A stretch of DNA of 64,000 bases. Source: an uncultured Flavobacteriales bacterium (GTDB taxonomy: Bacteria > Bacteroidota > Bacteroidia > Flavobacteriales > BACL11). The notes below the pieces were generated by a model, which saw only the letters and a list, made by a program, of their open reading frames with translations, was not told where the DNA came from and did no database searches. How positions within the stretch are numbered: position 1 is the stretch's first letter; each line of letters opens with the position of its first letter. Below are positions 1 through 64,000 of the stretch, piece by piece. The position numbers were made by a program, and so were the translations under genes. The stretch is taken from positions 11,886-75,885 of the forward strand of contig CAJQRK010000007.1 in the NCBI GenBank assembly GCA_905612305.1, written 5' to 3'.

Positions 1-1483
1 CCATTATTTCACCTTTTCCTTCAATAACTAAGTTTCCTTTACTTATTAATTTAGGATTTGTGAAATCATCTGACAAACTTATGTCATCTACTTTTTCAGA
101 TAATATTCGTTTTATTTCTCCTGCAGCAGCTATCACCAATTTTGAACCTTCATTCAGACCGTCTCCACTGTAATCCAAAGTGTCAATAGTTGTTTTAGTT
201 TGAAAATGTAAATCTCTCTGCCAATTTACTCGCTCCAAAAAGTGTGTAAAGAATTCTCTCTCATTATTTACATTGGGAGAATACTCCTCATCACAAATAA
301 ATACATATTTTGCTAAGGACATTTGTCCTGTTCCTAAAATATGATTAGCAATGGTCAATAATTCTTGTGGTTTTCTAATTGGATTATAAGGAGTATAACG
401 TTCACTCCCTACCGCTAATAATAGAGGATGAACACCTGCAGCATCTACTGCATTAACGGTTTTCAATCCTGGAATCTCTTTTTCAATGGCTTTGCCGCTT
501 ATCTCATGAATCAAGGCGCCAAATTGAGAATCCTCTTGAGGAGGACGTCCCACAACCGTAAAAGGCCAAATAGCATTTTCTTTAGCATATACCTTTTTCA
601 CTCTCATTACTGGGAAATCATGTCTTAAACTATAATAACCCAAATGATCACCAAAAGGACCCTCAGGCTTTAACTCATTAGGATGCAATTCCCCACAAAT
701 TACAAAATCAGCATCTACTGAAATATTAAAGCCCTCTTTTTTTGCATATCGGAATCTTCTTTTTCCTAAGATTCCTGCAAAAGAAATTTCTGACATACCT
801 TCTGGCAATGGCATCACAGCTGCAAAAGTATGAGCAGGTGGCCCTCCTACAAAAACAGAAACCTTTAAAGGCTCTCCTTTTTCATTTGCTTTTTTCTGAT
901 GAACACCAATTCCTCTGTGAATTTGATAGTGCATACCCACTTCTTTATTTTGCTCATAATCATTCCCTGAAAGCTGAATGCGATACATGCCTAAATTTGA
1001 ATTCATAACTCCCGGATTTTCTACATCTTCCGAATATACTTGAGGTAAAGTAATGAATGCTCCACCATCCTCTTTCCAGCATTTTATCTGTGGAATATCT
1101 TCAATTTGTATTTCCTTAAAGCTTCTTGGAAATCTCACTTTTTGAGGAATGGAATAAATTCCATGCAAAGCAGTAAAAATTGCTTTAAATGGATTTTTAA
1201 AAGCTGAAATAGGATTTGTTTTTAGCTCAATTAATTGCTTTACTTTTTCCAAACTATCACGAAAGATAAATTTACTTCTCTCTAGCGTCCCAAATAAATT
1301 AGAAACAGCTCTAAATTTACTTCCCTTAACTTTTTCAAATAAAATGGCTTTTCCTGCTTTTGCAAATTCCTCCAAATGAATAGATGGCATTTCCAAATCA
1401 GGATTAGTTTCCTTGGTAATTTTAAGGAGCTCTCCTTTCTTTTCAAGATCAGAAATACACTGCTGTAAGGATTTGTAAGCCAT
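1..1483 (-). CDS. UbiD-family decarboxylase (partial; C-terminus lies beyond the window start)
   Basis: Absent from the ORF track because there is no stop in the window. Hand translation from ATG at 1483 gives MAYKSLQQCISDLEKKGELLKITKE... The frame is still open at pos 2 (..TNPKLISKGNLVIEGKGEIM). Internal PFGDHLGYY (~611-658) matches the UbiD GPFGDHxGYY signature. Confidence 0.8.
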   Translation of the reverse strand, partial: MAYKSLQQCISDLEKKGELLKITKETNPDLEMPSIHLEEFAKAGKAILFEKVKGSKFRAVSNLFGTLERSKFIFRDSLEKVKQLIELKTNPISAFKNPFKAIFTALHGIYSIPQKVRFPRSFKEIQIEDIPQIKCWKEDGGAFITLPQVYSEDVENPGVMNSNLGMYRIQLSGNDYEQNKEVGMHYQIHRGIGVHQKKANEKGEPLKVSVFVGGPPAHTFAAVMPLPEGMSEISFAGILGKRRFRYAKKEGFNISVDADFVICGELHPNELKPEGPFGDHLGYYSLRHDFPVMRVKKVYAKENAIWPFTVVGRPPQEDSQFGALIHEISGKAIEKEIPGLKTVNAVDAAGVHPLLLAVGSERYTPYNPIRKPQELLTIANHILGTGQMSLAKYVFICDEEYSPNVNNEREFFTHFLERVNWQRDLHFQTKTTIDTLDYSGDGLNEGSKLVIAAAGEIKRILSEKVDDISLSDDFTNPKLISKGNLVIEGKGEIM

Positions 1484-1548
1484 AGCCCAAAAATAAAAAA
1501 AAACTCAGCTAATAGCTAAATCTTTTTGTCTAAGATCTAAACAATAAA

Positions 1549-2835
1549 TTATCTATTCTCCATACTCACATATGCTCTTTCAGTAGCGCCAATATATACC
1601 TGTCTTGGCCTACCAATTGGCTCGCCATTTTCCCTCATCTCTTTCCATTGAGCAATCCAACCTGGTAATCTTCCAATTGCAAACATTACCGTAAACATAT
1701 CTGTAGGAATACCTAAAGCTCTATAAATAATTCCTGAGTAGAAATCTACATTCGGGTACAAACTTCTTTCCTTAAAGTATTTATCATTTAAGGCGACTTG
1801 CTCTAATTTCATAGCAATATCCAATATCGGGTCTTCAATTCCTAGTGCAGTTAACACATCATCTGCAGCTTTTTTGATAATAAGTGCTCTTGGATCAAAA
1901 TTCTTATATACTCTATGTCCGAATCCCATTAGACGAAATGAATCGGTTTTATCTTTTGCTTTCGCAACATACTTATCTACATCTCCACCATCAGCTTTAA
2001 TTTTTTCTAGCATTTCAATTACCGCTTGGTTAGCGCCACCGTGTAATGGACCCCAAAGTGCCGCTATCCCTGCCGAAACAGATGCATATAAACTAGCGTG
2101 AGAAGAACCTACAATCCTTACTGTTGAAGCTGAACAATTTTGCTCATGGTCAGCATGTAAGATTAATAACTTATCCAAAGCTTTTGTAACTACAGGATTT
2201 ATCTCAACATCATATGTTGGCAAACCAAACATCATGTGTAAAAAGTTTGCTGTATAATTCAACTTATTTTTAGGATACATAATTGGTTGACGCATTCTAT
2301 TTTTAAAACTCCAAGCAGCTAAGGTTGGAAGTTTAGCGATAAAACGAATAATCGTACCATTAATCTGTTCTTTGGACCGATTAGGGTCTAAGGACTTTGG
2401 ATAGAAAGCAGTTAAAGCCGAAACTAATGAAGCAAGAACTCCCATAGGGTGTGCCTTCGAAGGATAACCATCTAAGATTGATTTTACATCTTCATGTACT
2501 AATGAATGTTCTGAAATCTCTTTAGTAAATTTCTCTAATTCTTCAGCAGTTGGTAATTCGCCATATATTAATAACCAAGATACTTCTAAGAAAGAAGATT
2601 TTTCTGCTAACTCTTCAATAGAATAGCCTCTGTAACGCAAAATCCCTTTTTCACCATTCAAAAAAGTAATTGCACTTTCAGTTGAGCCTGTATTTTTAAA
2701 CCCTCTGTCCAAAGTAATCAGTCCTGATTCTTCTCTTAATTTACTTATATCTAGCGCATTTTCATTTTCTGTTCCTGTTACTACTGGAATATCAAATACT
2801 TTTCCGTCATAATGTAGCTCTGCTTTCTTACCCAT
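1549..2835 (-). CDS. gltA: citrate synthase
   Basis: 428-aa full-length ORF with citrate synthase signatures GFGHRVYKNFDPRA and HADHEQNCS. Confidence 0.95.
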   Translation of the reverse strand: MGKKAELHYDGKVFDIPVVTGTENENALDISKLREESGLITLDRGFKNTGSTESAITFLNGEKGILRYRGYSIEELAEKSSFLEVSWLLIYGELPTAEELEKFTKEISEHSLVHEDVKSILDGYPSKAHPMGVLASLVSALTAFYPKSLDPNRSKEQINGTIIRFIAKLPTLAAWSFKNRMRQPIMYPKNKLNYTANFLHMMFGLPTYDVEINPVVTKALDKLLILHADHEQNCSASTVRIVGSSHASLYASVSAGIAALWGPLHGGANQAVIEMLEKIKADGGDVDKYVAKAKDKTDSFRLMGFGHRVYKNFDPRALIIKKAADDVLTALGIEDPILDIAMKLEQVALNDKYFKERSLYPNVDFYSGIIYRALGIPTDMFTVMFAIGRLPGWIAQWKEMRENGEPIGRPRQVYIGATERAYVSMENR

Positions 2836-2870
2836 TTTCTATCTTTTTATTTAATCGCTAATATAATCTT

Positions 2871-5277
<2,407 letters not shown>

Positions 5278-5280
5278 TCT

Positions 5281-5288
5281 CAAATTTA
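5281..5288 (-). promoter_or_regulatory. candidate Bacteroidota sigma-A -7 box (TAnnTTTG) for carA
   Basis: The minus strand reads TAAATTTG, only 3 nt upstream of the carA ATG and just downstream of the rplQ terminator. This implies a leaderless or near-leaderless mRNA. Confidence 0.3.
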
Positions 5289-5291
5289 TTT

Positions 5292-5325
5292 ATAAAAAAA
5301 GGATAAAACCTAAGCTTTACCCTTT
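5292..5325 (-). terminator. Rho-independent terminator after rplQ
   Basis: Minus strand: AAGGGTAAA-GCTTAGGT-TTTATCCTT (9 bp including one G-U) followed by TTTTTATA. It lies 28 nt after the rplQ stop. Confidence 0.5.
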
Positions 5326-5352
5326 CTTAAAATCTTAAAAAGAAGTTATATA

Positions 5353-5988
5353 CTACTCTCCTTCTTCTTTTTTTTCTTCAGAGTTATTTGCTTCTTCTTT
5401 AGTTTCTTCCTCATCTTTTGATTCTTCTACTACTTCTTCAACAGCAACTTCAGTAGTTTCCTCAGATTTTGATTCTTCTACTACTTCTTCAACAGCAACT
5501 TCAGTAGTTTCCTCAGATTTTGATTCTTCCACTACAACCGCATCCTCAACAGTAGGCGCTATAGCTTCTCCACTTTTCTTTTTCGCTCTTCTAGCTTTTT
5601 TACGCTTAGGTTTGTCAGTTGTATATTCTTCATTATAATCAACTAATTCAATAAATGCCATTTGTGCATTATCACCTAATCTGTTGCTTAATTTCAAAAT
5701 CCTAGTGTATCCTCCTGGTCTGTCAGCAACCTTAGTAGCAATATCACTAAATAATTCAGTAATTGCCTGTTTTTGCTTTAAGTAAGAAAATACAGTTCGT
5801 CTTGAGTGCGTAGTGTCGTCTTTTGATTTTGTAATCAAAGGTTCAATATATACTCTTAAAGCTTTAGCTTTTGCTAAAGTCGTTTTAATTCTTTTGTGCT
5901 CAATTAATGAACATGCCATATTAGCAAGCATTGATTTTCTATGAGCAGCTTTTCTTCCTAAATGATTGAATTTCTTTCCGTGTCTCAT
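5353..5988 (-). CDS. rplQ: 50S ribosomal protein bL17 with 94-aa acidic C-terminal extension
   Basis: Residues 1-117 are bL17 ([12 protein letters not shown]...GGYTRILKL...FIELVD). Last gene of the alpha operon, after rpoA. The tail is E/K/T/V-rich and internally repeated. Confidence 0.93.
5419..5535 (-). repeat. 51-nt tandem repeat (2 perfect copies plus a ~15-nt partial third) inside the rplQ tail
   Basis: 5419-5469 and 5470-5520 are identical (tgattcttctactacttcttcaacagcaacttcagtagtttcctcagattt). They encode [17 protein letters not shown] twice. Confidence 0.95.
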
Positions 5989-5992
5989 TTTT

Positions 5993-6976
5993 CTAGTCGT
6001 TATCTAAATTATACTTTCTAATATCAAAGCCAAAAGTTAATCTTTTATCCTTTATTAAATCTTCTAATTCAGAAAGTGACTTTTTTCCAAAATTTCTAAA
6101 TTTTAACATATCCGATTTTTTGAAAGAAACTAATTCACCTAATGTATATACTTCTGCGGTTTTTAAGCAATTTAACGCTCTAACTGATAAACCAAACTCA
6201 GTAAGGTCAGTTTTCAATAACTGACGCATATGCAAAGTGTCTTCATCAAATTCTTCAACGGCATCTTCTTCTAGACTAATTTTCTCATCAGAAAATAACA
6301 TGAAGTGTTGAATTAATATTTTTGAAGCTTCAGTCAAAGCTTGTTTTGGATCAATTGAACCATCAGTAGTAATATTTAAGTTTAACTTCTCAAAATCAGT
6401 TTTTTGTCCAACTCTGTAATCCTCAACATTATAATTTACATTCTTGATAGGTGTAAAGATAGAGTCAATAGCAATTGTACCTATTGGAGCATCTTCTATT
6501 TCATTAGCTTCAGCTGGCACATACCCTCTACCTTTAGCAATAGTAAATTCCATTTCAAATGTTGCTTTTTTATCCAACGCGCAAATAATTTGCTCAGGAT
6601 TTAATACTTGAAAATTAGATAAACTACTTGCTAAATCAGTAGCAGTTATAACATCCCTTTTACTTACTTTTAAAGTAGCGACTTCCACTTCAATTGAATC
6701 AATTTGTTGTTTAAATCTAATTTGTTTAAGGTTCAATATAATTTCAGTAACATCCTGTACAATACCTTCAATGGTTGAAAACTCATGATCAACACCTTGA
6801 ATTCTAATTGATGTAATGGCATAGCCTTCAAGTGAAGATAATAAGACTCTTCTTAACGCATTTCCTACTGTTAAACCATAACCAGGCTCTAAAGGGCGAA
6901 ACTCAAAGTTTCCTTGATTAGCTTTTTCCTTAATCATTACTACTTCATCCGGTTTTTGAAAATCTAAAATTGGCAT
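5993..6976 (-). CDS. rpoA: DNA-directed RNA polymerase alpha subunit
   Basis: 327 aa with alpha NTD and CTD (..[10 protein letters not shown]..). Sits between rpsD and rplQ. Confidence 0.97.
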
Positions 6977-6999
6977 ATTTTTTATTTTTTTAATTATTC

Positions 7000-7605
7000 T
7001 TATTTGGAGTACAATTCAACAATTAACTGCTCCTTAATGTTTTCAGGAATCTGAATTCTTTCAGGTGCGGCAATAACTTTACCTAATTGAGTTTCTCCAT
7101 TCCATTCCAACCATTCCATTTGACTAGTACTAGAAGTAATTGAATTTGTAATTGTTTCTAAGGATTTTGAACGCGTACGCACAGTAACTTGATCACCCAC
7201 TCTTAAAGCGTATGATGGAATATTAATATTTTCACCATTAACTGTAATATGTCTATGAGTAACTAACTGACGAGCAGCTCTTCTTGTAGGAGCAATACCC
7301 AAACGGTACACAACATTGTCCAAACGCATTTCACATATTTGTAATAAGTTTTCACCTGTAACTCCTTTTCTTCTAAGTGCTTCTTTAAATAAATTAGAAA
7401 ATTGCTTTTCTAAAATTCCGTAAGTAAACTTAGCTTTTTGTTTTTCCATTAATTGCACCCCATATTCGGATTGTTTACCTCTCCTTCTTTGGTTGCCGTG
7501 CTGCCCCGGACCGTAAGCTTTTTTAGATAATGCTTTATCTGGACCAAAAATTGGTTCTCCAAATCTTCTTGCAATTCTTGATGTTGGACCTGTATATCTT
7601 GCCAT
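7000..7605 (-). CDS. rpsD: 30S ribosomal protein uS4
   Basis: 201 aa, [14 protein letters not shown] start, S4 RNA-binding domain, alpha-operon position. Confidence 0.97.
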
Positions 7606-7626
7606 ATCTTTATCTTAATATATAAA

Positions 7627-8007
7627 TTAAACTCTTCGCTTTTTTGGTGGACGACATCCATTGTGTGGCAATGGAGTAACATCTACAATCTCAGTAACAA
7701 TGATACCAGAATTATGAAGCGTTCTGATAGCTGACTCTCTACCTTGACCAGGTCCTTTTACATAAACTTTTACTTTTTTCAACCCTTTCTCAAGAGCTAC
7801 TTTTGAACAATCCTCTGCGGCCATTTGTGCTGCATAAGGAGTGTTCTTTTTTGAACCTCTGAATCCCATTTTACCAGCTGAAGACCAAGAAATAACTTGT
7901 CCTCCTTTATTGGTAAGGGAGATAATAATATTATTAAAAGTTGCTTGAATGTGAGCTTCACCTTCTACCTCAACTCTTACTGTGTTTTTTTTTGTTGTTT
8001 TTGCCAT
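7627..8007 (-). CDS. rpsK: 30S ribosomal protein uS11
   Basis: 126 aa, ..[14 protein letters not shown].. motif, position between rpsM and rpsD. Confidence 0.97.
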
Positions 8008-8016
8008 ACTTAATAA

Positions 8017-8394
8017 TTATTTAGCAGCTACTTTTTTATTAGCAACCGTTTTTCGTTTTCCTTTTCTTGTTCTAGAATTGTTTTTTGTTTTTTGTCCTCT
8101 TAAGGGCAAGCCCATTCTATGACGAATACCTCTGTAGCACCCAATGTCCATTAATCTCTTAATGTTCATTTTTGTTTCAGCTCTCAGCTCACCTTCAACA
8201 GTATGTTTATTTCCAATAATTGCTCTAATAGCATTTGCTTGGTCATCCGTCCAGTCTTGAATTTTAATATCATGAGAAATATTTGCCTCATCTAAAATTG
8301 ATGCTGCAAAAGATGGGCCAATTCCGTAAATATAAGTTAATCCAATAACTCCTCTTTTATTTTTTGGTAAATCAATACCTCTAATTCTTGCCAT
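8017..8394 (-). CDS. rpsM: 30S ribosomal protein uS13
   Basis: 125 aa, [10 protein letters not shown] start typical of uS13. Confidence 0.97.
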
Positions 8395-8396
8395 TA

Positions 8397-8513
8397 TTAT
8401 CCTTGTCTTTGTTTATATCTTGGGTTCTTCTTATTGATTACATAAACTCGTCCTTTTCTTTTGACGATCTTGCAATCTTCACTTCTTTTTTTTACTGATG
8501 CTCGTACTTTCAT
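8397..8513 (-). CDS. rpmJ: 50S ribosomal protein bL36
   Basis: Too short for the ORF track. Hand translation gives [38 protein letters not shown] (38 aa, single-Cys non-zinc form). Canonical slot between infA and rpsM. Confidence 0.92.
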
Positions 8514-8528
8514 TTTCTTTTAATTTTA

Positions 8529-8744
8529 TTAGTACCTATATGTTATTCTTCCTTTTGTTAAATCATATGGTGACATCTCCATCTTTACTTTATCGCCAGG
8601 CAACAATTTAATATAAAATTTTCTCATCTTGCCTGAAATATGCGCAACTACTTCATGCCCATTTTCCAATTCAACACGAAACATAGCATTTGACAATGCT
8701 TGTTTTATCGTTCCGTCCAATTCTATGTTAGCTTGTTTAGCCAT
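8529..8744 (-). CDS. infA: translation initiation factor IF-1
   Basis: 71 aa, S1-like fold sequence (..[25 protein letters not shown]..). Confidence 0.96.
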
Positions 8745-9513
8745 TTATCTTTTTTTCTATTTCTTCAAAACTTGATAATATTTCTGCTTTTCCCTTTCGA
8801 ACTACAATTGTATGTTCAAAATGTGCAGATGGTTTATTATCAATAGTTGTTATTGTCCATCCATCATTATGTTGCATAATACGCTTAGTTCCCATATTAA
8901 TCATAGGTTCTATCGCAATTACTAACCCCTCTTTAAGCAGTATGCCTTTTCCTTTTCTGCCATAATTTGGAACCTCAGGTGATTCGTGTAAGTTTTGACC
9001 TACACCATGCCCTACCAATTCCCTTACCACCCCATATCCAAAGCTTTCAGCATGTTGCTGTACGGCATAACCAATATCACCAATTCTATTTCCGGCAAAT
9101 GCTTGTTCAATCCCCTTATAAAGCGACTCTTTTGTTACTTTCAGTAATTGTTTTGTTTCAGCATCTACTTCTTCACCAACTTCATAAGTAAAAGCAGAAT
9201 CTCCATAATAGTCGTTCATCACTACTCCACAATCAACCGATAAAATTTCGCCATCTTCAAGTACTTTATCATTTGGGATACCATGCACCACCTGTTCATT
9301 TGGCGACATACATAAGGTATTTGGAAAGCCTCCATAGCCCTTAAAGGCGGGAGCTCCTCCATTATCCCTGATAAACTCTTCAGCAATTTTATCTAATGCT
9401 AGGGTAGTAATCCCTGGTTTTATCAGCCCTGCTATTTCAGCATGGGTTTTTGCAACAAGTAAAGAACTTTTTCTTACTAACTCTATCTCTTCTTCTGTCT
9501 TATAATAAATCAT
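8737..9513 (-). CDS. map: type I methionine aminopeptidase
   Basis: 258 aa. Metal-ligand regions [15 protein letters not shown] and [12 protein letters not shown]. Overlaps infA by 8 nt. Confidence 0.95.
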
Positions 9514-9525
9514 AAGCCAATATGA

Positions 9526-10923
9526 TTACATCATATTTCCAGAAGACTTTCCTTTAATCCTTCCTGAGTCCATTAACCCATCATAATGACGCATTAATAA
9601 ATGACTCTCAATTTGTTGTAATGTATCTAACACTACACCTACTAAAATTAATAATGAAGTACCACCATAAAATTGGGCAAACTGCATGTTAACTCCTGCT
9701 GCCATTGCAAATGCTGGCAAAATAGCTACTAAACCTAAAAACATAGATCCTGGCAATGTAATTCTTGACATTACGGTATCTAAATAATCAGCTGTAGATC
9801 TTCCTGGCTTTATACCTGGAATAAATCCTCCATTCTTTTTCATATCATCAGCCATTTGGTTAGGATTAACTGTCATGGCTGTGTAAAAATAAGTAAACGC
9901 TACAATCATTACAAAGAATAAAAAGTTATACCAGAATCCTCCAAAATCCTGTAGTGCAAATTTAATGCCAGTTAAGCTTTCATTGTCAGAAAAACCCATC
10001 AAAGTAATAGGCACAAACATGATCGCTTGTGCAAAGATGATTGGCATAACTCCTGCGGCATTTACTTTCAAAGGAATGAATTGTCTTACTCCTCCATATT
10101 GTTTATTTCCAACTACTCTTTTAGCATACTGCACAGGAATTCTTCTTGTGCCTTGAACCAAAAGGATCGTTACTAAAATTACAAATAACAAAACTAACAT
10201 CTCTACAAGGAAAACAATTAAACCACCTCCTGCTGCACCTAAAGCAGAAACAAATTCTAGCCCTAATGATTGTGGTAAGCTTGCAATAATACCAATCATA
10301 ATTATTAATGAAATTCCGTTACCAATTCCTCTATCTGTAATTTTTTCACCTAACCACATTACAAACATTGTTCCTGTAATCAAAGTAATTACTGACATAA
10401 GCCAAAAAGTACTTGTAATCTCATTATTTGCAAAAACAAAAGCAAAATCCTCATCTAGAATGTCAGGTGTCATATCAATTGGATTATTTATCCATTTACT
10501 TTTTAAATTAGCAATAAAAGCAGGAGCTTGACCTCCTGTGATGACGATAGTTAACCACCTTGTAATGTTGTTAATCTTTCTTCTTCCACTCTCTCCTTCT
10601 TTTTGTAGTTTTTGGAAATAAGGAACGGCCATTCCTAATAACTGAATTACAATAGAAGCTGAGATGTAAGGCATAATCCCTAAAGCAAAAATAGATGCCT
10701 GAGAAAATGCTCCACCTGTAAACATATTCAACAATCCTAATAATCCATCAGGCGCATTATTAGGATCTGCATTAGCAACTGAGAGTGCGGCAGCATTAAT
10801 CCCTGGCAAAACAACAAAAGAACCTAATCTATAAATAGCTAGAATACCTAAAGTTACTAAAATTCGATTTCTCAAATCTTCAATATTCCAAATATTCTTT
10901 ATTGTTTCTATTAATTTTCTCAT
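9526..10923 (-). CDS. secY: preprotein translocase subunit SecY
   Basis: 465 aa polytopic membrane protein in the canonical position after rplO. Confidence 0.96.
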   Translation of the reverse strand: MRKLIETIKNIWNIEDLRNRILVTLGILAIYRLGSFVVLPGINAAALSVANADPNNAPDGLLGLLNMFTGGAFSQASIFALGIMPYISASIVIQLLGMAVPYFQKLQKEGESGRRKINNITRWLTIVITGGQAPAFIANLKSKWINNPIDMTPDILDEDFAFVFANNEITSTFWLMSVITLITGTMFVMWLGEKITDRGIGNGISLIIMIGIIASLPQSLGLEFVSALGAAGGGLIVFLVEMLVLLFVILVTILLVQGTRRIPVQYAKRVVGNKQYGGVRQFIPLKVNAAGVMPIIFAQAIMFVPITLMGFSDNESLTGIKFALQDFGGFWYNFLFFVMIVAFTYFYTAMTVNPNQMADDMKKNGGFIPGIKPGRSTADYLDTVMSRITLPGSMFLGLVAILPAFAMAAGVNMQFAQFYGGTSLLILVGVVLDTLQQIESHLLMRHYDGLMDSGRIKGKSSGNMM

Positions 10924-10924
10924 T

Positions 10925-11380
10925 TTACTTTTCTATAACACTTGTAGTTCCGCCTGCTTTTTCAATTGCTGCTTTTGCAGTTGCAGAAAATGCATTAACT
11001 ATAATATCTAATTTTGCAGTTAATTCTCCTCTTCCTAAAACTTTTACTAAATCATTTTTTTGTACAAGACCATTATCGATCAAATCCTGTTTTAAAATAG
11101 TTCCCTTCAATTTTTTTGTATCTACTAAAGCTTGAATAGTATCCAAATTCACACCATTATATTCTACTCTATTCGGGTTAGTAAAGCCAAACTTAGGCAC
11201 TCTTCTTTGTAAAGGTTGTTGTCCTCCCTCAAATCCAATTTTCTTTGAATATCCTGAACGAGATTTTTGACCATTATGTCCTCTTGTAGAAGTACCTCCT
11301 CTCTTAGAGCCTTCTCCTCTACCTACTCTTTTAGTACTCTTAATTGACCCTTCTGCAGGTTTTAAATTATGTAATTCCAT
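10925..11380 (-). CDS. rplO: 50S ribosomal protein uL15
   Basis: 151 aa, ..RVGRGEGSKRGGTSTRGHNGQ.. G/R-rich N-terminus typical of uL15. Confidence 0.96.
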   Translation of the reverse strand: MELHNLKPAEGSIKSTKRVGRGEGSKRGGTSTRGHNGQKSRSGYSKKIGFEGGQQPLQRRVPKFGFTNPNRVEYNGVNLDTIQALVDTKKLKGTILKQDLIDNGLVQKNDLVKVLGRGELTAKLDIIVNAFSATAKAAIEKAGGTTSVIEK

Positions 11381-11388
11381 ATCTGATA

Positions 11389-11565
11389 TTATTCTACTAC
11401 AGTTATTAAGTGTTTAATTTTAGCAACCATTCCTAAAATTTGTGGCGTTGCAGTATGCTCTACCACTGACTGCATCTTTCTTAATCCCAATGCATCCAAC
11501 GTTCTCTTTTGATCTTTTGGTCTTCCAATTCTACTTCTAACTTGTTTAATCTTAATCTTATCCAT
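11389..11565 (-). CDS. rpmD: 50S ribosomal protein uL30
   Basis: Too short for the ORF track. Hand translation gives MDKIKIKQVRSRIGRPKDQKRTLDALGLRKMQSVVEHTATPQILGMVAKIKHLITVVE (58 aa). Slot between rpsE and rplO. Confidence 0.92.
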   Translation of the reverse strand: MDKIKIKQVRSRIGRPKDQKRTLDALGLRKMQSVVEHTATPQILGMVAKIKHLITVVE

Positions 11566-11575
11566 GATGAATATA

Positions 11576-12100
11576 TTATCCGTTAAATACTTGATCCATT
11601 GTTATTCCTCTTTGCATTGCAATAGTTCTTGCATCTCTCAATTCTAATAAAGCTTTTAAAGTTGCTTTTACTAAGTTATGCGGATTTGATGAACCTTTAG
11701 ATTTTGCCAATACATCTTTTACTCCAGCACTCTCCAAAACCGCACGCATTGCACCCCCAGCTTTTACTCCTGTACCAGGTGATGCGGGCTTAATTAAAAC
11801 TTGAGAGCCACTGAACTTAGATGCTTGTTCATGAGGAATTGTTCCTTTATAAATAGGTATTTTTACTAAATTCTTTTTGGCAGCCTCAATTCCTTTAGCA
11901 ATAGCAGTAGCAACATCTTTCGATTTTCCTAAACCAATACCAACAATACTTTTTTCATCACCAACTACAACAATAGCTGAAAATCCAAAAGCTCTACCAC
12001 CTTTAGTAACTTTTACTACTCTTTGTATTCCAACTAATCTGTCTTTCAACTCGATATCACCAGAAATATTTACTTTTTTATTTTGTGCTAATTTTAACAT
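11576..12100 (-). CDS. rpsE: 30S ribosomal protein uS5
   Basis: 174 aa, ..[22 protein letters not shown].. motif. Confidence 0.97.
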
Positions 12101-12109
12101 ATCTAATTC

Positions 12110-12460
12110 TTAAAATTTTAATCCTTCCTCACGAGCTGAATCAGCCAATGCCTTAACTCTTCCGTGATATAAAAAACCACCTCTATCAAATACCACAGTA
12201 TCAATTCCTGCAGCTTTAGCATTAACAGCAATTAATTTACCTACCGCTGAAGCTTGTTCAATCTTAGTTGCTTTTTTACCTTCTAATGATTTATCTGATG
12301 AAGAAGCAGCTGCTAATGTATTACCGGCAATATCATCAATTAATTGTACGTAAATCTGTTTATTAGATCTAAACACGGCTAATCTAGGTCTTTCAGTAGT
12401 ACCAGAAACTTTCTTTCTAATAGCATATCTTACTTTTTGTCTAGAGTCTATTTTTTTCAT
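12110..12460 (-). CDS. rplR: 50S ribosomal protein uL18
   Basis: 116 aa, ..[18 protein letters not shown].. and ..[17 protein letters not shown].. Confidence 0.97.
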
Positions 12461-12473
12461 CTTCTATCTATTT

Positions 12474-13028
12474 TTATTTTGCAGCAGCTGTTTTACCCGC
12501 TTTCTTTCTAACATATTCATCTACATATCTAATCCCTTTGCCTTTGTAAGGTTCAGGTTTTCTTTCAGCTCTAACTCTTGCCGCATATGCACCAACCAAT
12601 TGTTTGTCATTTCCAAAAATAGTTACAGTTGGAGCTTTACCTTTTTCTGTTTCAGCAGTAACCTTTAATTCAGTTGGAATCTCAAATACAATATTATGAG
12701 AATAACCTGCTGAAATATCTAAACCATTACCTTCAGTAACAGCTCTATATCCGACACCTCTTAATTCTAATTTTTTTGTGAATCCATTACTAACACCTTC
12801 AATCATATTGGCAATTAAAGCTCTATATAAACCATGCTTAGATCTATACTCTTTATCGTCAGATTCTCTTGATAAGGCAATTAAATTATCAGTAATTGTT
12901 ACAGTTATACTTGCATCAATATCTTGAGAAAGCTCACCTAATTTTCCTTTTACCGTTACAATAGTGCCTTCTAGAGTTACAGCAACTCCTTCAGTAATTG
13001 TTATTGGACTTTTTCCTATTCTTGACAT
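12474..13028 (-). CDS. rplF: 50S ribosomal protein uL6
   Basis: 184 aa, MSRIGKSPI start, spc-operon position. Confidence 0.97.
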   Translation of the reverse strand: MSRIGKSPITITEGVAVTLEGTIVTVKGKLGELSQDIDASITVTITDNLIALSRESDDKEYRSKHGLYRALIANMIEGVSNGFTKKLELRGVGYRAVTEGNGLDISAGYSHNIVFEIPTELKVTAETEKGKAPTVTIFGNDKQLVGAYAARVRAERKPEPYKGKGIRYVDEYVRKKAGKTAAAK

Positions 13029-13051
13029 TATTCCTAATTCTTTATCTTACT

Positions 13052-13453
13052 TTAATAAACGTGACAAATTACTTCACCACCAACCTTTAAATCTCTTGCT
13101 TCTTTATCAGTAATAACACCTTTTGAAGTAGAAAGAATAGCAATGCCTAAACCATTAATTACTCTTGGTAATGTTTTAGCATCAGCATATTTTCTTAAAC
13201 CAGGCTTACTGATTCTTGTTATCTTTTTAATTGCAGGTAATTTAGTTTGTCCATTGTATTTTAATGCAACTTTAATATTACCTTGATTATTAGCAGTGTC
13301 TTCAAATTTAAAATTAAGGATATACCCTTTATCCTGAAGAATTTGCGTAATCGCTTTTTTTACATTAGATGCAGGAATGTCAACAACTTTATGTCCTGCC
13401 ATCTGAGCATTTCTAACTCTAGTTAAATAATCTGCTATTGGATCTGTAAACAT
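13052..13453 (-). CDS. rpsH: 30S ribosomal protein uS8
   Basis: 133 aa, MFTDPIADYLTRVRNA start typical of uS8. Confidence 0.97.
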   Translation of the reverse strand: MFTDPIADYLTRVRNAQMAGHKVVDIPASNVKKAITQILQDKGYILNFKFEDTANNQGNIKVALKYNGQTKLPAIKKITRISKPGLRKYADAKTLPRVINGLGIAILSTSKGVITDKEARDLKVGGEVICHVY

Positions 13454-13474
13454 CTTTTTTTATTCTTTATTAAA

Positions 13475-13744
13475 TTACCAACTTGCTTTTTTCACCCCTG
13501 GAATTAATCCATAACTTGCCATTTCTCTAAACGTAACACGAGAGAGTCCAAATTGTCTCATATACCCCCTAGGTCTTCCTGTAAGCTTACATCTGTTGTG
13601 CATACGCACTGGAGAAGCATCTTTAGGTAACTTTTGTAATCCTTCATAATCACCAGCAGCTTTTAATGCAGCTCTTTTTTCAACATATTTTGCGACACAT
13701 TTTGCTCTTTTCACCTCTCGGGCTTTCATTGATTCTTTTGCCAT
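13475..13744 (-). CDS. rpsN: 30S ribosomal protein uS14 (long, non-zinc type)
   Basis: 89 aa, ..[24 protein letters not shown].. C-terminus. Confidence 0.96.
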
Positions 13745-13747
13745 AAA

Positions 13748-14521
13748 TTATTTATTTTCTGAATGATCAGCCTCAGCCGACACCTCATTATTATCTTTAT
13801 TTTCTTCTGAACCTGCATCTTCTTTGTCTCGTTCTTCTTGAGAAAGTTTAGCTCTTCTATCTGCTTCTTTTTTATCCTCTTCTTCTGATGCCTCTGCTCT
13901 TGCAGATTCTTCAGCCTCTCTTCTTCTTTCTTCTCTGTCTTTTTCTATTTGCGCCTCTCTCTGCTTTTCATTATCATCATTTCTTTGAAACGGAAAACCC
14001 AATGCTTTCAATAATAATAAAGAATCCTTATCAGAGTCTGTATCCGTAACAAAAGTTATATCCATACCTGTTATCTTGTTAATTTTATCAATACTAATTT
14101 CTTGGAAAGCGATTTGTTCTTTAATACCCATAGTATAATTTCCGCTTCCATCAAACCCTTTAATCGGCAATCCTGAGAAATCACGAACCCTTGGCAAAGT
14201 GGAGGTAATAAATCTATCTAAGAATTCATACATTTGATTTCCTCTTAAAGTTACCATAACTCCAACTGGCATTCCTTTTCTTAACTTAAAGTTAGAGATA
14301 TCTTTAGTGGATTTAGTAAGCATAGACTTCTGACCGGTAATCATAGTCATTTCATTTTGGGCTGCTTCAATTTGTTTTTTATCAGATGCAGCACTGCCAA
14401 GACCTTGATTAAGACAAATCTTAACTAGTTTTGGCACTTGCATTACCGACTTATAGTTCCCTTTAAGGCTGTCTACAACCTCAGTTTGGTACTTTTGTTT
14501 TAATCTTGGTGTGTATTTCAT
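13748..14521 (-). CDS. rplE: 50S ribosomal protein uL5 with 77-aa charged C-terminal extension
   Basis: Residues 1-180 are uL5 (..[33 protein letters not shown]..). Residues 181-257 are an E/D/K/R-rich tail. Confidence 0.93.
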
Positions 14522-14850
14522 TATTTAATTACTTCTCCTGATTTTTTAGAATATCTAACTATTTTGCCTGACTTCTCATCCATCTTTCTGCCTAATTTAG
14601 TGGCATCACCTGATTTAGGATCAATCATTACTAAGTTTGAAATATGAATCTTAGCCTCTTGCTTTATGATTCCTCCTTGAGGGTTTTCTGCATTAGGTTT
14701 TGAATGCTTTGACACTAAATTAGCGCCTTCAACCATTGCTCTGTTTTCCTTAGAAAATATTTTAATAACCTTACCTTTTGTTCCTTTGGAATTACCAGTA
14801 GTTACTAAAACTATATCATTCTTTTTTATCTTAATTTTTTCCATTTTCAT
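14521..14850 (-). CDS. rplX: 50S ribosomal protein uL24
   Basis: 109 aa, KOW motif ..[20 protein letters not shown].. Confidence 0.96.
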
Positions 14851-14854
14851 TGGT

Positions 14855-15223
14855 TTATAATACTTCTGGTGCTAATGAAACAATCTTCAGAAAATTATTG
14901 TCACGTAATTCTCTAGCGACTGGTCCGAAAACACGAGTGCCTTTCATTTGTTCGTTTTCATCAATAATAACACAAGCGTTATCATCAAAACAAATATACG
15001 ATCCATCAGGTCTTCTTACCTCTTTTCTAGTTCTTATTACAACAGCTTTTACAACCTGTCCTTTTTTAATATTTGCTGAAGGCATAGCCTGTTTTACTGT
15101 ACCTACAATTTTATCACCAACTGAAGCGTAGCGTTTTTTCGTTCCTCCTAACACTCTAATACAAAGGATTTCTTTCGCTCCGCTATTATCAGCTACTTTT
15201 AATCTTGATTCTTGTTGTATCAT
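14855..15223 (-). CDS. rplN: 50S ribosomal protein uL14
   Basis: 122 aa, [18 protein letters not shown] start typical of uL14. Confidence 0.98.
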
Positions 15224-15224
15224 C

Positions 15225-15479
15225 TTATTTAGCTCTTTCGATTATTTCTACTAATCTCCAATTCTTATTCTTGCTTAATGGTCTTGTTTCCATAATCCTC
15301 ACTGTATCCCCCTCATTACAAGAGTTCTCTTCATCATGAGCAAAAAACTTTGAAGTCTTTTTAAGGAACTTCCCATAAAGTGCATGTTTTACCTTTCTTT
15401 CAATAGACACAAGAATAGATTTCTCCATTTTGTTTGAGGTAACCACGCCAATTCTTTCTTTTCTTAAATTTCTTTCCAT
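15225..15479 (-). CDS. rpsQ: 30S ribosomal protein uS17
   Basis: 84 aa, ..[22 protein letters not shown].. motif. Confidence 0.96.
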
Positions 15480-15485
15480 CTTTTC

Positions 15486-15683
15486 TTATTTTGATGTATT
15501 TCTTCTTTTTGAAATTTCTGTCATCACTCTTGCAATCGTTTTTCTTGTAAACTTGATTTGCAATGGGTTCTCCATTGGAGAAACTGCATGACTCATTTTC
15601 ATTTTAACTAGCCTATCTTTTTCTGCAATTAACAGGTCATTAAGTTCGTTTTCGGGCATATCTATTAATACTTGTGCTTTCAT
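15486..15683 (-). CDS. rpmC: 50S ribosomal protein uL29
   Basis: 65 aa helical protein in the slot between rplP and rpsQ. Confidence 0.93.
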
Positions 15684-15686
15684 CTT

Positions 15687-16109
15687 TTATTCGTTTTGTA
15701 AATCTCTTCTGATTACAAATTTAGTTTTGATTGGTAATTTTTGTGCTGCTAAACGTAATGCTTCTTTTGCAGTTTTTAGATCTATACCATCACATTCAAA
15801 AAGGATTCTTCCTGGACTTACAGTTGCTGCCCAATATTCTACACCTCCTTTACCCTTACCCATCCTTACCTCTGCAGGTTTTTTAGTGACTGGTTTGTCT
15901 GGGAAAATTCTAATCCAAACTTGACCTTGTCTTTTCATATGACGAGTAACTGCAATACGAGCCGCTTCAATCTGACGAGCAGTCATCCAACATTCTTCAA
16001 GTGCTTTAATTCCAAAAGAACCAAAAGCCAATTGATGACCTCTTTCGGCATTACCCTTCATCTTGCCTTTTTGCATCTTTCTGAATTTTGTTTTCTTTGG
16101 CTGTAACAT
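15687..16109 (-). CDS. rplP: 50S ribosomal protein uL16
   Basis: 140 aa, [15 protein letters not shown] start typical of uL16. Confidence 0.98.
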
Positions 16110-16137
16110 TTCTTAATTCTTTTCTAAGTTCTAAAAA

Positions 16138-16842
16138 CTATCTTCTTCTATTATTTGACTTATCTCCTCCTCCTAATTTTTTCTTAGGAGCTTTGAAATG
16201 TAGCATTAAATCACGTTTACCATAAACCTCACCTCTACATATCCAAACCTTCACGCCAATTAAACCATATTGTGTTAAAGCTTCAGACAAACAATAATCA
16301 ATATCAGCTCTAAATGTATGTAATGGTGTTCTACCATCTTTCATCATTTCAGATCTTGCCATCTCAGCTCCATTCAATCTACCAGAAATCTGAACTTTAA
16401 TTCCTTCAGCTCCCATTCTCATTGTAGATGCAATAGCCATCTTTGTAGCTCTTTTATAAGAAACTCTTCCTTGAATTTGTGAGGCAATACTATCAGCTAC
16501 TAATGTCGCTTCTAATTCAGGTCTTTTAACTTCAAAAATATTAATCTGAATATCATTATTTGTAATTTTCTTAATTTCTTGTTTTAAGGTCTCGACTTCT
16601 TGCCCTCCTTTACCAATAATAATGCCAGGCCGAGCAGTGTGAATGGTAATGGTGACTAACTTAAGTGTTCTTTCGATTGCAATTTTAGAAACACTTGCTT
16701 TTGCTAATCTAGCTCTTAAGTATTTTCTAATTTTAGCATCATCTGCTAATTTATTACCAAAATCGTTACCGCCATACCAGTTTGATTCCCATCCTCTGAT
16801 TATACCTAGTCTATTCGCAATTGGATTTGTCTTTTGTCCCAT
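16138..16842 (-). CDS. rpsC: 30S ribosomal protein uS3
   Basis: 234 aa, [13 protein letters not shown] start and KH domain. Confidence 0.98.
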
Positions 16843-16843
16843 A

Positions 16844-17254
16844 CTATTCTATTATATCTATTTGTCTATTATCTACCACTAAAGTAACATGGTTAGACCT
16901 TTTTCTAATTCTATGCGCTCTACCTTGTGGAGCTGGCTGAACTCTTTTAAGCATTCTGCCACTATCTACTCTTACCTCAGAAACATAAAGGTTATTTTCA
17001 TCCATTCTTTTTCCTTCATTTTTAGCTTCCCAATTCGCTAAAGCTGATAATAAAAGTTTTTCCATTCTACCTGAAGCTTCTTTCGGATTTAACTTTAATT
17101 CAGCCAACGCTCTATCAGCATCTAACCCTCTAATTAAATCAGCTATCAACCTCATTTTTCTTGGTGAAGTTGGACAATTATTCAATTTTGCGAAAGCAAT
17201 TTTCTTTCTCACTTCCTTCATTTCATCTGCTTTTATTCTTTTTCTAGATCCCAT
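16844..17254 (-). CDS. rplV: 50S ribosomal protein uL22
   Basis: 136 aa, ..[14 protein letters not shown].. motif. Confidence 0.96.
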
Positions 17255-17261
17255 TTATTTA

Positions 17262-17528
17262 CTATTTTCTATTATGTCCATGACCTCTAAAAGTCCTTGT
17301 TGGAGAGAATTCACCTAATTTATGACCTACCATATTTTCAGTTACAAAAACAGGAATAAATTGTTTGCCATTATGCACTGCAAATGTTTTTCCAACAAAA
17401 TCAGGAGATATCATAGATGCTCTTGACCATGTTTTGATTACTGATTTTTTTGCTGACTCATTCATTGCATCAATTTTTTTCTGCAATTTATAATGAATAA
17501 ATGGTCCTTTTTTTAATGATCTAGGCAT
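17262..17528 (-). CDS. rpsS: 30S ribosomal protein uS19
   Basis: 88 aa, [10 protein letters not shown] start, ..[23 protein letters not shown].. Confidence 0.98.
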
Positions 17529-17531
17529 AAA

Positions 17532-18359
17532 TTATTTCTTTTTTCTTCTCTCAATTATATACTTATCAGAAGCCTTCTTCTTATCTCTTGTCTTAAATCC
17601 TTTAGCAGGCACCCCATTCTTATTCCTTGGCAAACCTCCTGAGTGTTTTCCTTCACCCCCGCCCATTGGATGATCAACTGGATTTTTAATTGTTGCTCTT
17701 ACGTTCGGCCTTCTTCCCAACCATCTTCTTCTTCCTGCTTTACCATGAACTTCTAATTGATGTTGAGGGTTAGAAACTGAACCAATAGTCGCTAAACAAG
17801 TAACTAAAATTCTTCTAATTTCACCTGAAGCTAATTTAATAGCAGCATATTTACCGTCTTTTGCCATAAGCTGCCCATAAGAACCCGCACTCCTTACTAA
17901 GATAGCTCCTTGACCTGGCTTTAATTCAATATTATGAATTACTGTACCTAAAGGAAGTTCGCTTAAAGGTAAAGTATTTCCTACTTTAATGGGCGCTTCT
18001 TTTGCAGAAATCACTTCCATACCCACTTCTAATCCTGCAGGAGCAAGCATATATCTTTTTTCACCATCAACATAAAATAATAAAGCAATATTAGCAGTTC
18101 TGTTTGGATCATATTCAATAGTAGAAACTTTAGCAGGAATTCCAAATTTATCTCTTTTGAAATCAATAATTCTATATCTCTGTTTATGACCTCCACCGAT
18201 ATTCTCGATAGTCATCTTACCCGTATCATTTCTACCTCCTGAATTCTTCTTTTTCGCTAATAAACTTTTCTCTGGTCTTGATACAGTAATCTCATCAAAA
18301 GTAATTGCTACTTTATGCCTTTGACCTGGAGTTATTGGGTTAAATTTTCTTAATGCCAT
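17532..18359 (-). CDS. rplB: 50S ribosomal protein uL2
   Basis: 275 aa, ..[13 protein letters not shown].. signature. Confidence 0.98.
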
Positions 18360-18368
18360 CTCTTTTAA

Positions 18369-18662
18369 TTAAATATTACTATAAAAATCTATAGAATCTC
18401 CTTCAGCTAAAGTTACAATTGCCTTTTTGTACGTAGATGTTTTTCCAACAATCATACCAGATTTTGTTCCTCTCACCCTCTTCTTTCCTATACACACCAT
18501 AGTCCTAACTGAATCAACTGCTACATCATACATCTGTTCAACAGCTTTTTTGATTTCAATCTTATTTGCTTTTATATCCACAACAAAAGCAAAACGATTA
18601 TACTTCTCGCTTGCACTTGTCATTTTTTCGGTTATTACCGGTTTTTTTATAATACTCATCAC
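18369..18662 (-). CDS. rplW: 50S ribosomal protein uL23
   Basis: 97 aa in the slot between rplD and rplB; ..KPVITEKMT.. motif. Confidence 0.95.
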
Positions 18663-18669
18663 TTAAATA

Positions 18670-19293
18670 TTAAAAATTCTTCTCTATTATGTTAATTGAT
18701 GACTCCATCAATATCAATTTATTAGCATTCATAACATCATAAGTATTTAATTCTGAAGCTAATACCACTCTCGCCTTCTGCAAATTACAGGATGACAAAA
18801 ATATATTTTTATTTGAATCAGCAAGCACTAAAACAGTTTTATTATCTAGTAGATCAAAATTAGATAATAACTCAGTATATGATTTTGTTTTAGGAGCATC
18901 AAAAGTAAAATCCTCTAACACAATGATATTTTGATCCTTAGCCATGTAAGATAGGGCAGATTTACGTGCTAAACGCTTTACTTTTTTATTTATTTTAAAA
19001 TCATAGTTTCTTGGTGAAGGGCCAAACACCCTACCTCCACCTCTAAACAATGGGTTTTTGATATCACCCACTCTGGCAGCACCGCTTCCCTTTTGTTTTC
19101 TAAGCTTTCTTCTACTCCCTTTTACATCCCCTCTCTCTTTCGCTTTATGCGTACCAGACCTTTGGGCTGCTAAGTGTTGTTTTACATCTAAATAAATTGC
19201 ATGATCGTTTGGTTCAACACCAAATACACCCTTACTGAGATCTACTTTTTTAGTAGTTTCTTTTCCTGTAATATTATGTACTGCTACTTTCAT
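18670..19293 (-). CDS. rplD: 50S ribosomal protein uL4
   Basis: 207 aa, ..RKQKGSGAARVGDIKNPLFRGGGRVFGP.. motif. Confidence 0.97.
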   Translation of the reverse strand: MKVAVHNITGKETTKKVDLSKGVFGVEPNDHAIYLDVKQHLAAQRSGTHKAKERGDVKGSRRKLRKQKGSGAARVGDIKNPLFRGGGRVFGPSPRNYDFKINKKVKRLARKSALSYMAKDQNIIVLEDFTFDAPKTKSYTELLSNFDLLDNKTVLVLADSNKNIFLSSCNLQKARVVLASELNTYDVMNANKLILMESSINIIEKNF

Positions 19294-19907
19294 TATTTCT
19301 CTATTATTATGTATGAGTTTTTTGCGCCAGGAACAGCTCCTTTTACTACTATCATATTTCTCTCTGATAAAACTTTTAATACTTCTAAGTTTTCAATCTT
19401 AACTCTAGCATCTCCCATTTGACCAGCCATTCTCATTCCTTTAAATACTCTTGCTGGATATGAAGCCGCACCAATAGAACCTGGGGCTCTTAATCTGTTG
19501 TGTTGCCCATGCGTTGCATCACCTACACCCTTAAAGTTATAGCGCTTAACTACTCCCTGAAACCCTTTACCCTTAGAAGTTCCTACTACAGTTACAAAAT
19601 CTCCTTCTTCAAAAATTTCAACATTAACAACATCACCTAAAACAACATCAGTATCTACTGGAAATTCAACTAATTTTCTCAAAGGAGTAGAATCTGCTTT
19701 TTTGAAATGACCTAAAGCAGCTTTAGACACTCTGCTTTCTTTTTGTTGAGAAAAACCTAATTGGATAGCATCATAACCATCCACTTCTTCTGTTTTAACT
19801 TGAGTAACCTTACATGGCCCCACCTCTAATATTGTACATGGAATATTTTTACCTTCTTCAGAGAAGATGGATGTCATTCCTATTTTTTTACCTATTAAAC
19901 CTGGCAT
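19293..19907 (-). CDS. rplC: 50S ribosomal protein uL3
   Basis: 204 aa, [12 protein letters not shown] start, ..[10 protein letters not shown].. motif. Confidence 0.98.
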
Positions 19908-19918
19908 CTTTTTCTTTT

Positions 19919-20227
19919 TTAAATTACTTTAATTTCAACATGAACACCACTAGGTAACTCTAACTTCATCAAAGCATCAATTGTTTTTGATGACGAGCTA
20001 TAGATATCCATTAATCTTTTATGATTGGCTAATTGGAATTGTTCTCTAGCTTTTTTGTTTACGTGAGGCGAACGCAAAACTGTAAAAATTCTCTTGTGCG
20101 TTGGTAATGGAATTGGCCCAACAACAATTGCTCCTGAATTCCTTACAGTCTTGACAATCTTCTCAGCTGATTGATCCACTAAAGAGTGATCAAATGATTT
20201 TATTTTTATTCTAACTTTCTGTGCCAT
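19919..20227 (-). CDS. rpsJ: 30S ribosomal protein uS10
   Basis: 102 aa, ..[10 protein letters not shown].. and ..[15 protein letters not shown].. motifs. Confidence 0.98.
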
Positions 20228-20244
20228 GTATAGCTATATTAATA

Positions 20245-22344
20245 TTATTCTCCTTTAATTTTCTTAATTACTTCTTCTGATACATTTTTTGGTGCCTCAA
20301 CAAAACTAAAGAATTCCATTGTTGAGGTTGCGCGACCTGAAGTAATTGTTCTTAAATCTGTAATGTATCCAAACATTTCTGATAATGGAACTTTAGCATT
20401 TACAACTTTAGCCCCTCCCTTATCATCCATACCTTCAACCTGTCCCCTTCTTCTATTCAAATCTCCAATTACATCCCCCATATTTAGTTCAGGAGTAATA
20501 ACTGTTAATTTCATGATTGGTTCAAGGATTTTTGGATTTGCTTGTCTTGATGCGGCTTTAAATGCAATCTGTGCACATATCTCAAATGATAATGCATCAG
20601 AATCTACATCATGATAAGAGCCATCATATAATCTAACCTTCATAGAATCCAAAGGGAACCCAGCCAAAACACCATTAACCATAGCCATTTTAAATCCTTT
20701 TTCCACAGAAGGAATAAATTCTTTAGGAATATTACCCCCCTTAATCGCATTAACAAATTGCAGTCCTGTTCCTTCAAAATCAGCATCTACTGGTGATAAT
20801 TCAAATCTAATATCAGCAAACTTACCCCTCCCTCCTGATTGCTTCTTATATACTTCTTTATGATCAACAGAAGTAGTAATTGCCTCCCTATACGCTACTT
20901 GAGGAGCCCCCTCATTACATTCTACTCCAAATTCTCTTTTCAATCTATCCATAATGATTTCCAAGTGCAACTCACCCATTCCCGAAACAATAGTTTGCCC
21001 TGAATCGTCATCAGTTTTAACTGTAAATGTAGGATCTTCTTCTGATAATTTCCCTAAAGCAACTCCTAATTTATCTAAATCTTTCTGCGTTTTTGGCTCA
21101 ATAGCAATACCAATTACCGGATCTGGAAAATCCATTGCCTCCAAGACGATAGGATGTTTTAAATCACATAAAGTATCTCCAGTTCTAATATCTTTAAACC
21201 CAACTAAAGCTGCAATATCTCCAGCCTCTAAACTATCAATTTGATTTTGCTTATTTGCATGCATTTGATAAATACGAGAGATCCTCTCTTTTTTACCAGT
21301 TCTGGTATTTAAGATAAAATTACCTTGCTCCAACGCTCCTGAATAAGCTCTAGTAAAACATAACCTTCCAACATAAGGATCCGTAGCAATCTTAAATGCC
21401 AAAGCCGAAAAAGGCTCTTCAAAAGAAGGCTTTCTACTTTCTTCAGCATCAGTGTCTGGATTTTTACCTATTATAGCTTCAACATCCAGTGGAGATGGTA
21501 AAATTTCCATTACCATATCCAACATTGCTTGCACCCCTTTATTTTTAAAAGCAGAACCACACATCATAGGAACAACTTTCCCAGAAATAGTAGCCTGTCT
21601 TAATGCATTTAAAATTTCTTTTTCAGTTAAAGAGTTTTCATCTTCAAAATATTTTTCCATCAAGGAATCATCAAACTCAGCTACAGCCTCTAATAATTTT
21701 CCCCTATATTCTCTTGCTTCATCAATAATATCCGCAGGAATCTCAATTTCCTTAAAAGTCATTCCTTGATCATCTTCATTCCAAACAATACCTTTAAAAT
21801 TTATTAAATCAACAACACCCTTAAATTCATCTTCAGCTCCAATCGGAATCTGTAATGGTAATGCATGAGAGCCTAACATCTCTTTTACTTGACGACAGAC
21901 ATTTAAAAAGTCAGCACCTTGTCGATCCATTTTATTTACAAAACCAATTCTTGGTACATTGTAATTATCCGCCAATCTCCAGTTTGTTTCTGATTGCGGT
22001 TCAACACCATCAACAGCAGAAAATAAGAAAACTAAACCATCCAAGACTCTTAATGATCTATTTACTTCAACCGTAAAATCAACATGACCTGGAGTATCAA
22101 TAATATTCACATGGTAATCCGTCCCTCTATAGTCCCAAGTTAAAGTAGTGGCTGCAGAAGTAATTGTAATCCCTCTCTCTTGCTCTTGCTCCATCCAGTC
22201 CATTGTAGCGGCACCATCATGCACCTCTCCAATTTTATGAGAAACTCCTCCATAGTAAAGGATTCTTTCAGTAGTAGTGGTTTTTCCAGCATCAATATGA
22301 GCTGCTATACCAATATTTCTAGTATATTTTAAATCTCTTGCCAT
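20245..22344 (-). CDS. fusA: elongation factor G
   Basis: 699 aa, G-domain motifs [21 protein letters not shown]. Sits between rpsG and rpsJ. Confidence 0.98.
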
Positions 22345-22350
22345 TTCTAA

Positions 22351-22821
22351 TTAAAATCTAAAGTGTGAAAATGCTTTATTAGCTTCTGCCATTCTATGTA
22401 CATCTTGCTTCTTTTTATAAGCTGTACCTTCTTCTTTATAAGCGGCAATTAATTCAGCCGATAATTTAGCATCCATAGTTTTTTCATTTCTTTTTCTTGC
22501 AGCAGTAATCATCCATTTAACCCCTAAAGAAACTCTTCTATCCTCTCTTACTGGATGAGGAATTTGGAAAGTTGCCCCGCCAATTCTTCTTGATCTTACT
22601 TCAACATGAGGACTCACATTTTCTAATGCCTTTTCAAAAACAACTAAAGCTTCTTCTTCATCAATTTTAGTCGCAATATTATCCAGAGCAGTATAGAATA
22701 CTTTAAATGCAGTATTCTTTTTTCCGCCTAACATTAGATTATTTACAAATCTTGTAACTAAAGAGCTGCCAAATCTTGGATCCGGCAACAATATTCTTTT
22801 CTTGGCGCTTTTCTTTCTCAT
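22351..22821 (-). CDS. rpsG: 30S ribosomal protein uS7
   Basis: 156 aa in the str-operon position, ending ..AFSHFRF. Confidence 0.98.
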   Translation of the reverse strand: MRKKSAKKRILLPDPRFGSSLVTRFVNNLMLGGKKNTAFKVFYTALDNIATKIDEEEALVVFEKALENVSPHVEVRSRRIGGATFQIPHPVREDRRVSLGVKWMITAARKRNEKTMDAKLSAELIAAYKEEGTAYKKKQDVHRMAEANKAFSHFRF

Positions 22822-22827
22822 TATATA

Positions 22828-23202
22828 TTATTTCTTAGGTTTTTTAGTGCCATACTTTGACCTTCTTTGAGTTCTTTCATTCACACCTGAAGTATCCAAA
22901 GCACCTCTGATAATATGGTACCTAACCCCTGGCAAATCTTTTACCCTTCCTCCTCTTACTAATACTACAGAATATTCTTGAAGATTATGCCCTTCTCCTC
23001 CAATATAAGCATTTACCTCATTACCATTTGTTAATCTTACTCTTGCAACTTTTCTTAATGCTGAATTTGGTTTTTTAGGAGTTGTTGTATAAACTCTAGT
23101 ACAGACTCCTCTTCTTTGAGGGCAGCTTTTTAGAGCTAACGACTTACTCTTTTTATTGATAGAAGTCCTACCTTTTCTTACTAATTGTTGTATTGTTGGC
23201 AT
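22828..23202 (-). CDS. rpsL: 30S ribosomal protein uS12
   Basis: 124 aa, [12 protein letters not shown] start, ..[16 protein letters not shown].. motif. Confidence 0.98.
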
Positions 23203-23227
23203 ATTATTTCTTTACTAAAATGGGCGG

Positions 23228-23235
23228 CAAATGTA
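23228..23235 (-). promoter_or_regulatory. candidate -7 box (TAnnTTTG) of the str/S10 operon
   Basis: The minus strand reads TACATTTG, 25 nt upstream of the rpsL ATG. No clear -33 TTTG. Confidence 0.35.
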
Positions 23236-23318
23236 GTAATTTATTAATTTAAATTGAAATTGTACTCATTTATTTTTATTCTAATTTTTATTCTAATAAA
23301 ACACATTAAAAATTGAGC

Positions 23319-23345
23319 AAAAAAAGACGCTAAAAATTGAGCGCC
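23319..23345 (-). terminator. Rho-independent terminator after the adhesin gene
   Basis: Minus strand: GGCGCT-CAATTTTT-AGCGTC (6 bp including one G-U) followed by TTTTTTT. It lies 26 nt after the stop at 23371. Confidence 0.5.
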
Positions 23346-23370
23346 TTTTAAAAATATCTAGTTGGATTAT

Positions 23371-26300
23371 TTATTCTAATATTATTTTATTAAACCAATT
23401 AATTCCTTCAATTTCAACTTCAATAAAGTATATGCCATTTACTTTATCCTCTCTTTCTATTATAAATTTATCTACATCTTTAAGGTCATGTTCTGCAAGT
23501 AGTTTTCCTAGAACATCAAATATTCTAAGCTCTACATCTTTTAGGACCCTTCCAAAATCAACAGTTGTTTCTTCTTTAAAAGGATTTGGATATATTGATA
23601 TACCTGATAAACCAACTTCATTAATTACTGTAGTAGCGCATATTGCTTGACAATCCGTTAAGGCTGTAGCACCAGTGTATGTTCCACTTCCATTACAAGG
23701 ATCAATACAGCCATCTACAGGATCACAATTCCAAGATTCAATAAAATCAATTCCATTAGATTCAGAAGAACATCCGTTAACATCAGTAATTAATACATGA
23801 TAGGTTCCATAATCATATACCGTATAAGTTGAGCCTACACCTACATTTATTTGTGTTCCTGACAAATCTCTTATCCAAGAATAACTATAAGGTAGAGTTC
23901 CTCCTGTAGAAGGCAAATCAACCTTTAATTCATAATAGCCAATAGCACAAGGGGAAGATGATGTTCTTGAGATATCTACAGTCAGAGCATCTGGTTCATT
24001 AACCGATATGTTTTGCAACGTACTCTCACAACCATTTGCATCTTCAACAGTATAACCATACATACCAGCACTTAAGCCAGAGATAGATGCTGTTGTAGCT
24101 CCATTTGACCATAAATATGAGTATCCTGATCCTGGCGTTCCACCTGATGCTAATGCTGTTAAGCTTCCTGTACTTCCGCTATTACAATCTACATGAACTA
24201 TTGATGTATCTAAAGTGATTTCTGAAGGTTGTGTAATGGTTAATATCCCTGATGTTATTGAACAAGTAGTAATAACACTACCATTAGAAGTTTGAAATTG
24301 TGCCATTACATAATAGTCGCCTGCACTTAGAGTATTTGCTGAATTGCCGATGCCTACTGAATTTCCGTTTATGTTGTACCAAGTATAAATATAATTAACA
24401 TTTGGGCTTCCAACTAAAACAATCATCCCAGTATTATCTCCGTAACAATCTATATTATCTGTTATATTTATTTGCGGCGCAGGTAGTTGAGAGTTTATAG
24501 AAGTAACTATAGCTTGATCATTTCCACTAGGTATTACTATCCCATCACATCCATTTATATCAGTTAAGCCTACCGTATAGTCTCCAGAGCATACATTAGG
24601 AATAATACTATCTGTTGTCATAGGCAAATAAGTAGTATCTAAACTAAAATTATCTATTACTACTCCAGTATAAGGTAATGTGCCCCCTGTTATGGAGTCA
24701 ATAAATATCTGTCCATTACAAGCTCCTAAACAAAGCTCATCTGTTGAAGTAGAAATATTATACATAATAGGTAATGGCTCATATATATCTACACTTGTAT
24801 TTTGTGTGCAATTATTAGTATCAGTAACTGTTACTGAATAAGTTCCAGCAGCAAGATTGCTAATTGCGGTCAATGAGCTTAATACAACACCATTTGGCCC
24901 TACCCATGAATACATATATGGAGTATGTCCGCCAAATGCGGTTACAGATGCTGTTCCGTCCATAGCCCCATTACAACTTACAGCAGTAAATGTGCTATCT
25001 AATTCCATAGTCGCTACAACAACTGAAATATCCTCTGTAGCAAAAGCCTGACAACCTCTAGAATCTGTTGCAGTAACTGTATAAATATCTGCCTCTAAAT
25101 TTACAGCTGTTGCAGTAGTTTGTGGTAATCCTTGATTATCATCCCATAAATATGAGTATCCTGGCGTTCCACCTGATGCTGATGCTGTTAAACTTCCTGT
25201 ACTCATTCCATTACAATACACTGGTATTATGTCAATAATACTTACTGTAAGATAAGGAGGTTCATGTATTTCTACGGTATCACTAGCTGTACACCCCTTA
25301 GCATCTGTTACTGTAACTAAATGAACTCCTGGAGATAAAGTATTCACAGTATCACCTATCTGATTACCATTCCAACTAAAAACATACGGCATTGTTCCTC
25401 CCCATGCAGTTGAAAAAGCTAAACCGTCAGATGAATCCTTGCATGATATCCAAGCTAATTCTGATGCCTCCATTGTTAACAAATTAGGCTCTGTTAAATA
25501 AATACTATCTACAACTGAGCAGCCTAAAGAATCCTCTGTTGTTAAAGCATAAGCCCCATAACTTAAATAAAATGCAGTATCTACTACCCCTGTATCTAGG
25601 GGTTGATTATTACTCCATGAGTAAATGTATAATGGATACCCTCCTACAGTACTCACAGATACTATTCCATTAGTACTTCCATAACAATTGATTGTAGAAT
25701 CAATCACTAAAGTAGAAATGATTTCTGGACTCTCAGGTATAAAGATACTATCACTCACCTCACAACCTCTTCCGTCAGTTACACCAAAGGTATGATAACC
25801 AGAAGTTAGGTGTTCGGCCAAAAGAGTATTCTCTCCACTATCCCATAAATAAGAATATGAAGAATCGCCCCCGCTATAATAAGCTATGGCTCTTCCACTA
25901 TTATCTCCAAAACAATCAATAGAATCAACCAATACGATCGTATCAACTTTTAATGCATCTAAAGGTTCGTTAATAGTGATACTGGTTTGAGAAGCGGTAC
26001 AACCCCTATGATCTATTATATCTAACAAATAAACATCCGCCGGCATATTATATAATGTATCCGTATTAGATAATCCAGGATGTTGCTGTATAACACCTCC
26101 TAGAGAAGTAGACCAAGTATAAGTATATGGAGCAAAACCTCCACCAGCATCACCTATAATAAAACCACTGCTATCACCTTTACAAACTACAGGTGAAATC
26201 TGAGTAGTACTGAACAAAGCAGTACTCGGTGAAAGAATCTGAACCGAAGAAACTGTATCGCAACCATTTGCGTCAGTTATCCTCACATAATAAATGCCAG

Positions 26301-27120
26301 CAGCTAAATTAAATGCCGTATCATTAGTAGATATTGTAGGATTGTTTGGCCCAACAACACCACTATACCAATTATATAAATAACCAGGAGTACCCCCAGC
26401 TCCTATTGCTATAGACCATGCTGTACTATCCTGATGACATACAGTTATTGTATCAAGAGTCAGAACCTGTAAAGGGAAAAGTGGTACATTTATAAAAATT
26501 TCTTCTTCAATATAACAACTCATATTGTCTGTTAAAGAGACTAGATATGTTCCTTGAGTTAGATTATCAAATACCGAATCTACTGGATTTATATTTAATA
26601 CACCATTTAAAGAATAGTAAAATGGATTTGTCAAATTGGACAGCATTTCAATAGCAATTCTACCATCATCTCCCCCGTAACAGTTTACATTAGAAGAATT
26701 AATATTATAACGAATTGGAACCATTGTGTCAGATGGTCCAGAGATGCTAGCGCATAATGAATTTAATGTTAAATAATAATAATGAACGCCTTGTGGTACA
26801 TTAGAAGAATCAATAGTATAACTATCATTAGGATAAATAATATCAACTAATTGAGAATAAGGGCCTCCTAAATTAGGTGCTCCTAAAATTTGGTAAGAAG
26901 TTGAGTTATTAGCAGAGAGCGAGTGATTCCAACTTATTGTAATATCACCCTCACTATTTTCAGTGACACACCGAAAATCTGGAGCAGGCTGTGTAAGGGC
27001 AGGTAATATTGTAATTTTCATTGTTGCAATAGTAATTGCATTCGCAGGACAGAAATCATCATACACTTTTACTAAAAAGGTGAAAATATTAGTAGTTGCC
27101 CCACAGCCAGCATCTGACAA
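23371..27120 (-). CDS. SprB-repeat cell-surface protein, 3' 1249-codon segment of a frameshift-split gene (T9SS type A C-terminal sorting domain)
   Basis: Many C-x-G-x3-G...GG-x-PY-x-Y-x-W repeats (e.g. CFGDNSGRAIAYYSGGDSSYSYLWDSG). The C-terminus ..ISIYPNPFKEETTVDF...GIYFIEVEIEG..KIILE is Por_Secre_tail-like. No ATG (the track uses TTG) and no signal peptide. The frame stays open upstream through the poly-C tract. Confidence 0.8.
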   Translation of the reverse strand: MSDAGCGATTNIFTFLVKVYDDFCPANAITIATMKITILPALTQPAPDFRCVTENSEGDITISWNHSLSANNSTSYQILGAPNLGGPYSQLVDIIYPNDSYTIDSSNVPQGVHYYYLTLNSLCASISGPSDTMVPIRYNINSSNVNCYGGDDGRIAIEMLSNLTNPFYYSLNGVLNINPVDSVFDNLTQGTYLVSLTDNMSCYIEEEIFINVPLFPLQVLTLDTITVCHQDSTAWSIAIGAGGTPGYLYNWYSGVVGPNNPTISTNDTAFNLAAGIYYVRITDANGCDTVSSVQILSPSTALFSTTQISPVVCKGDSSGFIIGDAGGGFAPYTYTWSTSLGGVIQQHPGLSNTDTLYNMPADVYLLDIIDHRGCTASQTSITINEPLDALKVDTIVLVDSIDCFGDNSGRAIAYYSGGDSSYSYLWDSGENTLLAEHLTSGYHTFGVTDGRGCEVSDSIFIPESPEIISTLVIDSTINCYGSTNGIVSVSTVGGYPLYIYSWSNNQPLDTGVVDTAFYLSYGAYALTTEDSLGCSVVDSIYLTEPNLLTMEASELAWISCKDSSDGLAFSTAWGGTMPYVFSWNGNQIGDTVNTLSPGVHLVTVTDAKGCTASDTVEIHEPPYLTVSIIDIIPVYCNGMSTGSLTASASGGTPGYSYLWDDNQGLPQTTATAVNLEADIYTVTATDSRGCQAFATEDISVVVATMELDSTFTAVSCNGAMDGTASVTAFGGHTPYMYSWVGPNGVVLSSLTAISNLAAGTYSVTVTDTNNCTQNTSVDIYEPLPIMYNISTSTDELCLGACNGQIFIDSITGGTLPYTGVVIDNFSLDTTYLPMTTDSIIPNVCSGDYTVGLTDINGCDGIVIPSGNDQAIVTSINSQLPAPQINITDNIDCYGDNTGMIVLVGSPNVNYIYTWYNINGNSVGIGNSANTLSAGDYYVMAQFQTSNGSVITTCSITSGILTITQPSEITLDTSIVHVDCNSGSTGSLTALASGGTPGSGYSYLWSNGATTASISGLSAGMYGYTVEDANGCESTLQNISVNEPDALTVDISRTSSSPCAIGYYELKVDLPSTGGTLPYSYSWIRDLSGTQINVGVGSTYTVYDYGTYHVLITDVNGCSSESNGIDFIESWNCDPVDGCIDPCNGSGTYTGATALTDCQAICATTVINEVGLSGISIYPNPFKEETTVDFGRVLKDVELRIFDVLGKLLAEHDLKDVDKFIIEREDKVNGIYFIEVEIEGINWFNKIILE

Positions 27121-27145
27121 AATTTGATTACAATCCGTTTGCCAT

Positions 27146-28402
27146 TCAAAAACTCCTGAAACGACAGAAGGAGCAACTATTGGGGGGGGGGGTTCCTGAT
27201 AAATCAGTAAAGGTTGCGCAAGGAGGATTATCGCAAGCAGAAGTAGTGATATAATCGGCTGCCATTTGCCCTCCTGAAATTTCCATAGTAATATCTTGCA
27301 TTACGCCAGCAGCATACTGATCCAGATCATTACCAACAATATCAAAAGTAATAAATGCTCCTGCATTTACAGTTGTAGAATAAGAAGGTAAACCTGCAGG
27401 ATTAAGTGTTGTTGTCCAAAGTTGAGTGCCTACTGGAGCTGTAATTGTTGGCGGATTATTAACTAGTCCATTTGACATTGTAGGGCAAGCAATCAGCACC
27501 GCTTGTATTTCACGATAGATAGAGGCTACTTTTTGAGCACACTTATAAGCATCTACCCTAACTACAGTAGCAAAATTTCCTGAAATATTAGAATTATATG
27601 AAATTTCTCCTGTAACAGGATCTAGATTTACATTTCCAGGCAAAGGTGCATTGACAGTATATGGCGCTAACCATGGCACAGAGGGAGGATTCCCTCCTGC
27701 TGGATTAAATGGAGCAATAAAATCATCTAATGGCTCATCCCAAGCATATGTAATAGCATCTAACTCTTCATCTGAAGCATTATGAGAATAGGCAAAAGGA
27801 TATCCTGTGCAAATAATTGTTTTTGGACTCTCATTAAAAATAGGTGAAGAATCAAAACAAGGATCTGCTGGAATTTGTAATCCAGTTAAAGGATCAAAAT
27901 AAGGAAACATTGAAGCCCTCAAGGTAAATCCTTCTCCAGGAGAAATTGTACTAGAAAGCACTAAATTAGAGGTCGCTCCATTTCTACAACAAGAATCCCA
28001 AGTAAAATGCCAGCCTGTAGCTGAAGGTAATCCTGGCAAAGTAACAGGTTGTGAAATGTAAATATATTCTTCAACTGCCCCAACAGGATTGCTACTACAA
28101 TCTAAGCAAGCATTTCCACTATTTATAGAATTTCCAATAGGAGAAATGTCAGTGCTGATAATAAAATTCACAGATAGTTGAGTAACTGTTGGATGATCCC
28201 ATACATAAATGGTTTGTGCAGAAGTAGGGAGTGTAGTTCCATCACAATCTCTATACATTTTCATAGTAAAAATATACTTCCCTACATTAGGATCCAAAGG
28301 ATCTTTAATGCATTTCCAAGTAATTTCACCTCCCATCATATGAGTAGCATGTAATGGTACAGAAGAAATTAATAAAAAACAAAAAATAAATATTTTTTTC
28401 AT
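27146..28402 (-). CDS. 5' 418-codon segment of the same split adhesin gene (signal peptide plus conserved N-terminal domain)
   Basis: MKKIFIFCFLLISSVPLHA signal peptide, then THMMGGEITWKC.., an N-domain seen in large Cytophaga/Flavobacterium surface proteins. It ends 11 codons after the C11 run. Confidence 0.75.
   Translation of the reverse strand: MKKIFIFCFLLISSVPLHATHMMGGEITWKCIKDPLDPNVGKYIFTMKMYRDCDGTTLPTSAQTIYVWDHPTVTQLSVNFIISTDISPIGNSINSGNACLDCSSNPVGAVEEYIYISQPVTLPGLPSATGWHFTWDSCCRNGATSNLVLSSTISPGEGFTLRASMFPYFDPLTGLQIPADPCFDSSPIFNESPKTIICTGYPFAYSHNASDEELDAITYAWDEPLDDFIAPFNPAGGNPPSVPWLAPYTVNAPLPGNVNLDPVTGEISYNSNISGNFATVVRVDAYKCAQKVASIYREIQAVLIACPTMSNGLVNNPPTITAPVGTQLWTTTLNPAGLPSYSTTVNAGAFITFDIVGNDLDQYAAGVMQDITMEISGGQMAADYITTSACDNPPCATFTDLSGTPPPNSCSFCRFRSF
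27182..27192 (-). repeat. homopolymer: 11 x C on the coding strand (G11 on +)
   Basis: The sequence reads t-ggggggggggg-ttcctgat. It lies at the junction of ORFs 27146..28402 and 23371..27120, which are in frames offset by 1. Confidence 0.98.
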
Positions 28403-28424
28403 AATTAAAGTTGAGTTATATACA

Positions 28425-31400
28425 TTATCTGATTAAGGTTATACTTCCTTTTTCTATATAGGAATTTCCCTTTTCCCCAGTAGCTTCCATAGTGAAGAAA
28501 TACACTCCTTCAGGTAATAATTCTCCATTATACCCTTTTCCATCCCAAGATCCTTGTGGGGTCTCCCAATGATACACCTTAACGCCCCATCTATTATAGA
28601 TACGAACATATAATTTGCTTAACATCTCATCATTAAAATGAAATACCTCATTATATTTATCTCCATTTGGAGTAAAGACATTATTTACATCATAACCCTC
28701 TACATCAATAGAAGAAGTGAATGTGCTGCTACAATCATCTGAAAGATCTAAATTATTAGCAGTTAATGATATTATATAAGATCCCTGAGTAATATATTGA
28801 TGTGTAGGTTCAAAGGCATAGTCCTCCTGACTGCCATCCCCAAAGTCCCAGATAAACTGGTTGACAGGATTGTTTCCTGATAATGGCGAACTAAGATTAG
28901 TAAGATATACTGTTTTGCCTTTGTTTATTAATATCTCTGATAAAATAAAATCTGCAATAATTTCATCAGGTTGGTCAACAAGCATTCCACTTAAAGTATC
29001 TTTACATCCATGATGATCTGTCACTACTATAGAGTAATTTCCTACATTTAGATTATTTGCTTCTAGTGCATCCATCTGCTCAAAAACAATTCCATTATCA
29101 AAGAAACTTCCTGATCTATTAATTGTATACTCATAAGGAGCAACACCACCAGTAAAGATTATTTCTAATTTCCCGTCCTCACTCTGATAACAACTTAAAG
29201 AGGTAACTGTTGCTGTTAATATAATTTCTCCAGAATCTGTTACAAGTACATTAGAACTGTCAAGCGGGCAGTCATTTATATCAAAAACTGACAACAGATA
29301 ATCATTAGAGCTTAAATTTGAAAAAGTTGAGTTAGGCTGAGGTGTGTCATTATTTAAACTGTATTGATATGATGGAGTTCCTCCAGTTGCCATGATTGTA
29401 ATCACTCCATTGGCCTCACCAGCACATAAATTGTTTGTAATCTGTAATGTCAACTCTAATTGTGTTGGCTCACTAATATCAACAGTGATAGATGCCGTGC
29501 ATTCATTAGCGTCAGTTACAGTACATGTATTGAGAACCGCTTCTAATGAATAGTTAATAGAATCTGTTCCTCCATTATCCCAAAGATAAGTATAGCCTGG
29601 AGTACCTCCTAAAACACTAACTTCTGCCTGCCCATCATCCCCTCCATTGCAGCTCACATCTTGTATAACTGTATCAAATAACTGCACAGGTGATGGCTGT
29701 ATAATTTCTATACTATCCGCAACCGCTACACACCCTTTGCTATCAGTAACAGTAACAGTATAGGTTCCTATCTGTAGATTCTCTATTAAAGGATCTAATT
29801 GTTGTGGATGACCTACTGGTATAGATATTGTATTATCCCACTGCCAATCATATGGACCCACTCCTCCAAAAGCACTTACTTCTATTGATCCATCATTTCC
29901 ATTATAACAACTTACATTTATCTTTTCATCAAAAATACCAAGAGAATCATATTGATTAATAATTACTGTTGTATCTATTGTACATCCATAGACATCTGTC
30001 ACAACAATATTAAATGTATCAGCATATAGATATAGAAAAAAACTATCAGCTTGAGAAGTCAACCCAGAATCAATAGAATAAATTAGTGGCCAAGTAGCCG
30101 AATCATTAACGTTTATAATTATTTCTCCGGTAGAAGTTCCATAGCAAACAGAATCGGGGTAAAGAATAGTATCAATGATTAATGGATGATTCTGATTTAA
30201 AGCTAATACCCTAAAAGAATCTATTGGTAACCACAAAGTATCAGAACAACCATTTGCGTCAGTTATACTAATTCTGTAAAGATCAGCAGTTAAGCCATCT
30301 AATACATAAATTGAGTCAAATTGTATATGATCCCACTGATAAGATGTGCAAGTATCACAATAAATTGCATTAGCTGTATAAGACCCATTAACAGCAGGAT
30401 TATTATATAACTCCCAGTTAAAGGTATACGGCTTAGTGCCTCCTCTTATTTCAAATGCTATACTTCCATCATACGATTCACCCAAACAAGATTCTGGTAA
30501 GCTGTAGTCTTCTCTTTTTGCTGCAAGTGCTAATTGATTAGGTGCCGGAAGCACACTAGCAGAGTCCATAGCAAAACATCCTACAGAATCATAAACAGTA
30601 ACAAAATACATACCTTCAGTTAAACTATCTGTTTGTGAGATTAATAAAGAGTCAACAATAGTATTTGTAGAATCTTTCCAAACATAAGTATAAATAGGCC
30701 CTTTTCCGCCATGTACATAAACTTCCATTACGGCATCAGAACTATCATAACATGAGATGGTTGTTACTAAGAAACTATCAATATAAAGTGATGAATCAAG
30801 TACGGAAACCGTATCTCTAATAATACAATTATTCCCATCTAATACTTGCACTTCATATTCTCCAACACACAAACCACTAAACATACTATCAGAAAGAATT
30901 GGACCACTAAAATAATTAACAGATGTATTTACTCTATTGATATAGTATTTGTATACAGAATATCCTGCAAAGGATGATGTGTCTGGAATACCACCAACTG
31001 GTGAATTAGGTAGCCATACCTCACCATCACATGTCCCAGGATTAGTACAATAAACCGCTGAACTTAATGGAGAGTCATACGAAATTACTTCAGGTTCTAA
31101 AATCTCAAATGTATCGGATCTCACTACACATCCTGGATATTTGGAATAAGATATTGCTTGTACTCCATAAATACCTTTATATAAATAATCGTAGTAAATC
31201 AAACTATCTATACTACTAGATGAGTCTGTTGTAATTAAGTTAGGATTAAGGGTGTCATTATATAACCATAACTGATAATCATAACATACATTAGGGTATA
31301 AAACTTGTACAGTTGCATTTATGGAATCATAACACAACATATTAGTGAATGATATTTGCATATCTAATTGAGATGCTAGTGATGTATCTATACCTAATTT

Positions 31401-34400
31401 TGTGTTAACCGAAGATGTAGTTGCTAGGTAACTAATATAATCTACACTATCCTGACAACCAAATTCATCACTTATATTTATTTTATAATACCCCCTGGTA
31501 AGATTTACAAAATTTGCAGAATCCTGAATATGAGCAGGATCATTATTGAAATCTGTAATAAATGATTGGGAAGGCCATACATTAAGACCATCCATAAAAG
31601 GATATACACCTACATTACTGTCAATAGCAATTGCTATGTTATCAAAACTAATTCTATACTCTACTGTATCCCCGTCACCTTTAAGAATATTAGTAAATAT
31701 AGAACCATCAAAACCACAACAACTTTCTTTTATTTTGTCTATTGAAAGCAGTTCTAGTGGCACAACTTTTTCTACAATTACTTCAAAATCTGGTACAGCA
31801 CAACTGTCAGAATCTATTACCGAAATGATATAGGTGCCGGCTGTTAATCCAATAATAAAAACAGTATCTGGCTCATCAACTGTAGCTGACAAAACACTAT
31901 TTATAAGTACTGTATAAGGCGAAGCCCCTCCAGAAGGGATAAATGAAATTATCCCATCATTCTCGCGACAAGTTTCTTTTATAACTATTGGTGGACTAAT
32001 ATTAGTACTAATACTATCTTTAACCTCCACTAGTATATCCCAATATACTTCACACCCCAGATTGTCCTTTACATAGATACTATCATAGAAACCATGTGTA
32101 ACTGGGAAAAAGGTCTCTGAAAGATTACTAGAGGACAAAATACTAGCACCATTAATAAAATATGAAATAGGAGGATTAGAAGGAGACAGATCGATCTGAA
32201 CTGTTATCGATCCATCAAATTGACTACCACATACGTCAGGGAAAGGGACAACATCTACAATATCCAACTGATATTCGTCAATAATAAAAGGATATGAACT
32301 AGGAACACACCAAGCATTATTTTGATATAATCGTATTGAATAATCTCCAGCGATTAAGTATTGGAATGAGGTGTCTCCTACAGGATTTGCTGGAATAAGA
32401 GGATTGCCAAATACATCTCGAATCTGATAAGTGTAACTAATGGAAGGATCTGGATTATCAAACTCTACTATTATTTGAGTGCTATCATTTGAACAAAGAA
32501 TATCTCCTGAAACTGTATTTAATCTCGTTATTAGGTAAAGTTCAGGTTCTAGAATCTCAATAGTAACAGTATCTATTGTGCAAGTTGATGTAGTATCAGG
32601 AGTTAAAATAAAATTATATATACCAGCATTCAAACCTCCAATTGTATCACGATTTGGCAACCCAATACTATCAAAAGATAAATCAAAAAATTGCGAACCT
32701 GACCAGCCACTTCCTAAATTCAGACTAACCTGACCTTCACTAGCCCCAGGGCAAATGTTATGAAGCAGAAAATTATCAACAAAACAAGTAGGCGCAAGGT
32801 TCATTTGTAAAATTATAGGATATGAGCTACATGTATAAGGGCCATTATCAGTAATTACAACTGAATATAATCCAGTATCAATTGAAGATAAGGTATTAGA
32901 TGATGAGTTTTGCAACACATTGCCTAATGAATTATACCAAACATAATTATAGGAAGGATTTAATGTATCTGGATAACCACTGCCTAGCGCTAAATTAATT
33001 GTAAAAGCACCATTAAGATTAATCGTATCAGAAACAAAAGCTATAAGGGTATCGACTACAAAAGGCTCTCCATCTCTATTTACAAAAATGGTTACTGTGG
33101 AGTCACAGCCATTGCTATCCTCAAACGTATAATAATAAGTGGCTTTTCCTAATTGATAATTTCCACTACTATTGGGTGTTGAACTTGAAAAGGTGTGAGA
33201 GGTATCATTTGTAGTCCATGTAGAGTTAGTAGATAGTTGTGTGGGGTATAATGGAGATAAGAAAGGAACAGTATCTAAACTATAGGTAAATGGAGGAGCT
33301 CCAAAAGCATTATTGATCTGTATCTGACCATCTAAAGCAGGAAAACAAGTAACATTTACAGCGCTAGAATTACCATGATCGCACATTGGGCAAATCTGCG
33401 CACAAACAAGAGAATCATTATATGATCCAAGTCCTGTTCCTGGATCAGAACAACCATTTCCAGGATTACAATCCCAAGAAGGTGGAGGGGGCGGAATTGT
33501 AAATATAGAATCATCATCACAACCATTAAGATCTGTAGCAATCACCGTATAATTACCTGGAGATAAATTTGTAATATTTGCTGAAGATGAACCAAATGCA
33601 TTAGGCCCTGTCCAGGAATAAGTATATCCTGGCGCTCCACCACTTGTAAATATATTTATACTATTACCGACAGCAGGAGGAGGCGGCACAATATTACCCG
33701 ATACAATTAATTGTGGAGGTGATGAATCAACCATAAAATCCATATATTCAGAAAGTAGTGGATCAGTAGGATTTTGTAGTTGAGCTTGTTGTATATTAGG
33801 AGCGGCATTTGGATTTTGTGTTTGTGGAGGATATGCAGCATAAACTAAAGCAGAATCTACAATAAATACCCTATAGTTAGCTACTAGAGGTTGCTGCCAT
33901 CCTAGCGACGAAAAAGGCTGAGTTTCACCTGTAGTGATGCCTGACGAGCCAAATGCAAACAATAAAGCTCCTGTATATTTATAATTCAATAGTTTTACTG
34001 GAGTTCCTGGAGTTGTTTGTGTCATATAAACTGTAACAGTATCAATGTCGCCATAACACATAATAGGAGTAGTTGTAACAACCGAATCAAGAGTTACTGG
34101 AAGTAGAGGATTAACAATGATAACTCCTTTCATTCCCATTCCAGCATGAGGCTGACAAACATAATAATATGTTTGAGCGATTACTGGAGTAAAAGATCCT
34201 CCTCCAAAAGGGATATTAAATCCCCCATTTGAAGTCATTCCATTAGCAATCCAAGTAGCTTGATCAACTTCAACCGCATTATGCGTCGCAATAAGACTAA
34301 AAGTAATTGCAGTTCCAGTAGTAATAGTAATTGTATCTGGAGTAAAAGTGTTTCCTAGATTAGTAATCTGAGCGCTTATGTTTTGAGTAAGAAATAACGA

Positions 34401-34436
34401 CAAGAAAAGAGTCGTAAATAGTAAGTATTTTCTCAT
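28425..34436 (-). CDS. 2003-aa cell-surface protein: signal peptide, cupredoxin-like domain, SprB-type repeats, PKD domain, T9SS type B (gliding-motility-associated C-terminal) sorting domain
   Basis: MRKYLLFTTLFLSLFLTQNISA signal peptide. YYYVCQPHAGMGMKGVIIVN type-1 Cu motif. Repeats such as CNGGDDGQAEVSVLGGTPGYTYLWDNG. PKD segment FIWDFGDGSQ..HQY. C-terminus VFTPNGDKYNEVFHF...YNRWGVKVY...GVYFF..GSITLIR. Confidence 0.85.
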   Translation of the reverse strand: MRKYLLFTTLFLSLFLTQNISAQITNLGNTFTPDTITITTGTAITFSLIATHNAVEVDQATWIANGMTSNGGFNIPFGGGSFTPVIAQTYYYVCQPHAGMGMKGVIIVNPLLPVTLDSVVTTTPIMCYGDIDTVTVYMTQTTPGTPVKLLNYKYTGALLFAFGSSGITTGETQPFSSLGWQQPLVANYRVFIVDSALVYAAYPPQTQNPNAAPNIQQAQLQNPTDPLLSEYMDFMVDSSPPQLIVSGNIVPPPPAVGNSINIFTSGGAPGYTYSWTGPNAFGSSSANITNLSPGNYTVIATDLNGCDDDSIFTIPPPPPSWDCNPGNGCSDPGTGLGSYNDSLVCAQICPMCDHGNSSAVNVTCFPALDGQIQINNAFGAPPFTYSLDTVPFLSPLYPTQLSTNSTWTTNDTSHTFSSSTPNSSGNYQLGKATYYYTFEDSNGCDSTVTIFVNRDGEPFVVDTLIAFVSDTINLNGAFTINLALGSGYPDTLNPSYNYVWYNSLGNVLQNSSSNTLSSIDTGLYSVVITDNGPYTCSSYPIILQMNLAPTCFVDNFLLHNICPGASEGQVSLNLGSGWSGSQFFDLSFDSIGLPNRDTIGGLNAGIYNFILTPDTTSTCTIDTVTIEILEPELYLITRLNTVSGDILCSNDSTQIIVEFDNPDPSISYTYQIRDVFGNPLIPANPVGDTSFQYLIAGDYSIRLYQNNAWCVPSSYPFIIDEYQLDIVDVVPFPDVCGSQFDGSITVQIDLSPSNPPISYFINGASILSSSNLSETFFPVTHGFYDSIYVKDNLGCEVYWDILVEVKDSISTNISPPIVIKETCRENDGIISFIPSGGASPYTVLINSVLSATVDEPDTVFIIGLTAGTYIISVIDSDSCAVPDFEVIVEKVVPLELLSIDKIKESCCGFDGSIFTNILKGDGDTVEYRISFDNIAIAIDSNVGVYPFMDGLNVWPSQSFITDFNNDPAHIQDSANFVNLTRGYYKINISDEFGCQDSVDYISYLATTSSVNTKLGIDTSLASQLDMQISFTNMLCYDSINATVQVLYPNVCYDYQLWLYNDTLNPNLITTDSSSSIDSLIYYDYLYKGIYGVQAISYSKYPGCVVRSDTFEILEPEVISYDSPLSSAVYCTNPGTCDGEVWLPNSPVGGIPDTSSFAGYSVYKYYINRVNTSVNYFSGPILSDSMFSGLCVGEYEVQVLDGNNCIIRDTVSVLDSSLYIDSFLVTTISCYDSSDAVMEVYVHGGKGPIYTYVWKDSTNTIVDSLLISQTDSLTEGMYFVTVYDSVGCFAMDSASVLPAPNQLALAAKREDYSLPESCLGESYDGSIAFEIRGGTKPYTFNWELYNNPAVNGSYTANAIYCDTCTSYQWDHIQFDSIYVLDGLTADLYRISITDANGCSDTLWLPIDSFRVLALNQNHPLIIDTILYPDSVCYGTSTGEIIINVNDSATWPLIYSIDSGLTSQADSFFLYLYADTFNIVVTDVYGCTIDTTVIINQYDSLGIFDEKINVSCYNGNDGSIEVSAFGGVGPYDWQWDNTISIPVGHPQQLDPLIENLQIGTYTVTVTDSKGCVAVADSIEIIQPSPVQLFDTVIQDVSCNGGDDGQAEVSVLGGTPGYTYLWDNGGTDSINYSLEAVLNTCTVTDANECTASITVDISEPTQLELTLQITNNLCAGEANGVITIMATGGTPSYQYSLNNDTPQPNSTFSNLSSNDYLLSVFDINDCPLDSSNVLVTDSGEIILTATVTSLSCYQSEDGKLEIIFTGGVAPYEYTINRSGSFFDNGIVFEQMDALEANNLNVGNYSIVVTDHHGCKDTLSGMLVDQPDEIIADFILSEILINKGKTVYLTNLSSPLSGNNPVNQFIWDFGDGSQEDYAFEPTHQYITQGSYIISLTANNLDLSDDCSSTFTSSIDVEGYDVNNVFTPNGDKYNEVFHFNDEMLSKLYVRIYNRWGVKVYHWETPQGSWDGKGYNGELLPEGVYFFTMEATGEKGNSYIEKGSITLIR

Positions 34437-34488
34437 ATATAATCTATTTTCTTAAAAATTTTTTTATTAGAGTACCTCCTCTAGTTCG

Positions 34489-34496
34489 CAAACATA
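34489..34496 (-). promoter_or_regulatory. candidate -7 box for the adhesin operon
   Basis: The minus strand reads TATGTTTG, 52 nt upstream of the ATG at 34436. Confidence 0.3.
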
Positions 34497-34540
34497 CGAA
34501 AATTTATCAAGACCTACTATACATGTAAGCTTTAAAGATG

Positions 34541-34548
34541 TACTTTTG
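34541..34548 (+). promoter_or_regulatory. candidate -7 box for the helicase gene
   Basis: TACTTTTG, 17 nt upstream of the ATG at 34566. Confidence 0.35.
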
Positions 34549-34565
34549 AACACCTATTTCTTAAT

Positions 34566-36848
34566 ATGATTGATTACCTAAAACAGTTAAATCCTGAACA
34601 AAAAAAAGCAGCGGAACACACCAAAGGTCCTTTAATGGTAATAGCCGGTGCTGGGTCAGGAAAAACAAGAGTGCTTACATGTCGTATTGTGCATTTATTA
34701 AAATCAGGTGTTAGTCCGCATAATATTTTGTCACTTACCTTTACCAACAAAGCGTCCAAAGAAATGCGCAATAGGATTGAAAAAATTGTAGGAGATCCTG
34801 AAGCAAGAAGCTTGTGGATGGGAACTTTTCATTCAGTTTTCTCTAAAATATTACGCTTTGAAGCCGAAAAATTAAACTACCCTTCCAGCTTTACAATTTA
34901 CGATACTGATGACTCCAAAAGTTTGGTGAGAAGTATTATTAAAGAATTGAATCTGGATAAAGATGTTTATAAAGTTGGGTTTATTAGAAATAGGATTTCT
35001 TCCCTTAAAAACAATTTTATCACTCCTAATGGATATAACAATGAGGCTGAATTAGTGCAAAGTGATAAAATTACAAAGCGAACAGAATTTGGCAGAATTT
35101 ATCAAATGTATGAACAAAGATGCAAAAAAGCATCCGCAATGGATTTTGATGATTTATTATTGAAAACCTATCAATTACTGGAAAATCATTCAGATGTACT
35201 ATTAAAATATCAAGAGAAATTTAAATACATTTTGATTGATGAGTATCAAGACACAAATCATATACAATACCTGATCATTAAAAAACTTGCTACACTAAAT
35301 GAGAACATTTGTATTGTTGGAGATGATGCCCAAAGTATTTACGCTTTTAGGGGTGCAAATATTCAAAATATCCTAAACTTTAAGGTTGACTACCCAGATT
35401 ATAAAACCTATAAGCTCGAACAAAATTATCGCTCTACATCCACTATTGTTAAGGCGGCAAATAGCATTATCAAACACAACGAAAAGCAGATTGAAAAAAA
35501 TATTTGGACAGATAATACTGAAGGAGATAAAATAATTGTTTGTAAAACTGGATCTGACAATGATGAAGGACGGCTGGTTGCCAATACGATTACAGATATA
35601 CAGATGCGAGAGCAAGTTCACAATAAAGATTTTGCAATACTGTACAGAACAAATGCACAATCAAGAGCTTTAGAAGAATCTCTCAGAAAAAGAAATATAC
35701 CTTATAAAATATACGGTGGGCTTTCATTTTATCAAAGAAAAGAGATTAAAGATTTACTCGCCTATTATCGCCTAGCCATTAACCCTAATGATGAGGAAGC
35801 TTTTAAGCGAATCATCAATTATCCAACAAGAGGAATTGGAGCCACTACCATTCAAAGATTAAACATTTTTGCAAACGAATACAACAAAAGTATTTGGGAA
35901 GTTATTGCTCATTTAGGAGAAATTGAAATTAATATTAATAAAGGAACGCGAAGCAAGTTGAAAGAATTTGCTATAATGATTAATAATTTCATCATCAACG
36001 CCAAACAAAAAGATGCTTACACTGTTGCTGAAGAAATCACCAAATCAACTGGCTTGTTTAATGATTTATATACTGACAAATCTCCTGAAGGAGTAAGTAG
36101 ATTTGAGAACATTCAAGAGCTATTAAATGGCATAAAAGATTTTAGCAAAACAGCCGAAAAGGGGCTGAATAAATTGCCTGATTTCATGCAAGATGTAGCG
36201 CTACTTACTGATCAGGACAAAGAAACTGAAGATGATTTTAACAAAGTAACATTAATGACTGTGCATGCTGCAAAAGGACTGGAGTTTCCTTATGTTTTTG
36301 TTGTTGGACTGGAAGAACAGCTATTCCCCTCTATGATTAGTGGCGAAAGCCAAGAAAACTTAGAAGAAGAAAGGCGATTATTCTATGTGGCAATTACTCG
36401 TGCTGAAAAACGGCTTTTCTTATCATTTGCAACAAGCCGATTCAAGTGGGGACAATTCATTGATTGTGAACCTAGCCGATTTATAAGTGAACTGGACGAT
36501 AGCTTTTTAGAAAAACACGAATTAGAACCTAAAAAGAAAAAAGAATTTAGCCCACATAAAATTTATGCAAAAACAAAATACGCTAAAAAACCAATCTCAG
36601 CGCCTACTAAAAAATTTATAGCTCCAAAAAATTTAACCAATATAAATAGAGTAAAAAATATTCCTATTAATGCGAGTGACCTTAGTGAAATACAAACAGG
36701 AATGCAAGTTAAACACGCTAGCTTTGGGAATGGGAAAGTGCTAAGTATTTCTGGAGAGGGCTCTAACAAAAAAGCCATGGTGTTTTTTACAGGAATAGGA
36801 CAAAAACAGCTTCTTCTTAAATTCGCAAAATTAGAATTGCTAAAATAA
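34566..36848 (+). CDS. UvrD/PcrA/Rep-family ATP-dependent DNA helicase
   Basis: 760 aa with SF1 motifs GAGSGKT, FTNKAS, DEYQDTN, QNYRS, TVHAAKGLEF. Confidence 0.93.
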   Translation: MIDYLKQLNPEQKKAAEHTKGPLMVIAGAGSGKTRVLTCRIVHLLKSGVSPHNILSLTFTNKASKEMRNRIEKIVGDPEARSLWMGTFHSVFSKILRFEAEKLNYPSSFTIYDTDDSKSLVRSIIKELNLDKDVYKVGFIRNRISSLKNNFITPNGYNNEAELVQSDKITKRTEFGRIYQMYEQRCKKASAMDFDDLLLKTYQLLENHSDVLLKYQEKFKYILIDEYQDTNHIQYLIIKKLATLNENICIVGDDAQSIYAFRGANIQNILNFKVDYPDYKTYKLEQNYRSTSTIVKAANSIIKHNEKQIEKNIWTDNTEGDKIIVCKTGSDNDEGRLVANTITDIQMREQVHNKDFAILYRTNAQSRALEESLRKRNIPYKIYGGLSFYQRKEIKDLLAYYRLAINPNDEEAFKRIINYPTRGIGATTIQRLNIFANEYNKSIWEVIAHLGEIEININKGTRSKLKEFAIMINNFIINAKQKDAYTVAEEITKSTGLFNDLYTDKSPEGVSRFENIQELLNGIKDFSKTAEKGLNKLPDFMQDVALLTDQDKETEDDFNKVTLMTVHAAKGLEFPYVFVVGLEEQLFPSMISGESQENLEEERRLFYVAITRAEKRLFLSFATSRFKWGQFIDCEPSRFISELDDSFLEKHELEPKKKKEFSPHKIYAKTKYAKKPISAPTKKFIAPKNLTNINRVKNIPINASDLSEIQTGMQVKHASFGNGKVLSISGEGSNKKAMVFFTGIGQKQLLLKFAKLELLK

Positions 36849-36926
36849 TCAATGAATTTTCAGAACATATAAATCTAGTAAAATCTCAGAAGCTATGCTA
36901 CGCATAGTATTTACTTTTTCATGCTA

Positions 36927-36934
36927 TATTTTTG
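36927..36934 (+). promoter_or_regulatory. candidate -7 box for the two-component operon
   Basis: TATTTTTG, 79 nt upstream of the ATG at 37014. Confidence 0.25.
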
Positions 36935-37013
36935 TTAAACAATAATATATTTATTATTTCTTTAATAAATACACTAACTTTATAAACGCTAAAAACTACT
37001 CAATAAAAATTTA

Positions 37014-37886
37014 ATGTTACAGATTTTAATTAATATTTCCCTATTACAAACACAATGGCTCTTAATTTACGCATTACTGCCTATTGTTGGTTTGATAATC
37101 ACTATTAAATTATTTAGAAGATCACAAAAAAGAGACATTGAGAGTTTATTATATATTCAGAAAACGAAAGCTGCAAAAGAAATTATAGATGAATATGAGA
37201 AAATTGACAGCTGGTTCGCAAGTGAATTACATGATGATATTGGAGGCTCAATATCAGCAGTAAAACTCAATATATCAGCAATAGAAGAAGCTATTACATT
37301 AGGAATATTGTCTTTTTCACAAGATGCTCACAAACAGCTATCACAAGATGCCGATAGAATAGGTATGGACATGTCAAAATATAAGGTTTTAAATACTGCA
37401 TTAAAAAAAGAAATTAAAAATCTTGGGAATGTCACTGATAAAATTCGAAAATTATCCCACTATCTTGCTCCTATTTCTTTTGAAAATCAATTATTTCAAA
37501 ATTTACTAGAGGAAAAAATATCAAACTTATTCCCACAATCAATTAATTTTTCTTTTCAATTATACCCTAAAGATGAGTTAAATAATATTAGTACTGATAT
37601 GAAATTTAATATTTATCGTGTTTTACAATGTTTATCTTCAAATACAATCGTCCATTCAAAAGCAAAAAATGTAAATATTCATGTAGTTGGACATAAAGAT
37701 TATCTTAGTTTATTAATAGAAGATGATGGTATTGGTTTTGACAAAGACAAAGAAAATAATGGTATAGGGCTACAGCTCGCAAAGAAAAGAGTGCTTTTAT
37801 TTGACGGAGAAATAGAAATAGATTCACAAAAAGAAAAAGGGACAACAATCACAATTGATATTCCTTATAAAAACACTAAAATATGA
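37014..37886 (+). CDS. sensor histidine kinase (HisKA_3 / NarL-LiaS type), no extracytoplasmic sensor domain
   Basis: 290 aa. Hydrophobic N-terminus (LLIYALLPIVGLIITIKLF), H-box ELHDDIGG, and HATPase_c region (NGIGLQLAKKRV, GTTITIDIP). Confidence 0.85.
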   Translation: MLQILINISLLQTQWLLIYALLPIVGLIITIKLFRRSQKRDIESLLYIQKTKAAKEIIDEYEKIDSWFASELHDDIGGSISAVKLNISAIEEAITLGILSFSQDAHKQLSQDADRIGMDMSKYKVLNTALKKEIKNLGNVTDKIRKLSHYLAPISFENQLFQNLLEEKISNLFPQSINFSFQLYPKDELNNISTDMKFNIYRVLQCLSSNTIVHSKAKNVNIHVVGHKDYLSLLIEDDGIGFDKDKENNGIGLQLAKKRVLLFDGEIEIDSQKEKGTTITIDIPYKNTKI

Positions 37887-38536
37887 GCACAAAAGAAATA
37901 TTAGGATTAAGGACTATTGTTATTGATGACCATAAGTTATTTGCAAACGGATTATCTTCAATTCTTGAAAGCATAGGATTAAAAATAGTCGCAACTTTTG
38001 AAAACGGAAAAGATGCCATGAGTTACATTAGAAATAATGAAATAGATCTTATTTTTTCGGATATTAATATGCCAGAGATGAATGGCATTCAGCTTTGCAA
38101 ACAACTAAAAGAAGAAAAAATAACTACTAAAGTAATTATAGTTAGTATGTATGAAGATGCTAACATAATAAAGGAAGTATTTACGAATGGCGCCAATGCT
38201 TATGTGAGTAAAAATACAGACAAAAAAGAAATTATAACTGCTATCAAAAACTGTTTAAAGGAAAAGAAATATGTACATAAAAAATTGGTGACAAACAAGC
38301 AAAAAATATTAGAAAATCAAGATGATTTTATATTACAATACAAACTAACTTTAAGGGAAAGAGAAATACTTCAACTAATACTTCAAGAAAAAAGCAACCA
38401 AGAAATAAGTACACTTTTAGTAATTAGCAAACGAACAGTTGAAACCCACAAAAAAAATACTTTTCTAAAATTAGGAGTTAAAAATAATATCGGACTCGCA
38501 AAAATCGCCATAAAAAATAAATTATTTGAAATCTAA
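37883..38536 (+). CDS. LuxR/NarL-family response regulator
   Basis: 217 aa. REC domain (..LIFSDINMPEMNG..) plus C-terminal LuxR HTH (LTLREREILQL..SNQEIS..L.IS.RTVETHKKN). ATGA start/stop overlap with the kinase. Confidence 0.9.
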   Translation: MSTKEILGLRTIVIDDHKLFANGLSSILESIGLKIVATFENGKDAMSYIRNNEIDLIFSDINMPEMNGIQLCKQLKEEKITTKVIIVSMYEDANIIKEVFTNGANAYVSKNTDKKEIITAIKNCLKEKKYVHKKLVTNKQKILENQDDFILQYKLTLREREILQLILQEKSNQEISTLLVISKRTVETHKKNTFLKLGVKNNIGLAKIAIKNKLFEI

Positions 38537-38606
38537 TAATTTGTATTTTCTCAAGAATAATGCTATAAAGACTCTGACTTCTAATAGATTAAATAATTCA
38601 CGCCTA

Positions 38607-38631
38607 CGTAATTCCCTTAGGGGTAATTACG
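38607..38631. repeat. 25-nt imperfect palindrome
   Basis: CGTAATT-CCC-TTA-GGG-G-TAATTACG (7 + 3 bp arms with a one-nt offset), 71 nt after the response-regulator stop. No T-tract follows. Confidence 0.6.
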
Positions 38632-38867
38632 CATAAAATAGACCAAACAATATTCATATAATTGCACTATGATTTTAAAAATGATATTAGTATTAGGGGT
38701 GGCCTCATTATTTTTACCATCAACAGTAGAAAAGAATAATTCTTAGTGGATAAAACAGAAGTATTTTATTTGATTATTCTTATTTGATTATCGCTAGTAA
38801 TAGTGATCTTAATGTAGACTTTTCGTTCAGTACATGTTTTGTAAAAAGACAGAATACTGGGTTTTGA

Positions 38868-38905
38868 AAGAGGGTGGTTTCAATACTTGTTCCGCCCTCT
38901 TTTTT
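38868..38905 (+). terminator. Rho-independent terminator hairpin, possibly bidirectional (abuts the ribF stop)
   Basis: AAGAGGGTGG (38868-77) pairs with CCGCCCTCTT (38892-901): 10 bp including one G-U, with a 14-nt loop. TTTTTTATTT follows on the + strand; on the - strand only TTTC follows. Confidence 0.6.
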
Positions 38906-38907
38906 AT

Positions 38908-39837
38908 TTAGATTCTAAAAAAAAATTTGCAATTACTTTCATCAATCTGCAACTGTTTCTTCAAAAGTTCTAAATTGCCAAATCGCTTTTCTTCTCTAAT
39001 TCTTTTTACAAATTGTACTTTTATATCAGTACCATAAATATCAGATAAAAAATCAAAAATATGTACTTCTATTTTATGTTCATTATCTGATAGTGTTGGT
39101 CTTTTACCTATATTTAGCATTCCATAAAATTGTTTCTCACCCAACTTTACCTTAACAGCATACACCCCATCAGCAGGAATTAATTTCCACTTATTTTCTA
39201 CTAAAATATTTGCAGTAGGAAAACCAATTGTTCTACCCCTTGCATTTCCTTTTACTACTTTTCCATTAACTGGATAGAAATACCCTAAATAAGTAGCTGC
39301 TTTTTCAACATCACCAACAAGCAATAACTCTCTTACTTTTGTAGAGCTTATAGTAACATCTCCTTCATTTTGCGGTAGTATTTTTTCCAATTCAAAATTA
39401 TATAATTCGGCAAGCTCTTTCAAATCATTATATGACCCTTCTCTGTTCCTCCCAAAATGATGATTATACCCTACAACCATGTGCTTCATTTTTAACTTAT
39501 TTACTAATAAGTCTCTGATAAAATTAACTGATTTCGTTCTTGAGAATTCTTTTGTAAATTCGTGCACAACAAAGTGTTGTAATCCTGATTTTTTCAATTC
39601 TTCAGTTTTTTCATCAATGGTATTAAGTAATTTAAGTTGCTGATCATCCGGATACAAAACATGCCTTGGATGCGGGTAAAAAGTAAGCAAAACGCTTTCG
39701 AACCCTTGCTTTTTTGCAATATCATTTAGCCTTTTAATTACCTGTTTATGCCCTTTATGTACTCCATCAAAAGTACCTGTAGTAATTATTGTATTTATTT
39801 CTGAAGGAAAATCTTCAATGGAATGGTATACTTTCAC
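38908..39837 (-). CDS. ribF: bifunctional riboflavin kinase / FAD synthetase
   Basis: 309 aa. FAD synthetase motif GTFDGVHKGH and riboflavin kinase C-domain (..GFPTANI..). GTG start as given in the track. Confidence 0.93.
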   Translation of the reverse strand: MKVYHSIEDFPSEINTIITTGTFDGVHKGHKQVIKRLNDIAKKQGFESVLLTFYPHPRHVLYPDDQQLKLLNTIDEKTEELKKSGLQHFVVHEFTKEFSRTKSVNFIRDLLVNKLKMKHMVVGYNHHFGRNREGSYNDLKELAELYNFELEKILPQNEGDVTISSTKVRELLLVGDVEKAATYLGYFYPVNGKVVKGNARGRTIGFPTANILVENKWKLIPADGVYAVKVKLGEKQFYGMLNIGKRPTLSDNEHKIEVHIFDFLSDIYGTDIKVQFVKRIREEKRFGNLELLKKQLQIDESNCKFFFRI

Positions 39838-39874
39838 TTAATTATTTTGATTTTATTTATGTTGAAAAAGTGTT

Positions 39875-39882
39875 CAAAATTA
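39875..39882 (-). promoter_or_regulatory. candidate -7 box for ribF
   Basis: The minus strand reads TAATTTTG, 37 nt upstream of the ribF start. Confidence 0.3.
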
Positions 39883-39931
39883 ACAATTAATTTTATCCTA
39901 TAAAGATAAGTACTACCCAATTTAAAAACAG

Positions 39932-39939
39932 TAAATTTG
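39932..39939 (+). promoter_or_regulatory. candidate -7 box for atpDC
   Basis: TAAATTTG, 45 nt upstream of the ATG at 39985. Confidence 0.35.
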
Positions 39940-39951
39940 CAGCCGATTTAA

Positions 39952-41493
<1,542 letters not shown>

Positions 41494-41500
41494 TTAAATA

Positions 41501-41737
41501 ATGAGATTAGAAATAATAACAACAGAAAAAGAAGTTTTCAAAGGAGAAGTTACTTCTATAAAATTTCCTGGAATATTAGGAGAGTTTGAAGTGCTAAATA
41601 ATCACGCTCCAATTATCTCTACCTTAACAAGTGGTGTAATTAGAGTGATAACATCTGAAAACAATACTGAAAATTTTGACATTAATGGTGGAGTAATTGA
41701 AATGCAAAACAATAACATTATTGTTTTAGCAGATTAA
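41501..41737 (+). CDS. atpC: F1 ATP synthase epsilon subunit (short form, beta-sandwich only)
   Basis: 78 aa immediately after atpD, with an ..GEFEVLNNHAPIIS.. epsilon motif. Confidence 0.88.
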   Translation: MRLEIITTEKEVFKGEVTSIKFPGILGEFEVLNNHAPIISTLTSGVIRVITSENNTENFDINGGVIEMQNNNIIVLAD

Positions 41738-41760
41738 TTTTATTAAAATAAATTATCAAA

Positions 41761-41790
41761 AAAGAGGACTAATATCAGTCCTCTTTTTTA
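41761..41790 (+). terminator. Rho-independent terminator after atpC
   Basis: AAAGAGGACT-aatatc-AGTCCTCTTT followed by TTT. Confidence 0.75.
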
Positions 41791-41800
41791 TGTTTGAAAA

Positions 41801-42442
41801 ATGAAAAAATACTATTATTTACTTTTTATTTCAATCCTTTCTTGTAATACTAATTTTCAATTAGAAGAAGGAGATTTATTATTTCAAGATCTAGACTCTT
41901 CTCCTCTTTGTGATGCAATTGAATTAGTAACTCCTGGCTATAAAGGAGCTAACTTCTCTCATATCGGATTAGTTGTTTTTGATAATGGAAAACTTAAAGT
42001 ATTAGAAGCAATCCCTCCAAAAGTAATCCTAACAGAAATTGATAATTTTTTAAATCGTTCTTTTGATAAAGATGGAAACTCGAAAGTAATTGTAGCTAGA
42101 TTAGAAAATCATTACAAGAGCTCAATTCCCGCTGCTATTAATTTTACAAAAGAGCGATTAGGAGTAAGATATGATGACGTCTTTTTGATAGACAACAACT
42201 CCTATTATTGCTCAGAACTTATTTATGAAGCCTTTGAAAAAGACAGTATTTTCAGGCTACAACCAATGACTTTTCTCCATCCTGAAACTAAAGACACTTT
42301 ATCAATATGGAAGGAATACTATTCTGACTTAAAGGTTGAGATACCGCAAAACAAATTAGGAATTAATCCTGGAATTATGTCGTTATCTGATAAGATTGAA
42401 ATAGTACATTTTTACGGAATTCCAGATGGGATGAAAAAATAA
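41801..42442 (+). CDS. YiiX/YaeF-family permuted papain-like (C92) lipoprotein
   Basis: 213 aa. Lipobox-like ..ISILSC. Also EGDLLFQD, FSHIGLV and YYCSELIYEAF motifs, as in the YiiX family. Confidence 0.6.
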   Translation: MKKYYYLLFISILSCNTNFQLEEGDLLFQDLDSSPLCDAIELVTPGYKGANFSHIGLVVFDNGKLKVLEAIPPKVILTEIDNFLNRSFDKDGNSKVIVARLENHYKSSIPAAINFTKERLGVRYDDVFLIDNNSYYCSELIYEAFEKDSIFRLQPMTFLHPETKDTLSIWKEYYSDLKVEIPQNKLGINPGIMSLSDKIEIVHFYGIPDGMKK

Positions 42443-42895
42443 TTACTCCTTATTTTTGGTATCTATAATAATGGTTACTGGCCCATCATTTATTAAAGAA
42501 ACTTTCATATCCGCACCAAATGTTCCTGATTGCACTTGACTTCCAATTGATTCAGATAAATCCTTTTTAAATTGTTCGTATAAAGGGATTGCTTGCACTG
42601 GCCTAGCTGCTTTTATATAAGAAGGTCTATTCCCTTTTTTAGTTTTGGCATGCAAAGTAAACTGACTTACCACAATTATTTCCCCGTCCACAACCGTAAT
42701 GGATTTATTCATTACTCCCTTTTCATCTTGAAAAATACGGAGCTGAACAATCTTATTAGCGAGCCAAATAGCATCTTCTTTTGCATCATCAATTTCAATA
42801 CCCAAAAAGATTAATAATCCTTGATTAATATCTGCAACTTTTTGCTCACCAATTACAACTAAGGCTTCACTTACTCTTTGGATTACCGCTCTCAT
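42443..42895 (-). CDS. dtd: D-aminoacyl-tRNA deacylase
   Basis: 150 aa, MRAVIQRVSEA start, ..SQFTL.. and ..NDGPVT.. motifs. Confidence 0.93.
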   Translation of the reverse strand: MRAVIQRVSEALVVIGEQKVADINQGLLIFLGIEIDDAKEDAIWLANKIVQLRIFQDEKGVMNKSITVVDGEIIVVSQFTLHAKTKKGNRPSYIKAARPVQAIPLYEQFKKDLSESIGSQVQSGTFGADMKVSLINDGPVTIIIDTKNKE

Positions 42896-43821
42896 TAATA
42901 GTCATTTGTTCTAAAATTACCTTTTTCTTCCAAAAGCATATTTAAGTAATTTTTATACCTGCTTTCAGCAATTTCCCCATTTCCCAAAGCAGTTTTAACA
43001 GCACAATCTGGTTCATTTTTATGAATACAATTATGATATTTGCATTTTTGTTTAATGACGAAAAATTCAGGGAAATAATTTCCGATTTCATTAGGAGTTA
43101 ATTCTACCAAACCAAAACCTCTAATTCCTGGGGTGTCAATAATAGATGCTCCAAAATCCAAATCATACAATTCAGAAAAGGTAGTGGTATGCTGCCCTTG
43201 ATTGTGAGTGTCAGAAACCTGTTTAGTATTAATATTCAAATTAGGTTGAAACTTATTTATCAAAGTAGATTTCCCTACTCCAGAATGGCCAGAAATCATA
43301 TTAACCTTACCTTTCATTAGCGTTTTAATTACTGATAAATCATCATTCAGAACTGAAAAGGCAAAGAATTGATAGCCTATTTTTTCATAAATTTCTTGCA
43401 AATTATTTTTATTTTTCTGCATGGCATCATCTAACAAATCAATTTTATTTAACAATAAAATCACTTCTACTCCATAAGCATTTGCTGACACTAAAAAACG
43501 ATCAATAAAACCAGTTGTAGTCACTGGACTATCTAAGGTTATCATGAGTATTGCCTGATCAATATTAGCGGCAATAATATGGGTTTGTTTACTCAGGTTT
43601 ACTGACTTTCTGAGGATGTTATTTTTTCTTTCATGAAGTTTTATAATCATCCATAATTCTGATTCTTGTTCCAGCTCTACCTTATCTCCTACCACAATTG
43701 GATTGGTGCTTTTAATGCCTTTTATTCGGAATTTTCCTTTCAAGCGACATTGCACAATTTCACCATCAGTAATTTTTACTGTATAGCGTTTGCCTGTGGC
43801 TTTTATTACAACTCCATTCAT
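42895..43821 (-). CDS. rsgA: ribosome small-subunit-dependent GTPase A
   Basis: 308 aa. Circularly permuted GTPase (NKIDL ... GHSGVGKSTLIN ... DTPG) and Zn knuckle CKYHNCIHKNEPDC. Confidence 0.92.
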   Translation of the reverse strand: MNGVVIKATGKRYTVKITDGEIVQCRLKGKFRIKGIKSTNPIVVGDKVELEQESELWMIIKLHERKNNILRKSVNLSKQTHIIAANIDQAILMITLDSPVTTTGFIDRFLVSANAYGVEVILLLNKIDLLDDAMQKNKNNLQEIYEKIGYQFFAFSVLNDDLSVIKTLMKGKVNMISGHSGVGKSTLINKFQPNLNINTKQVSDTHNQGQHTTTFSELYDLDFGASIIDTPGIRGFGLVELTPNEIGNYFPEFFVIKQKCKYHNCIHKNEPDCAVKTALGNGEIAESRYKNYLNMLLEEKGNFRTNDY

Positions 43822-43826
43822 GAATG

Positions 43827-43834
43827 CAAATATA
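43827..43834 (-). promoter_or_regulatory. candidate -7 box for rsgA-dtd
   Basis: The minus strand reads TATATTTG, only 5 nt upstream of the rsgA ATG. Confidence 0.3.
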
Positions 43835-43849
43835 CGATTAGATTTTGCT

Positions 43850-43857
43850 TATATTTG
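43850..43857 (+). promoter_or_regulatory. candidate -7 box for ORF 43873
   Basis: TATATTTG, 15 nt upstream of the ATG at 43873. Confidence 0.35.
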
Positions 43858-43872
43858 GCAAAATAAAAAACT

Positions 43873-44850
43873 ATGAAATTCTTACTTTCTTTATTGATTA
43901 TCTTTCCATTACTAGTTAATGCACAACAGAACACAGTTTGTTTTACAATTGACCCTAACCCAAACATTAATGACCCAGCGCTTACTCCTTTTACAAAGTA
44001 TGTGGATGTGTTAGGGTGCTTTAGTATTTATGCGGAAAGCACAATATCGGATGTAAAAGTTTTACATGCAGCAGCAGTTGCTGCCGAATTATTGGACAAC
44101 AATGAAGATGGAATAGTCGACAATCCTTTAATTGAAGCGCAACTTATAAGTGAAAGTGCACTAATGCCTATTTTCTCCTCAGAGGGTTCGTCAGCAGAAA
44201 ACATATTTTCTAATAACTATAGCGGTGATGGAGTAAGTGCTGTACTTTATAAAAATGAAATTGATCCAACTCAAACAGGACATTGGGGAGATGACGCCTC
44301 AGTGGAAGAAATTATGCACACCATTAATCATGTAGGACACACCAATGTATATCCTACTGCTTTTAGTCTACAAGCAAACTCCTCACTTTTGACTGCTGCA
44401 ATGGATGTGGCTAGAGGGGGGCAATTTATGAGTGTTCCTAACAATTACCCCGCCTCTGCATGGTATCATTATGATGACTGGACTTGCGATTATGAGTGTA
44501 TGGCGATTGAATATATCTATTGGGCACAAGTAAGTACTATGGGTATTTTGGATGATGCTCAAACTGCTTCTGGAATTGCAAACGAATGGGAACCATATAA
44601 TGCTACACTTTTACAAAGTATGGATACATTAATATATGCCTTAATTACTAACCCTGTGTACAAATTACCACAATTAGCTCCTGATGGAAATTACTGCCCT
44701 AATACAACCTCAATTTCTGAAATAAATACCGGTAAAAAATTACTTACCATTATTGATGTTTTAGGAAGGACAACAAAAAGAACAAAGAATCAACCTCTTT
44801 TCTATATCTATGATGATGGAGCAGTAGAAAAAAAGATAGTTGTTGAGTAA
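43873..44850 (+). CDS. secreted hypothetical protein with short T9SS-like C-terminal tail
   Basis: 325 aa. Signal peptide MKFLLSLLIIFPLLVNA. Possible metal motif EEIMHTINHVGH. The tail ..IIDVLGRTTKRTKNQPLFYIYDDGAVEKKIVVE is shared with ORF 46145..47881. No family recognised. Confidence 0.6.
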   Translation: MKFLLSLLIIFPLLVNAQQNTVCFTIDPNPNINDPALTPFTKYVDVLGCFSIYAESTISDVKVLHAAAVAAELLDNNEDGIVDNPLIEAQLISESALMPIFSSEGSSAENIFSNNYSGDGVSAVLYKNEIDPTQTGHWGDDASVEEIMHTINHVGHTNVYPTAFSLQANSSLLTAAMDVARGGQFMSVPNNYPASAWYHYDDWTCDYECMAIEYIYWAQVSTMGILDDAQTASGIANEWEPYNATLLQSMDTLIYALITNPVYKLPQLAPDGNYCPNTTSISEINTGKKLLTIIDVLGRTTKRTKNQPLFYIYDDGAVEKKIVVE

Positions 44851-44854
44851 AATG

Positions 44855-44889
44855 AAAAAAGTATTACTCATTGGTATTGATGGGTGCAG
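44855..44889 (+). repeat. 35-nt direct repeat, copy 1 (relic 5' end of a paralog of ORF 46145)
   Basis: aaaaaagtattactcattggtattgatggGtgcag matches 46205-46239 at 34/35 positions. Preceded by ATG (44853) it would read MKKVLLIGIDGC, then degenerates. Confidence 0.9.
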
Positions 44890-45994
44890 TTTTTCTTTCA
44901 ATATCTTTTTCGGTTATGTATTTGGGATATATCTTTATTTTAGATAAAGGAAGTTCTATTAGCAAATAACTTATGATTGAAAATAAAATTGAAAACAGAA
45001 AAAAGACATAAATTTGAATTTGAGGCATTATACCAATCTGATTTACAAGGGTTAAAAATGGCTTATGGAACAAATACAAACTAAAGCTAATAGCACCTAT
45101 AAATCTTAGAAATTTTAATTCCAAAAAACGTTTGATTAATCCTCCACCATATTTTGCAGATAACAATATGATGCCCCACAGAATAGCATATGGAAAATAA
45201 AAAATGGATGAGTGAAAGTTTATTTTAAAACCAAATAGTTTCTCAAAATAAAAAGGGATCGTAATGAAGATCAATGCAAAAGCAATCACTCCTATAAGAT
45301 TAAATAGCTCCGGTTTAATATTTTGTTGTAATTGTCTCTTAAATAGAAGCTCATAGATAGAAATAATCGTTCCAACAAGAAAAATTGGAAAATACCTAAA
45401 TGTTGAAACTAATGGTAAATGAAAAATTAATTCTATCGCAATAGATATAACAACAATAAGTATAAAAACAAACAGTAATTTTCCTGCACTCCATTTAAGG
45501 AACTTATGACAAAACCACATGATTAATGGAGAAATAAAATAATATTTAAATTCAACAGGTATAGACCAAAATATACTTTCTCCTTTAAGTAAAATCATAT
45601 GCAAAGGAATATCAATTATACTGTCAATAACTGTTTTTACTCCTACTAAATTTAGTAATCCATGAAAAATCAAAGCAATTACAAATAACGGATAGATTCT
45701 TAGAAATCGTCTTAAAAAATAATTTTTCCAATAGCCTATGGAAGATTTATTTGCTATAAAAGCTAAAGCAATTTGTCTGTCAAGTAAATAGGCTGATAAA
45801 ACAAAAAATAAATAAACACCAACCTTACCCATTGCATGAAAATTAATTATTGGATGAATAAACATTTTGGCATTGCTAGCATGAGATAAAATAACAAAAA
45901 GTACTGCTATTCCCCTAAGGCCATCAAGAGATTTAAAGTGTTCAGGTTTATTGTCGTGGGGAAAGAATAATTTATTAAATTTATCTTTTATCAT
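44864..45994 (-). CDS. acyltransferase family 3 integral membrane protein
   Basis: 376 aa polytopic protein with N-terminal motif LDGLRGIAVLFVILSHA typical of acyltransferase_3. Its last 8 codons plus stop lie antisense to repeat copy 1. Confidence 0.8.
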   Translation of the reverse strand: MIKDKFNKLFFPHDNKPEHFKSLDGLRGIAVLFVILSHASNAKMFIHPIINFHAMGKVGVYLFFVLSAYLLDRQIALAFIANKSSIGYWKNYFLRRFLRIYPLFVIALIFHGLLNLVGVKTVIDSIIDIPLHMILLKGESIFWSIPVEFKYYFISPLIMWFCHKFLKWSAGKLLFVFILIVVISIAIELIFHLPLVSTFRYFPIFLVGTIISIYELLFKRQLQQNIKPELFNLIGVIAFALIFITIPFYFEKLFGFKINFHSSIFYFPYAILWGIILLSAKYGGGLIKRFLELKFLRFIGAISFSLYLFHKPFLTLVNQIGIMPQIQIYVFFLFSILFSIISYLLIELPLSKIKIYPKYITEKDIERKTAPINTNE

Positions 45995-46132
45995 GATTGT
46001 TTTAATTACAGTGAACGATTGGCTATATGCAATAGTACAAAAAAAGCGGAACCTTAACTCAAAATGAGATGGATTCTGCTTTAGGAGGCTACGATCCGTA
46101 TTTCAAACTTTTTTGAAGAAACCAATTTTGTG

Positions 46133-46140
46133 TAAATTTG
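46133..46140 (+). promoter_or_regulatory. candidate -7 box for ORF 46145, with possible -33 TTTG at 46112-46115
   Basis: TAAATTTG lies 4 nt upstream of the ATG. A TTTG sits 17 nt upstream of the box. Confidence 0.35.
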
Positions 46141-46144
46141 CTTT

Positions 46145-47881
46145 ATGGAAAAACTACTACTTGCTTTACTTTGCTTGCCTTTTTTTATCAACGCACAAAC
46201 AACCAAAAAAGTATTACTCATTGGTATTGATGGCTGCAGAGCAGATGCTTTGGAATTGGCAAATACTCCAACTATTGATAATCTTATAGCAAATGGTGTT
46301 TACAGCCCAGATGCGCTAAATGATGATATTACAATTAGCGGACCTGGTTGGTCAGCAATATTATGTGGGGTATGGTCCAACAAACATTTGTCAATTGATA
46401 ATAGTTTTGTTGGAACTGATTACATCAATTACCCTCCTCTTTTCAAACGTATTGAGGATTTTGATGCTAACTTACATACGGTTTCTATTTGTAATTGGAA
46501 TCCGATCAATGATTATGTTGTTCAAAATTATGCCGACTACAAACTTAATGTCTCTTCAGATGCAGATGTAAGTTCAGGAGCTTCTACATATCTTTCCATA
46601 AACGATCCGGACATGATGTTTCTTCATTTTGATGATGTGGATCATGCAGGACATTCTGATGGGTTTTCACCAAATGTGAACCAATATATTACAGCCATTG
46701 AAGCAGTAGATGCATTACTTGCTCCAATTATGCAAACTATTTCCCAGCGCCCAAATTATGCCAATGAAGATTGGCTTGTACTTATTACAAGTGATCATGG
46801 TGGAGTTGGAACTTCTCACGGTGGCACAAGTATTGAACATCAGAATGTGGTAGTAATTGCAAGTGGCAATACTATTACACAAAATATTATTCGAAAAGAC
46901 AGTAGTTTGATTTTTGATAGCGTCTATAATTGCTTGGCAGATACAGTAGAATTACAATTTGATGGGGTTGATGATTATGTGCAGATCCCTTCAAATCCTA
47001 TTTATAATTTTGGTAGCAACCAAGATTTTACAATTGAATGCAGAGTCCGTACAAATACAACTGGAGATGTAGCTATTATTGGAAATAAAGACTGGGGTTC
47101 AGGAAATAATGCTGGTTTTGTTTTTTCATTTAAATACCCTGTAGGACCAGAATGGAAAGTAAATATTGGTGATGGAACAAATAGGGTAGATATTGATGTT
47201 GGAGGATTGATTGCTGACAACCAATGGCATACGCTAAGCGTAAGTTTTGATAGAGATGGATATATGAAAATGTATGAAGATGGCCAGCTTTTAGATTCTG
47301 CAAATATATCAACAGTTGGAGACATTACAACAAATGCTGGTTTATTTTTTGGAATGGACATCAATCAAAGTTATGGATACAATGGTTCCGTAGCAGAAGT
47401 AAGGGTTTGGAATACTTTAGTTGATAATCAAAATATCCAATCTTGGAATTGCAGTCATTTGGATAACACCCACCCTAATTTTAATAATTTGATAGGATAT
47501 TGGAGATTAAATGATGGGGCAAATGCAAGTCAAGTTATAGATTATTCCACCAGCAATGTCAATGGCAATATCAATAATGCAAGTTGGTATAGCCCTCATT
47601 CACTATGGGTGTACGATTATAGTAATACGCCAAGAATTGTAGATGTTGCTGTTACGGCTCTTACTCATTTATGCGTTCCGATAGATGGTGGTTGGCAATT
47701 GGATGGAGTGAGCTTAATTCTAAATTGCACAGGGACCATCTTAGAAGAAATAGACAAAGCGCCAAAAGGTCTTGTTAAAATTACAGATATCCTTGGCAGA
47801 ACTACAAAAACAACAAACAATAACCCACTCTTTTACATCTATGATGATGGAACAGTAGAAAAAAAATTAATTCTTGAATAA
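46145..47881 (+). CDS. secreted alkaline-phosphatase-superfamily phosphodiesterase/nucleotide pyrophosphatase fused to a LamG (concanavalin A-like) domain, with T9SS-like tail
   Basis: 578 aa. Signal peptide MEKLLLALLCLPFFINA. Metal-site motifs GIDGCRADA, DDVDHAGHSDG, TSDHGG. LamG-like LQFDGVDDYVQIP...GSVAEVRVWN. Tail ..ITDILGRTTKTTNNNPLFYIYDDGTVEKKLILE. Confidence 0.8.
   Translation: MEKLLLALLCLPFFINAQTTKKVLLIGIDGCRADALELANTPTIDNLIANGVYSPDALNDDITISGPGWSAILCGVWSNKHLSIDNSFVGTDYINYPPLFKRIEDFDANLHTVSICNWNPINDYVVQNYADYKLNVSSDADVSSGASTYLSINDPDMMFLHFDDVDHAGHSDGFSPNVNQYITAIEAVDALLAPIMQTISQRPNYANEDWLVLITSDHGGVGTSHGGTSIEHQNVVVIASGNTITQNIIRKDSSLIFDSVYNCLADTVELQFDGVDDYVQIPSNPIYNFGSNQDFTIECRVRTNTTGDVAIIGNKDWGSGNNAGFVFSFKYPVGPEWKVNIGDGTNRVDIDVGGLIADNQWHTLSVSFDRDGYMKMYEDGQLLDSANISTVGDITTNAGLFFGMDINQSYGYNGSVAEVRVWNTLVDNQNIQSWNCSHLDNTHPNFNNLIGYWRLNDGANASQVIDYSTSNVNGNINNASWYSPHSLWVYDYSNTPRIVDVAVTALTHLCVPIDGGWQLDGVSLILNCTGTILEEIDKAPKGLVKITDILGRTTKTTNNNPLFYIYDDGTVEKKLILE
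46205..46239 (+). repeat. 35-nt direct repeat, copy 2 (inside ORF 46145, encodes KKVLLIGIDGCR)
   Basis: Matches 44855-44889 at 34/35 positions. Confidence 0.9.
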
Positions 47882-47884
47882 ATA

Positions 47885-47915
47885 AAACCCGCTCAAATGA
47901 GTGGGTTTATTTTTG
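47885..47915 (+). terminator. Rho-independent terminator after ORF 46145
   Basis: AAACCCGCT-caaatg-AGTGGGTTT followed by ATTTTT. Confidence 0.7.
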
Positions 47916-47962
47916 GTGGGCCTTACGACACTAAGTTCGAGCTTTTTTAGAAAATTAATAAG

Positions 47963-47970
47963 TAAGTTTG
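47963..47970 (+). promoter_or_regulatory. candidate -7 box for the ABC ATPase gene
   Basis: TAAGTTTG, 38 nt upstream of the ATG at 48009. A second match, TACATTTG, at 47997-48004. Confidence 0.3.
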
Positions 47971-48008
47971 TATTATGAGAAAACTACTAATTCTATTACA
48001 TTTGCCTT

Positions 48009-48710
48009 ATGTCAATTACTATTGAAAAAGTAAATAAGTTTTACGGCAAACAACAAGCGCTTGCTGATATTTCCTTTTCGTTAAAAAAAGGAGAAATAGT
48101 CGCTTTCTTAGGCCCAAATGGAGCAGGGAAATCTACACTCATGAAAATTATAACTTGTTATTTTCAGCAAGATTCAGGTAAAGTTAAAGTCTGTGATTTG
48201 GACACGCAAGAGAAAGACATCTTAGTAAAAGCCAAAATTGGTTATCTTCCAGAGCACAATCCACTTTATACCGACATGTACATTAAAGAATATCTGTCTT
48301 TTGTAGGTAGTATTTATAAGATTGAGAATCTTAAAAATCGTATTGTAGAAATAATTCAGCAAACTGGATTAACTACTGAGCAAAGCAGAAAAATAAAAGA
48401 GCTTTCCAAAGGATTCAAGCAAAGAGTTGGTTTGGCAGCTGCACTTATTCATAATCCAGAAGTGCTTATATTAGATGAGCCTACCACAGGTTTGGATCCT
48501 AATCAGTTAGTCGAAATCCGAAATTTGATTAAAGAAGTTGGGAAAGAAAAAACCGTATTGCTATCTACTCACATCATGCAAGAAGTGGATAAAATGTGTA
48601 ATCGTGTAATCATCATCAATAAAGGAAAAATTGTAGAAGATCAACTTATCAGCAATTTACAAAAAGGTAATATTAACCTAGAAGAACATTTTAGAAAGCT
48701 GACTACCTAA
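48009..48710 (+). CDS. ABC transporter ATP-binding protein (ABC-2 type, GldA-like)
   Basis: 233 aa. Walker A GPNGAGKST, signature LSKGFKQRV, Walker B ILILDEPT. The N-terminal region resembles my recollection of gliding-motility GldA. No permease gene is adjacent. Confidence 0.85.
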   Translation: MSITIEKVNKFYGKQQALADISFSLKKGEIVAFLGPNGAGKSTLMKIITCYFQQDSGKVKVCDLDTQEKDILVKAKIGYLPEHNPLYTDMYIKEYLSFVGSIYKIENLKNRIVEIIQQTGLTTEQSRKIKELSKGFKQRVGLAAALIHNPEVLILDEPTTGLDPNQLVEIRNLIKEVGKEKTVLLSTHIMQEVDKMCNRVIIINKGKIVEDQLISNLQKGNINLEEHFRKLTT

Positions 48711-49660
48711 GCAAAGGCTCCAACAATTTTCTGCACATTATCTGATTTTCCCATGGTATAGAAGTGAATACAAGGCGCCCCAAACTCAATCAATTCTTTT
48801 GTTTGCTGAATCGCCCACTCCACTCCTACTTGTCTAATCTGTTCATTAGTCTTACATTCTAGCACCTCATCAACCAAAGGGTTCGGTATATTCAAATGAA
48901 ATCTTTGTGGCAGTAATGTTAACTGCTTATTCGTTGACATAGGCTTTAATCCTGGAATAATAGGAATATTAATATCGTTTTCTCGGCATAAGTTTACAAA
49001 ATCAAAATACTGCTGATTGTCAAAAAACATTTGCGTAACAATATAATCAGCTCCTGCCTCTACTTTCTTTTTCAAAAAATGAATATCCGAACGCATATTA
49101 GATGCTTCAAAATGCTTTTCAGGATAACCCGCCACCCCTACACAAAAATCAGTTGAAGCAGAATTCTTTAATTCATCATCCAAATAGATTCCTTTGTTCA
49201 TCTGATTTACTTGTTGTAATAATTCTGAGGCATAACTATGACCCCCTTCATTTGGTTTAAAATAAGTTTCCGATTTTATAGGGTCGCCTCTTAATACCAA
49301 AACATTATCAACACCTAAGAAATCCAAATCAATTAAAGCGTTTTCAGTTTCTTCCTGATTAAAACCTCCACAAATAATATGAGGAACTGTGTCCACATTA
49401 TATTTATTCATAATAGCAGCGCAGATCCCAACTGTTCCTGGTCTTTTTCTAACAGACCTTCTTTCCAGCAATCCATCTTTTCTTTTTTTATATACATACT
49501 CTTCTCTGTGATAAGTTACATCAATAAAAGGAGGATTAAACTCCATTAAAGGATCTAAAGAATTATAAATGGATTCTATGCTCGTTCCTTTTAAAGGGGG
49601 TAGAATCTCAAAAGAGAATAAAGTTTGCTTTGCGTTTTTGATGTGTTCAGTTACTTTCAT
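48707..49660 (-). CDS. metF: methylenetetrahydrofolate reductase
   Basis: 317 aa with MTHFR family sequence (..FSFEILPP.., ..GVAGYPEKH..). Immediately downstream of metH. Confidence 0.92.
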   Translation of the reverse strand: MKVTEHIKNAKQTLFSFEILPPLKGTSIESIYNSLDPLMEFNPPFIDVTYHREEYVYKKRKDGLLERRSVRKRPGTVGICAAIMNKYNVDTVPHIICGGFNQEETENALIDLDFLGVDNVLVLRGDPIKSETYFKPNEGGHSYASELLQQVNQMNKGIYLDDELKNSASTDFCVGVAGYPEKHFEASNMRSDIHFLKKKVEAGADYIVTQMFFDNQQYFDFVNLCRENDINIPIIPGLKPMSTNKQLTLLPQRFHLNIPNPLVDEVLECKTNEQIRQVGVEWAIQQTKELIEFGAPCIHFYTMGKSDNVQKIVGAFA

Positions 49661-49669
49661 AAATTTATT

Positions 49670-52600
49670 TTATATGTTTGAGCGGAGCCATTTCTCCACA
49701 TTTTCAATACTCATATTTTTTCGTTTTGCATAATCTTTTATTTGATCATCTTGTACTTTCCCTACACTGAAATACTTAGCTTCAGGATGTGCAAAATAAT
49801 AGCCACTTACAGTAGATGCTGGTTTCATAGCCATGCTTTCAGTGAGGCTCACAGCAATACTTTTTTCAGCATCTAATAATTCAAAAATCTTTAATTTTTC
49901 GGTATGATCAGGGCAAGCAGTATATCCAGGGGCTGGACGGATTCCCTTATACTCCTCTTTAATTAAGTCTTCATTTTTAAATACCTCATCAGATGCATAT
50001 CCCCAAATTTCTTTGCGAATTTTCTTGTGCATATATTCGGTCAGTGCCTCAGCTAATCTATCTGCAATGGCCTTAAGCATAATACTATTATAATCATCAT
50101 GACCTTTTTCAAAAACAGCTAATTGCTTTTCAATTCCCAAGCCTGCCGTACATACAAAAGAACCTATATAATCCTTTTTTTCTGAACTAAGCGGAGCAAC
50201 AAAATCAGAAAGACATCTATTACTTTTACTCTTTTTACCTTGCTGACGCAAGAAATTATAAGTTGCTATTTTTTTCTTGTTTTCATATAAATACACATCA
50301 TCCCCATCAGAATTTGCACTCCAAACCCCAATAACAGCTTTGGCTTTCAACCAATTATTCGCAATTATATTATCTAACATAGCATTAGCGTCTTCCAATA
50401 ACTGCTTAGCTTGTTCGCCAAATATTTTATCCTCCAAAATGGCAGGGTATTTTTTACGCATCTCCCAAGTAAAAAAGAAAGGCGTCCAATCAATATAATT
50501 TCGGATAGTTGCTATATCAATGTCTTCAAAAACTTGTACTCCAAGCTGATTTGCAGTAGGAAGATTTTCTTTGTCCCAATCGGTTACAGCAGCATTTTCT
50601 CTTGCCTTAGCAATACTTACATATTCTTTTTCTGATTTTCTGTTCAAATAATTTCTCTTAATTATATCGTACTCAACAGCAACACCTGCTCTGAAACTTT
50701 GCTGTTCTTTTCCAATTAATTTTGCTGTAACGCCAACTGCCTTTGAAGCATCCAGCACATGTATAACTGTATTGCTATTGTAATGTTCATTAATTTTTAC
50801 AGCCGTATGAATCTTGGAAGTAGTAGCTCCTCCAATCATCAGTGGCACTTTAAAATCATTCCTTTGCATCTCCTTAGCTACATCAATCATCTCGTCCAAA
50901 GAAGGTGTAATCAATCCGCTCAATCCAATAACATCTACTTCATTTTTTTTGGCTTCTTCCAAAATTTTATTAGCAGGAACCATTACGCCCAAATCAATAA
51001 TTTCGTAATTATTACACCCCAAAACCACACCAAGAATATTCTTGCCTATATCATGCACATCCCCTTTTACAGTTGCTAAAAGCACTTTTCCTGCCTTGCT
51101 ACTTTCTGTTTTTCCTTGCTCAATATAAGGCGTAAGTATCGCCACTGCTTTTTTCATCACCCTTGCACTTTTCACTACTTGCGGTAAAAACATTTTTCCT
51201 GAACCAAAAAGATCTCCCACCACTCCCATTCCATCCATAAGCGGACCCTCAATTACATCTAAAGGTCGTGCTGATTTTAATCGCGCTTCTTCTGTATCTT
51301 GCTCAATAAAGGCAACTATTCCTTTTACCAAAGCATGTGACAATCTCCCCTCAACCGACTGTTCACGCCAAGATAAATCTTCTACTCTTTTTTTCCCTTC
51401 TCCCTTAATATTGTCAGCTAAATCCACCAAGCGTTCAGTTGCCCCATCATCTTTATTAAGTATTACATCTTCCACTGCTTTGAGTAAATATTTTGGGACA
51501 TCTTCATATACTTCAATCATTCCTGCATTTACAATTCCCATATCCATCCCGTTATTAATAGCATGGTATAAAAATGAAGAATGCATGGCTTCACGGACAA
51601 TATTATTTCCTCTAAATGAAAAAGAAACATTACTCACCCCGCCACTCACTTTAGCATAAGGAAGGTTTTCTTTTATCCACTTTGTAGCCTTAAAAAAATC
51701 AACTGCATAATTATTATGCTCTTCAATTCCAGTGGCTACTGTTAAAATATTAGGATCAAAAATGATATCCTCAGCAGGAAAACCAATTTCATCTACTAAA
51801 ATACGATAAGCTCTTTCGCAAATTCTGATTTTCTCCTTATAATCAACAGCCTGTCCTTTTTCATCAAAAGCCATCACCACCACAGCAGCCCCATATTTTA
51901 ATATGGTTTCTGCGTGTTGTCTAAATACATCCTCGCCTTCTTTTAAAGAAATAGAATTCACAATTCCTTTTCCTTGTATGCACTTAAGTCCTGCCTCAAT
52001 AATATGCCATTTTGAAGAATCTACCATAATTGGCACTTTGGAAATATCGGGATCAGATCCTATCAAATTTAAGAAATGAGTCATGCACTCCTGTCCTTCC
52101 AACATCCCATCATCCATATTAATGTCAATAGCTTGCGCTCCTCCTTGTACTTGATGCAATGCCACTTCCAAAGCCGCCTCCAAATTATCCTCCTTTATTA
52201 ATCTCTTAAATTTTAGCGAACCCATCACATTTGTACGCTCCCCAATATTTGCAAAATTACTCTCTTGTGAAATAGTAACCGCTTCCAAACCGCTCAAGCG
52301 CATAGCCTTGCTAAGTACTGGAATTACTCGGGGGGTATATTTACTTGCAATGCGCGCAAATTCCGAAATATGATCAGGTGTTGTTCCGCAACAACCCCCT
52401 ACAATATTAACCAAAGCACTTTGCATAAAATCTTCTAATTGAGCTCCCATTTCTGCTGGACTTTCATCATATTCTCCCATTTCATTAGGTAAACCTGCAT
52501 TTGGATAAGCGCTTACATAAAAAGGAGCTTTTTTTGCTAATTCTCGTATATAAGGTCGCATAGCCTTAGTGCCCAAAGCACAATTAAAACCTACACTTAA

Positions 52601-53305
52601 TAGTGGAATATGTGAAATAGAATTTAAAAAGGCTTCAGCCGTTTGCCCAGACAATGTTCTTCCGCTTTCATCCGTAATTGTCCCTGAAACCATAATAGGA
52701 ATTCTTATCCCCTTTACTTCAAAAACATCCTCTATTGCAACTAATGCAGCCTTACAATTCAAAGTATCAAATACAGTTTCTACTAATAACAAATCTACTC
52801 TGCCATCTAGCAATCCATTTATCTGCTCGGTATATGCCTCTTTCAATTGATCAAAAGTAATATGTCTAAATGCAGGGTTTTCTACATCAGGAGAGATGGA
52901 TGCTGTTCGATTAGTTGGCCCAATTGCACCTGCAACAAATCTTGATTTTTCGCTAGTTGAACATTCAGTAGCTACCTCCTTTGCAATTTTAGCTGATTGA
53001 AAATTTAATTCATAAACTTCTGTTTCTAATTTATAATCTGCTTGTGCAATTGAGGTTCCACTAAAAGTATTTGTTTCAATTATATCAGCTCCAGCATCTA
53101 AATACTCTTTATGAATTGCTTTAATAACATCAGGACGAGTTATGGAAAGCAAATCATTATTACCTTTTAAATCATGAGAATGATTTTTAAACTCCTCTCC
53201 CCTGAAATCTTCTTCAGTAAGACTATACCTCTGAATCATAGTTCCCATTGCGCCATCAAGCACTAAAATACGTTCTGCTAATATTTCTTCTATTGTCTTA
53301 CTCAT
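49670..53305 (-). CDS. metH: cobalamin-dependent methionine synthase
   Basis: 1211 aa. Hcy-binding (..GGCCGTTP..), pterin-binding, B12-binding DxHxxG (GDVHDIGKN) and AdoMet-activation domains. Confidence 0.97.
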
Positions 53306-53360
53306 AAATTTAGTTTATAAGGCTTATTAAGAAAGATTGGGGTGGAGAATTTTATAATTC

Positions 53361-53460
53361 CTCTCATCTTCCTCCATTAAATGGAGTGGGATTTGGCACC
53401 TTGCATTTTCAAGGTTGCCAAGACATCATAGGGCCCATCCCTCAGTCTTTCTTGATAAGT
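53361..53460 (-). promoter_or_regulatory. SAM-I (S-box) riboswitch aptamer controlling metH-metF
   Basis: The minus strand reads CUUAUCAAGAAAGACUGAGGGAUGGGCCCUAUGAUGUCUUGGCAACCUUGAAAAUGCAAGGUGCCAAAUCCCACUCCAUUUAAUGGAGGAAGAUGAGAG. It has the conserved S-box blocks UUAUCAAGA, GAGGGA, GGCCC, UGA, GGCAACC, GGUGCCAA and AGAUGAG, with P1-P4 pairing. It lies 55 nt upstream of the metH ATG. Confidence 0.9.
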
Positions 53461-53515
53461 AAGTTACAAATAAAAACAAAAAAATTAAAAATAATGACAA
53501 TTTTAAAAAAATTTA

Positions 53516-53523
53516 TAAATTTG
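53516..53523 (+). promoter_or_regulatory. candidate -7 box for metK
   Basis: TAAATTTG, 117 nt upstream of the ATG at 53641. Confidence 0.35.
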
Positions 53524-53539
53524 CCGAAAATAAGTGGAT

Positions 53540-53609
53540 AGATTTGGCCTATTGCAACCACTAAAAAAAATGCTAAAAAGTATCTCTTTAGCATATCTTA
53601 GCCAAATCT
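53540..53609 (+). promoter_or_regulatory. structured 5' leader of metK (nested helices); candidate riboswitch or regulatory RNA
   Basis: Outer helix AGATTTGGC(C)TA 53540-51 pairs with TAGCCAAATCT 53599-609. Inner perfect 8-bp hairpin ATGCTAAA 53570-77 pairs with TTTAGCAT 53587-94. An A8 run lies between them. No terminator T-tract. Confidence 0.4.
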
Positions 53610-53640
53610 TCCTTTAAAATTAATTTATAAATTTAAGAAG

Positions 53641-54900
53641 ATGTCATATTATTTCACGTCAGAGTCCGTTTCAGAAGGACATCCAGACAAAGTAGCCGAT
53701 CAAATTTCAGATGCATTATTAGATAATTTTTTAGCCCAAGACCCTAATTCAAAGGTAGCTTGTGAGACTTTAGTAACTACAGGGCTAACTATATTAAGTG
53801 GAGAGGTGAAAACAGAAGGCTATATTGATGTACAAAAAGTAGCGCGGGAGGTAATTCGTAAAATTGGTTATGTAAAATCAGAATACCAATTTGATGCTGA
53901 TAGCTGCGGAGTAATTTCTGCTATTCATGAACAATCAGCAGACATTAGGCAAGGGGTAACTGAAGGAGAAGGATTAAATAAAGAGCAAGGCGCTGGAGAT
54001 CAAGGAATGATGTTTGGCTATGCTACAAATGAAACAGAAAACCTAATGCCCTTAGCCTTAGATATTTCTCATAAACTACTGATTGAATTAGCGGATGTCA
54101 GAAAAGCAGGTAAAGAAATGACTTACCTACGTCCAGATTCAAAATCGCAGGTTACTTTGGAGTACAATGACGATCATACACCAAAAAGGATTACGGATAT
54201 TGTAGTATCTACTCAGCATGATGATTTTGCAGATGAAAAACCTATGCAGGAACAAATTGAAAAAGATGTAAAAAATATATTAATCCCTAGAATTAAAAGC
54301 CAATTATCTGAAATAAATAGAGCGCTTTTTGGCACTGAAAAATACCATGTTAATCCTACAGGAAAATTTGTAATTGGAGGGCCACATGGTGACACAGGAC
54401 TTACAGGTAGAAAAATTATTGTTGATACTTATGGTGGGAAAGGTGCGCATGGTGGTGGTGCTTTTTCAGGCAAAGACCCAAGTAAAGTAGATCGTTCAGC
54501 AGCTTATGCAACAAGACATATTGCTAAAAACTTAGTTGCAGCAGGAGTGGCAGAAAGAATATTAGTACAAGTAAGTTATGCTATTGGAGTAGCTGAGCCA
54601 ATGGGTATTTTTGTAGACACTTATGGCACTGCAAAAGTCAACCTATCAGATGGGAAAATTGCTGAAATCGCAAAAGGAATGGCTTGTTTTAACCTTAAAC
54701 CAGCTTCTATTATAAGCCGATTAAAATTAAAACAACCTATTTATTCTGAAACTGCTGCTTACGGGCACATGGGGAGAAAATCTGAAACAAAAACTGTTAC
54801 GTTTACCATTGGGAAAAATGAAAAAGAATTTGAGGTAGAAACATTTACTTGGGAAAAACTAGATTGTCAAGCTGAAGTAAAAACTGCTTTTAGTTTATAG
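53641..54900 (+). CDS. metK: S-adenosylmethionine synthetase
   Basis: 419 aa with signatures [12 protein letters not shown] and [16 protein letters not shown]. Confidence 0.98.
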
Positions 54901-54920
54901 GAAAAAAATATTATTTTTAA

Positions 54921-54946
54921 GGTCGCATTTATGCGGCCTTTTTTAT
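54921..54946 (+). terminator. Rho-independent terminator after metK
   Basis: GGTCGCA-ttta-TGCGGCC (7 bp including one G-U) followed by TTTTTT. Confidence 0.75.
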
Positions 54947-54956
54947 TACGTAATTT

Positions 54957-57900
54957 ATGAGAAAAATACTATTCCTTCTTTTTATCACTTTCCAGTTCTC
55001 AGTGTTTTCACAAGTGGAAATGCAATACAATACTAATACTGAAGGTTTACCAAATTGGGTACAACTAATATATGCAGAAAATCCAGATGAAGGAGCTGTC
55101 ATTCAAGCCTACAGAAGTTATTATAAAAGCCATAAATTAGTAAAAAATAAACATACTCAATACTATAAAAGATGGGTCCGAAATCTAAGTAGAACTACTA
55201 CTGTTCCTCAAACCCTGACAAATTCAAAAAGCAGTAACCAATGGGAATGTGTAGGTCCTTGGGATTTTGATAAAGATGCGGCAAGTAGAAGTTACGCCCC
55301 CGGTTCAGCACATGTTTATACAGTGGAACAATCAGTCAGTAATCCGAATATTTTATATGCAGGAAGTGCAACTGCTGGGGCTTGGAAAACTATCGACAAA
55401 GGCGCTAACTGGAACTTAATAACTAGTAATTTAGCGCTAAATGGAGTATATGCAATTGAAATAGATTTTACTAACCCAGAAATTATCTACATTAGTGGCA
55501 ATGGAGGAATTTACAAATCATATGATGGAGGAGTAAACTGGACAGTTATTGGAGATGCATCTTTTACCAACCTTTCCCATTCTACTAAAGACATAAAACT
55601 AAAACCAACAAATAATATGGAGCTCTTTGTGGCCTCTGATGAAGGATTATATCATTCATTGGATGGAGGGCTAAATTTTACTCAAGTAATGAGTGGTGAA
55701 TTTTTAGAAATTGAGTTTCATCCTAACTCAGCTGACACCATGTATTTTATAAGAAAAAGTGGAGATAAAACTGAATTTTATCGCTCTGATGATGGAGGAA
55801 TTACATTAATCAATTTCACAAATGGCTGGCCTAATCCTGGAACTGGAGATGATCAAAAAAGAACAGAAATTGCAGTTAGCCCTGCAGCACCAAATAAAAT
55901 TGTTGCATTAGCAACAGGTTCTGCAAATGGAGGAAGTGGTCTTTATGGAATTTATATAAGTTATGATAAAGGAGAAAATTGGTCTTTCCAGTGTTGCGGC
56001 TCACAACCAGCCGGAGTGCCATCTGCAACAAATATTAATATGATGGGGTGGCAACCAAGTGGCCTAGATGATGGAGGTCAATATTATTACGATTTAGCGC
56101 TTGCAGTAAACCCAAATAATGCGGATAGTATTCATGTAGCAGGTGTGAATCAATGGATATCTGCAGATAATGGTATAACTTTCACTTGTCCTGCGAAATG
56201 GAGCGAACCACATAAAAAAGGATATGTTCATGCAGACATTCATGATATCAACTACTTTGGAAATGACTTATGGTTTGCTTGTGATGGAGGAATATTCTAT
56301 TCCGATAATGCAGGCGATAGTACTTACAAAAAGCAGTATGGAATTGCAGGAACAGACTTTTGGGGTTTTGGTGCAGGATTCAAGGATGGAAATGTAATGC
56401 TTGGTGGAGCTTATCATAATGGTACTCTTCTAAAAGATAACAACACATATATAAACGATTGGATTTGTACAGATGGCGGTGATGGAATAAGAGGGTTTGT
56501 AAATTTCGGCAACCCTAGAATAGCTTATAGTGATTATGGAGGCAAAACACTTTCAGGAGACAGAACGGTTAACATTGCCTCCTTACCTTTAGATAAAAAA
56601 CCAAATGCCTCCTATATTATTGGAGAATCATCCCAAATGGAATTTGACCCAAGATGTCATAATTGGAGCTATATTGGTAATGACACTAGCCTTTGGTTAT
56701 CTAAAAACAATGGAGCTTCTTATTCGGCAGTTCATCATTTTAACGAAAAAATAACGGCAGTGGAGGTAGCTTGGAGTAACCCAGATGTTATCTATGTAGC
56801 CACTTGGGAAAGCTGGTGGGGAAATAAAAAAATCTATAGAACTAATGATGCTGGGCAAACTTGGGTGGACATCACTCCTACTAATATAAGCGGGCAAGCT
56901 TGGATTCCGTATGATATCACCATAAGTAGTTATGATGAAAATACGCTTTGGATTGCTAGGTGTTCTATGTATGGTGGCGTACAAGATGCTCAAGGAGAGG
57001 AAGTATTTAAATCAATAAGTGGTGGGCAGAATTGGATAAACTGGAGTACCCCAGCACTTGACAATATAAATGCTACCAATATTGAACATCAAAGAGGAAG
57101 TAATGGAGGTGTATATCTTGGTACGAGAGATGCTGTTTATTACCGAAATAATAGCATGAATGATTGGGATATTTACGATAATAACTTGCCTAAAAGCACT
57201 ACATCTACTCAGTTAATCCCTTATTATCGTGAAGGGCTTTTACGAAATGGAACCAACAGAAGTGCATTCGAAATCGACTTCTATGAAGACACACCTCCAT
57301 CAGCACAAATTGCTGCTAACAGATTAGAAATTAATTGCATGAATGATACCGTTCGTTTTGTAGATCATTCGGCTATAAGGCTAAGCAGTGCTACTTGGCA
57401 ATGGTCTTTTCCTGGAGGAACGCCAAGTAGTTCGTCTTTGGAAGATCCAATAGTGGTGTACACTCAGCCAGGAACTTATGATGTAAGCTTAACTGTTACG
57501 GATGTTTTTGGGACAAATATGCAAACCATTAACAATTTTATTACTTATACAGATTCTGTTTTTCCGATCACAAATACAACTTCATTGTATGAAGGTTTTG
57601 ATTCAGGAAACTTCCCTCCTATAGCTTGGGAAACCCCTCCTGCTATTTTTTCATGGCAAAGTATTGATATTGATACAGGTATGAATTGTCAACCAAATAC
57701 AGTTGCGTATGTCAACCATTACTGGATTAATGAAAGAGGAGAAGAAGCTTCCTTAATTTCAAAAAAAATAAAACTAGGGGGAGGTAATTCTGCTCAAAAT
57801 TGGCTGACTTATGATTATGCTTATTGCGGATTTAGCGGCTATGCAGATGGTTTTCGGATTGAAATTTCTACTGATTGTGGGGCAACTTGGGATTCTATTT

Positions 57901-58361
57901 ATGGAGCAAGCGGAACGGCCTTGCAAACCACAAGCTATGTAAATAGTCCTTGGTATCCTACGTGTGGTTCTTGGAAAACTGATAGTTTGGATTTAACTTC
58001 TTTTGGATATAATGGAGATACCATTATGGTAGGTTTTGTAGCTATTAATGATTATGGAAATCGCTTTTTCATGGATAATGTAAACATTAATGGACAAAAT
58101 ATCTTGGTGATTGAAGAAGGAGAAAGCAATACTTTCCATACTTCTATTTACCCTAACCCAACTAAAGGTGTTTTTAACATCAGAACTGATGCAAATAAAC
58201 TAGAAGTTGAGATATATAACCTAATGGGAGGACTTACAACTAGTAGAATAGTTAGAAATGGATTACAACAAGTTAACCTTAGTAGTCATGCAAAAGGAAT
58301 TTATTTTGTAAAACTGAAAAGTGGTAGAAAAACTGAGCAAAGGAAATTGATTCTTCAGTAA
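54957..58361 (+). CDS. secreted BNR/Asp-box beta-propeller protein with PKD domain, choice-of-anchor-J-like domain and T9SS type A sorting domain
   Basis: 1134 aa. Signal peptide MRKILFLLFITFQFSVFS. About 9 Asp-box-like S-x-D-x-G-x-x-W motifs (SYDGGVNW, SYDKGENW, TNDAGQTW, SISGGQNW...). PKD segment (WSFPGGTP..GTYDVSLTVTD). C-terminus ..SIYPNPTKGVFNI...GIYFVKLKSG..KLILQ. Confidence 0.8.
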   Translation: MRKILFLLFITFQFSVFSQVEMQYNTNTEGLPNWVQLIYAENPDEGAVIQAYRSYYKSHKLVKNKHTQYYKRWVRNLSRTTTVPQTLTNSKSSNQWECVGPWDFDKDAASRSYAPGSAHVYTVEQSVSNPNILYAGSATAGAWKTIDKGANWNLITSNLALNGVYAIEIDFTNPEIIYISGNGGIYKSYDGGVNWTVIGDASFTNLSHSTKDIKLKPTNNMELFVASDEGLYHSLDGGLNFTQVMSGEFLEIEFHPNSADTMYFIRKSGDKTEFYRSDDGGITLINFTNGWPNPGTGDDQKRTEIAVSPAAPNKIVALATGSANGGSGLYGIYISYDKGENWSFQCCGSQPAGVPSATNINMMGWQPSGLDDGGQYYYDLALAVNPNNADSIHVAGVNQWISADNGITFTCPAKWSEPHKKGYVHADIHDINYFGNDLWFACDGGIFYSDNAGDSTYKKQYGIAGTDFWGFGAGFKDGNVMLGGAYHNGTLLKDNNTYINDWICTDGGDGIRGFVNFGNPRIAYSDYGGKTLSGDRTVNIASLPLDKKPNASYIIGESSQMEFDPRCHNWSYIGNDTSLWLSKNNGASYSAVHHFNEKITAVEVAWSNPDVIYVATWESWWGNKKIYRTNDAGQTWVDITPTNISGQAWIPYDITISSYDENTLWIARCSMYGGVQDAQGEEVFKSISGGQNWINWSTPALDNINATNIEHQRGSNGGVYLGTRDAVYYRNNSMNDWDIYDNNLPKSTTSTQLIPYYREGLLRNGTNRSAFEIDFYEDTPPSAQIAANRLEINCMNDTVRFVDHSAIRLSSATWQWSFPGGTPSSSSLEDPIVVYTQPGTYDVSLTVTDVFGTNMQTINNFITYTDSVFPITNTTSLYEGFDSGNFPPIAWETPPAIFSWQSIDIDTGMNCQPNTVAYVNHYWINERGEEASLISKKIKLGGGNSAQNWLTYDYAYCGFSGYADGFRIEISTDCGATWDSIYGASGTALQTTSYVNSPWYPTCGSWKTDSLDLTSFGYNGDTIMVGFVAINDYGNRFFMDNVNINGQNILVIEEGESNTFHTSIYPNPTKGVFNIRTDANKLEVEIYNLMGGLTTSRIVRNGLQQVNLSSHAKGIYFVKLKSGRKTEQRKLILQ

Positions 58362-58392
58362 ATAAAAAAAGCCAAGCAAATACTTGGCTTTC
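58362..58392. terminator. bidirectional terminator between convergent ORF 54957 and lpdA
   Basis: AGCCAAG-caaata-CTTGGCT, flanked by A9 upstream (T-run on the minus strand, strong for lpdA) and TTCTCATT downstream. Confidence 0.7.
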
Positions 58393-58418
58393 TCATTATA
58401 TTTATATCATTTAGTAGT

Positions 58419-59804
58419 CTAAATGTGGATCACTTCATCATAAGCATCAGCAACAGCTTCCATCACAGCTTCACTCATAGTTGGATGCGGATGAATAGCT
58501 TTTAATATCTCATGTCCAGTAGTTTCTAATTTACGAGCAACTACTGCTTCAGCGATCAATTCCGTAACATTATATCCTATCATATGGCAACCTAACCATT
58601 CGCCATATTTAGCATCAAAAATAACTTTTACAAAGCCATCTTTATGCCCTGCAGCAGATGCTTTACCAGATGCAGTAAAAGGGAATTTCCCTACTTTAAT
58701 TTCATGTCCCGCTTCTTTGGCTGCTGCCTCAGTCATTCCTACTGATGCAATCTCTGGGCTAGAATAAGTACATCCAGGAATATTACCATAATCAATTGGT
58801 TCAGGATTGTGCCCTGCAATTTTCTCTACACAAGTAATTCCCTCAGCAGAAGCAACATGAGCAAGAGCTTGAGTTGACAATACATCGCCAATCGCATAAT
58901 AGCCATTTACATTTGTGTTGTAGTAATCATCTACTAAGATTTTTCCTTTATCTGTTTTAATCCCTACTTCTTCCAATCCAATATTCTCAATATTTGCGAC
59001 AATTCCAACAGCAGAAAGAACGACATCACACTCAATAGTTTCTTCCCCAGCTTTAGTTTTTATAAGCACTTTACATCCAGCGCCTTTAGTGTCTACTTTC
59101 TCCACTGATGAGTTAGTCATTACCTTAATCCCTGACTTTTTGAATGATTTTTGTAATTGTTTAGAGATATCAACATCCTCAACAGGAACAATATTTGGCA
59201 TAAACTCAACTACTGTTACATCCACCCCCATTGCATTGTAGAAATAAGCAAACTCTACACCAATCGCTCCTGAACCAACAATTACCATTTTTTTAGGTGC
59301 AATAGATAAGGAAAGTGCATCACGGTAAGCAATTACTTTTTTGCCATCTTGTGGTAAATTTGGCAATGCTCTACTTCTAGCGCCTGTTGCTATAATAATA
59401 TGTTTAGCAGAATAATCAGCAGATTTTCCATCAGCAGTAACTGAAACTTTATTTCCTGGTTTTACTTTTCCAAAACCATAGATAACCTCCACTTTATTCT
59501 TTTTAAGTAAATACGCAATTCCGTTACTCATTCCATCAGCAACATCTCTACTTCTTTTTATAATGGCAGGGAAATCAGCATCTGCACCTTTTACATTAAT
59601 TCCGTAATCTTCAGCATGGCTAATGTACTCAAATACTTGGGCAGATTTTAAAAGCGCTTTGGTTGGAATGCATCCCCAGTTTAAGCAAACTCCTCCTAAG
59701 CTTTCTTTCTCAACAACTGCCACTTTCAATCCTAATTGTGACGCTCGAATAGCTGTTACATAACCTCCAGGACCACTTCCTAATACAATAACATCATAGT
59801 TCAT
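58419..59804 (-). CDS. lpdA: dihydrolipoyl dehydrogenase
   Basis: 461 aa. FAD motif GSGPGGY, redox-active disulfide GGVCLNWGCIPTK, and C-terminal HPHPTMSE interface motif. Confidence 0.96.
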   Translation of the reverse strand: MNYDVIVLGSGPGGYVTAIRASQLGLKVAVVEKESLGGVCLNWGCIPTKALLKSAQVFEYISHAEDYGINVKGADADFPAIIKRSRDVADGMSNGIAYLLKKNKVEVIYGFGKVKPGNKVSVTADGKSADYSAKHIIIATGARSRALPNLPQDGKKVIAYRDALSLSIAPKKMVIVGSGAIGVEFAYFYNAMGVDVTVVEFMPNIVPVEDVDISKQLQKSFKKSGIKVMTNSSVEKVDTKGAGCKVLIKTKAGEETIECDVVLSAVGIVANIENIGLEEVGIKTDKGKILVDDYYNTNVNGYYAIGDVLSTQALAHVASAEGITCVEKIAGHNPEPIDYGNIPGCTYSSPEIASVGMTEAAAKEAGHEIKVGKFPFTASGKASAAGHKDGFVKVIFDAKYGEWLGCHMIGYNVTELIAEAVVARKLETTGHEILKAIHPHPTMSEAVMEAVADAYDEVIHI

Positions 59805-59805
59805 T

Positions 59806-61026
59806 TTACGATTTTTTTAAATTTTTATTTAAGATTGCAATATTAAATAAAACATCTTGAACTGATATATCGTTCATACATCTTTTTTCTCTACTACAAG
59901 AGTTTCCAAAATAGCAATCACAACCAGAACTAGGTTCAATAATCATCCCTCTTCCATACAATTCAAATTCATGCACATTAAAGATGTTATGAAACAACAT
60001 CATTTGCTTTTGAAGAGCTAAAGCAATGTGCATCATCATGCTTACTGGCGTTACAATTATTTCTGTATTATTAGTAATTGCAATGAATTCTTCCAAGCTA
60101 AAAGTGCCCAAGTAAGTTGCTTTAGTTTGCGACTGATAATATCTATTCATCTCATCTTCATCAGGGCCGCCCATTAGTAAACAGAAATAACCTTCTTTTT
60201 CTAAATCCTTAATGAGATCCACCCAATATTCTTTAGGCCAAAGGCGTGTTTTCCATCGTTCTCCACATCCTGTATTAAGCCCAATTATCGTTTTATCTTT
60301 GGCTAACTTTGCTAATTCCTCACTCCATTTTTTACTTAAACTTTCATTTAAATTAATCATGTACTCCTCCTTATTGAACTCAAAATGGCAGATTTCAAAA
60401 ATCTCTTCCAAATAGTTCTTTGTATTATTTTTGGAAATATGATCAAAAAAGCCTGTAATCAATTTGTGTTCGGCTTTATCAGTAGCAGTATTGATATGCC
60501 CATCCTTCCATATAAAACCAAATTTATCTCTAGCATCTACATGAGTAAGTAGTATACACGCTTCTTTGTCTTTATCCAGGTTTATAGCAATATCAAATTC
60601 TTGATCTGCCACAGCAGAAACAGAAGACACGTCCCATTTATAAATTACATCTACCTCATCTTTTGGCACTACTTGAGGACTATGGGTAATCCAAGTAAAA
60701 TGGCAATTACCATATTCCTTTTTATATTTTTCTAATAAAGGTGTTGTTCTTATAACATCACCAATTGCTCCTAATTTTATAAATAATATTCTAGTTGCTT
60801 GTGTTTGTATTTTAGGGGTTTCTTCTATTAATTCCTGTGTAGAAAAATTACAAATCTTAAAAATCTCTTGTAATAAAGCTTTCTTAGTATCTAAAAAAAT
60901 AATAGCTGATTGACTTGCATCATAATGAGAACAATCATCACATTGCACATCAAATTGTTTATTTGGTTTGCATGGGATATGTCCTTCAAAATGGCTGCAA
61001 TCATATTTCACTGCTTCTTTCTTCAT
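59806..61026 (-). CDS. glycosyltransferase family 9 (heptosyltransferase-like) protein with terminal Cys clusters
   Basis: GT9 N-terminal motif ILFIKLGAIGDVIRTTPLL. ATG at 61026 (MKKEAVKYDCSHF..) is preferred because the track's TTG start at 61059 lies upstream of a -7 box at 61047-54. The stop abuts the lpdA start. Confidence 0.65.
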   Translation of the reverse strand: MKKEAVKYDCSHFEGHIPCKPNKQFDVQCDDCSHYDASQSAIIFLDTKKALLQEIFKICNFSTQELIEETPKIQTQATRILFIKLGAIGDVIRTTPLLEKYKKEYGNCHFTWITHSPQVVPKDEVDVIYKWDVSSVSAVADQEFDIAINLDKDKEACILLTHVDARDKFGFIWKDGHINTATDKAEHKLITGFFDHISKNNTKNYLEEIFEICHFEFNKEEYMINLNESLSKKWSEELAKLAKDKTIIGLNTGCGERWKTRLWPKEYWVDLIKDLEKEGYFCLLMGGPDEDEMNRYYQSQTKATYLGTFSLEEFIAITNNTEIIVTPVSMMMHIALALQKQMMLFHNIFNVHEFELYGRGMIIEPSSGCDCYFGNSCSREKRCMNDISVQDVLFNIAILNKNLKKS

Positions 61027-61046
61027 GCTTTCTTCTAGTTTTCCTG

Positions 61047-61054
61047 CAAATGTA
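61047..61054 (-). promoter_or_regulatory. candidate -7 box for GT9-lpdA
   Basis: The minus strand reads TACATTTG, 20 nt upstream of the ATG at 61026. Confidence 0.35.
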
Positions 61055-61101
61055 AACAAAATGTATCATTTGTTATAAGAGACCAAACACCTTAAAATTT
61101 G

Positions 61102-61109
61102 TAAGTTTG
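61102..61109 (+). promoter_or_regulatory. candidate -7 box for the M61 peptidase operon
   Basis: TAAGTTTG, 17 nt upstream of the ATG at 61127. Confidence 0.35.
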
Positions 61110-61126
61110 CAACTTAAATCTTTACA

Positions 61127-62863
61127 ATGATAAACTACAGTATTTCATATAACAATCCTCATAGGCATTATGTAGATTTTGAACTTTCTACCACTACAAA
61201 TGGAAAGGAAAGCATCCAGTTTCAATTAGCTGCATGGCGCCCAGGCCGTTATGAATTAGCCGATTTTGCACAAAACATACAAAAATGGGGCGCTTTTGAT
61301 GAACACAATAACTCTTTGCCTTTTAAAAAAATTACTAAAGATTTATGGGAAGTACAAACAGAAGGGGTTATGCAAATTACTATTGCATATAACTTTTACG
61401 CTAACCAATTAGATGCTGGCTCTTGTTATTTGGATGAACATCAGCTGTATTTAAACCCTGTACACTGTATGTTCTATATTGTGGATAGAATGAAAGAAGA
61501 ATATAAAATTGAATTAAATATTCCTAAAAATTATGAGATTGCCTCATCAATGAAGCAAGAAGGGAATGCACTCACAGTAAAAGGATATGATATGCTTTCA
61601 GAATCACCAATTATTTGTTCGGATACATTACAGCACGAAACTTATGATGTTGATGGAATTACATTTCATTTGTGGTTTCAAGGAGCATGTAAGCTAGATT
61701 GGGAAAAGTTAAAAAAAGATTTCACAGCTTTCACTAAAAGTCAGATAAAATATTTTGGAAGTTTTCCTGTGGACGAGTACCATTACTTCTTTCAGGTTAC
61801 ACCTTACAGATCTTACCATGGAGTAGAACACACCAAAAATACCGTTTTACTTTTAGGTCCTGGAAACGAGATTATGGATAAAAGATATGAAGATTTGTTG
61901 GGAGTTTGTTCCCATGAATTGTATCATACTTGGAATATAAAAGCAATCAGGCCAGTGGAAATGTACCCTTATGATTATACAAAAGAAAATTACTTTAGAA
62001 CTGGTTTTGTAGCAGAAGGGGTTACCACTTATATGGGTGATATGATGCTTTATAATTCTGGAGTTTTTACTTGGGAAGAATTTGCAAAAACCCAAAATCA
62101 GAACTTGGAGAGACATTTAACGAATTATGGAAGGTTAAATCTTTCGGTTGCCGATAGTGGTTTTGATAATTGGCTGGATGGCTATAAATTAGGTGCTCCT
62201 GATAGGAAAACATCTATTTATCCAGATGCAGCACTTTGTATGCTAATGGTAGATTTAGAAATTATCAGAAATACGGAAGGAAAGAATAGTTTACACTCTA
62301 TAATGAAAGAACTCTATGAAGATTTTGCGCTTAAAGAAAAAGGATATTCTGAAGATGATTTCAGAAACATTTGCGTGAAATTTGGAGGACTAAAAGTAGC
62401 TGAGGTTTTTGAAAATCATATTTATGGGACTCAGGATTACATCCCAACTTTAAAAACGGCTTTGGAAGTAGCTGGTTTGGAATTAAAAGAAAAGACAAAC
62501 CCTAATCTTTCTGCTCAATATTTTGGATTTGCAGCTGTAAAAGAGGATGGTAAAATCATTATTAAAAAAGTAGAACCGAATTCGGTTACTGATAAAAATG
62601 GAATTGCCCCAGAGGATGAAATTACAAAAGTAAATGGAGTAAAAATAGAAGGAAAGCTTTCTGACATCTGGATTAGAGATCTTAACATCAAACTTCCTAT
62701 CGTGAAAGGATGTAAAGAGAATGTCTCTTTAACAATAAAAAAGAAATTCTCAGAAAAATCAATATCTTTAGCTATTGGAAATTATTATAAACTTTGGGAA
62801 TTAGTTAAGAAAGAAGATGCTACAGATGAACAATTAGCTTTAAGAAAAATATGGTCTAGTTAA
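61127..62863 (+). CDS. M61 family (glycyl) aminopeptidase with C-terminal PDZ domain
   Basis: 578 aa. Zinc motif HELYHTWN and a PDZ-like segment GKIIIKKVEPNSVTDKNGIAPEDEITKVNG. Confidence 0.85.
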   Translation: MINYSISYNNPHRHYVDFELSTTTNGKESIQFQLAAWRPGRYELADFAQNIQKWGAFDEHNNSLPFKKITKDLWEVQTEGVMQITIAYNFYANQLDAGSCYLDEHQLYLNPVHCMFYIVDRMKEEYKIELNIPKNYEIASSMKQEGNALTVKGYDMLSESPIICSDTLQHETYDVDGITFHLWFQGACKLDWEKLKKDFTAFTKSQIKYFGSFPVDEYHYFFQVTPYRSYHGVEHTKNTVLLLGPGNEIMDKRYEDLLGVCSHELYHTWNIKAIRPVEMYPYDYTKENYFRTGFVAEGVTTYMGDMMLYNSGVFTWEEFAKTQNQNLERHLTNYGRLNLSVADSGFDNWLDGYKLGAPDRKTSIYPDAALCMLMVDLEIIRNTEGKNSLHSIMKELYEDFALKEKGYSEDDFRNICVKFGGLKVAEVFENHIYGTQDYIPTLKTALEVAGLELKEKTNPNLSAQYFGFAAVKEDGKIIIKKVEPNSVTDKNGIAPEDEITKVNGVKIEGKLSDIWIRDLNIKLPIVKGCKENVSLTIKKKFSEKSISLAIGNYYKLWELVKKEDATDEQLALRKIWSS

Positions 62864-62864
62864 G

Positions 62865-63053
62865 ATGAAAAAAATAAAATTACATAAAGGAAAAAAACAT
62901 AGTATTTGCTCTTGTGAAATGAGCAAAAGCTTACCTTTTTGTGATAATACACATAGAACTTACAATGAGAAAAATCAAACAAATTATAAATCAGTAAAAA
63001 TTATTGCACAAGACACTGTAATAATTGACATAAATTCGTCTACTTGGAAATAA
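62865..63053 (+). CDS. CDGSH iron-sulfur domain protein
   Basis: 62 aa. CSCEMSKSLPFCDNTH fits C-x-C-x2-S-x3-P-x-C-D-[G>N]-T-H. Confidence 0.75.
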   Translation: MKKIKLHKGKKHSICSCEMSKSLPFCDNTHRTYNEKNQTNYKSVKIIAQDTVIIDINSSTWK

Positions 63054-63589
63054 TGAAAACAGTTATTTTACATAATAAAACATTTGAAGTTTTTATTCCT
63101 GAAACAGAAATTTCAGCCATAGTTCATTCAATGGCTAATCAGATTAATAATATTGGAGTAAAAGATCCGCTTTTTATTGCTGTAATGAATGGAGCTTTTT
63201 TGTTTGCTGCAGATATAATGAGAAATATTATTATTCCGAATGCGGAGATTTCTTTTATAAAACTCTCCTCCTATTCAGGCACTGAAACTACAGGAAAGGT
63301 AAATCAACTTATTGGAATAAGTGATGATATATCTGGCAGAAATATTATAATACTAGAAGATATTGTCGACACAGGAATTACTTTAGAAAAAATTATCTCC
63401 TTACTCGAAAAAGAGAATGTAGCAGATATCAAAATTGCTGCATTATTATTTAAACCTGATGCTTACACAAAAGATATTTCTATTGATTATATTGGGAAAT
63501 CAATTGCTAATGATTTTGTTGTTGGTTATGGCTTGGATTATGATGAAATTGGCCGTAATTTGCCACATATTTACAAACTAAAAAATTAA
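63053..63589 (+). CDS. hpt: hypoxanthine(-guanine) phosphoribosyltransferase
   Basis: PRPP-binding motif NIIILEDIVDTGIT. ATG at 63053 (MKTVILHN.., a TAATG overlap with the CDGSH stop) is preferred to the track's TTG at 63044. Confidence 0.9.
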   Translation: MKTVILHNKTFEVFIPETEISAIVHSMANQINNIGVKDPLFIAVMNGAFLFAADIMRNIIIPNAEISFIKLSSYSGTETTGKVNQLIGISDDISGRNIIILEDIVDTGITLEKIISLLEKENVADIKIAALLFKPDAYTKDISIDYIGKSIANDFVVGYGLDYDEIGRNLPHIYKLKN

Positions 63590-63592
63590 ACA

Positions 63593-64000
63593 ATGTTAAA
63601 TTTAGTTTTATTTGGCCCTCCAGGTGCTGGCAAAGGGACGCAATCGAACCGATTAATTGACAAATTTAATTTGGTTCATTTATCTACTGGCGATATCCTA
63701 AGGGGAGAAATAATTGCAGGAACAAATCTTGGAATGGAAGCAAAAGCAATAATGGATAGAGGTGATTTAGTCTCGGATGAAATAGTTATTGCTATGATTT
63801 CTGCCAAATTGGATAACAACCCAAATGCTAATGGTTTTATTTTTGATGGCTTCCCAAGAACTACTGCACAAGCCACTGCTTTGGATGATTTATTAGAAGA
63901 GAAAAGAACTTCTATCTCAGCAATGCTTTCCTTAAAAGTAGAGGATGAAGAATTAATAAAAAGATTACTTGCTAGAGGAGAGGATTCTGGAAGAGCTGAT
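63593..64000 (+). CDS. adk: adenylate kinase (partial; runs off the window end)
   Basis: Not in the ORF track (no stop in the window). Hand translation gives MLNLVLFGPPGAGKGTQSNRLIDKFNLVHLSTGDILRGE... with the P-loop and AMP-binding region. Confidence 0.93.
   Translation, partial: MLNLVLFGPPGAGKGTQSNRLIDKFNLVHLSTGDILRGEIIAGTNLGMEAKAIMDRGDLVSDEIVIAMISAKLDNNPNANGFIFDGFPRTTAQATALDDLLEEKRTSISAMLSLKVEDEELIKRLLARGEDSGRAD

What the first reader, a model, noticed from the sequence alone, without database searches (positions are those of the whole stretch)
27146..27195. 11-nt poly-C tract splits a 1,676-codon T9SS adhesin gene: candidate slipped-strand ON/OFF switch
The coding (-) strand reads GGA ACC CCC CCC CCC AAT AGT, i.e. 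11 consecutive C (G11 at 27182-27192 on +). The upstream ORF (27146..28402, signal peptide MKKIFIFCFLLISSVPLHA) stops 11 codons after the run. The +1 frame is open across the run and continues straight into ORF 23371..27120. That ORF has no ATG (the track start is a TTG) and no signal peptide, yet it carries all the SprB-type repeats and the T9SS type A sorting domain. With 10 or 13 C the two merge into one 1,676-aa protein reading ..FTDLSGTPPPIVAPSVVSGVFEWQTDCNQILSDAGCG.. I saw no other G/C homopolymer longer than 6 nt in this AT-rich 64 kb. A long homopolymer early in a surface-adhesin gene is the classic architecture of slipped-strand phase variation. As sequenced the gene is OFF, giving a 418-aa stub without a sorting signal. 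Alternative explanations are a homopolymer sequencing error, or transcriptional slippage or +1 frameshifting restoring some full-length product.
Basis: partly seen in the sequence, partly recalled or inferred. Interest (0 to 1): 0.72.

Follow-up and report, generated by a model that had tools for sequence, protein, structure and literature searches.

The report
Poly-C frameshift splits surface-protein gene
One large secreted cell-surface protein gene of an uncultured marine Flavobacteriales bacterium is broken by a single extra C in a run of 11 C; the run arose recently and is prone to slippage, so it may be an on/off switch, but it could also be a one-base length miscall.

Summary
G11 at 27182-27192 (C11 on the coding strand) is the only G/C run longer than 6 nt in the window. 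It separates a 418-codon ORF with a signal peptide from a 1,249-codon ORF with SprB repeats and a T9SS type A sorting domain. Removing one C gives one 1,676-codon gene.

All 83 homologous loci read straight through this site. The frameshift falls inside a confidently folded beta-sandwich domain, so this is one gene.

None of the 83 homologues has a homopolymer here. They encode the conserved (P)PP motif with mixed CCT/CCA/CCG codons. The closest relative (L089, 92% nt identity, syntenic) has ACC CCT CCT CCA, in frame. The window differs by two synonymous T>C changes plus one inserted C. CCC makes up only 3.5% of Pro codons here. No G/C run longer than 8 occurs in 1.2 Mb of related DNA.

The region downstream of the frameshift shows no relaxed constraint, so the break is very recent, reversible or not real.

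The tract is very likely real and intrinsically slippage-prone. No tract-length variation, tract conservation or other such loci could be shown. A one-base miscall of a real C10 tract remains a strong rival.

It is a plausible but unproven new example of a well-known mechanism.

The parts
27182..27192 (-). C11 homopolymer on the coding strand (G11 on +). It encodes Thr-Pro-Pro-Pro (ACC CCC CCC CC...). It is one base longer than the in-frame length of 10.
   Evidence: The alignment to relatives shows exactly one extra base.
23371..28402 (-). The whole gene. With C10 it is one 1,676-codon ORF: signal peptide, about 470-aa three-domain beta-sandwich head, FN3-like domain, SprB repeats and T9SS type A C-terminal domain.
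   Evidence: Homologues are continuous across the junction.
27146..28402 (-). Upstream ORF as sequenced: a 418-aa stub made of the signal peptide, most of the head and 11 out-of-frame codons, ending in TGA at 27146-27148.
   Evidence: No Pfam or NCBIfam hit.
28346..28402 (-). Sec-type signal peptide MKKIFIFCFLLISSVPLHA: a basic N-region, a hydrophobic core and an A-x-A-like end.
   Evidence: Read directly from the translation. In the model, residues 2-13 form a helix followed by a low-confidence segment. No signal-peptide predictor was run.
23371..27300 (-). Downstream reading frame, open for 1,310 codons and overlapping the tract. The listed ORF starts at TTG 27120. It has no signal peptide of its own.
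   Evidence: SprB PF13573 has 8 stretches, E=9e-49.
23380..23595 (-). T9SS type A C-terminal sorting domain (residues 1176-1247 of the downstream ORF).
   Evidence: PF18962 E=2.4e-13. TIGR04183 E=1.3e-11, 44.3 bits against a cut-off of 23.

Best explanation
This is a single gene for a large T9SS-secreted, SprB-repeat cell-surface protein, a presumed adhesin. It carries a very young, lineage-specific poly-C tract. The tract formed when two synonymous CCT>CCC changes fused an already C-rich Thr-Pro-Pro-Pro segment (ACC CCT CCT CCA) into C10. The sequenced molecule has one more C (C11), which throws the ribosome out of frame after codon 407. The result is a 418-aa periplasmic stub that lacks the sorting domain. 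A G/C run of 10-11 nt slips during replication, so cells of this lineage should flip between C11 (OFF) and C10 (ON), mostly by loss of one C. The gene therefore behaves as a stochastic, heritable and reversible ON/OFF locus, whether or not selection has shaped it for that role. Some full-length protein may also leak from the OFF allele, either by +1 slippage of tRNA-Pro on CCC-C or by RNA polymerase slippage.

Shown: the gene structure, the frameshift, the origin and uniqueness of the tract, and the lack of decay downstream.

Inferred: that the 11th C is real, that switching occurs, that leaky expression occurs, and any adaptive value.
For: One gene: 20 homologues align across the junction with invariant W420, C424, F442, D448, C451 and P452 in the fused frame. 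All 83 homologous loci are in frame at the site. In the AlphaFold model (pLDDT 84.8), residues 404-407 sit between strands 396-399 and 408-411 of one domain, with local pLDDT 92.

The tract is real and non-random. Its flanks align codon for codon to relatives with exactly one extra base. CCC is 3.5% of Pro codons, and 3 of the 22 CCC codons are in the tract. No G/C run longer than 8 occurs in 1.21 Mb of related loci. Runs of 9 or more G are expected 0.06 times per shuffle.

The tract is young and derived: outgroups have AAT CCT CCT CCA, and the 92%-identical syntenic L089 has ACC CCT CCT CCA.

The assembly is not generally error-prone at homopolymers. Nine A/T runs of 8-9 nt lie in intact ORFs, no other gene in the window is split, and MetH, UvrD and EF-G are full length.

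The gene is not an old pseudogene. Against L089, dN/dS is 0.17-0.21 over about 900 codons downstream of the frameshift. The window branch has 2 nonsynonymous and 13 synonymous codon changes; the L089 branch has 4 and 16.

Mutability by analogy: in C. jejuni G11>G10 occurs at 3.9e-3 per division and G10>G11 at 3.7e-4; in mismatch-repair-proficient meningococci, G10-G12 tracts switch at 1-3e-5 (PMC3401435).

CCC-C is a known +1 slippery site, about 1% in E. coli at the second codon (PMC4519876).
Against: No read-level or population data exist, so the 11th C may be a miscall. The tract is not conserved: none of the 83 homologues has it, including the nearest relative. No second G/C tract or other simple repeat is in the window. 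There is therefore no sign of the multi-locus set of switches typical of organisms that use this mechanism. Two synonymous T>C changes at dS of about 0.2 could arise by drift or by dislocation mutagenesis, and this window was picked because it contains the run. Switching rates come from distant bacteria, one of which lacks MutS/MutL. The frameshift is a singleton within its family, a class that Antonov et al. attribute mostly to sequencing errors or recent indels (PMC3711429).
Confidence: 0.45

Rival explanations
1. Length miscall. The organism really carries the young poly-C tract, but at C10. The gene is intact and normally expressed, and the 11th C was introduced by sequencing, library or whole-genome amplification, or consensus calling at a long G/C homopolymer.
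For: The frameshift sits exactly at the only long homopolymer in the window. The rest of the 1,676-codon frame is flawless and under purifying selection equal to that of the intact sister copy. Every homologue is in frame. Singleton frameshifts validated by homology are mostly attributed to sequencing errors (PMC3711429). Many family members from long ENA contigs carry obvious frameshifted tails, which shows how common such artefacts are in these data sets (P0014, P0031, P0040, P0041 and P0046).
Against: The window shows no other frameshift in about 50 genes. Nine A/T runs of 8-9 nt are read correctly. An error explains only the extra base, not the tract itself, which needs two T>C differences from the nearest relative. 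Even at C10 the tract would still be slippage-prone in vivo.
Confidence: 0.35
2. Fresh, non-adaptive inactivation. A chance homopolymer slipped once and the gene is on its way to becoming a pseudogene. Reversion is possible but plays no biological role. The genome tolerates the loss because it has paralogues and other T9SS surface proteins.
For: The tract is unique to this lineage. Related genomes carry several paralogues of this family: three loci in MAG SP47 and two each in AC_MB403 and UWMA-0277. The window alone has two more large T9SS cargo genes.
Against: No secondary lesions and no excess of nonsynonymous changes are seen downstream, so any inactivation would be extremely recent. At the rates measured elsewhere, a C11 tract reverts far faster than point mutations accumulate. 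Permanent loss would need a second hit.
Confidence: 0.15
3. Programmed recoding. The C11 allele is the normal state. A fixed fraction of full-length protein is made by +1 ribosomal frameshifting on CCC-C during Pro-Pro-Pro stalling, or by transcriptional slippage. This would give both a 418-aa periplasmic product and the secreted 1,676-aa product.
For: CCC-C is a +1 slippery sequence (PMC4519876). The run is longer than an RNA-DNA hybrid, a condition under which RNA polymerase realignment occurs at other homopolymers (own knowledge; runs of 8 nt or more, PMC3711429).
Against: Programmed sites are conserved, and this one is absent from all 83 homologues. The codon after the run in the zero frame (AAT) is common. 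No conserved stimulatory element was found. The 418-aa stub ends inside a domain, so it is unlikely to be a functional product.
Confidence: 0.05

Closest known systems
Poly-G/C phase-variable surface genes of Campylobacter jejuni, for example the capA autotransporter adhesin with a G11 tract, and cj1139 (PMC3401435)
   Same: A G/C homopolymer of 8-12 nt lies inside the reading frame of a surface-protein gene in an AT-rich genome. Changes of one base toggle between full-length and truncated products. At G11 the dominant event is loss of one base, which here would be OFF to ON.
   Different: C. jejuni has about 29 such loci per genome (PMC4965091 abstract). Its tracts are conserved among strains, switching has been measured, and it lacks MutS/MutL. 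Here there is one tract, it is absent from the closest relative, nothing has been measured, and the organism is a free-living marine Flavobacteriales.
Helicobacter pylori SabA adhesin (PMC2715451) and poly(A) tracts in Listeria monocytogenes inlA (PMC2831843)
   Same: An adhesin gene is switched or inactivated by slipped-strand mispairing at a repeat within the coding region.
   Different: The repeats there are of other types (CT dinucleotide, poly-T, poly-A). Both organisms are host-associated pathogens, and variation among isolates is documented.
Flavobacterium johnsoniae SprB and other SprB-repeat T9SS cell-surface proteins (own knowledge plus Pfam PF13573)
   Same: It has SprB repeats, a signal peptide and a T9SS C-terminal sorting domain, and it comes from a member of the Bacteroidota.
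   Different: It is not an SprB orthologue. It is 1,676 aa (SprB is about 6,500 aa, own knowledge), has a type A (TIGR04183) rather than a type B CTD, and has a different, unnamed N-terminal head. No role in motility or adhesion has been tested.
Genes rescued by polymerase or ribosome slippage at homopolymers: Buchnera poly(A) tracts (cited in PMC2831843) and CCC-C +1 frameshifting (PMC4519876)
   Same: A frameshifted gene at a long homopolymer could still yield some full-length product.
   Different: Those cases involve A/T runs, or single CCC-C sites at about 1% or less. No evidence exists for this locus.

Membership tests
Simple-sequence-repeat (slipped-strand) phase-variable contingency locus | A repeat tract long enough to be hypermutable lies within the ORF or promoter | tested here: met
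   C11 at 27182-27192 inside the ORF. Tracts of G8-G12 switch at 1e-5 to 4e-3 per division elsewhere (PMC3401435).
Simple-sequence-repeat (slipped-strand) phase-variable contingency locus | Changes in tract length toggle between full-length and truncated product | tested here: met
   In silico, C7/10/13 give 1,675-1,677 aa, and C8/9/11/12/14 give 407-419 aa.
Simple-sequence-repeat (slipped-strand) phase-variable contingency locus | Tract length is polymorphic among cells, isolates or samples of the same species | not testable with these tools
   No reads are available and no same-species sequence was found: exact look-ups of the stub, EF-G and S7 found nothing; the metagenome pattern scan gave only chance hits; the best protein hits were 85% or less.
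Simple-sequence-repeat (slipped-strand) phase-variable contingency locus | The tract is retained in related strains or species, or several such loci occur in the genome (evidence of selection for mutability) | tested here: not met
   None of the 83 homologous loci has a homopolymer at the site. The 92%-identical syntenic L089 has CCCCTCCTCC. No other G/C run longer than 6 is in the window, and none longer than 8 is in 1.21 Mb of related loci. Only 64 kb of the source genome could be examined.
Simple-sequence-repeat (slipped-strand) phase-variable contingency locus | Reversible ON/OFF switching of expression with a phenotype | not testable with these tools
   This needs a culture or single-cell data.
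T9SS type A cargo protein | C-terminal sorting domain matching TIGR04183 / PF18962 above the curated cut-off | tested here: met
   44.3 bits against a cut-off of 23; 50.6 bits against 27.
T9SS type A cargo protein | N-terminal Sec signal peptide on the same polypeptide as the CTD | tested here: inconclusive
   A signal-like N-terminus is present on the upstream ORF. It is joined to the CTD only in the C10/C13 reading, not in the sequence as given.
T9SS type A cargo protein | T9SS machinery genes present in the genome | not tested
   None was looked for beyond the window. Two other CTD-bearing genes in the window imply a T9SS.
SprB orthologue (gliding-motility adhesin) | Type B CTD (TIGR04131) and giant SprB architecture | tested here: not met
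   It has a type A CTD and is 1,676 aa. It shares only the PF13573 repeats.
Programmed frameshift or transcriptional realignment site | The shift site and frame transition are conserved among homologues | tested here: not met
   All 83 homologues are in frame without a slippery run.

The most novel reading that the evidence does not exclude
This could be a contingency locus caught at birth in a free-living, uncultured marine Flavobacteriales. In that reading, selection for mutability drove two codon-usage-disfavoured CCT>CCC changes that created a poly-C switch in a T9SS surface protein. Cells could then stochastically shed or display this protein, for example to escape a phage that uses it as a receptor or to alternate between particle-attached and free-living states. 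Keyword searches of the held literature found no described case of repeat-mediated phase variation in marine Flavobacteriia or in T9SS cargo.
Probability: 0.18. Interest if true: 0.6.

Novelty: new member of a known kind. Interest (0 to 1): 0.3.

Why it matters
If the 11th C is real and the tract varies in nature, this would extend classic homopolymer phase variation. That mechanism is documented almost entirely in host-associated pathogens. In Bacteroidota, phase variation is usually attributed to DNA inversion (own knowledge). The extension would be to a planktonic marine Flavobacteriales and to a T9SS surface protein. It would also show how such a switch originates: two synonymous changes in a conserved Pro-Pro-Pro segment. 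For annotation, the practical point is that 27146..28402 and 23371..27120 should be treated as one gene with a frameshift, not as two proteins. If the extra C is a miscall, the finding is an ordinary assembly blemish in an ordinary adhesin gene.

Tried and rejected
1. Metagenome scan for same-population alleles with the pattern GATTTATCAGGAAN{7,16}AATAGTTGCTCC. The four hits (L083-L086) are unrelated sequence with an 8-nt non-C gap.

2. Exact-protein look-ups to find the source or sister strains. The stub P0002, EF-G and S7 are not on record. Only S12 worked and gave L089.

3. A second homologue search centred on the junction found nothing above 77% identity. It did not even list L089's product, so the word-based search is not exhaustive.

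4. Poly-G dark-cycle or chimeric-join artefact: rejected. Both flanks align codon for codon to relatives with one extra base.

5. Two genuine genes, or a split at a domain boundary: rejected by the structure model, by the homologues and by the lack of a start codon or signal peptide on the downstream ORF.

6. Generally homopolymer-error-prone assembly: not supported.

7. Other simple repeats in the window: none relevant.

8. The promoter and terminator scan around the gene was at chance level. This includes a weak hairpin plus T-run at 27170-27153 just after the tract.

9. The fold search gave only generic Ig/FN3/cadherin-like matches with low TM-scores. The head has no specific structural relative.

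Full report
**1. Observation**

The coding (-) strand reads GGA ACC CCC CCC CCC AAT AGT. G11 lies at 27182-27192 on the + strand. The window is 34% GC. Its other G/C runs of 6 nt or more are one C6 and two G6. Runs of 9 or more G are expected 0.06 times per dinucleotide-preserving shuffle.

The ORF 27146..28402(-) is 418 aa, begins MKKIFIFCFLLISSVPLHA and stops 11 codons after the run. The other frame is open from 27300 to 23371. Deleting one C gives one 1,676-codon ORF. C7/10/13 are ON; C8/11/14 and C9/12 give stubs of 407-419 aa. The one exception is that codon 405 of 1,676 is not especially early.

**2. One gene, not two**

The downstream ORF has eight SprB-repeat stretches (E=9e-49) and a type A T9SS sorting domain (PF18962, TIGR04183). 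The upstream ORF has no Pfam or NCBIfam match.

A search with the fused residues 1-567 found 107 relatives. Many cover the junction completely: P0001 at 80% identity, and P0004, P0006-P0012 and others. In a 21-sequence alignment, residues on both sides of the tract are invariant in the fused frame: W420, C424, F442, D448, C451 and P452 after it, and P407 nearly so.

An AlphaFold model of residues 1-567 (pLDDT 84.8, pTM 0.74) is all-beta. Residues 404-407 lie between strands 396-399 and 408-411 of one domain spanning about 330-470, with local pLDDT 92. The frameshift therefore cuts a folded domain.

Fold search returns only generic Ig/FN3/cadherin-like adhesion molecules, Bap, and the T9SS grappling-hook protein GhpA. 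The first Met of the downstream ORF is residue 34 and has no signal peptide. An independent downstream product could not reach the T9SS.

**3. Context**

The gene lies 168 nt upstream of rpsL-rpsG-fusA. It lies 22 nt downstream of a 2,003-aa protein with cupredoxin, SprB and PKD domains and a type B CTD. UvrD is beyond that.

Relatives are all uncultured marine Flavobacteriales or Bacteroidota MAGs and SAGs, often with several paralogues per genome. The source genome itself is not in the searchable collections.

**4. Comparative evidence on the tract**

I extracted the codons at the site from 83 homologous loci by tblastn. The (P)PP motif is conserved as protein but is always encoded by mixed CCT/CCA/CCG codons. 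Every locus is in frame.

The nearest protein-level relatives (L001/L003 and L002, 80-85% aa identity) read AAT CCT CCT CCA.

A look-up of contigs encoding an identical S12 protein gave L089 (ENA ERZ27247685, 4,426 bp). It is syntenic (adhesin-rpsL-rpsG), 91.7% identical in DNA to window 27220..23994, and covers the site. It reads GGG ACC CCT CCT CCA ATA, in frame.

The inferred path is:
- AAT CCT CCT CCA (outgroups)
- ACC CCT CCT CCA (L089)
- ACC CCC CCC CCA (C10, inferred)
- C11 (window)

Relative to its closest known relative, the window has two synonymous T>C changes plus one inserted C.

CCC makes up 3.5% of Pro codons in the window (22 of 632, three of them in the tract), and ACC makes up 10.6% of Thr codons. 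In 1.21 Mb of related loci (33.5% GC), G/C runs number 282, 48, 8 and 1 at lengths 5, 6, 7 and 8. None is longer.

The tract is therefore a real, derived and strongly atypical feature. It is not a chimeric join or a dark-cycle artefact, because both flanks align codon for codon with exactly one extra base.

**5. Age of the lesion**

Downstream of the frameshift, dN/dS against L089 is 0.17-0.21 over about 900 codons. With L001 as outgroup, the window branch carries 2 nonsynonymous and 13 synonymous codon changes, against 4 and 16 on the L089 branch. The sample is small, but there is no sign of relaxed constraint.

The 3.75 kb that would be untranslated in the OFF state has not decayed. The frameshift is very recent, regularly reverted, or not real.

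**6. Assembly quality**

No other split gene is visible in about 50 ORFs. MetH (1,211 aa), UvrD, EF-G, AtpD and MetK are full length. Nine A/T runs of 8-9 nt lie in intact ORFs.

The platform is therefore not grossly error-prone at homopolymers. An 11-nt G/C run is still harder to call than any of these, and amplification slippage cannot be excluded. Several family members from long ENA contigs have frameshifted tails, which shows how common such artefacts are in this kind of data.

**7. Mechanism**

By analogy, G/C tracts of this length are hypermutable. In C. jejuni, G11>G10 occurs at 3.9e-3 and G10>G11 at 3.7e-4 per division. In mismatch-repair-proficient meningococci, G10-G12 tracts switch at 1-3e-5 (PMC3401435).

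From C11, the commonest event (loss of one C) restores the frame. CCC-C is also a classic +1 slippery site for tRNA-Pro, about 1% in E. coli at the second codon (PMC4519876). A +1 slip inside the run yields exactly the C10 product.

Transcriptional realignment is documented mainly for A/T runs of 8 nt or more (PMC3711429), so its extent on a C run is unknown. All of this is inference for this locus.

**8. Weighing**

For an evolved switch:
- It is a surface protein.
- The tract has the right length and composition.
- The changes that made it run against codon bias.
- The gene is otherwise pristine.

Against:
- The tract is unique among 83 homologues and absent from a 92%-identical sister.
- No further tracts were found in 64 kb or in 1.2 Mb of relatives.
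- Two synonymous changes at dS of about 0.2 are within reach of drift or dislocation mutagenesis.
- The window was selected because it has the run.
- Singleton frameshifts are usually errors or fresh indels (PMC3711429).

| Explanation | Estimate |
|---|---|
| Real C11 allele of an intrinsically switchable tract | 0.45 |
| Miscall of a real C10 tract | 0.35 |
| Fresh non-adaptive inactivation | 0.15 |
| Programmed recoding | 0.05 |

**9. Novelty**

The mechanism is textbook, and the closest analogue is C. jejuni capA. Keyword searches of the held literature found no report of repeat-mediated phase variation in marine Flavobacteriia or in T9SS cargo. That is absence of evidence only.

The verdict is a candidate new member of a known kind, unproven, and of modest interest.

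Noticed in passing
window 27146-28402 and 26700-27120 (fused residues 1 to about 470); loci L003-L082: The N-terminal head of about 470 aa (motifs GGEITWxC ... DDFCPAN, many conserved Cys) matches no Pfam or NCBIfam model. Yet 572 or more stretches in GTDB species representatives encode it, often as several paralogues per marine Flavobacteriales genome. The model shows three beta-sandwich domains. It is an unnamed, widespread domain family.
   Followed up: partly
L066 11254-11261: The only G/C run of 8 nt in 1.21 Mb of related loci lies inside a homologue of this same gene family. It is about 25 codons downstream of the site equivalent to the window's tract and is in frame (GCGRQGGAYTF).
   Followed up: partly
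window 23371-27000 compared with P0001, P0003, P0004 and L089: The gene is a mosaic. The head (residues 1-450) is 88-92% identical to P0001 and P0003, but identity drops to 25-50% after about residue 470. P0004 shows the opposite trend. Against L089, the segment before the CTD (window about 23595-23994) does not align in DNA, and dN/dS rises to 0.5-0.7. This suggests recombination or diversifying change in the stalk.
   Followed up: partly
window 28425-34436 (-): The neighbouring 2,003-aa protein combines an N-terminal plastocyanin/azurin-like copper-binding domain with SprB repeats, PKD and a type B T9SS CTD. It lies only 22 nt upstream of the split gene. In the relative L001, the orthologue of the split gene abuts uvrD directly, without this gene.
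   Followed up: no
L089 position 1 (equivalent to window 27220): The contig of the closest relative ends 27 nt upstream of the tract site. This could be coincidence, or an assembly break caused by strain variation at this spot in that metagenome.
   Followed up: no
proteins P0014, P0031, P0040, P0041, P0046 (ENA contigs of 0.1-1.7 Mb): Several family members on very long contigs end or begin in out-of-frame, low-complexity peptide. These look like indel errors of long-read assemblies. None of the frameshifts is at the window's site.
   Followed up: no
window 54957-58361 (+): A third T9SS cargo gene in the window: 1,134 aa with PKD domains and a type A CTD. It is intact.
   Followed up: no
window 27153-27170 (-): A weak hairpin followed by TTTTT lies immediately after the tract and overlaps the stub's stop codon. 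The scan as a whole was at chance level: 7 found against 5.3 expected.
   Followed up: no
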